Virus record (IMG/VR): IMGVR_UViG_2523533505_000001
Location: 62,001 to 91,026 of that record
Strand: one strand, 5' to 3'
DNA from: an uncultured virus (IMG/VR IMGVR_UViG_2523533505_000001)
Lineage: Duplodnaviria; Heunggongvirae; Uroviricota; Caudoviricetes
Length of the DNA: 29,026 nucleotides
A program made the position numbers and the translations under genes. Shown one piece after another: positions 1-29,026 of this stretch (position 1 is the first letter of the stretch; the number at the start of each line of letters is the position of its first letter). The notes under the pieces are model-generated. The model was not told the DNA's origin and ran no database searches. It saw only the letters and a list, made by a program, of their open reading frames with translations.

Positions 1-224
1 GGGATGCCGACAGCGACCTGGGCGAGGCCTTCGAAGACGGCGCCGTCGGGCTGCCGGGTGTGAAGGATCAGCAGGGGCAGCGAGTCGGCAATGGAGTGCT
101 CGAGGACGTACCCGGTGACGGCGCCGGGCGGCAGGGCGTTGCCGTCGAGGGTGATGGCGGCGTGGCCGGGCTGCGCGTCGATTCGCACGCCGCGCGCCTG
201 CGGCTGTTCGGGGCGGTCACTCAT
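1..224 (-). CDS. Hypothetical phage protein, truncated at the window edge (MSDRPEQPQARGVRIDAQPGHAAITLDG...)
   Basis: Manual translation: ATG at 224 overlaps the end of the upstream gene, the frame is open to the window edge, and third positions are GC-rich. Confidence 0.7.
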   Translation of the reverse strand, partial: MSDRPEQPQARGVRIDAQPGHAAITLDGNALPPGAVTGYVLEHSIADSLPLLILHTRQPDGAVFEGLAQVAVGI

Positions 225-576
225 CGTCTTCGTCCTCTGCTGGGGCGGCCTCGAGGGCTGGCCCGGTATCGGTCGGGAAGGGAACTTGCAGGGGAACGGT
301 GCGCTGGAACATGACGGCGTCGCCGGTGATGAAGTTGCGCTCCTTGGCTCCGTCGGGTCGCACGTAGAACTCGTGGAAGACGATCAGGTCGATGAGCCAG
401 GGCAGGCCACCGTTGATGACGCCGTTGGGCAGGGCGAGGACGTAGATGGGGCGGTTGGCGACGACCTTGTTCGGGTCGATGCCGTTGGCCTCCAGCCAGG
501 CGTTGATGCGTAGGCGCTGCTCGCCGGTTTGGACGCCGTGGCCGGGGTGCACGGTCTGTGCGTCGGGGGTGGTCAC
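217..576 (-). CDS. Hypothetical phage protein (119 aa, acidic C-terminus)
   Basis: C-terminal part of ORF 217..732. GTG at 576 forms a GTGA overlap with the upstream stop. Protein-like composition from MTTPDAQ onward. Confidence 0.75.
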   Translation of the reverse strand: MTTPDAQTVHPGHGVQTGEQRLRINAWLEANGIDPNKVVANRPIYVLALPNGVINGGLPWLIDLIVFHEFYVRPDGAKERNFITGDAVMFQRTVPLQVPFPTDTGPALEAAPAEDEDDE

Positions 577-1406
577 AGGGCGGCTCCGGAGAGGATGTTG
601 GTCCGCCCGGCGAGGTCGAGGCGGGGCAGGAACTCGCGGATGCAGTGCGGGTGCGCGGTGGGGTGGGCGAGGGCGTCCTGCACGGTGCGCAGGGTCCGGT
701 TGGCGCGGTCGGTGTCGTCGTGGGAGGCCCATCCGCAGTCGGCGCCGTCGCGGACCTCGACGTAGCTGACGTCGAGGTCGTCGAGGGCGGTTCGGCAGGC
801 TGCGGTGTTCGCGGTGGTGACGGCCTGCCAGGTGATCGCGGCGCGGGCCCAGGCGTCGACGGGGTGGTGGGCGTTGTTGGCGTAGACGACGGTGTCGAGG
901 GGGTGTTGGCGCAGGAGGCGGGCGGTGTCGAAGCGGGCTGCGGTGGTGCGGGCGGCGTCCTGGGCGGCGCGCAGGAAGACGCGGGCGCGGCGGATGGCTT
1001 CCTGGATGCGGGCGGTCAGGTCGGCGTAGTACTGCGCGGACGTCCCGGTGATCGCTGCTTGGTGGCGGGGGGTCCAGGTGAACAGGTCGATGCTGCGGCC
1101 TGCGTTGTCGATCATCGTCCAGGCGCCCTCGCGGTAGATGAGGGGCAGGTCGGTTGCGGCCCAGCGTTCGGCGAACGCCATCGCGGCGCGGGTGAAGGCG
1201 GCCAGGGAGGTGTTGAACGCGGCCACGGCGGCGCGTACGCGGGCGGTGGAGCCGCGGCCGGGCCGGATCAGGGCGAGCGCGTTCAGGAGCCGGGTCTGGG
1301 CGTTGGTGAGGATGAACCAGGCGCGGGAGAGGCGGGCGACGGCGTCGGTGATGTAGGCGAGGAGGCGTGCGCGCAGGGTCCGGCCGCGCCGTACGGGGGT
1401 GGTCAT
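573..1406 (-). CDS. Phage minor capsid / head morphogenesis protein (MuF-like)
   Basis: ATG at 1406 (ATGA overlap). C-terminal DGADCGW...HPHCIRE resembles the HPxCR motif of MuF/minor capsid proteins. Lies in the head operon. Confidence 0.7.
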   Translation of the reverse strand: MTTPVRRGRTLRARLLAYITDAVARLSRAWFILTNAQTRLLNALALIRPGRGSTARVRAAVAAFNTSLAAFTRAAMAFAERWAATDLPLIYREGAWTMIDNAGRSIDLFTWTPRHQAAITGTSAQYYADLTARIQEAIRRARVFLRAAQDAARTTAARFDTARLLRQHPLDTVVYANNAHHPVDAWARAAITWQAVTTANTAACRTALDDLDVSYVEVRDGADCGWASHDDTDRANRTLRTVQDALAHPTAHPHCIREFLPRLDLAGRTNILSGAAL

Positions 1407-1735
1407 CGGCGCCTGCGTTCGACGAGCTGGAACGTTCCGAGGACGGTGACGTCGTCTCCGGTGGTGGGGGTTTCGTCGGGGGCCGGGGAGCCGCCGGCTT
1501 CGAGGGCGGCGATCTGCCGCTCGTAGGCCTTGATGTTCTCGGTGAAGGAGACGGAGACGACGCTGGAGACGTTGACGGTGGCGGCCTGGGCGCGGAGGTT
1601 GGCGAGGCGCTCGTTGAGGACCTCGAGGGCGACCTTGCGGGCGGTGCCGAGCCGCGCGTAGCGGGCGGTCAGGTCGGCGAGGGGCGTGGCGGTGCCGAGT
1701 TGGGAGAGCAGCCAGGCCTGTACGGCGGTGTCCAC
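1403..1735 (-). CDS. Putative head completion / head-tail adaptor protein (110 aa)
   Basis: GGAGG RBS, GTG start, helical small protein two genes after the major capsid gene. Function inferred from synteny only. Confidence 0.5.
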   Translation of the reverse strand: MDTAVQAWLLSQLGTATPLADLTARYARLGTARKVALEVLNERLANLRAQAATVNVSSVVSVSFTENIKAYERQIAALEAGGSPAPDETPTTGDDVTVLGTFQLVERRRR

Positions 1736-1767
1736 GGGTGTCCTCCAGGGGGCGGTAGAGGGGGTGT

Positions 1768-1822
1768 GCGGGTGCGGGCCCGCCGGTTGGCGCCCCCACC
1801 ACAGGGGCGGGCCCGCACCCGC
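1768..1822 (-). terminator. 17-bp perfect inverted repeat; terminator or mRNA-stabilising hairpin after the capsid genes
   Basis: GCGGGTGCGGGCCCGCC (1768-1784) pairs with GGCGGGCCCGCACCCGC (1806-1822), immediately after the TAA at 1823-1825. Confidence 0.7.
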
Positions 1823-2182
1823 TTATTCGCCGCCGGTGTCGGCGGCGTTCCGGCCCCGGGACCGGCTGGTGGCCGCCGTCTTCTTGGCGGCGGTCTTCTT
1901 GGCCGCGGGCGCGGCCTGGTCGTCCAGGGCGGGCTGTTCAGGCCCGTCGGGGGTGGAGGCGGCGCCAGAGTCGCCGTCCGGGCCGCCGCCGGGCCCCTGA
2001 GGGACGTCCGGGTTCTCGGGGGTCGTCTTGGGCAGGCGAGGCAGCTTCCCGTCCACCCAGGCGGCCCGGCTGGTCACCAGCGCGGCCAGCCGGGGCTCCG
2101 GAAGAGTTCCCGGGTGCAGCTCGACCATCTGGCGGGTTTCCGGATCGCGCACGAACACGGTCGCTGCGAGTTGGGCGCCCAT
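1823..2182 (-). CDS. Hypothetical head-associated protein with a low-complexity AAKKT-repeat tail
   Basis: 119-aa ORF starting 3 nt after the capsid stop. PAAKKTAAKKTAA basic repeat. Confidence 0.75.
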   Translation of the reverse strand: MGAQLAATVFVRDPETRQMVELHPGTLPEPRLAALVTSRAAWVDGKLPRLPKTTPENPDVPQGPGGGPDGDSGAASTPDGPEQPALDDQAAPAAKKTAAKKTAATSRSRGRNAADTGGE

Positions 2183-2185
2183 GGC

Positions 2186-3250
2186 TCACCACACCGTCGC
2201 TGCGATGTGGATGTCCGGGGTGTACATGACCGGCAGGGCGGCCGCGTTGCCCTTCGTGTACACCTGGACCGGGTCGTCCTGGTAGCCGGAGGTGACGATG
2301 ATGCCCGGCGCCTCTTCCCGCAGGATGGCCGGGTTGGAGCCGGTCGACAGGACGATGCCTTCGGCGGTGAGCCCGTACTGGGTCTCGGCCATCTGTCGGG
2401 CGTCGGGCGGCAGCAGGAAGAACATGTTCTCCGGCAGCGGCCGTTTGTCGGTTCCGTCGTCCATGGGGATCTTGACGTCGTACGTCTCGACCGGCGGAAG
2501 TCCGTAGCGGGCGCGGACCGTGTTCACCTCGTCCTTGGCCAGGACCGCAGTCGGGATCGTCGAGGCGGAGTTCACGCTGCCGTAGTAGGCGGCCCGGTAG
2601 GAGTCGTTCGTGAGCATGTAGGCCCACGTCTTGTACGACGTCAGCGCGCGGGTCGGTGTCGGGGCGCCGGAGGCGCGCAGGACCTCGATCCAGGCCATCT
2701 CGTCGGCGAGGATGTCGGCGGTCGGGTCGGACCAGTCGACGGCGGCGGTCGGCATGTTCGCTGAGGGGACCTTGTGGTCGGCCTCAATGGTGAGCCCGTT
2801 TTCGCCGGTGAGGGTGAACTTGCCGTCGACGAGGAGGTCGCCGGCGGCGAGCTCCATGCGGTGCTTGATGGACAGCACGTGCGCGGCGACGTCGTCGTAG
2901 ATCTGGTCGACGAGGTCCTGACCGTCCATGCCGCGGGAGACGTTCTGCAGGATCGTCTCGAGTTCACCGACGATGTACTTCTGCCCGAGGGGCAGCAGCT
3001 TGCCCTCGGTGACCCAGCGGCTGATCTCCCGCGTGGCGACCTTGGTCTGGGCGTCCCACGCGCGGTAGGAGGCGGCGGCGACGCGTCGGTTGCCGCCGCG
3101 GATCTGGTACTTCACCGAGTCGACGGTCCGTTCGGGGATGACCGACTGGGTGAGAAGGTAGTTCGCCGGGGTCTGGATCTCGCGGACGAAGGCGTTGATG
3201 ACCGTGGGGTTGATGTCCCTCAGGAGGACTTCCAGCATGTCGTTCGGCAT
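2186..3250 (-). CDS. Major capsid protein (lambda gpE-like family)
   Basis: 354 aa with AGGAG RBS, following scaffold and decoration genes. Motifs RMELAAGDLLVDGKFTL, WSDPTADILAD and DPVQVYTKGNAAALPV are typical of gpE-type capsids. Confidence 0.9.
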   Translation of the reverse strand: MPNDMLEVLLRDINPTVINAFVREIQTPANYLLTQSVIPERTVDSVKYQIRGGNRRVAAASYRAWDAQTKVATREISRWVTEGKLLPLGQKYIVGELETILQNVSRGMDGQDLVDQIYDDVAAHVLSIKHRMELAAGDLLVDGKFTLTGENGLTIEADHKVPSANMPTAAVDWSDPTADILADEMAWIEVLRASGAPTPTRALTSYKTWAYMLTNDSYRAAYYGSVNSASTIPTAVLAKDEVNTVRARYGLPPVETYDVKIPMDDGTDKRPLPENMFFLLPPDARQMAETQYGLTAEGIVLSTGSNPAILREEAPGIIVTSGYQDDPVQVYTKGNAAALPVMYTPDIHIAATVW

Positions 3251-3266
3251 GGCTCAGTTCTCCTGA

Positions 3267-4001
3267 TCAGACCTTGTAGACGAAGCTCTTGTTGGAGCCG
3301 TCGGGGACGTCGGTGGGGTCGAACGCGACGGGCAGCTTCGAGGGGTCGATCTGCCCGTGGACCATCAGCGGAGCTGCGGCCTTGGTGGAGCCGGGGTAGA
3401 AGGACACCTCGGTGAAGAGGAACCCGGCGAAGACGTCCGAGCCGTCCGCGGTCGCTGCGGCGCCGCCAGCGGTGGTGGTGGCGATGGTGATGTCCGGGGT
3501 GGTGCCGCCGGTGAACGACTCGGTGGTGGTGGGCGCGGCGACGTTCTCGCCGAGCTGCGTGCCACCCCAGGTGAGGGTCCAGGGGCCACCGGCGTTGCCG
3601 GTGACGACGACGTCGCCGGGCGCGATGTTCGACAGCGCCTCCAGCGCGGCCTGGACCTGCGCGGCGGTGGCGTTGTAGGCGATCGCGGCGGTGGTCTGCC
3701 CGGACCAGGTGATGGTGAACGTACCGCCGGTCGGGGCGCCGGTCACGGTGAGGGTCTGGACCTCGTTGGAGACGGCGTTGTACGGCGCGTACAGGCTGGA
3801 CGCGGTGAGCTTGCCGAGGGGAATGCCGGACTTCAGCTTCCGCTCGGGCTGGTAGGCGGAGGCCTCGGTCCAGTGGAGGTTCTCGTCGAACTGGGTGAGG
3901 TCGAGGGTGACGGTCTGGTTGGCTTCGATGCCGAGCATGCTCATGAGCCACGGGCGGCCGACGGCGAGCGACTCGGTGCTGGTGTACGGCTGGATGTCCA
4001 C
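3267..4001 (-). CDS. Head decoration protein with an inserted Thr/Gly-rich beta domain
   Basis: GTG at 4001 with GAAAGGGG RBS. KSGIPLGKLTASSLYAPY...FAGFLF...HGQIDPSKLP pattern, directly upstream of the capsid gene. Confidence 0.75.
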   Translation of the reverse strand: MDIQPYTSTESLAVGRPWLMSMLGIEANQTVTLDLTQFDENLHWTEASAYQPERKLKSGIPLGKLTASSLYAPYNAVSNEVQTLTVTGAPTGGTFTITWSGQTTAAIAYNATAAQVQAALEALSNIAPGDVVVTGNAGGPWTLTWGGTQLGENVAAPTTTESFTGGTTPDITIATTTAGGAAATADGSDVFAGFLFTEVSFYPGSTKAAAPLMVHGQIDPSKLPVAFDPTDVPDGSNKSFVYKV

Positions 4002-4108
4002 GCCGTAGCCCCTTTCGCGATGTTCGCGGAATGTGTGGTGAGGGCACCGAGGTTTGGTGCCGTCCACGGGGGGTCAGGGCGTGGTCCCTAGGTCTCATGC
4101 CGGTCCGG

Positions 4109-4876
4109 TCAGGAAGCGGTGCGCAGTCCCATCCGCTCGGCGCGCTTGCGTGCCTCCTGCTGGATGGCGTCCTTGGCTCCGGCGGGCTGCCGGGGGGCGT
4201 TTCCGCTGGCGGGCCCGCCGGACGGCGCCGGGGGCAGGGTCTGCGGGGCGGGCGCGGAGCCGAACAGTTCCGGGCGGCGCTTCTTCAGCGCCTCGGCCGC
4301 GGCAGTGACGGCGGCCGCATCAGCGTCGGGGGTCTCGCGCAGGTCGCGCTCCAGCATGGCCAGGGCGTCCTGGAGGTTCGGGGCCGTGATCGTGCCTTGG
4401 TCGTCGACCTGGTCGAGGGCGCCGAGGCGGGTGAGGGCCTGCTCCCGGGCGAGGGCGCGGCGTGCTTCGGCGATCTCGGCCTGTCCCTGTTCGACCTTCG
4501 CCTTCTCGGTCTGCAGGGCCTGCGTCTGCCGCTGGAGCTCCTCGGCACGCCGCTGCTCCTCGGAGAGCTGCTGCTGGCGTGTCTGTTCGGCCTTCTTGAG
4601 CAGGTCGCCGAACTGGGCGGGGTCGAAGGTGTCGGGGTCCACGCCAGCGGCTTCGGCGATGGTCCGGTACGCGGAGCGCCGGCCTTCTTCCTTCTCATCC
4701 ACCATGATCTTGTTCAGGCGGCGCTGGGTGAACGACACCATCTCCTCGCCCGGCTCGGAAGCCGGGGCGGCCGGAACGGCGGGAGGCTGCTGGGCGGCCC
4801 GGGCGGCGATGTCGGCCGGGGTGGGCACGGAGGCCGGGGCCGGGGCGGCGGGGGGCTGGATGGTGGGCTCGGTCAT
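4109..4876 (-). CDS. Capsid scaffolding protein
   Basis: 255 aa with a Pro/Ala-rich N-terminus, FTQ motif, long coiled coil and RPELFG motif. Lies between portal and decoration/capsid genes. Confidence 0.75.
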   Translation of the reverse strand: MTEPTIQPPAAPAPASVPTPADIAARAAQQPPAVPAAPASEPGEEMVSFTQRRLNKIMVDEKEEGRRSAYRTIAEAAGVDPDTFDPAQFGDLLKKAEQTRQQQLSEEQRRAEELQRQTQALQTEKAKVEQGQAEIAEARRALAREQALTRLGALDQVDDQGTITAPNLQDALAMLERDLRETPDADAAAVTAAAEALKKRRPELFGSAPAPQTLPPAPSGGPASGNAPRQPAGAKDAIQQEARKRAERMGLRTAS

Positions 4877-4960
4877 GCCGACACCACCTCGACGCGCGGG
4901 GCGGCCGGTCGGGTCTGCGCGGGGCGACGCATGAGTGCAAGTCCTCCCAAAGGACGTTCA

Positions 4961-4972
4961 GGCCCCGCGCCT
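4961..4972 (-). promoter_or_regulatory. Conserved 12-mer AGGCGCGGGGCC (copy before the scaffold gene)
   Basis: Exact copy of the motifs at 6901-6912 and 9157-9168, all intergenic and 5' of minus-strand genes. Confidence 0.65.
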
Positions 4973-4997
4973 AGATCCAAGTTCAGCACAGATCGCA

Positions 4998-6878
4998 TCA
5001 CGTGTTCCCCTGGCTCCCCTGTCCCACCGTCTCCTCGGGGTCCTCGTCTCCCTGCGGGAGGGCGTTGAAGGGCAGTTGGACGGTGGGGGTTTCGGGTTCG
5101 TCAGGGGCTTGGCGGCCGAGGAACGCGGCGACTTCCTCGGGGTTGCCGAGGGCGTCGGCCAGCATGCGGGCTTCCTCGAAGGCGCGGGAGTCGATCTGCT
5201 TGATCTCCTGCTCGATGTCGTCGACGGGCCAGCCGATCTCCTGCAGGCGGCGGATCGCGGTCTCGAGGGAGATGAGGCCGGCGGTGCGGGCCTTGGTGAT
5301 TTCCTCGAGGACGGCGGCCTTGTCGGTGGGGGTGTAGGCGCCGCGGGTGAGCTTCGCCGGGAGGACGGGCAGACCGATCCAGTCGGGGTGCTGTCCGGCT
5401 TGGAAGAGGCGTTGGACGAACTTGGGCAGGAGCCGGTCGGCGTGGTCGCGGGCCAGGCGCATCGCGGAGATGAGGGAGTCGAGCGGGCCGAGGGCCAGTT
5501 CGAGCTGGTAGCCGGAGTCGAACTGGGCGGGGTCGCCCATGCCGAGGGCGACGGCGGGGATGCGGGCGGCTGCTGCTGCCTGGTCGCGCAGGTCTTTGCG
5601 GTGGCTGCGGAGCTCGGCCAGGTTGGCGCTGGTGTCGACGGAGGTGATGGAGCCGCCGTCCCCGAGGGTGAGGACCATCCCGGGCCCGGCGGTGTATTGC
5701 TGCTGTCCGTTGAGGGCCTTCCCGGAGATCGCGAGGATCGGGGATCCGGTGGTGGCGGAGGCGCGGGAGGAGTCCGTGTCCGAGCCGGACAGCTCGTCGA
5801 ACACCTGGAGCACCTTGGCGAGGCTGCTCTGCCCCCAGTGTTCCCCGGCGGCGGGGACGGTGTTGGGGACGTGGATGATCGGCAGGAAGTCGATCAGCAT
5901 GTCGAGGTGGTCGAGGACTTCGCCCTGGCCGTTGGTGGCGAAGCGGGCCTTGTCCATCGGCAGGTCGTCGACGTCCACGGGCCCTTTGAGGTCGCCGAGT
6001 TCCCAGATCGCGTCGGTCAGGTAGACGGTCTTGTAGGAGGGCTGCTCACTCCACGGGTACATGCGGGTGATGGCGCCGCCGCTGTCGAGGAGGTCACCGC
6101 GGCCGAGGAGGGGCTGCTCCGGCGTCTCGTCGGTGGGTTCGGACATGACGGTGGCGCGGACGGGCCGGCCGGTGCGGTCGACGCCGTTGGCGGTCTGGGG
6201 GCGGATCCAGTCCAGGTGGTAGGTGATGCGGCGCAGCCGGGCTGGCAGGCGGCGCTTCTTGTCCTCGGGGAGTTCCCACGCGAAGTGGATGCGGTCGGGG
6301 AAGTCGGATCCGTCGGAGTCTTCGTCGAGGACGGGGAAGTAGAAGCCGGGATCGAAGGTCTTCATGCGGACGCGCTGCTTGTCGGCGTCCCAGTACAGCA
6401 GGATGACGCCGTCGCCGAGGCCGACAGCTTTTCGTTCGGCTTGCAGGAGCCGCATGGGCAGGAGTTCCTCGTCGGCCCACTCCCGCAGCAGGGTCTGGAC
6501 GCGTTCGGCGGTCGCGGCGTCGGTGGAGGTTTCGTCGGTGGCCTGTTCGGCGCCGGGCACGGTGATGGTCTGCTCGTCACCGAGGACGTGGGAGGTGATG
6601 GTGTCGACGAACATGGACGGGTCGCCGAACTCGCGGCGCTCGCGGGCGCTGTCGCCGTCGAGGTACGCGGACAGCTCGGCGACCTGGTTGTTGTCGTAGG
6701 CGGTGAGGAGCTTGTACGCGGACAGGCGGCGCTCGTCGGCGGCCGGCACCCAGGTGGCGTGCGCTTCGGGGAAGGCCCGGCGGTTGGGCATGCCGAGGGT
6801 GTCGGAGTACAGGGGCTTGTAGTTCAGCCACGACCAGGTGTCGATGACGGCAGCCCTGACGCCGGAGAAGAGGCCCAC
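4998..6878 (-). CDS. Phage portal protein
   Basis: 626 aa directly downstream of the large terminase. Portal-like motifs GDGVILLYWD, FLPIIHVPN...HWGQSSL, SGYQL and GLISLETAIRRL. Confidence 0.85.
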   Translation of the reverse strand: MGLFSGVRAAVIDTWSWLNYKPLYSDTLGMPNRRAFPEAHATWVPAADERRLSAYKLLTAYDNNQVAELSAYLDGDSARERREFGDPSMFVDTITSHVLGDEQTITVPGAEQATDETSTDAATAERVQTLLREWADEELLPMRLLQAERKAVGLGDGVILLYWDADKQRVRMKTFDPGFYFPVLDEDSDGSDFPDRIHFAWELPEDKKRRLPARLRRITYHLDWIRPQTANGVDRTGRPVRATVMSEPTDETPEQPLLGRGDLLDSGGAITRMYPWSEQPSYKTVYLTDAIWELGDLKGPVDVDDLPMDKARFATNGQGEVLDHLDMLIDFLPIIHVPNTVPAAGEHWGQSSLAKVLQVFDELSGSDTDSSRASATTGSPILAISGKALNGQQQYTAGPGMVLTLGDGGSITSVDTSANLAELRSHRKDLRDQAAAAARIPAVALGMGDPAQFDSGYQLELALGPLDSLISAMRLARDHADRLLPKFVQRLFQAGQHPDWIGLPVLPAKLTRGAYTPTDKAAVLEEITKARTAGLISLETAIRRLQEIGWPVDDIEQEIKQIDSRAFEEARMLADALGNPEEVAAFLGRQAPDEPETPTVQLPFNALPQGDEDPEETVGQGSQGNT

Positions 6879-6900
6879 AGCAGTCCTTCCCGCTGATCCA

Positions 6901-6912
6901 GGCCCCGCGCCT
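6901..6912 (-). promoter_or_regulatory. Conserved 12-mer AGGCGCGGGGCC (copy before the portal gene) inside an extended hairpin 6891-6922
   Basis: CGCTGATC-CAGGC-CCCGC-GCCTG-T-GATCAGCG. A TACGCT -10-like hexamer lies 6 nt upstream on the minus strand. Confidence 0.65.
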
Positions 6913-6949
6913 GTGATCAGCGTACGGGGACAGCAAGCCTTCGTTCCCC

Positions 6950-6969
6950 TGCCCAGACGGGTCTGGGCA
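6950..6969 (-). terminator. Short hairpin directly after the terminase stop
   Basis: TGCCCAGAC-GG-GTCTGGGCA adjacent to the TGA at 6970-6972. Confidence 0.5.
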
Positions 6970-8595
6970 TCACCGCCGCCCGCGCAGCCGGTTGTCGCTG
7001 TAGTGCTGGGTGCCCAGTCCTTCCTGCATGGGGTCGGCGAGTTCGGTGAGGGCGTGGACGTAGGCGTCCATCCGGTCGGGTGAGTCCATGCCAGGGATCC
7101 AGGTGACGAGCTGGCCTTCGAGGCGGGGGAACTCGCCGACGTGGTGGATGAGGGCCTGCGAGGCGAGTTGGGCGATGGGTTCGGCGCGGAGCTTCTTTCC
7201 CTGTTTGGCGTGGACGGGGATGATGCGCGGCATCAGCAGGCCCTGGGTTTCACCGGAGCGTTCGAGGTCGCGCCAGGCCTGGCGGATGATCTGGGCGGAC
7301 TGGTCGCCGCCGAAGTTGTCCTCGACGACGAACGCGTCGGCCTGGAGTTCGATGGCGAGGCGGCAGGCTTCGTGGCCCCAGGTGTCGGCGCCCATGTTCG
7401 CGGAGCGGTCGGCGAGGACGTACATGTCGCCGTCGTTGGTGCGGCCGGCGCCGATGATGCCGGTCTCGTCGTGGGTGTCGCCTTCTCCGCCGGCCTGGTC
7501 GACTGCGACGAGGGTGCGGGTGAGGTCGATGGCGCGGAACGCCATGGGGGTGATGCGGTTGTCGGTGATCCACGGCCACTTCCACACGCCGCCCTCGAGC
7601 GGGCGCGGCTTCTGCATGTACAGGGACCACCAGACCCGCTCGCCGACGGCCTTGCGGATCTTCTGCAGGGCCTTGCGGCCGTACCGGGCAGGCCACAGGG
7701 CCTGCCCGATCGTGCGGCCCAGCGGGTCGTCGTCTGAGTCGCAGATGGCGGGCAGGTCGAGGCGGATCCAGTCGTCGGCGTCTTCGCCTTCGAGGATCTT
7801 CCCGGCGAGGTCCTGTTCGTGCCAGCGGGTCTGGATGACAATGATCGATCCACCGGGCTCGACCCTGGTGTTGAGGACGGAGGTCCACCAGTCCCACAGG
7901 CGGCGCCGCATGGTGGGCGATTCAGCGTCGGCTGCGTCCTTGATCGGGTCGTCGACGATGGCGAGGTGGGCGCCCTTGCCTGTGAGTCCTCCGCCGACGC
8001 CGGCGGTGACGAGGCCGCCTTCGAGGCGTTCGCCGGTTTCCGGGTCGGCGAGGTCGAAGCGGTTGGCTGCCTTGGATCCGGCGTGGAGGGCCAGTCCGAG
8101 CTGGGGGCCGTAGGTGTTGATCGCGTCCCGGATCCACCGGCCGTGGTCGTCGGCCAGGTCGGCGCTGTAGGAGGCGATCATCACCCGGTGGTCGGGGTGC
8201 CGGGACAGGTACCACAGGGGTGCCCATCGTGCGGCGCGCCTGGACTTCCCGTGCCGGGGCGGCATGGTGATGAGGACTTTGCGGGGGTGTCCGCGCGCGA
8301 TGTCGCGGAACACCTTGTCAATCAGGTCGAGGTGGGGTGCCTGCCGCTCCTTGTGGTCGGTGAGGATCGCCGACATCGATCCCGGCGACCGCTCGATCGC
8401 GAGGTCGTGTTCGACCTGCGCGAGGACGCGGCGGACCTCTGGGCTGGCCTGGCGGCCGATCGCGCGGCGTTGCTGCCGGTTCAGGCGCCGGTACTGGGCG
8501 ACCAGAAGAAGGAGTTCTTCCGCCTCCTGGACGACCTCGTGGTCTTCGAGGCCGTCCCAGTTGTCAGGCGTCGTCGCTGTCGTCATCCGCGTCAT
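6970..8595 (-). CDS. terL: Terminase large subunit
   Basis: Walker A MPPRHGKS, GGGLTGKGAHLAIVDDPIKD (Walker B), QTRWHEQDLAG, nuclease domain VAVD...DETGI...PDRMDA. The start may be 8586. Confidence 0.95.
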   Translation of the reverse strand: MTRMTTATTPDNWDGLEDHEVVQEAEELLLLVAQYRRLNRQQRRAIGRQASPEVRRVLAQVEHDLAIERSPGSMSAILTDHKERQAPHLDLIDKVFRDIARGHPRKVLITMPPRHGKSRRAARWAPLWYLSRHPDHRVMIASYSADLADDHGRWIRDAINTYGPQLGLALHAGSKAANRFDLADPETGERLEGGLVTAGVGGGLTGKGAHLAIVDDPIKDAADAESPTMRRRLWDWWTSVLNTRVEPGGSIIVIQTRWHEQDLAGKILEGEDADDWIRLDLPAICDSDDDPLGRTIGQALWPARYGRKALQKIRKAVGERVWWSLYMQKPRPLEGGVWKWPWITDNRITPMAFRAIDLTRTLVAVDQAGGEGDTHDETGIIGAGRTNDGDMYVLADRSANMGADTWGHEACRLAIELQADAFVVEDNFGGDQSAQIIRQAWRDLERSGETQGLLMPRIIPVHAKQGKKLRAEPIAQLASQALIHHVGEFPRLEGQLVTWIPGMDSPDRMDAYVHALTELADPMQEGLGTQHYSDNRLRGRR

Positions 8596-9118
8596 CGTCG
8601 TCGGTGTCGCCGAGGATGCCTTCCTCGTCGTCCGGGTCCGGGTCGCCGGCGGTGTTGATCAGGTTTCGGAGTTCGGCCAGGCCAACGGCCCCGATCTGCA
8701 GGGCTCCCCCGCCAGGGCCGGATACCTCTGCCTTCACCGGCATGTCCAGGCCGTTCAGCTTGGCCCGGCGGTCGATCAACCGGATGACGGTGTCGACGGC
8801 GCGGAGGTCGAGGGCATGGTCGATGACTTCGCCGTCTTTGTCGAACACCGGGGAGGGCTGGGTGGCTCGGGGCCAGGCGGCTTCGAGGAGTGCGTCGAGG
8901 CGTTCGTTCTCCTGCTGCCGGTAGATGCCGACCTCGGCGGCTTCCTCGGCCCGGTGGGCTTCGAGGGCGCGGTGGAAGTCTTTCCGGGCGTCGCTGGGGC
9001 TGCTGTATCCCAGGGCTCCGACGCGATCGTCGTCGTACCGGACGCCTTCACGGCGCAGTTTCAGCAGCGCGGTGCGACGGACCGTGACCTCGTCCATCTT
9101 CAGTTTCGACCATGCCAT
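8564..9118 (-). CDS. terS: Terminase small subunit (putative)
   Basis: ATG at 9118 with GGGAG RBS. N-terminal HTH-like LRREGVRYDD...LGYSS and RRAKLNGLDMP motif. Overlaps the start of terL. Confidence 0.75.
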   Translation of the reverse strand: MAWSKLKMDEVTVRRTALLKLRREGVRYDDDRVGALGYSSPSDARKDFHRALEAHRAEEAAEVGIYRQQENERLDALLEAAWPRATQPSPVFDKDGEVIDHALDLRAVDTVIRLIDRRAKLNGLDMPVKAEVSGPGGGALQIGAVGLAELRNLINTAGDPDPDDEEGILGDTDDDDADDDSDDA

Positions 9119-9156
9119 GGCGGTGGGGCTCCCGCTCGATGTGTGTGTGATTGTTC

Positions 9157-9168
9157 GGCCCCGCGCCT
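9157..9168 (-). promoter_or_regulatory. Conserved 12-mer AGGCGCGGGGCC (copy before terS)
   Basis: Third exact copy, 38 nt upstream of the terS ATG. Confidence 0.65.
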
Positions 9169-9236
9169 GTGACGAATGATCGCCGATTTTCGGATATGGG
9201 TTCCCCCGGCTCGGGGTGAGGGCCATGCTGCGCGGC

Positions 9237-9935
9237 ATGAAGCGTGTACGTGGGGTGGGTGCGGTGGCCGGGGGCGTGCTGGCCGTGGCGGTGCTGCTGG
9301 GCGGCTGCTCGAGCGCCGACAGCGACGGATCCGAGCGGGCGGAGTCCGCGTCGGCGGGGGCGCGTGAGACTGCGTCGGTGGAGGAAGTGCCGGAGGAGAC
9401 GGCGCCGACCTATCCGCCGGGCCCGGAGGGCGACATCGACCGGAAGGCGGATGCGGAGGGCTGGACGTACGACTCGATCTACGGCAGCGCGTCGGAGTTC
9501 GTGGATGACATCTGCGTGTCGCTGCCGGACGAGGGTGAGGGCGGGGTGCCGCGGGCGCAGTGGCTGGACGAGGGCGGCTACCTGCTGGGGGACGGCGCGG
9601 CGGTGCTGACGTTCGGCGTGCCGAAGCTGTGCCCGAAGTGGACGAAGACGGTCAAGGCCGCGGTGTCGGGGAACTACGAGCGCGCGGTGAAGGCCGGCGA
9701 TTGGGAGGTGGTGGCGGATCCCGCGCCGTACGACCCGGAGGAGGACGTGCAGCAGATTCGGCCGGGCACGTATCGGGCGGTGGGTCGGTTCGAGGACTGC
9801 TACTGGGAGCGGACGTCACAGGACGGGGAGATCGTTGCGAATCAGTTCGTGACGCAGGCGCGGGAGTTGACGGTGACGTTGCAGGCGGGTGAGCCGTTCA
9901 GGAACGACTGCGGTGTGTTCACGCGGGTCGGCTGA
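9237..9935 (+). CDS. Lipoprotein, moron-like and opposite to the flanking operons
   Basis: MKRVR, hydrophobic stretch, lipobox LGGC, acidic linker, C-terminal PGTYR...CYWER domain with Cys pairs. Confidence 0.8.
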   Translation: MKRVRGVGAVAGGVLAVAVLLGGCSSADSDGSERAESASAGARETASVEEVPEETAPTYPPGPEGDIDRKADAEGWTYDSIYGSASEFVDDICVSLPDEGEGGVPRAQWLDEGGYLLGDGAAVLTFGVPKLCPKWTKTVKAAVSGNYERAVKAGDWEVVADPAPYDPEEDVQQIRPGTYRAVGRFEDCYWERTSQDGEIVANQFVTQARELTVTLQAGEPFRNDCGVFTRVG

Positions 9936-9966
9936 CACCCTTCGGCCTGGGCCGGGCCGGACGTGG

Positions 9967-10121
9967 TGCGGTCCCTGAAACCGTCCCGGGGGGGGTGGGT
10001 GGTGTCAGGGACCGTAGGGCCCGGGCTCTCGAGAAAGGAGTCCGGGCAGATCGTGTGTCGGCCCGCCCAGGCAACACAGCCGGCGCGGGGACACTGACTG
10101 AGGAAGCTCGGGCGGGCCGAC
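9967..10121. terminator. Three consecutive inverted repeats between convergent genes
   Basis: CGGTCCCTGA/TCAGGGACCG (9969-10014), GCCCGGGCTC/GAGTCCGGGC (10019-10047) and GTCGGCCCGCCC/GGGCGGGCCGAC (10057-10121). Confidence 0.55.
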
Positions 10122-10178
10122 GTGAATCATGCTGCCGTACGGGGAGCGGGTTGTCCGAGGCGCCTTCCCCTGGCGCAG

Positions 10179-12500
10179 TCACGCGCCCGGCTCGGGCCCA
10201 ATGGCCCAGCTGCCGCGCTCGGGGCCGCGGTGGATGAGGTTCTTCTGGCGGAGGTTGCCGAGGGTGTTGTCGAGGGTGGAGCCGGTGACACCGGAGATGC
10301 GGCTGATGACGTCGCGCTTGGTGTAGTTGGTGTCGAGGCCTGCCGGGTCGGCGAACTCCTGCAGCGCGTTGAGGATGCGCTGTTCGGCGGTGGGGCCCTT
10401 CTTCGGGGAGAGGTCGATGCCGGTGAGGAGGGAGGCTGGGCCGCTGCCGTCGTCGTCGAGGTCGTCCTCCTGGTCTTCCTGGTCGCCGGGGAGGACGGAG
10501 ATGCGGGCGAGGTCGTGGCGGTCGTCCCAGAACGGCCAGTCGACGGGGTGGGCGACGGCCGAAGGGTCGATGTGGGGGGTGGCGTCCTCGAGGATCCAGT
10601 TCCGCATCATCTCGGCGTGGGCGCCGGGGCTGGCCGTGAACGCCAGTCCGAAGGTGCGCTCGGGGTCGTTGAGGGGCTTGGTCGGGTCGTAGACCATCTC
10701 ACGGTCGCCGGTCCAGGCCGGGGGGATGTCGGCGGGGTTACAGCCGGCGAAGTTCTCGGGCAGGTCGATGAGGTGCTTCTGCTGGGAGTCGGAGCGCAGG
10801 AGGACGAGGCTGCCGCCGTAGAAGACGTTGTCGCGGATGGCTGCGTCGCCGCCGAACTCTTTGAGCTGCATGAGCTGGTTGGCGAGGATGACGGGCATGC
10901 CCATGGAGCGGCCGAGGGTGGCGCCGGCGTTGATGATGAAGACGGCTTCCTTCTTGTGTTCGGCGTTCTCGCCGAGGAGTTTGCTGGCCTCGTCGAGGAT
11001 CAGCGGGGCCCAGGGGAGGCTGGGGCTGGCCTTGAAGTTCTTCATGCCGGTCTTCTTGGACTGCTCGATGCGGTGCCGGAGTCCGTGCCACCAGATACGC
11101 AGGGCGCCGAGGGCGTCGTCCGGGCCGAGGGCGGAGTAGGCGGCCATCTTCTCGATGGAGGGGTTGGAGGAGCCCTTGGGGTCGGCGTAGATGATGGCGG
11201 AGCCGTTGACGTGGTGGGCGAGGGCGATGAGTTGGAGGGTGCCGCCCTTTCCGGAGCCGGTGACGCCGGCGACGATGGCGTGCTGCGCGCCGAGGGCGGG
11301 GTCCCACAGCTGGATGCGGGCGGGGAACCCGGAGACGCCGGGCCCGAGTTGGATGTAGCCGTTGTCGTTGGGCTTCAGGACGTGGACGCCGGGGAACGCC
11401 GCGCCCTTCTGGAGGGGGTTGCGGTCCATCTTCCGGATGACGGCTTCACGCGGGTTCTGCCGGGGCTCGTAGGAGATCAGCAGCGGGTTCTTGACGCGGA
11501 GGGCTCCGGCGAGGTCCAGCCGGTCGGGGTGGCGGAGGCGGTCCATCTGGTCGCCGGCGACGACGAGGGCGACCTGCCCGTCGGTGTTGGGGTCGTACTG
11601 GACGTCTGTGAGGTGGGTGCCTTCCATGAGGCCGCCCTTGCGTGCGGCCCACTTCTTCCAGGCTCCGGCGAGGGTGCTGGGGTCGAGTTCGGCGGGCGGC
11701 TGGAGGCTGACGGTGATGCCGGCTTCGCCGGAGTGGGCGCCGGGCGTGATGGTGATCCAGGCGGCGGGCGCTTGGTAGGGGGTTCCTTGGTAGGCGGAGG
11801 AGACGGTGTCCGGGGTGACGGTGACGGACTGCCCGGGGGGCGCGGTGATGGTGCCTTGCCAGCGGGTGTTGTCGAGGGTGGTGAGCTGGATTTCCTGGGC
11901 TTTGTGGGTGCCGGTGTCGCGGTTGGAGATGACCTGGTACCAGCGGTAGGCGATCTGCCGGGCGGGGGTATCGGGGGCGACTGACGCTGTGGGTGCGGCC
12001 GTCGGGTGGGTGGGGGGCGGGGTGTTGGGGGTGCGGGGGCGGGTGAGGATGCGGCGGAGCTTGAAGGGGACGAGGGCGACGGCTGCCCACCAGCCGAGGG
12101 AGACGATGCCGGGGATGGGGTTGGCGGGGATGTTGAGCAGCCCGGCCATGAGGGCGTCGGCGCCGGCGGGGCCTTGGACGGTGCCCATGAGGAGGGCCAT
12201 TCCGCTGGTGAGGGTGGAGGCGAAGAGGGGGCTGCGGTGGGCGCGGATGATGTCTCCGGCGGGGAGCTGGTCGATGAGGTTGGGCGGGAGGCGGTTCATG
12301 TAGTTCGCGGCGAGGAATCCGGCGGTGCTGCCGTAGGCGATGGCGCCGAGGATGGCGGCGGATCCGTCGAGGAAGGGTGCGCCGACTCCGACGGCGACGG
12401 GGGTGAGGGATTCGGCCCAGGCGATGGCGCGTTCGGTGGTGGCCGGGCGGCGGACTGCGGGGGTGGGGGTGGCGGCGGTGTTGGTGGTCTGCTGGTTCAT
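10179..12500 (-). CDS. traB: FtsK/SpoIIIE-family conjugative DNA translocase (Streptomyces TraB-like)
   Basis: 773 aa: N-terminal hydrophobic membrane segments, Walker A GVTGSGKG, ADPKG, Walker B LILDEA, GRSMGM..ILANQ, and a C-terminal winged-helix-like domain. Confidence 0.85.
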   Translation of the reverse strand: MNQQTTNTAATPTPAVRRPATTERAIAWAESLTPVAVGVGAPFLDGSAAILGAIAYGSTAGFLAANYMNRLPPNLIDQLPAGDIIRAHRSPLFASTLTSGMALLMGTVQGPAGADALMAGLLNIPANPIPGIVSLGWWAAVALVPFKLRRILTRPRTPNTPPPTHPTAAPTASVAPDTPARQIAYRWYQVISNRDTGTHKAQEIQLTTLDNTRWQGTITAPPGQSVTVTPDTVSSAYQGTPYQAPAAWITITPGAHSGEAGITVSLQPPAELDPSTLAGAWKKWAARKGGLMEGTHLTDVQYDPNTDGQVALVVAGDQMDRLRHPDRLDLAGALRVKNPLLISYEPRQNPREAVIRKMDRNPLQKGAAFPGVHVLKPNDNGYIQLGPGVSGFPARIQLWDPALGAQHAIVAGVTGSGKGGTLQLIALAHHVNGSAIIYADPKGSSNPSIEKMAAYSALGPDDALGALRIWWHGLRHRIEQSKKTGMKNFKASPSLPWAPLILDEASKLLGENAEHKKEAVFIINAGATLGRSMGMPVILANQLMQLKEFGGDAAIRDNVFYGGSLVLLRSDSQQKHLIDLPENFAGCNPADIPPAWTGDREMVYDPTKPLNDPERTFGLAFTASPGAHAEMMRNWILEDATPHIDPSAVAHPVDWPFWDDRHDLARISVLPGDQEDQEDDLDDDGSGPASLLTGIDLSPKKGPTAEQRILNALQEFADPAGLDTNYTKRDVISRISGVTGSTLDNTLGNLRQKNLIHRGPERGSWAIGPEPGA

Positions 12501-12548
12501 CGGGTTCGGGGTCCTTCCGTGGCGGGGTGGGGTGTTGGCGGGTAGAGG

Positions 12549-12584
12549 GCGGGCCGGGACCGAGGGAGAGCGGTCCCGGCCCGC
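12549..12584 (-). terminator. 14-bp perfect inverted repeat upstream of traB (attenuator/terminator)
   Basis: GCGGGCCGGGACCG-AGGGAGAG-CGGTCCCGGCCCGC in the 12501-12602 intergenic gap. Confidence 0.6.
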
Positions 12585-12602
12585 GGGGCGGTGGGGGGCG
12601 GG

Positions 12603-12986
12603 CTACTCGCGGGTGAGCCAGGTGTGGTCGAGGTCGTAGATCTCGCGGCCGACCGGGGAGCGGCCAGCGGCTTCGCCGATGCCGGAGTGGCTGGCCTTGT
12701 TCTGGTCGTGGGCGGCCTGCGCGGCCCGGGCGGTGGTGACGGCGTCGGTGGCGTAGCCGAGGGTGGCCTCGGACAGGCCGGCCATGATGCGGGCGACCTC
12801 GCGGGTTTCCGCGACGGTCGCCGAATCGACCCGGAACGAGCCGATGCATTCGGCGACCCGGGCGGTGTCCTTCGCCTCGGCGTCGATGTCGCGGGCGTGG
12901 GAGCGGATCGCTTCGGCGCTGCGGGTGATGTCCTTCGCGAGCGCGGCGGTGGCCTTGGCAAGTTGGGCGTAGGTCAGGTCAGGCAT
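12603..12986 (-). CDS. Small all-helical protein, probable transfer accessory protein
   Basis: 127 aa, Ala-rich heptad pattern, AGGAG RBS, overlapping the upstream stop. Directly upstream of traB. Confidence 0.75.
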   Translation of the reverse strand: MPDLTYAQLAKATAALAKDITRSAEAIRSHARDIDAEAKDTARVAECIGSFRVDSATVAETREVARIMAGLSEATLGYATDAVTTARAAQAAHDQNKASHSGIGEAAGRSPVGREIYDLDHTWLTRE

Positions 12987-15069
12987 GGGACATCTCCTGG
13001 TAGTAGCTCATCTTCGCTGCGCCGTCGGGCGAGTCGACGACGGCCTTGTAGATGCCGCCGTAGCGGGTCTCGGTGTTGCTGCTGAGGGTCTTGCAGGCCT
13101 CGGCGGCGCGGATGCCGCGCTTGTGGACCTCGGCGGCCTTCCCGGTCTGCACGTCGGCGGTCTCGGCGAGCCGGGTGAGGGCGGTGACGAGCTTGTCGCC
13201 GCCTTCGCTGCCGCGGGCCTGCTCGAGGAGTTCGGTGATCTGCTTGGCCTGCTCTCGTGCATGGGCCTCGAGGGTGCGGGTGGCTTCGGCGACCTGGGTC
13301 ATCCGGTCGTTCTTGGCCTCCAGGGTCTGCTGGAAGCGGCGCAGGGTGCGGACCTCGCCGTGCTTGATGTGGGGACGGTCGCCGCCGGCGAGGTGGATGT
13401 GGGTGGCGTCGGTGCCGGTGACCTGGATGGGTTGCGGGCCGGGCACGTGGTCGGGCTTGGGCGGGACGGGTGGCTGGTAGTCGGCGCTGCTGGCGGGCAC
13501 GGTCACGGGCTGGTCCTTGTCCGGCTGGGGGCGGGCCTTGTACTGGTCGTGGGCTTGGTCCAAGCGCTGCTTCTCGCGGGTGGCGTCCTCCTTCTTGTCG
13601 CGGTATCCGTCGCGGACGCCGTCGCGCCAGGCCTCGACGTGCGCGGTGACGGTGGCGGCGCGGGTGCCGTCGCGGTATCCGGCTTCGCGGGAGGCCTTCA
13701 GGTCGATGCCGGAGCCCGGGGCCCGGCCGGGGGACGTTCCGGGGGCACCGCCGGTGCCGGTGGCCGGTCGGGGCTTCTTCGGGTCCTTCGCCGTGGTGGG
13801 GTCCGTGTCGGGCTTCGTCTGCCCGGCGGGCTGGCCGGGCTTCTGGGTGTCGAGCTTGGGCTTGCCGGTGGGGGCCGGGGTGCCGTCCTTGCCGGTACGG
13901 GTGCTGTTCTTCGTCGGATCGGTGTCGCCGGACGTTCCGGCGGCCGGTCCGCCCTTGCCCGCCGGGTCGGTGCGGCCGCTGCCCTTGCCGGGCTGGTCCT
14001 GCTTCCCGGCCGGTTTGGTGCCGTCCCTGCCGTCCGTGCTGGTCTTCGTACCGTCTGAGCCGTTCGCCGGTCCGGCACCGGATTTGGTCGTCTTGCCCTT
14101 TGCCGTGCTGATCCCGGATCCGTCGCCGCAGGTCTCTGTGGTCTGCGGCTTCCCGGTTCCGCCGTCGGGCTTCTTGCCCTTGCCCGGGCCCGTCCCGCTG
14201 CCCGCGCTGGCGCTGCCGCTGGAGCCGGACGTTTTGCTGTGGGAGGGGGAGGTGGTCTGTCCGCCGGGCTTGTCCTTGGACGCCCCGGCGCTGTTGTGGG
14301 GGACGCGTCGGCTGCTGTGGTCCTTGCCGTCGCCGCTGGACGGCTTGCCGCCGCCACCTCGGCCGCGCCCGCCCTGACCGTCGGAGCCACCGGGGCCCTT
14401 GGCCCGGCCGGCCCCCGGCTGGGAGCCCGACTCCTTGCCGCCCCGCCCCGCTCCCCCGGAGCCGCCAGCGCCCGCGCTCTGCGGGCCCTTCGACTGCGGA
14501 CCGGACGCGTTCTTCGACCCCTTCGGCGATCCGCCACCGGACTTGCTGGACAGCGACTTACCGCCGTCACTCTTTCCACCGGTGCCTCCGGACGGCTTTC
14601 CGCTGGATGCACCGCTGGAACGGTTCACGGAAACCGTACGGGTCTCCTTCACCTGCAATGCCTGCGCGCGCGCCTTCTGAATATCCAGACGCTTATTACG
14701 GGCGTCCGCGCCTTTCTTCCACCGTTCCGCACCAGCGAGAAGCCAGGCACGGACCACGCTGGTCTCCTGACGCCCGTTACCGCTGCCTCCAGCCGTGCTC
14801 TGCTGCTTTCCCCCAGCGGCTTGCGTGGGGTCACCGTTCTGGAAATCAGCGCTCGTTCCGTGCACCTCCTGCTGCCCGGACGCCGCGCCTTCACCGGTGG
14901 TGGGGTTCAGGGTGAACCCGGCGGGGGGACGGGTGGGTTCGACTGCGGCGAGCAGCCCGGCGAGGCCGCCCGGCTGCTGCGTTCCGCTGTGCGTGGGGGC
15001 TGCGGGGGCAGTGCTTTGGGGTGCGTTCTCGGGCCCGGGAACGGCCGCGGGGGCCGTGTCGCTCGCCAT
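12979..15069 (-). CDS. Large protein with a long disordered G/K/S/T/P region and a C-terminal helical domain; probable transfer accessory protein
   Basis: ATG at 15069 with a GAGG RBS. About 696 aa with a structured segment VVRAWLLAGAERWKKGAD and a coiled-coil C-terminus. Confidence 0.75.
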   Translation of the reverse strand: MASDTAPAAVPGPENAPQSTAPAAPTHSGTQQPGGLAGLLAAVEPTRPPAGFTLNPTTGEGAASGQQEVHGTSADFQNGDPTQAAGGKQQSTAGGSGNGRQETSVVRAWLLAGAERWKKGADARNKRLDIQKARAQALQVKETRTVSVNRSSGASSGKPSGGTGGKSDGGKSLSSKSGGGSPKGSKNASGPQSKGPQSAGAGGSGGAGRGGKESGSQPGAGRAKGPGGSDGQGGRGRGGGGKPSSGDGKDHSSRRVPHNSAGASKDKPGGQTTSPSHSKTSGSSGSASAGSGTGPGKGKKPDGGTGKPQTTETCGDGSGISTAKGKTTKSGAGPANGSDGTKTSTDGRDGTKPAGKQDQPGKGSGRTDPAGKGGPAAGTSGDTDPTKNSTRTGKDGTPAPTGKPKLDTQKPGQPAGQTKPDTDPTTAKDPKKPRPATGTGGAPGTSPGRAPGSGIDLKASREAGYRDGTRAATVTAHVEAWRDGVRDGYRDKKEDATREKQRLDQAHDQYKARPQPDKDQPVTVPASSADYQPPVPPKPDHVPGPQPIQVTGTDATHIHLAGGDRPHIKHGEVRTLRRFQQTLEAKNDRMTQVAEATRTLEAHAREQAKQITELLEQARGSEGGDKLVTALTRLAETADVQTGKAAEVHKRGIRAAEACKTLSSNTETRYGGIYKAVVDSPDGAAKMSYYQEMSHA

Positions 15070-15090
15070 CCTCTTCCTCACTTTCGGTAA

Positions 15091-15187
15091 CTACTACTAC
15101 CGGCGCGGTGGCGTCGGTAGGCCCTGTTCAGGGGGTCTATGACGGGCCGGTAGTTGGATCTGTCGCGGACAGTGGCGGTAGTAGTAG
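15091..15187. repeat. CGGTAG repeat cluster bounded by a 12-bp inverted repeat
   Basis: CTACTACTACCG (15091-15102) and CGGTAGTAGTAG (15176-15187), with additional CGGTAG copies at 15115 and 15148. Confidence 0.7.
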
Positions 15188-15188
15188 G

Positions 15189-15776
15189 TCAGGTCTGGTT
15201 ACTGCGCGTTGCCTTGCGGGCGCCGAGGACGAACGCGCCGGCGAGGACACCTCCACCGATCAGTAGGCCCGTGTTGATGCCCCCGTCGCCGCCGTCCGAG
15301 GCGACCTGGGTAGAGCCGGCGGGCTGCATGTCGCTGCCGCTGACGGTGTCCGCGTACTCGCTGCGGCAGTCCGCCACGATGCTGCTGTAGGTGACGCCCA
15401 TCTGCTTTCCGACCAGGGACTTGTCGGTGTCGATGCAGGCGTCGATGAGCTTCTGGTTCGCGGAGTCCTCGGTGGCCTGCGTCTTGGCGTTCCGGGTGGC
15501 CGCCTTGTTGATTTCCTTCAGCTTTTCCACCTCCAATTGCTCCCGCTGCAGGGCGAGTTCCTGCGCCTTGATCTGGTTGGCGTTCGCGTCGGCGGAGTAG
15601 TCCTGCCAGGCGAGCATTCCGCCGCCCGCGAGAACGGTTACGCCGACCGCGACGGCGACCTTTCCGCGCTTGGTGAGTCCGGGCTTTACCGGCTGCGCGG
15701 TGGGTGCTCCGTAGGGGCCCCAGTTCTGCGTGTTGATGATTTCCGTGAACTGCTCGTCGTTGTTGGGGGTGTTCAT
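15189..15776 (-). CDS. Membrane protein with two TM segments and a coiled coil (Spd-like)
   Basis: TM VAVAVGVTVLAGGGMLAW, coiled coil, a Cys pair and a C-terminal TM followed by basic residues. GGAG RBS. Confidence 0.75.
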   Translation of the reverse strand: MNTPNNDEQFTEIINTQNWGPYGAPTAQPVKPGLTKRGKVAVAVGVTVLAGGGMLAWQDYSADANANQIKAQELALQREQLEVEKLKEINKAATRNAKTQATEDSANQKLIDACIDTDKSLVGKQMGVTYSSIVADCRSEYADTVSGSDMQPAGSTQVASDGGDGGINTGLLIGGGVLAGAFVLGARKATRSNQT

Positions 15777-15777
15777 T

Positions 15778-16284
15778 TCACTCTCCGTTTGCGCGGGCCT
15801 GGTAGGAGGCGCTGGTCAGCAGGGCTGTGACGTGCGGGAAGGTGCGGTCGGGGAGGTCGTTCCAGGCGAAGAAAGGCATGGTCACGCCGTCCTTGGCGAG
15901 TTGCTGCTGCATGTACTGCTCGGCGCGGCCGCGCGCGTGGGGGGTGACGTGCCCGGACTTTTCCAGCAGGGACTGGCAGCCGCGGATGCACATCCGGCCG
16001 GTCGGCGACACGTCGAGGGACTTGCACCAGCCGTACCGCTCGAGGGCTTCGCGGACCTGGAGGAGGTGCAGGGAGGGGGGTTGGGGTACCGGATCCTGCC
16101 ACCAGCCGAGGCCGGCCATGACCTGCCGGAGGTGCTTGGGCAGGATCCGCTGCCCCCACGTCGGCGGGTCCAGCAGGTCCGGCGGAGCCGTGACGGGCCG
16201 GAGGTCGACCGGCGGGGGCACGTGCAGCGGGACCACAGGCCGAGGGGCGGCCTGCGGCGGCTGCTGGATCCGGGTCTGCTTCAC
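15778..16284 (-). CDS. Hypothetical protein (DUF6197-like)
   Basis: GW...C..G...WND..RT..V pattern (ERYGWCK, MCIRG, AWNDLPDRTFPHV). Confidence 0.6.
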   Translation of the reverse strand: MKQTRIQQPPQAAPRPVVPLHVPPPVDLRPVTAPPDLLDPPTWGQRILPKHLRQVMAGLGWWQDPVPQPPSLHLLQVREALERYGWCKSLDVSPTGRMCIRGCQSLLEKSGHVTPHARGRAEQYMQQQLAKDGVTMPFFAWNDLPDRTFPHVTALLTSASYQARANGE

Positions 16285-16293
16285 TTCGGGTCC

Positions 16294-16662
16294 TCAGGCG
16301 GTCTGGGCGTCGGGCTGGGCGGCGTACAACTGCTGTGCGGTGGAGAGCCGGTCGTAGGCGGTGGTCTGCTTCAGGCTCAGGCGGTTCATCACGTCCTCGA
16401 GGGACACGGCCTTCGGGTCGCCGGCCTGGCGGATCCAGGTGACGACGGCGTTGATCTGTCCCTGGCGCCAGTGCCTGCCAACGCGGCCCCGGAGGTCTGC
16501 CAGTTCGTCGACGTCGGTTGCCAGACCTGCCAGGGCGTCTGCCAGTGCCAGCGGCAGAACTGCCAGCGCGACCTCCACGCCGTGCCGGGTGCACAGCATG
16601 ATCGGCTGGCTGGTAGCCGGGGAGGACTGGCAGTTTTCGACGGTGCATCGGGCGGTGGTCAC
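16294..16662 (-). CDS. Hypothetical protein with an N-terminal Cys/His cluster and a C-terminal HTH-like segment
   Basis: GAAAGG RBS and GTG start. CTVENC...CTRH and SLEDVMNRLSLKQTTAYDRL. Confidence 0.65.
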   Translation of the reverse strand: MTTARCTVENCQSSPATSQPIMLCTRHGVEVALAVLPLALADALAGLATDVDELADLRGRVGRHWRQGQINAVVTWIRQAGDPKAVSLEDVMNRLSLKQTTAYDRLSTAQQLYAAQPDAQTA

Positions 16663-17132
16663 GGGTGCCTTTCGCTGGCAGGTTCGGTTGGCAGGTCAGG
16701 AGGCGAGCCGGACGGGCTTTGCCAGTTCGGTGTGTCCGGCGTCGATGGCGGCGGTGCGGAGCTGCTGGGCGCGGGAGCGGGAGACGCCCAGGGCTTCGCC
16801 GAGCTTCTGGTCGGAGGGGGCTTTGCCAAGCTGGTCGTTCAGCAGCTGGTAGACGGCGACCACTTCCTGGATGTCGATGCCACTGGCAGCGGTGGCAGCC
16901 GTGCTGGTAGCGCTCTGGCTGGCAGTGGCACTGGCAGAACCGACCGGGCTGGTAGCACCGTTGGCAGTCGTACGGTTGGCAGGGTTGGCAGGTGCGGTGT
17001 GGCGGCTGGCACTGGCAGAGCTGGTAGCGCTGGCGCTGGCATTGGCGGGGCTGGCGGGTCGGCTGGTAGCAGTCGGGCTGGCAGTGGCATTGGCAGCGCG
17101 CTGGATGGCATCGGCGGCCCGGCGGCTGGCAG
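16475..17132. repeat. Dense field of TGG(C/T)A(G) / (C)TGCCA short repeats; candidate clt-like locus
   Basis: About 30-35 copies by eye, spanning two genes and the intergenic gap, with an orientation switch near 16570-16610. Confidence 0.75.
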
Positions 17133-18264
17133 CCTCCTTCCGCTCGGCCTCCACGCGCGCGGCCTCTTCGGCCTCCTGCCGCTGCTTCGCGGCTGCGGCG
17201 GCACGCTCCTGCTGCTCGGCGACCAGGCGGGCGTGCTGGAGCTGCTCCTCGCGTCGGCGGCGGTCCTCGGCCTCGGCGGCCGCGCGCTGCTGGCGGGCGA
17301 GTTCGTCGATGCGGGCCTGGTGCTGGGCCTCGGCGAGCTGGCGGTCACGCTCGGCCTTCTGCCGGGCCTCCTCCAGCTCGAGGGCCTTCCGCTCACGCTC
17401 GAGGCGCTCGTTCTCCTCCTGCTGGCGGCGCTCGTACTCGGCCCGCTCGGCCTGCCGGGCGATGCGGGACTCCTCCTCGAGGCGCTTGGCCTCCTCACGG
17501 GCCGGAAGCTCGATGGCCTCGGCAACGCTCATACCGTCCTTGGCGAGAGACAGGACGAGGGCCTGTTCCGCAGTGGCCTTGCGGCGCCACGCCCACCGGC
17601 CGTGCTGCTTGCGGAGCTTGGCGATGTAGATCCGCCGCTCCTGCTCCAGTTCGAGGACGGTGTCCCATTTGCGGATCGCCCACAGGCGCTGGCGGCGCCA
17701 GAGGATGAACGTGGCGATGGGGTTGAGGAACCAGCGGGAGGCCGGCGGGCCTTCCATGAACCGGTCGGCGGTGATGTCGGCCATCCGGCCGATGGCGTGG
17801 CGGGCGGCTTCGACGGAGACGACGAAGAGGATGGGGATGACGGCGTGCATGCCGACGCCGACGGGGTCGGGCCAGGAGACGACGGCGTTGAAGGCGATGG
17901 TGGCGGCGGTGAGGAGCCAGGCCCCGTAGCGGAGGGCCGGGTAGGGCATGCGGAGCCAGGTGAGGAGGAGGTCGAGGGCGAGGAAGACGCCGATGCCGAG
18001 GTCGATGCCGAGGGTGAAGACGCGGGAGAAGGCGCCGAAGCCTTTGGCGTAGGCGAGTTGGGTGACGGCGGTGTAGGAGCCGATGAAGCCGATCGCGGCG
18101 ATGGCGACGGCGCCGAAGATGACGAAGCCGATGAGGAGCTTCTGGGGGCGGGTGAGGGTGAGCCGGGGGCCGAGGGTGCCGTTGGGTGTCCCCGGCGCGG
18201 TGGGCGCGAGGGGGCCGTCCGCGGTGGGGCGGTTCGGCTCGTGGCCGGCCGGGGTGGAGGTCAT
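16696..18264 (-). CDS. DUF2637-family membrane protein (SpdB2-like plasmid spread protein)
   Basis: Four TM segments with GFIGSYTAV, LGIDLG, TIAFN and HAVIPILF motifs, then a coiled coil, a Ser/Ala/Thr repeat and a C-terminal HTH (PSDQKLGEALGVSRSRAQQLR). Confidence 0.8.
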   Translation of the reverse strand: MTSTPAGHEPNRPTADGPLAPTAPGTPNGTLGPRLTLTRPQKLLIGFVIFGAVAIAAIGFIGSYTAVTQLAYAKGFGAFSRVFTLGIDLGIGVFLALDLLLTWLRMPYPALRYGAWLLTAATIAFNAVVSWPDPVGVGMHAVIPILFVVSVEAARHAIGRMADITADRFMEGPPASRWFLNPIATFILWRRQRLWAIRKWDTVLELEQERRIYIAKLRKQHGRWAWRRKATAEQALVLSLAKDGMSVAEAIELPAREEAKRLEEESRIARQAERAEYERRQQEENERLERERKALELEEARQKAERDRQLAEAQHQARIDELARQQRAAAEAEDRRRREEQLQHARLVAEQQERAAAAAKQRQEAEEAARVEAERKEAASRRAADAIQRAANATASPTATSRPASPANASASATSSASASRHTAPANPANRTTANGATSPVGSASATASQSATSTAATAASGIDIQEVVAVYQLLNDQLGKAPSDQKLGEALGVSRSRAQQLRTAAIDAGHTELAKPVRLAS

Positions 18265-18304
18265 CGGGATCGGTTTCCTTCCTGCGGTGCGGGCGGGTAC
18301 GGGG

Positions 18305-18604
18305 TCAGGCGGCGTTCGGCTTGGGCATGGCCCGGCAGGCGGAGGCGTGCTCGTTGGCCGCGTCGCGAGCGATCCAGTCGTGGCGGCCGGATCCTTCGCT
18401 GCCGTCGTTGCAGCCGAGGCACTTCCAGTTGTTGTCCTCGACGTAGCGGCCGGATCCGGTGACGTGGACCTGGGCGCCGCCCTGGGTCAGGAACCGCATC
18501 ATCACGTTGTCGGCCGGGTTCTCCGGGTGTGCGGAGGCGGGCTGCGGGGCGGGGTTTTCCGTGGCGAGCCGCTTCGTGCGGCGGGTGAACAGGGTGAGCG
18601 CCAT
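18305..18604 (-). CDS. Small zinc-binding hypothetical protein (99 aa)
   Basis: ATG at 18604 with GAAAGG RBS. WKCLGC...ANEHASACRAMP. Confidence 0.7.
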   Translation of the reverse strand: MALTLFTRRTKRLATENPAPQPASAHPENPADNVMMRFLTQGGAQVHVTGSGRYVEDNNWKCLGCNDGSEGSGRHDWIARDAANEHASACRAMPKPNAA

Positions 18605-18621
18605 GGCGGGGCCTTTCGGTG

Positions 18622-18777
18622 TCAGGCGGCGGGCGTCGGGTCGGGGTCGGGGAGCAGCATCAGGAGGGTGAAGTCGGGCAGGGCGTCGATGGCGGCGAGG
18701 TTCTGCTGCGCCTCGATGTCGGCGGTGCTCCACGTGGCGGGGTCGCCGTGCTGCTGGGTGAACTCGCGGCTGGTCAT
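18622..18777 (-). CDS. Small hypothetical protein (51 aa, MTSREFTQQHGDPATWSTADIEAQ...)
   Basis: Manual translation. ATGA overlap with the upstream stop and GC-rich third positions. Confidence 0.65.
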   Translation of the reverse strand: MTSREFTQQHGDPATWSTADIEAQQNLAAIDALPDFTLLMLLPDPDPTPAA

Positions 18778-19034
18778 CGGTGGTCGCCCTTCTGCGTGTT
18801 GGTCGCGGCGGCCGCCGTCTGGAGGCGGGTGACCGGCCGGTCGAGGAGCTCGGTGAGCATCGTGCTGAGGAGTCCCTCGACGGTGAGGGTGAAGACGAGG
18901 ACGACGACGATGCCGACCGCGGTGGGCTGGTTCATCAGCTCGTACATGCCGACGCCGGCGCCGAGGGTGCCGCCGTAGTAGGCGATGTTGGCGGCGCTCT
19001 TGATGGCGTTGGCCTTGATGCGGGGCTTGTTCAC
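18774..19034 (-). CDS. Small membrane protein (86 aa)
   Basis: GGAAGG RBS, GTG start, two hydrophobic segments. Confidence 0.7.
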   Translation of the reverse strand: MNKPRIKANAIKSAANIAYYGGTLGAGVGMYELMNQPTAVGIVVVLVFTLTVEGLLSTMLTELLDRPVTRLQTAAAATNTQKGDHR

Positions 19035-19082
19035 GGTGGTCCTTCCGGTGGTTCGGCTGGTCGGGTGCTGGTCGTGCTCGGC

Positions 19083-19116
19083 GCCGTACCGCCGGAGGGG
19101 AGGGCGGCGGTACGGC
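19083..19116 (-). terminator. 11-bp inverted repeat in an intergenic gap
   Basis: GCCGTACCGCC (19083-19093) and GGCGGTACGGC (19106-19116). Confidence 0.5.
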
Positions 19117-19185
19117 CTCGGGCGCGGCCAGAGGGGGGTGGGGCCCGGCCGTTGTGCGCTCGGGCGGTCGGGCCCCGGTGGGTGG

Positions 19186-19317
19186 TCAGCTGCGGCCGGT
19201 GGCCTGGCAGGCGGCGCAGATCCCGCCGGGCCAGTCGTCGAACCAGCCCTGGCAGATGGAGCACTGGCCGGCGTAGGCGGTGATCCAGGCCCGTAACCGG
19301 GCGAGTCGGGTCTTCAC
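19186..19317 (-). CDS. 43-aa zinc-finger microprotein containing a TTA codon
   Basis: Manual translation MKTRLARLRAWITAYAGQCSICQGWFDDWPGGICAACQATGRS. GAAAGGA RBS, two CxxC motifs, TTA at codon 8. Confidence 0.7.
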   Translation of the reverse strand: MKTRLARLRAWITAYAGQCSICQGWFDDWPGGICAACQATGRS

Positions 19318-19339
19318 GGTCGTGGGGTTCCTTTCGGGG

Positions 19340-19741
19340 TCAGGTGCCGGTGATGGCGGCGGCGGCTTCGGAGGCGTGCTGGTGGAGGTCGTCGTCGGCG
19401 AGGTCGAAGACCAGGTGCTCGCCGTGGAGGGCTGCGGTCTTCTGCTGCTCGAGGGGGAGGGTGCGCAGGGACGGATTGGTGTCGGCGTCGGTGAGGCGGG
19501 CGACGGTGTGGGCGATCAGGGTGAGGACGTCGACGCCGTTGGCTCCGGCGAGGACCGCGCACAGCGTCTGCGTCTGTGCGAGGGTCAGCCGGTCGGTGGC
19601 GATGAGGCGGATGCCGTCCCGGATCAGATCGATGCCGGGGTGGAATCCTTCGAGGTCGTCGAGGATGTCGCCGAGGTCGGTGCCGTCCACGGGCGGGACG
19701 GCGTTGCCCGCCGTGTGGACGTCGTACGGTCGCGCGGTCAT
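19340..19741 (-). CDS. Hypothetical protein (133 aa)
   Basis: ATG at 19741 (TGATG overlap). C-terminal part of ORF 19340..20098. Confidence 0.7.
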   Translation of the reverse strand: MTARPYDVHTAGNAVPPVDGTDLGDILDDLEGFHPGIDLIRDGIRLIATDRLTLAQTQTLCAVLAGANGVDVLTLIAHTVARLTDADTNPSLRTLPLEQQKTAALHGEHLVFDLADDDLHQHASEAAAAITGT

Positions 19742-19980
19742 CAGGAGTCGTCCTCGTCCGCGTAGGGGTCGGCGATCTCGCCGAACCAGTCGTCGAGGGA
19801 GGCGACGGCGGACCGGAAGTCGACCTCTCGGTCCCGCATCACCTGGTCGGTGATCTGGCGCGGGTCGAGGCTGGTGAACAGGTCGACGATGTCGTCGTAC
19901 AGGTCGGGGTAGCACTGGGCGACCGCGCCGGCGGACCATTCGGCGCCGGGGATCTGCTCGAGGTCGGGCTGCTGCATCAC
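19741..19980 (-). CDS. Small acidic hypothetical protein
   Basis: GTG at 19980 or ATG at 19977 overlapping the upstream stop; (V)MQQPDLEQIPG... Confidence 0.65.
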   Translation of the reverse strand: MMQQPDLEQIPGAEWSAGAVAQCYPDLYDDIVDLFTSLDPRQITDQVMRDREVDFRSAVASLDDWFGEIADPYADEDDS

Positions 19981-20249
19981 GCCGCACCCCCGACCACACG
20001 CAGGACCGGGCGGCCGGCCGGGGCGGGGCTGACAGCCCGGGCTCGGGCCAGCTCCCCCAGGTCCCACAGGTTCGTGACGTCGACGTCCACGGAGCCAAGG
20101 TCCATACCGCCGTCGATCAGGGTGGCGGTGAGCCGGATCTTCGGACCGTCCGGGTGCGGGTGGGAGGCCGTCATCTGACCGACCAGCGCGAGGAAGCCGA
20201 CGGCGGTGCTCTCCGCGAGCATCATCTGCGCGAGGCGCTTCTGGTCCAT
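19977..20249 (-). CDS. Hypothetical protein (90 aa)
   Basis: Start abuts the upstream TAG. Ends in LRVVGGAA, a tail common in mobile-element proteins. Confidence 0.7.
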   Translation of the reverse strand: MDQKRLAQMMLAESTAVGFLALVGQMTASHPHPDGPKIRLTATLIDGGMDLGSVDVDVTNLWDLGELARARAVSPAPAGRPVLRVVGGAA

Positions 20250-20549
20250 CTACGCCACCGCCTTCAACACGCGGTCGGAGCCGGTCCAGACGGCGCCGGT
20301 GTAGTAGTTGGTGCCGGCGTGCATGTCCACGACGTGGATCGCGAACCGGGCGGCGTTCCGGCGGAGGATCCGGCGGGCCTCGGCGAGGTCGGTGACGACG
20401 CGGCGGACCTGGACCAGGCGCGGGCCGTCGTAGTAGACGACGCCCTCGACACGCGGGCCGATCTGCTCGGCGGTGACGCCACGCAGCGCCTCATCGGACT
20501 GGGAAGTCTGCTTGATACTGGTGGGGGTACTTGTGCGATCCTGACTCAT
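20250..20549 (-). CDS. First gene of the leftward operon, hypothetical (99 aa)
   Basis: AGGAGG RBS before ATG at 20549. Confidence 0.7.
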   Translation of the reverse strand: MSQDRTSTPTSIKQTSQSDEALRGVTAEQIGPRVEGVVYYDGPRLVQVRRVVTDLAEARRILRRNAARFAIHVVDMHAGTNYYTGAVWTGSDRVLKAVA

Positions 20550-20663
20550 GGATCTGTGCCTCCTGGTTACGCAGGCTGGGCTCTGGTCCACACACACGGC
20601 CTCCGGTGGTGACACACCGGGGGCCGCTCTGCGTGCTAGGACCCGTCGTGATTGACTAGAACC

Positions 20664-20717
20664 ACCATATCTCTGGGCTAGCCCTACTTGTCAATAGGCT
20701 AGCCCAGAGTGTTCAAT
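20664..20717. promoter_or_regulatory. Divergent promoter region with a palindromic operator
   Basis: 13-bp inverted repeat CTCTGGGCTAGCC (20671-20683) / GGCTAGCCCAGAG (20697-20709). Minus-strand TTGACA (20694-20689) and TATGGT (20669-20664, 19-nt spacer). Plus-strand TAGGCT (20695-20700). Confidence 0.75.
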
Positions 20718-20741
20718 GGAGACACACGACAGGAGGCATGA

Positions 20742-21545
20742 ATGCCGATTCCCGACGGCCCGAAGACCTACCGAGAGCTTGCTCAGCTCTTGCGTGGTCG
20801 CATCGAGGGGGGTGAGTTCCCGCCCGGATCAGGCCTGCCAGCCATCACCAAGTTGATGGAGGACTACGGCCTTGCACGTCAGACCGTGCGGGCGGCTTTG
20901 ACTCAACTGGCATCAGAAGGTCTGGTGCTGAGTGCCCCTCGAAAGGGAACTGTCGTTCTGGCCCGGACCGAGCGTCGCCGGATCACCCGGAGCCAGTTGG
21001 TCACCAGGAGCAGCGCCGGGATGTACGTCTTCCCGGCAGCCAGCTATCCAGACGAGGTCTGGCAAACGCACGGCACGCCCAGGCGGTCGTTCGAGCCAGC
21101 GCCGGACCGGGTTGCCGAGATCTTTTCGGTGGAGCCCGGGAGCGAGGTTCTGCGGAGGCGGCGCGTCATGTCTCCGGAAGAGGAACCCCCGTTCCAGATC
21201 GTCGACACCTGGCTGAGCCCGCCGGCGGTTGAAGACGCTCCGCGGATCGCCGAAAAGTCGACGGGGCCCGGCGGGTACCTGGATCGACTGGAAGAGGCCG
21301 GCCACGGGCCGATCTCTTGGGCTGAGACGGTCAGAACTCGGATGCCCTCGGAAGAGGAAGCGCGGCTTCTAGAGATCGCAACATCCATGCCCGTCATGGA
21401 GATGACGCTGGTAGGAAGGTCGGGACGCACAGGTGACGCACTGGAGGTAACCATCCGCGTTATCCCGGGTGACCGTGTGGAGCTCGTTTCGGAGCTCGTG
21501 CGCGACGCGTCCGCGTCTTGGCCTCGAGAGGAGGGTGTCCGGTAG
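20742..21545 (+). CDS. GntR-family (HutC/UTRA) transcriptional regulator, KorSA/TraR-like
   Basis: wHTH YRELAQLLRGRIEGGEFPPGSGLP...ARQTVRAAL..LASEGLV...KGTVV plus a UTRA domain (RMPSEEEARLLEI). AGGAGG RBS. Divergent from the transfer region. Confidence 0.92.
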   Translation: MPIPDGPKTYRELAQLLRGRIEGGEFPPGSGLPAITKLMEDYGLARQTVRAALTQLASEGLVLSAPRKGTVVLARTERRRITRSQLVTRSSAGMYVFPAASYPDEVWQTHGTPRRSFEPAPDRVAEIFSVEPGSEVLRRRRVMSPEEEPPFQIVDTWLSPPAVEDAPRIAEKSTGPGGYLDRLEEAGHGPISWAETVRTRMPSEEEARLLEIATSMPVMEMTLVGRSGRTGDALEVTIRVIPGDRVELVSELVRDASASWPREEGVR

Positions 21546-21723
21546 CAGTAGGTGACGGCCGACTGGTCACCACAACCAGCCGACCGTCGATTTGGGCCGC
21601 TGTCCTGCGAAGACAAAGCGCGGCCCTGCAACAGATCACCTTCAAAGGATGGGACCTGCGCGTGTCGAGACTAGCGCTTCCACTTCGCACGGTGCGAAGT
21701 GGCTTCGGGGTTCGGCGGTGCCG

Positions 21724-22029
21724 ATGAGCCCCCGCAACCCCGACAACACCGGGGAGACCCGGCTTCCGCCCGCCGTGACCTTCACGACTGGCGCGGCCCT
21801 GCTGGTGAAGCTGGAGATTGTCGGCAGCATCACCCGCGAGGGCGTACGGCACATCGCTACGTCCGAGCGATACGCCAAGCACTGGCCCTTCGGCCCAGGT
21901 CGGCCATATCCATACGGCAAAGCCTCTGGCGCCCTGCTGATGGCGACCGACCCGTTCCTCGACTTCTTCCGGAACGTCTACGGGAAGGTGGTCGACGACG
22001 ATGACGACCGCGAGAGCGTCGACGGTTGA
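21724..22029 (+). CDS. Small hypothetical protein, possibly DNA-binding (101 aa)
   Basis: ATG at 21724 within ORF 21592..22029, where codon bias becomes host-like. Lies between the regulator and the initiator. Confidence 0.6.
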   Translation: MSPRNPDNTGETRLPPAVTFTTGAALLVKLEIVGSITREGVRHIATSERYAKHWPFGPGRPYPYGKASGALLMATDPFLDFFRNVYGKVVDDDDDRESVDG

Positions 22030-22261
22030 CCGCATGCCGGACCTGGGATCGCAGCCCCAGCCCGGATACGCAGAACGGCCGGGTCATCGAGGTCGCAGCG
22101 CCTCTACCGGCCGTCCCATGCAAGTCACAGCGGCCTGCCAGCCGCTGGATCTTCGAGTCCCACCCAGTGAAAGCAGGGCCCTCGGTGCTTAGGGTAGCCG
22201 TACTAGTGAGTCTGTCGGCAAGTGGCCCACGCATGATCCTCCACATGGTCGGGGTGCTGCG

Positions 22262-23284
22262 GTGAGCTATCAGGGCCAGACGTGGGTCGATGAGGTCGCC
22301 TTTCCGCATCTGGAGAAGACCGGAGAACTGGTCATCATGCTGCGCGTGGCCAACCATGCGGGCAACGGGCCGAAGAAGATGAGCGGCTGTTTCGCACGGT
22401 CCGAGGTCCTCGCCGCGGAGTGCCTCATGTCGCCGCGCGCTGCGCAGGCGCACCTGCGGGAGCTCGCCCGACGAAGGCTCATCATCCCTGGTGACCCGAA
22501 GTTGGTCGAGCACATCCGCCCAGACCGGCGGCCGCCGGTCTGGGACCTCGCCGGCGCGCACAGGCCGGAGTGCCCCGGGGGACACGACATCGACGGTCAG
22601 TGCCATCCCTCCGCAGCGGGTAGCAAAATCTGCCACCCGCCAGGGCAGGCACAAAACCGCAGGTCAGCGGGTAGCAAGAATGACCACCCGTCCCCCGAGG
22701 GGGGCGCCACGGGTAGCAGAAAACGACCGGCACGGGTAGCAAAATCTGCCACCATAAAGTCTTCTAAGGAATTGAAAGGATCTCTCTCCCCGGGGGCCTC
22801 GCCGTCGACGCCTGACGCAACCCCTTCGGCTGGTGCCGAAGGAGAGAGAGAAGCGGCAGAGCCGAACAACGAAAAGACCTCCGACAGCCCTGCGGGCGTT
22901 GTCGACGTCGGGGACGTCGACAAGGTCGTTGATGCGTACATCGCCGCCTACATGGCCACAGCTGGCCTGCCGCCACGCCCGGACGCGGTCCGGTCCGTAC
23001 GTGCGGCCGCGGATGGACTGCTGTCCGTGGGCCGGTCCGTGGGCAACCTGTGCACCCTCGTTGCCGAGTTGGGCGCGAAGGGATGGACGGACTTGGTGAA
23101 GCACGCGCAGATGAACCCTGAGGCTGTGATCCGCCCGGCTGGCGTCAACAAGCCGTGGTGCGGCCAGTGCAACGACGGTCGCGAGCCCATGTCACCGGCG
23201 CAGCGGATGGTGGAGACCGAGACGGGCATGGCCAAGTGCCGCTGCCACCCCGGATACGTCCCGCACCAGCCAGCACACGCCTGA
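22262..23284 (+). CDS. Phage-type replication initiator protein
   Basis: N-terminal wHTH (LRVANHA...LAAECLMSPRAAQAHLRELARRRLI), central iteron-encoded repeats, C-terminal WCGQC...CRCHP. Directly upstream of dnaB. Confidence 0.8.
   Translation: MSYQGQTWVDEVAFPHLEKTGELVIMLRVANHAGNGPKKMSGCFARSEVLAAECLMSPRAAQAHLRELARRRLIIPGDPKLVEHIRPDRRPPVWDLAGAHRPECPGGHDIDGQCHPSAAGSKICHPPGQAQNRRSAGSKNDHPSPEGGATGSRKRPARVAKSATIKSSKELKGSLSPGASPSTPDATPSAGAEGEREAAEPNNEKTSDSPAGVVDVGDVDKVVDAYIAAYMATAGLPPRPDAVRSVRAAADGLLSVGRSVGNLCTLVAELGAKGWTDLVKHAQMNPEAVIRPAGVNKPWCGQCNDGREPMSPAQRMVETETGMAKCRCHPGYVPHQPAHA
22617..22787 (+). repeat. Replication origin: four iterons plus an AT-rich tract inside the initiator gene
   Basis: CGGGTAGCAAAATCTGCCACC at 22617 and 22733 (identical), variants at 22668 and 22710, followed by ATAAAGTCTTCTAAGGAATTGAAAGGATCTCTCT. 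Confidence 0.8.
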
Positions 23285-23297
23285 CCTCGACGCACAA

Positions 23298-23335
23298 CGG
23301 CGGCAGGGGAGCCCGTAGCAAGGCCCCTGCCGCCG
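23298..23335 (+). other. 12-bp inverted repeat between the initiator and dnaB
   Basis: CGGCGGCAGGGG (23298-23309) and CCCCTGCCGCCG (23324-23335). Confidence 0.55.
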
Positions 23336-23361
23336 CCAGACCCCTCGAACGGAGATCTTCT

Positions 23362-24723
23362 ATGAGCGTACCCGCGCAGACCCGCCACAGCGACGACAGC
23401 GGCCTCGACCGGAAGCCCCTGCACGACCAGGACGCCGAGCAGAGCGTCCTCGGCGGCATGCTTCTGTCGAAGGACGCGATCGGCGAGGTGACCGCGGTCC
23501 TGAAGCCGGATCAGTTCGCCGCACCCAAGCACGAGGCGATCTTCCGGGCAATCCTCGACGTCTACGGCAATGGCGACCCGGTCGACCCGATCACCGTGTC
23601 TGCCGAACTGACCAAGCGCGGCGAGATCAGCAAGGTGGGCGGCCCCTCGTACATCCACCACCTCGTCGACACCGTTCCCACAGCCGCGAACGCCGAGTAC
23701 TACGCCGACATCGTCAACGAGAAAGCCATCCTGCGAGGCCTTGCCCAGGCCGGCCAGCGCATCGCCGCCATGGCCTACGCCCAGGAAGGCGAACTCGCCG
23801 ACATCTGCAACCAGGCCCAGACCGCCGTCTACACCGCCACCGAGGTCTCCCACCCCGACGAGGAAGACATCGCCCTCGGCGACGCGATGGAAGGCATGCT
23901 CGACGAGCTGGACGCCATTCAGAACCGCACAGATGAGATCACCGGCGTCCCCACCGGTCTACGCGACCTGGACTCCCTCACCAACGGACTCCAGCCCGGA
24001 CAGCTCATCGTCATCGCCGCCCGGCCCGCCATGGGGAAAACAACCCTGGCCGTGGACTTCGCCCGCTGCTGCTCCATCAAGCACAACCGCACCTCACAGA
24101 TCTTCTCTTTGGAGATGGGCCGCAACGAGCTGGCGATGCGGATCAACTCCGCCGAGGCCCGGGTCGCCCTACACCACATGCGCAGTGGCACGATGACCGA
24201 AGACGACTGGAGCCGCCTCGCCCGCCGCATGCCGGACATCCAGGCAGCCCCGCTCTACATCGACGACTCCCCCAACATCACCCTGAACCACATCCGCTCC
24301 CGCGCCCGGAAGCGCAAGGCGAAGAACGGCCTGGACCTGATCGTTGTGGACTACATCCAGCTGATGGAGTCGGACGGGCGTACGGAGAACAGGCAGCAGG
24401 AGGTCTCGAAGATCTCCCGTGGTCTGAAGCTGCTGGCCAAGGAGTTGCAGGTGCCGGTGATCGCTCTGTCGCAACTGAACCGGGGCCCGGAGCAGCGCCA
24501 AGACAAGAAGCCCGTCATCTCCGACCTGCGCGAGTCCGGCGCGATCGAGCAGGACGCGGACATGGTTGTTCTCCTACACCGCGAGGACGCCTACGAGAAG
24601 GAATCACCGCGGGCCGGCGAGGCAGACCTGATCGTGGCCAAGCACCGAAACGGGCCTACCGCCATCATCACGGCAGCGTTCCAGGGCCACTACTCCCGCT
24701 TTGTCGACATGGCACAGACCTGA
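23362..24723 (+). CDS. dnaB: Replicative DNA helicase
   Basis: AEQSVLGGMLL, AARPAMGKT, FSLEM, VDYIQL, LSQLNR, DLRESGAIEQDAD, AKHRNGPT. ATG at 23362 with GGAG RBS. Confidence 0.97.
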   Translation: MSVPAQTRHSDDSGLDRKPLHDQDAEQSVLGGMLLSKDAIGEVTAVLKPDQFAAPKHEAIFRAILDVYGNGDPVDPITVSAELTKRGEISKVGGPSYIHHLVDTVPTAANAEYYADIVNEKAILRGLAQAGQRIAAMAYAQEGELADICNQAQTAVYTATEVSHPDEEDIALGDAMEGMLDELDAIQNRTDEITGVPTGLRDLDSLTNGLQPGQLIVIAARPAMGKTTLAVDFARCCSIKHNRTSQIFSLEMGRNELAMRINSAEARVALHHMRSGTMTEDDWSRLARRMPDIQAAPLYIDDSPNITLNHIRSRARKRKAKNGLDLIVVDYIQLMESDGRTENRQQEVSKISRGLKLLAKELQVPVIALSQLNRGPEQRQDKKPVISDLRESGAIEQDADMVVLLHREDAYEKESPRAGEADLIVAKHRNGPTAIITAAFQGHYSRFVDMAQT

Positions 24724-24733
24724 ATCCCACCCA

Positions 24734-24762
24734 TTGCGACGCCATGGAGTATGGGTTACGTT
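24734..24762 (+). promoter_or_regulatory. Sigma70-type promoter TTGCGA-N17-TACGTT overlapping a duplicated motif
   Basis: Direct reading. The spacer region matches 27345-27364 at 18 of 20 positions. Confidence 0.6.
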
Positions 24763-24866
24763 GGGTTGGCCCGCCGGGAGTAGAGATCCCGACGGGCACC
24801 CCGTAGGGCCCCAGTGTGGCTGGGCTGCGCCCATCTTCCGTTTCCCCACAGAGAGTTGACCAGATC

Positions 24867-25004
24867 TTGCCCAGCCACAACTACGCCCTGTCCGTCCTGA
24901 TTCCGATCATCGCCGTCTGCTGGATCATCGACCCTGAGCTCGCCCGGGCGATCCTCGCAGCGATAGCCGTCGACGTACTGACCAGCAAGACGCCTACCAC
25001 GTAG
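24867..25004 (+). CDS. Small hydrophobic peptide (~45 aa)
   Basis: TTG start; PSHNYALSVLIPIIAVCWIIDPELARAILAAIAVDVLTSKTPTT, between a promoter and a terminator. The start site is uncertain. Confidence 0.45.
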   Translation: MPSHNYALSVLIPIIAVCWIIDPELARAILAAIAVDVLTSKTPTT

Positions 25005-25011
25005 CCCACCA

Positions 25012-25045
25012 CCCGGCCGCCCCCTGGCGGTCGGGCCTTTGCTGT
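25012..25045 (+). terminator. Intrinsic terminator-like hairpin
   Basis: CCCGGCCGCC-CCCT-GGCGGTCGGG followed by CCTTTGCTGT. Confidence 0.55.
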
Positions 25046-25118
25046 TCCCCTCCGCACTGTCAGTGCCGTACCGCACGATGGAACCCAGAACCGCCCAACA
25101 CCGGCTTGGAGGCCAGTA

Positions 25119-25841
25119 GTGGACGCACCCGCTCTCGCTCACCTCGATGACCGTGACTACGAACAACTCGCCGTCGAGCACGCCCACCCCAAGCGCCGCG
25201 ACTCCGACACCTGGGAACTCCTGACCAGCCCTCAGAACATCGAGCGGACCCGGACCGCGCTGAACACCGTGCACCAGCGCACCGCCGCTGTGCTTCGCCG
25301 GCGGAAGACCGAACGTGAGGCCTTCGAGCAGGAGTGCCGGGCGCGCGGTGGGGCCGGGAAGCAGGAGTGGTTTGCGACGCGGCCCGAGTACGAGAGGTGG
25401 CGGCGCGGCACGGCCAGCTTCCACCAGATGATCCAGGCCGCCATCTCCGAACTGAGCAAGACCCAACGGCGCCACAACCACCGGGCCGCGACGCAGCACG
25501 GTACCCAAGCCGCGCGGGAGTCGTTGCGGAGGCTGGCGATCGCCGTTCAGAGGCACCAGGCCGTTCACGCGAAGACCGGCACGATCGCGGCGCAGGAGGA
25601 CTACGAGCTGTGGCAGTTCCTGGACCAGCTGACCGTACCGTGCGGCCCGAACCAGGAGCCGACCACACTGCGGACGATGCTGGACTTCTACTGGACCGAC
25701 GTCGACGTGGTCAGCCCTTCCGAAGAGGCTCGGGGAAGCGCGGAGCGCGCGATGAAGCAGGCGCCCGCTGGGAGGGCGGCTCAGTACGCCGGCATGCCGA
25801 AGGCCCGGCACGTGGGTAACGAGAAGGGCCTGTCCGCCTAG
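25119..25841 (+). CDS. Hypothetical helical phage protein (240 aa)
   Basis: GGAGG RBS, GTG start, GC-rich third positions. Confidence 0.8.
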   Translation: MDAPALAHLDDRDYEQLAVEHAHPKRRDSDTWELLTSPQNIERTRTALNTVHQRTAAVLRRRKTEREAFEQECRARGGAGKQEWFATRPEYERWRRGTASFHQMIQAAISELSKTQRRHNHRAATQHGTQAARESLRRLAIAVQRHQAVHAKTGTIAAQEDYELWQFLDQLTVPCGPNQEPTTLRTMLDFYWTDVDVVSPSEEARGSAERAMKQAPAGRAAQYAGMPKARHVGNEKGLSA

Positions 25842-25878
25842 CCATCCGACCAGCCAGACCGAAAAGGGATGGATACCG

Positions 25879-26178
25879 ATGACCGACAACGCCCCCGCGT
25901 TCCCGCCTCCAGTGCACGTGTACGCGCTCGCTCACCGCTGCTCGACGTGCCGGGCCGAGCCCGGCATGCCGTGTGATGCCCCGCAGAAGCAGGCCGCGAT
26001 CGACGCCCGGAACGCCATCCGGGAGCAGGCCGGCCAGCCCCCGTTCGAGACAGACCCACTGCACCTGATGCACACCCGGAGGATCGACGCGGGAAGCAGG
26101 CACAGGGGCCGGGACATCGCGGCGGCCCCGTGGCCGGAGGACCGTGTGCCGGGCCGCCGGTACGACACTTTGGGCTGA
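25879..26178 (+). CDS. Phage zinc-finger protein (99 aa)
   Basis: CSTCRAEPGMPC...HTRR pattern, with a purine-rich RBS. Confidence 0.7.
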   Translation: MTDNAPAFPPPVHVYALAHRCSTCRAEPGMPCDAPQKQAAIDARNAIREQAGQPPFETDPLHLMHTRRIDAGSRHRGRDIAAAPWPEDRVPGRRYDTLG

Positions 26179-26203
26179 CCGCAGCGGCGCCCGGCCGCAG
26201 GCA

Positions 26204-26461
26204 TCAGCAGCCGGGCGCCGCCGGTCGCGATCGACCTCCCGGAGGTGATGCGGCCTCGTCGTCCAAGTCGGGCAGGGGCGGGAGTTCAGTGTCGCCCTGG
26301 GACCAATGGTTCACCCACCCACAAATGCCACAAGAATACCGCCCGTTGATCCCTGCGATCTCGGTTCCGCACTGCTGGCAGATGGTGGTGGTGATCGTCC
26401 GACTGGCGAGGAAATCGGCAGCCTTCGCCGCGTCCTCGGCACTGCGTGGCTTCGTGGTCAC
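26204..26461 (-). CDS. Zinc-ribbon protein (85 aa)
   Basis: GTG at 26461 (GTGA overlap). CQQCG...YSCGICGW. Confidence 0.65.
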   Translation of the reverse strand: MTTKPRSAEDAAKAADFLASRTITTTICQQCGTEIAGINGRYSCGICGWVNHWSQGDTELPPLPDLDDEAASPPGGRSRPAAPGC

Positions 26462-26601
26462 GCGGGCGAGCCTATCCGTGGAGCCGACAGCGTCGAGGGC
26501 TGGGCGGGCGGACTGTATCCGGAGATCGGGCCGCACTGGGGGCAGGACCACGATCCGTCGGGGCCCTGCTGGGCGGACCCTCCGCAGTTCGGGCAGTGCA
26601 T
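26458..26601 (-). CDS. Zinc-ribbon microprotein (47 aa)
   Basis: GGGAG RBS and ATG at 26601. MHCPNCGG...WSCPQCG. Confidence 0.6.
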   Translation of the reverse strand: MHCPNCGGSAQQGPDGSWSCPQCGPISGYSPPAQPSTLSAPRIGSPA

Positions 26602-26769
26602 CGTCGACTCCCGGTGGTCTGGTGGGGGTTGCGGCAGGCCTCCAGGATGCGCTCCGGCGCCCGGCCGGCGGTAGAGGGCGGCCGCAGGAGCAGAGCGCTC
26701 GATCCGGGCCCGCACGCGGGGCGTGGCTGGAAGACTGGCCGGACCTGCCGACAACGTCCCGGAGCCTTC

Positions 26770-27168
26770 ATGGACTTGAACCGCACCCCGTCAGAGATCG
26801 CGAGCGAGGCCGCCGAACAGGTGCGCGCTCTGAACCATCGGACTCTGGACACCAAGGTGTTTGCCCAGCCCGGTGACGTATCCGACGTCGCCAACGGCAT
26901 CACCACCCTGCTCGAGCGGCTCCCTCAGACCCTTGAACAACTCGAGGCCGGCCTCACCCAGCTGCACCACGACGGCAGGATTCGCCTCGATGCCAAGCCT
27001 CTGGCCGAAACCTCCCAGCAGGACATCCTGCACGAGGTCGTCACGGTGACGAGCGCCCTGTCCGAGGCCAGGCGTCTCCTGCGGCAGGCGCATGAGGCGA
27101 TGCGGGAGGCGGCCGGGCCGGCGTCGCACATGGGCGGCTTGTGGGAGGACGCCGACGACGAGGAGTGA
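26770..27168 (+). CDS. Hypothetical helical protein (132 aa)
   Basis: GGAG RBS and ATG at 26770 (MDLNRTPSEIASEAAEQVRALNHRT). Confidence 0.75.
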   Translation: MDLNRTPSEIASEAAEQVRALNHRTLDTKVFAQPGDVSDVANGITTLLERLPQTLEQLEAGLTQLHHDGRIRLDAKPLAETSQQDILHEVVTVTSALSEARRLLRQAHEAMREAAGPASHMGGLWEDADDEE

Positions 27169-27289
27169 CGGGAACGGGCCCGGAGTGTCAGTGGGTGGTG
27201 GGAGTCTGGGTGGTGGCCCGCTGTGCGAGGCCGACCTGAGAGCGCCCTCTTGACCCGTTTCTGTTCCCGGTGAGGGGCAAGCTGGGGGG

Positions 27290-27323
27290 AGCCCCCGGAC
27301 CGTGATGGTTCGGGGGCTTCTTC
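27290..27323 (+). terminator. Intrinsic terminator-like hairpin
   Basis: AGCCCCCGGACC-GTGAT-GGTTCGGGGGCT followed by TCTTC. Confidence 0.6.
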
Positions 27324-27335
27324 ATGTCCGCACAA

Positions 27336-27368
27336 CCATGGCCTACGCAATGGAGTATGGGCTATTGT
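27336..27368 (+). promoter_or_regulatory. Second copy of the promoter/operator motif, with -10 TATTGT
   Basis: CCATGGCCTACGCAATGGAGTATGGGCTATTGT aligns with 24731-24762. Confidence 0.6.
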
Positions 27369-27461
27369 GGGGTGTGCCCCAGCCGCCACCAAGCCAGGGG
27401 AACACCCGCGCCCAACAACGCCACCCTGAACAGGCGCCCGCCCCAGCCCCCGGAGCCACCC

Positions 27462-27755
27462 ATGAGAATCCGAGCCGACGTCGCCGAACTCATCCACCAG
27501 GGCTTCAACAACGCCGAAATCCGTGAACGCACCGGACTCGGCCCCCACACCATCACCGCCGCACGCAAACGCCTCCAGCGCGACAACGCCCCCACCCGCC
27601 GAGACGCCACCGCCTTCGAGCGCCTCTACGCCGAGGCCGTCCCGACCGGCCGGGTGAAGGACTGGAAGCCGCCCACCGGCCGCATGCCGCTCTCCCCGGA
27701 CCAGCAGCGCGACCGCCGCGAACGGCTCCTCGCCGCCCTCCGCGACGCCGCCTAG
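27462..27755 (+). CDS. HTH DNA-binding protein (97 aa)
   Basis: GGAG RBS. VAELIHQGFNNAEIRERTGLGPHTITAARKRL HTH pattern. Confidence 0.7.
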   Translation: MRIRADVAELIHQGFNNAEIRERTGLGPHTITAARKRLQRDNAPTRRDATAFERLYAEAVPTGRVKDWKPPTGRMPLSPDQQRDRRERLLAALRDAA

Positions 27756-27825
27756 CCGTCCACCACCGCGCCCGCCCCCATCGCCACCCCCCGCCAACCA
27801 CACTGACCCGCGAGTAAGGAACACC

Positions 27826-28236
27826 GTGACCAGCACCGATCCGGCACCCCACATCCAAGCCACCTGCTACGAGGTGTCGCTCCTGCCTGAGACCGCCGAC
27901 CCCGGCGGCACCTACTCGATCACCGTCGAATACCGAGGCGACAAGCGGTGGGCCGTGCTGCGGCACAGCCTCTGCCTCAGCAGCACCGGCCGGTGGGACC
28001 GCGAACGCGTGACCTCAGAGCGCGAGGAGGACTGGCTGGACGCGCACCGCTTCGACCTGGACACGGCGCTTCGGCTGGCCGGGGAGCAGGCGGTGGACAT
28101 CGCGCCCGCCAAGTGGCGCGGCCGTGAGGACCCGCCCCGGCATGTCGGTGGCGGTGCCAACGCGGAGGACTGCCCGGCCTGCCACGGCACGAACCCGCCA
28201 TACCCGTTCATCTGCCCCGGCCCGACCACCAACTGA
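27826..28236 (+). CDS. Hypothetical phage protein with a C-terminal Cys cluster
   Basis: AAGGA RBS and GTG start. NAEDCPAC...PFICPG. Confidence 0.7.
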   Translation: MTSTDPAPHIQATCYEVSLLPETADPGGTYSITVEYRGDKRWAVLRHSLCLSSTGRWDRERVTSEREEDWLDAHRFDLDTALRLAGEQAVDIAPAKWRGREDPPRHVGGGANAEDCPACHGTNPPYPFICPGPTTN

Positions 28237-28253
28237 CCCACGAGGAGATCACC

Positions 28254-28526
28254 GTGATCACACCCGCCGACGAACTCAGGGCCGCCGCCGCCAAGCTGGC
28301 CCCCAGCTCACCCGCCGTCGCCGCCCACACCGTCGCCGTCCGCCTGCACCCCGACGTCGTGAACGCGCTCGCCGACCTCCTCGTGGCCGTGTCGTACAGC
28401 CACGACGACGAGTCCCTGAACGAGCCCGGTTCGGACCGGCACGACGCCTGCGACCGCACCGTCTGCGCCCCCGCCGCCGCTCTCGCCGTGGCCCGCGCCC
28501 TGACCGCCGTCTCGTCTGTCGTCTGA
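28254..28526 (+). CDS. Hypothetical phage protein (90 aa)
   Basis: GAGGAG RBS. TPADELRAAAAKL...ALAVARAL. Confidence 0.7.
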   Translation: MITPADELRAAAAKLAPSSPAVAAHTVAVRLHPDVVNALADLLVAVSYSHDDESLNEPGSDRHDACDRTVCAPAAALAVARALTAVSSVV

Positions 28527-28550
28527 CCACCCACCACCAGGAGAACCGAC

Positions 28551-28772
28551 ATGACCACGCCCGCCGAAGAGCTGGCCAGGCTTCAGGGCCTGATCGACCG
28601 ATGTGACCCCGAAGCCCTGATCGACCTTCTGGACGCGCGCCGAGAGCGGACCATCGCCCGCCTGCGTACCGCCCTCGGAGATCTGCGAGCGGACACCGAG
28701 GCCCGAGCGGCGGCGCACCAGAGGCTGGCCGACCGGATCGCCCGAGCGCGCCCCGCCTCGCCTGCTGTGTGA
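28551..28772 (+). CDS. Hypothetical protein (73 aa)
   Basis: AGGAG RBS, ATG start, helical. Confidence 0.65.
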   Translation: MTTPAEELARLQGLIDRCDPEALIDLLDARRERTIARLRTALGDLRADTEARAAAHQRLADRIARARPASPAV

Positions 28773-28817
28773 GCCCCGCCCCCGCACCCCACCCCAACCC
28801 ACACCACGGAGACCCAC

Positions 28818-29026
28818 GTGACCCCGTACTGGGAAGACCCCGACACCGGACTGCAGCTGTACTGCGGCGACATGCGGGACGTGCTCCCCGCCCTCGGCGT
28901 ACAGGCCGACTGCCTCATCGTCGATCCGCCCTACGCCGAAACCCGCCTCGCCTGGGACCGCTGGCCCGACGGCTGGCTGAAGGTCGCCGCCGCCCACAGC
29001 AACTCGATGTGGTGCTTCGGCAGCCA
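28818..29026 (+). CDS. DNA N6-adenine/N4-cytosine methyltransferase, N-terminal part (truncated by the window)
   Basis: Manual translation MTPYWEDPDTGLQLYCGDMRDVLPALGVQADCLIVDPPYAET...; N-terminal DPPY catalytic motif (beta class). GGAG RBS. Confidence 0.85.
   Translation, partial: MTPYWEDPDTGLQLYCGDMRDVLPALGVQADCLIVDPPYAETRLAWDRWPDGWLKVAAAHSNSMWCFGS

What the first reader, a model, noticed from the sequence alone, without database searches (positions are those of the whole stretch)
16475..17132. Polar TGGCAG repeat field overprinted on two genes: candidate clt / TraB loading locus
Seen: about 20 TGG(C/T)A copies in 16880-17132, further copies at 16611, 16628, 16676, 16689 and 16847, and seven copies in the opposite orientation in 16475-16565. 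The motif encodes Ala-Ser/Thr in the DUF2637 gene and Leu-Ala in the next gene, uses otherwise rare codons (ACT, GCT, AGT, GCA), and occurs twice in the intergenic gap. This points to selection on the DNA rather than the protein. Known: TraB recognises clustered 8-bp direct repeats (clt/TRS) through its wHTH, as FtsK does with KOPS. Inference: a cis-acting transfer locus with an orientation switch, or a binding array for the HTH of the gene it lies in.
Basis: partly seen in the sequence, partly recalled or inferred. Interest (0 to 1): 0.7.

Follow-up and report, generated by a model that had tools for sequence, protein, structure and literature searches.

The report
Docking-word array around membrane-tether gene
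A Streptomyces phage-plasmid has about 35 copies of the short DNA word (C)TGCCA(G) written through the codons of two genes and the gap between them, most likely as docking sites for the DNA-binding tail of the membrane protein encoded there, which would hold the element's DNA at the membrane.

Summary
19 of the window's 34 TGGCAG copies lie in 16475-17132, where about 0.4 are expected. This is the strongest local 6-mer cluster in the 91-kb replicon.

With the protein sequences held fixed and codons redrawn from the element's own usage, the expected counts are 0.39 against 11 observed in the DUF2637 gene, and 0.12 against 5 in the next gene (0 of 2000 redraws reach the observed count). So the word is selected in the DNA.

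The replicon is a pZL12-like phage-plasmid. The word tracks the type of HTH at the C-terminus of the membrane protein:
- HTH-A goes with CTGCCA in 13 of 13 loci.
- HTH-B goes with CCGAAG in 7 of 7.
- HTH-C goes with GGCTCA in 3 of 3.

Type-B relatives lose homology to the window exactly across 16425-17503, which holds the coiled coil, linker, HTH-A and array. The FtsK/TraB-like pumps of other type-A loci are unrelated to the window's.

Best reading (0.6): the array is a set of docking sites for the gene's own HTH tail. A clt read directly by TraB is unlikely (0.12). No binding has been shown. Earlier scan reports describe the same phenomenon with other words. I found no published description.

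The parts
16884..17132 (-). Sense array: 20 copies of T(G/A)CCA, core of (C)TGCCA(G), on the coding strand. All are in one frame (NNT GCC AGY/ACY/AAY) within the Ala/Ser/Thr/Asn linker of the DUF2637 protein (residues about 385-461).
   Evidence: Redraw test: CTGCCA 11 observed against 0.39 expected, 0 of 2000. Word-free test: z 10.2 against a null maximum of 5.2.
16696..16881 (-). Coding stretch for the C-terminal three-helix HTH (HTH-A, residues about 462-522), the proposed reader of the word. It holds three degenerate antisense copies (16720, 16824, 16878).
   Evidence: AF2 model pLDDT 83 with helices 9-23, 29-36 and 40-52. Best folds are sigma-70 region 4 and LexA N-terminus, E 0.09-0.3. 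Sigma70_r4 scores below threshold, E 0.069. RSRAQQ is present in 48 of 48 homologues.
16663..16695 (-). Gap between the two genes, with two sense copies (16676, 16689) over the likely ribosome-binding site of the small gene.
   Evidence: The same two post-stop copies occur at +88 and about +101 in L095, L096 and L097.
16611..16633 (-). Two further sense copies inside the small gene's N-terminus. The copy at 16628 reads AAC TGC CAG (Asn-Cys-Gln), a different frame, and supplies a Cys of the CX4C...CX2H motif.
16475..16565 (+). Antisense array: seven copies of TGGCA on the coding strand, reading CTG GCA (Leu-Ala) with the rare Ala codon GCA, in the middle of the small gene.
   Evidence: Redraw test: TGGCAG 5 observed against 0.12 expected, 0 of 2000. 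Copies sit at the same positions in L095.
16696..18264 (-). Gene for the 522-aa membrane protein: DUF2637 membrane domain, long coiled coil, low-complexity linker, HTH-A.
   Evidence: PF10935 E 1.5e-30. phrog_29003 E 3.5e-124. Translation.
16294..16662 (-). Small gene (122 aa): CX4C-X12-CX2H motif, Leu-Ala stretch, and a C-terminal domain homologous to the HTH-B tail of type-B DUF2637 proteins.
   Evidence: 70-75% identical homologues follow the type-A gene in L095 and L096. Residues 63-119 match positions 442-498 of phrog_29003. The AF2 model was too poor to use, pLDDT 57.
16425..17503 (.). Swapped module: coiled coil A, linker A with the array, HTH-A, the gap, and the N-terminal two thirds of the small gene. 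Homology to type-B relatives stops at both edges.
   Evidence: blastn. L007 aligns at 87% over 16091-16425 and 90% over 17504-18311. L001 aligns over 15282-16425 and 17503-18362. Type-A loci L095 and L096 align without a break from about 16290 to about 18320. Protein identity to L007 is near-complete from about residue 33 to 207, then breaks down.
10179..12500 (-). FtsK/SpoIIIE(TraB)-like DNA pump of the same leftward operon, with a possible winged-helix tail.
   Evidence: phrog_1358 E 4e-10. HerA_C is weak. HTH_Crp_2 scores below threshold in the last 113 aa, E 0.0036. Homologues are annotated as FtsK or T4SS coupling protein.
20742..21545 (+). Divergent GntR/UTRA regulator, in the position of the TraR/KorA repressors of Streptomyces transfer operons.
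   Evidence: Role of TraR from PMC4447253, passages read.

Best explanation
The field is a self-encoded docking array. The 522-aa protein sits in the membrane through its DUF2637 domain. A long coiled coil and a floppy linker project a small three-helix HTH (HTH-A). About 35 copies of the non-palindromic word (C)TGCCA(G) flank the HTH-coding stretch. Twenty are written into the linker codons. Four lie just after the stop, in the gap and the start of the next gene. Seven lie in the opposite orientation in the next gene.

Proposed mechanism: many HTH-A tails bind these words and so tie the phage-plasmid's DNA to the membrane, beside the FtsK/TraB-like pump of the same GntR-controlled operon. This would serve transfer, spread through the mycelium, or stable inheritance.

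Shown here:
- The word is selected in the DNA.
- It is unique to this spot in the replicon.
- It is conserved with HTH-A and replaced together with it.

Inferred:
- Binding tethers DNA to the membrane.
- The purpose is transfer, spread or stability.
For: 1. DNA-level selection.
- Codon redraws give 0.39 against 11 observed and 0.12 against 5 observed, 0 of 2000 each.
- The word-free test gives 0 of 200 for both genes. Four control genes of the window are not significant: the 168-aa gene, the 195-aa gene, the pump and the terminase.
- The CTTGCC cluster in the 700-aa gene is fully explained by Gly-Lys codons, 10 observed against 10.7 expected. This shows that the test can tell the two cases apart.

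2. Frame independence.
- In the window the word is written as Ala-Ser/Thr/Asn, Leu-Ala and Asn-Cys-Gln, and also in non-coding DNA.
- In L090 the antisense copies are written onto a different gene, as Trp-Gln and Leu-Ala.

3. Replication in relatives.
- The window's word exceeds every redraw in 12 of 12 other HTH-A loci.
- It is the top local 6-mer in 13 of 13.

4. Co-variation of word and HTH type, counted in the last 900 nt of the gene plus 500 nt downstream.
- Type A, 13 of 13: 12-23 A-words, at most 4 B-words, at most 1 C-word.
- Type B, 7 of 7: 23-37 B-words, at most 2 A-words.
- Type C, 3 of 3: 20-22 C-words.

5. Module swap. Type-B relatives lose homology exactly across 16425-17503. The membrane domain is near-identical to that of type-B L007.

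6. Invariant reader. The likely recognition helix RSRAQQ is present in 48 of 48 HTH-A proteins, matching the invariant word. The fold is sigma-region-4-like; by recall, that domain reads a 6-bp asymmetric word as a monomer.

7. Specificity. Chromosomal DUF2637 paralogues without this tail show no array; 1 of 66 exceeds its null.

8. Precedent. SpdA2 of pIJ101 binds sites inside its own coding region (PMC4170104; abstract and sections 15 and 21 read).
Against: - No binding, transfer or localisation data exist.
- Word and HTH are physically adjacent, so linkage alone would make them co-vary. The real number of independent swaps is small, about three well-sampled types.
- The small gene keeps an HTH-B-like domain, yet the replicon has no CCGAAG cluster (no group of 4 or more within 200 bp). 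If HTH-B reads CCGAAG in type-B elements, this domain has no array here.
- The single type-D locus L104 shares part of the type-B word although its tail differs.
- Type-F loci (pZL12 itself and L109) have no array, so the slot protein can do without one.
- The raw maximum-count test was not significant for the window (37 of 100).
- The fold search gave no match at E <= 0.001.
- Redraws for relatives used the window replicon's codon table, not each relative's own.
Confidence: 0.6

Rival explanations
1. The field is the clt of the element: the winged-helix tail of the FtsK/TraB-like pump (10179-12500) reads the repeated word directly and loads there, with the orientation change setting the pumping direction as KOPS does for FtsK.
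For: - The operon holds an FtsK/SpoIIIE-like pump with a weak winged-helix signal in its tail, and a divergent GntR regulator.
- Known clt loci are clusters of short direct repeats bound by TraB or TraA (PMC3583192 passages; PMC4447253 passages).
- pZL12 transfer needs the major tra gene plus two adjacent genes (PMC3583192).
Against: - Type-A loci L092 and L102 carry the same word, but their pumps share only about 50 aligned residues with the window's (E 7e-4 and 0.085), and their C-terminal tails are unrelated.
- Of five related virus records, one gave a pump match (28% identity) and four gave none.
- The field lies 4.2 kb and five genes from the pump gene.
- The module containing the word was exchanged without the neighbouring genes.
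- The word is not strand-skewed across the replicon, 38 against 37.
- A hairpin-rich non-coding stretch lies in the usual clt position, downstream of the pump gene.
Confidence: 0.12
2. The array is read by another element-encoded protein: the small Zn-motif/HTH-B protein, a packaging (pac) protein, or a partition protein.
For: - The small gene overlaps the antisense array and has two candidate DNA-binding parts.
- By recall, the pac site of phage P1 is two clusters of hexamers inside a gene.
- pZL12-type elements package by headful, according to the abstract of the pZL12 paper, which I recall but could not read.
Against: - No small gene was found after the type-A gene in L088, L090 and L092. 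In L088 and L090 the 168-aa-family gene follows instead, and in L092 a pump gene does. L097-L099, L101 and L102 listed no ORF under my filter. All of these loci have the array.
- The only ParB-like signal is weak (E 0.003) and about 42 kb away.
- The terminase gene is about 8 kb away.
- None of these proteins lies in the swapped module, apart from the N-terminal part of the small gene.
Confidence: 0.1
3. There is no function: the repeats are a by-product of replication slippage in low-complexity coding DNA, which copies whatever codons the founding unit had.
For: - All 20 linker copies are in one frame, at spacings of 6 to 27 bases that are multiples of 3.
- Units such as GCCAGT GCCACT GCCAGC look tandem.
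- The linker protein sequence is poorly conserved.
Against: - Slippage cannot place the same word in the gap between genes, in a second frame, or in reverse orientation in the next gene, which differs between loci.
- It cannot keep the word constant across 13 loci whose HTH domains are only 56-85% identical.
- It cannot confine arrays to forms that carry an HTH. Chromosomal paralogues also have low-complexity linkers, yet 65 of 66 lack an array.
Confidence: 0.05
4. The signal acts in RNA: sense copies (CUGCCAG) and downstream antisense copies (CUGGCAG) on one transcript pair with each other and control translation or stability.
For: The two arrays are exact reverse complements and lie on one probable operon transcript.
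Against: - Folding 16450-17140 as RNA gives z -1.47, and 2 of 20 shuffles fold as well.
- Copy spacings differ between the arrays, so no long helix can form.
- Type-B arrays are almost all in one orientation, 20-31 sense against 1-6 antisense.
Confidence: 0.03

Closest known systems
TraB/TraA with the clt locus of Streptomyces conjugative plasmids (pSVH1, pJV1, pWTY27, pIJ101)
   Same: Both are clusters of a short, plasmid-specific DNA word read by a membrane-located protein of a GntR-controlled transfer operon. In both, part of the site can lie inside a coding region (pWTY27 clt covers 16 bp of traA; PMC3583192).
   Different: - Here the candidate reader has no motor domain; it is a membrane anchor, coiled coil and HTH.
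- There are about 35 copies of a 5-7-bp word, not roughly 3-9 copies of 5-9 bp.
- The copies are spread over 650 bp of coding DNA in two orientations.
- The pump varies between loci while the word stays fixed.
SpdA2 and its sps sites of pIJ101 (Thoma et al. 2014, PMC4170104)
   Same: Both are Spd-type plasmid proteins whose specific binding sites lie inside their own coding region. The phenotype of SpdA2 is segregational stability and not transfer.
   Different: - SpdA proteins are small (117-163 aa) and carry their putative DNA-binding domain at the N-terminus.
- sps is a 12-bp palindrome in 1-3 copies and is conserved across plasmids.
- Here the word is asymmetric, present in tens of copies, and differs between alleles. 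No sps-like site is in the window.
SpdB2 of pSVH1 (Thoma et al. 2015, PMC4447253)
   Same: Both are integral membrane proteins with four predicted helices and a coiled coil, act with TraB in spread, and bind double-stranded DNA. The paper states that homologues exist in actinophages including VWB. The window's DUF2637 stretch matches phage VWB gp24 at 73% DNA identity.
   Different: - SpdB2 binding is reported as non-specific.
- I could not test whether DUF2637 is the SpdB2 family, because no SpdB2 sequence was at hand.
- No site array is described for SpdB2.
FtsK gamma domain with KOPS (and SpoIIIE with SRS)
   Same: Both involve an oriented short word read by a small HTH at the end of a membrane-anchored protein.
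   Different: - KOPS are spread and strand-skewed over a whole chromosome. Here the word clusters at one spot with no skew.
- HTH-A gives no FtsK_gamma match and resembles sigma region 4 in fold.
Centromere-like repeat arrays of plasmids (ParR-parC of R1, omega heptads of pSM19035, StbA-stbDR of R388); recalled, not checked in any call
   Same: Both are arrays of about 10 short direct or inverted repeats, coated by a small DNA-binding protein encoded next to them, used for positioning or transfer choice.
   Different: Those arrays are non-coding and lie upstream of the operon, and their readers are soluble.

Membership tests
Streptomyces clt / TraB recognition repeats | Cluster of short direct repeats of a plasmid-specific word | tested here: met
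   35 copies of TGG(C/T)A in 16476-17127. Consensus (C)TGCCA(G) from 257 sense and 149 antisense copies in 13 loci.
Streptomyces clt / TraB recognition repeats | Lies in or next to the translocase gene | tested here: not met
   The field is 4.2 kb and five genes from the pump gene 10179-12500. This feature is not universal; pIJ101 clt is near korB (PMC3583192).
Streptomyces clt / TraB recognition repeats | Word is read by the translocase's C-terminal winged helix | tested here: inconclusive
   The comparative test speaks against it: loci with the same word have unrelated pumps and tails. Binding itself cannot be tested here.
Streptomyces clt / TraB recognition repeats | Required in cis for conjugal transfer | not testable with these tools
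   Needs a mating assay.
SpdA / sps | Binding sites lie inside the protein's own coding region | tested here: met
   The location is met: 20 copies lie in the gene's own linker codons. That they are binding sites is inferred.
SpdA / sps | 12-bp palindrome CGTCACGTGACG, 1-3 copies | tested here: not met
   No match with up to 1 mismatch. There is one match with 2 mismatches at 9814, fewer than chance. The word here is not palindromic.
SpdA / sps | Small protein (117-163 aa) with a conserved N-terminal DNA-binding region | tested here: not met
   The protein is 522 aa, has a membrane N-terminus, and carries its HTH at the C-terminus. No direct sequence comparison with SpdA was made.
Pfam DUF2637 (PF10935) | Score above the curated cut-off | tested here: met
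   106.7 bits against a cut-off of 22.8, E 1.5e-30, residues 48-198.
FtsK gamma / KOPS-type guidance | FtsK_gamma winged-helix domain | tested here: not met
   No Pfam match even at E <= 10 for the tail alone. Best folds are sigma-70 region 4 and LexA.
FtsK gamma / KOPS-type guidance | Replicon-wide, strand-skewed spread of the word | tested here: not met
   38 copies on one strand and 37 on the other. The only cluster is at 78-79 kb of the replicon.
pZL12-like Streptomyces phage-plasmids | About 90-kb replicon with phage head genes plus plasmid transfer genes, syntenic with pZL12 relatives | tested here: met
   - 91,026-bp single record with terminal repeats.
- Terminase, portal and DnaB.
- Matches to 85-99-kb Streptomyces plasmids and to phage ZL12.
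Sigma-70 region 4-like HTH | Three-helix fold superposable on region 4 | tested here: inconclusive
   TM 0.56-0.61 and rmsd 0.8-1.6 A over 42-43 residues, but E 0.09-0.3 and none at <= 0.001. Sigma70_r4 E 0.069, below the cut-off.

The most novel reading that the evidence does not exclude
The HTH tail and its word form exchangeable address labels (A: CTGCCAG, B: CCGAAGC, C: GGCTCAC, and possibly more). These let co-resident or competing phage-plasmids be tethered, spread and inherited independently. That would be a new kind of incompatibility or identity system, written into coding DNA. In type-A elements the soluble Zn-motif/HTH-B protein, which has no array of its own, would then act as a decoy that strips type-B rivals from the membrane.
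Probability: 0.12. Interest if true: 0.85.

Novelty: new variant of a known kind. Interest (0 to 1): 0.66.

Why it matters
If the reading holds, it describes a general way in which Streptomyces mobile elements attach their DNA to the membrane: a motor-less anchor protein carries an exchangeable DNA-reading tail, and its docking sites are hidden in its own codons.

- It gives a concrete candidate function for DUF2637-type proteins, which occur on hundreds of Streptomyces plasmids (350 records) and in phages such as VWB.
- It shows that tens of binding sites can be overprinted on coding sequence and can shape a protein's linker composition.
- The window and L007 carry near-identical anchors with different tail-and-word modules, which amounts to a natural swap experiment that the bench can copy directly.
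- For annotation, it warns that odd codon usage in low-complexity linkers can mark a cis-acting site.

Tried and rejected
- A first scan of genome contigs with the single protein found nothing. A scan with an alignment worked.
- tblastn of the 61-aa HTH-A against PLSDB found no match, although homologues exist in other collections. So no type-A plasmid record could be read with its annotation.
- The pZL12 paper and the Vogelmann 2011 TraB paper are not held. What I say of them is recalled, or taken from papers that cite them.
- The small-gene structure model was too poor to use, pLDDT 57. No fold search was run on it.
- Fold search of HTH-A gave no match at E <= 0.001.
- The raw maximum-count array test lacks power where a coiled coil is present. 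I replaced it with a per-word z test.
- The CTTGCC cluster in the 700-aa gene was considered as a second array and rejected; it is explained by Gly-Lys codons.
- The RNA-pairing idea was tested and not supported.
- The longest frame in L103 looked spurious, so that locus is not used in the pump comparison.
- L093 and L094, which are weak partial HTH matches, were not analysed.
- L100 repeats L092, and L099 repeats the layout of L098. The 13 type-A loci are therefore at least 11 distinct ones.
- H8, H14 and H16 were not fetched.
- No complex prediction and no sequencing-run look-up was made.
Full report
**What the window is.**
The window is the last 29 kb of a 91,026-bp single-contig virus record with direct terminal repeats and 70% G+C. 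It encodes a large terminase, a portal-like protein and a DnaB helicase. Its DNA matches many 85-99-kb Streptomyces plasmids and, over a short stretch, phage ZL12, the virion form of plasmid pZL12. So it is a pZL12-like phage-plasmid.

From about 20.2 kb down to 10.2 kb the genes run leftward from a divergent GntR regulator. In order they are:
- several small genes;
- a 522-aa DUF2637 membrane protein (16696-18264);
- a 122-aa gene (16294-16662);
- genes of 168, 195, 700 and 127 aa;
- a 773-aa FtsK/SpoIIIE-like pump (10179-12500).

This is the layout of Streptomyces transfer and spread operons held in check by a GntR repressor (PMC4447253, passages read).

- 20 TGG(C/T)A copies lie at 16884-17127.
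- Five more lie at 16611, 16628, 16676, 16689 and 16847.
- Seven lie in the other orientation at 16476-16561.

TGGCAG occurs 34 times in the window against 17.7 expected (0 of 100 shuffles reach 34), and 19 of the 34 lie in the 658-bp field. In the whole replicon the word occurs 38 and 37 times on the two strands and clusters only here. The field is the strongest local 6-mer cluster of the replicon, with 16 copies in 600 bp against 0.49 expected.

**The word is selected in the DNA.**
In the linker the word reads NNT GCC AGY/ACY/AAY. T-ending codons and AGY serine are strongly over-used there compared with the rest of the gene and the replicon.

I kept each protein sequence fixed and redrew every codon from the replicon's own usage.
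- The DUF2637 gene should hold 0.39 CTGCCA; it holds 11.
- The small gene should hold 0.12 TGGCAG; it holds 5.
- No redraw out of 2000 reached either count.

A test that names no word in advance picks out the same word in both genes. The DUF2637 gene gives z 10.2 against a null maximum of 5.2, and the small gene 4.9 against 4.1 (0 of 200 each). The 168-aa gene, the 195-aa gene, the pump and the terminase are not significant.

Two further results calibrate the method.
- The CTTGCC cluster in the 700-aa gene is fully explained by Gly-Lys dipeptides, 10 observed against 10.7 expected. This is a useful negative control.
- A cruder raw maximum-count test was not significant for the window (37 of 100), because common coiled-coil hexamers fill its null.

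The word appears in three coding frames (Ala-Ser/Thr/Asn, Leu-Ala, Asn-Cys-Gln) and twice in the 33-bp gap between the genes.

**Relatives carry other words at the same place.**
In type-B relatives the 3' half of the homologous gene holds 20-31 sense copies of CCGAAG. They are written as Ala-Glu-Ala with the GAA codon, which I recall is rare in Streptomyces. A few reverse copies are written as Thr-Ser-Gly, Pro-Ser-Gly and Ala-Ser-Val. These loci are the plasmids of S. europaeiscabiei, S. tubercidicus, S. anulatus and S. atratus, plus L007, L008 and L009.

Type-C loci hold about 20 copies of GGCTCA in both orientations. These are pSLE1 and the plasmids of S. chartreusis and S. californicus.

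Each word goes with one kind of C-terminal HTH. Searching for the window's tail (HTH-A) found 48 DUF2637 proteins, all with RSRAQQ in the likely recognition helix. DNA was available for 13 loci, of which at least 11 are distinct.
- In all 13, CTGCCA/TGGCAG or its overlapping neighbour is the top local 6-mer.
- In 12 of 12 tested, it exceeds every codon redraw.

The cross-table is block-diagonal for 13 of 13 type-A, 7 of 7 type-B and 3 of 3 type-C loci. Chromosomal DUF2637 paralogues, which have a different tail ending in HIA, show no array; 1 of 66 exceeds its null.

**Layout.**
In type-A loci a uniform sense array lies 94-416 nt before the RSRAQQ codons. Two or three sense copies follow the stop. 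Then come four to nine exact TGGCAG copies, mostly antisense.

What the downstream copies are written on differs between loci.
- In the window, L095 and L096 it is the small Zn-motif gene.
- In L088 and L090 it is the N-terminus of the 168-aa-family gene. In L090 this uses two frames.
- In L092, L101 and L102 the further copies begin about 460 nt downstream. In L092 that is the 5' part of a pump gene.

So the orientation change is a conserved tendency and not a single fixed switch point.

**A natural swap.**
blastn shows that type-B relatives L007 (87-90% identity) and L001 (79-83%) align with the window up to 16425 and again from 17503, but not between. Type-A loci L095 and L096 align straight through. 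The membrane domain is near-identical to that of L007 from about residue 33 to 207, after which the proteins diverge.

The exchanged 1.08-kb module holds the coiled coil, the linker with the array, HTH-A, the gap, and the first two thirds of the small gene.

phrog_29003 covers the DUF2637 protein at residues 2-453 and then continues into residues 63-119 of the small gene. So type A looks like a type-B gene split by this module, or type B looks like a fusion of the two genes.

**Who reads the word?**
HTH-A is the only DNA-binding domain present in every array-bearing type-A locus, and it lies inside the swapped module.
- Its model is confident (pLDDT 83) and has three helices.
- Its best structural matches are sigma-70 region 4 and the LexA N-terminus, but they are weak, E 0.09-0.3.
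- Pfam gives only a sub-threshold Sigma70_r4 hit and no FtsK_gamma hit.

The pump is a poor candidate. The pumps next to the type-A genes of L092 and L102 are unrelated to the window's apart from about 50 residues, and their tails differ. Only one of five related virus records gave any pump match.

The small protein is also a poor candidate, because several array-bearing loci showed no such gene. A non-coding, hairpin-rich stretch just downstream of the pump gene (9936-10178) sits in the classical clt position.

RNA pairing between the two arrays is not supported, z -1.47.

**What does not fit.**
- The small gene keeps an HTH-B-like domain with the same helix as type-B tails, yet the replicon has no CCGAAG cluster.
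- The single type-D locus shares part of the B word.
- pZL12 itself and L109 (type F) have no array.
- Word and tail are neighbours, so linkage inflates the co-variation.
- Nothing here shows binding.

**Comparison with what is known.**
The closest published systems are TraB/TraA with clt and SpdA2 with its sps sites inside its own gene (PMC4170104).

This case differs in four ways. It has a motor-less membrane anchor. It has tens of copies of an asymmetric word. The word is overprinted on codons of two genes. The tail and word are exchanged together as alleles.

The papers listed by searches for DUF2637, pZL12, SpdB2, TraB with clt, and Streptomyces phage-plasmids did not include a description of such arrays, judging from the listings and the passages I read.

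The scan itself has reported the same phenomenon with other words in other genomes.

**Verdict.**
The feature is real and selected at the DNA level. It is best read as a self-encoded docking array for the membrane protein's HTH tail (0.6), with a probable role in holding the element's DNA at the membrane for transfer, spread or inheritance. It is a new variant of a known kind.

Noticed in passing
window 9936-10178: The non-coding stretch just downstream of the FtsK/TraB-like gene has several inverted repeats: a 12-nt perfect pair at 10057-10068 / 10110-10121 and a 14-nt pair at 93%. It also holds CTGACACC and its inverse GGTGTCAG. TGACACC is the DC1 word of the pWTY27 clt as given in PMC3583192. 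This is a candidate clt in the classical position.
   Followed up: partly
window 13861-14434: Ten CTTGCC copies lie in the 700-aa Gly/Lys/Ser-rich gene, and a similar cluster occurs in L104, L107 and L109. In the window they are explained by Gly-Lys codons (10 observed, 10.7 expected), so this is not a DNA-level array.
   Followed up: yes
window 13735-15043 (700-aa gene): GGAACG/CGTTCC occurs 7 times against 0.6 expected from codon redraws (z 6.1). It is mostly written as Gly-Thr with rare codons, but it is spread over 1.3 kb and not clustered. Unexplained.
   Followed up: partly
own replicon about 44.6-45.5 kb (outside the window): A second local word cluster: CCTTCC 9 copies, and CCGGAA and CGGAAG 7-8 copies, per 600 bp against about 0.5 expected.
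   Followed up: no
L112 (phage VWB gp24 and downstream): The DUF2637 gene of the well-known phage VWB holds 16 sense copies of GCACCC in two frames (Ala-Pro with GCA, and His-Pro). About 13 more lie in the next 700 nt. The combined count for both orientations in the gene is 17 against 2.45 expected, z 8.5, 0 of 200.
   Followed up: partly
window 16294-16662; L095 2735-3109; L096 1954-2331: A conserved small protein with invariant CX4C-X12-CX2H and an HTH-B-like tail, but no matching CCGAAG array in the replicon. Its role is open.
   Followed up: partly
L010-L087 (most loci): Most Streptomyces genomes sampled carry a DUF2637 paralogue, some on chromosome-sized contigs, with a conserved C-terminus ending in EEDHIA and no word array.
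   Followed up: partly
window 15189-15776: The 195-aa protein gives a weak match to Rz-like spanin (phrog_739, E 5.5e-4), although it sits in the transfer operon.
   Followed up: no
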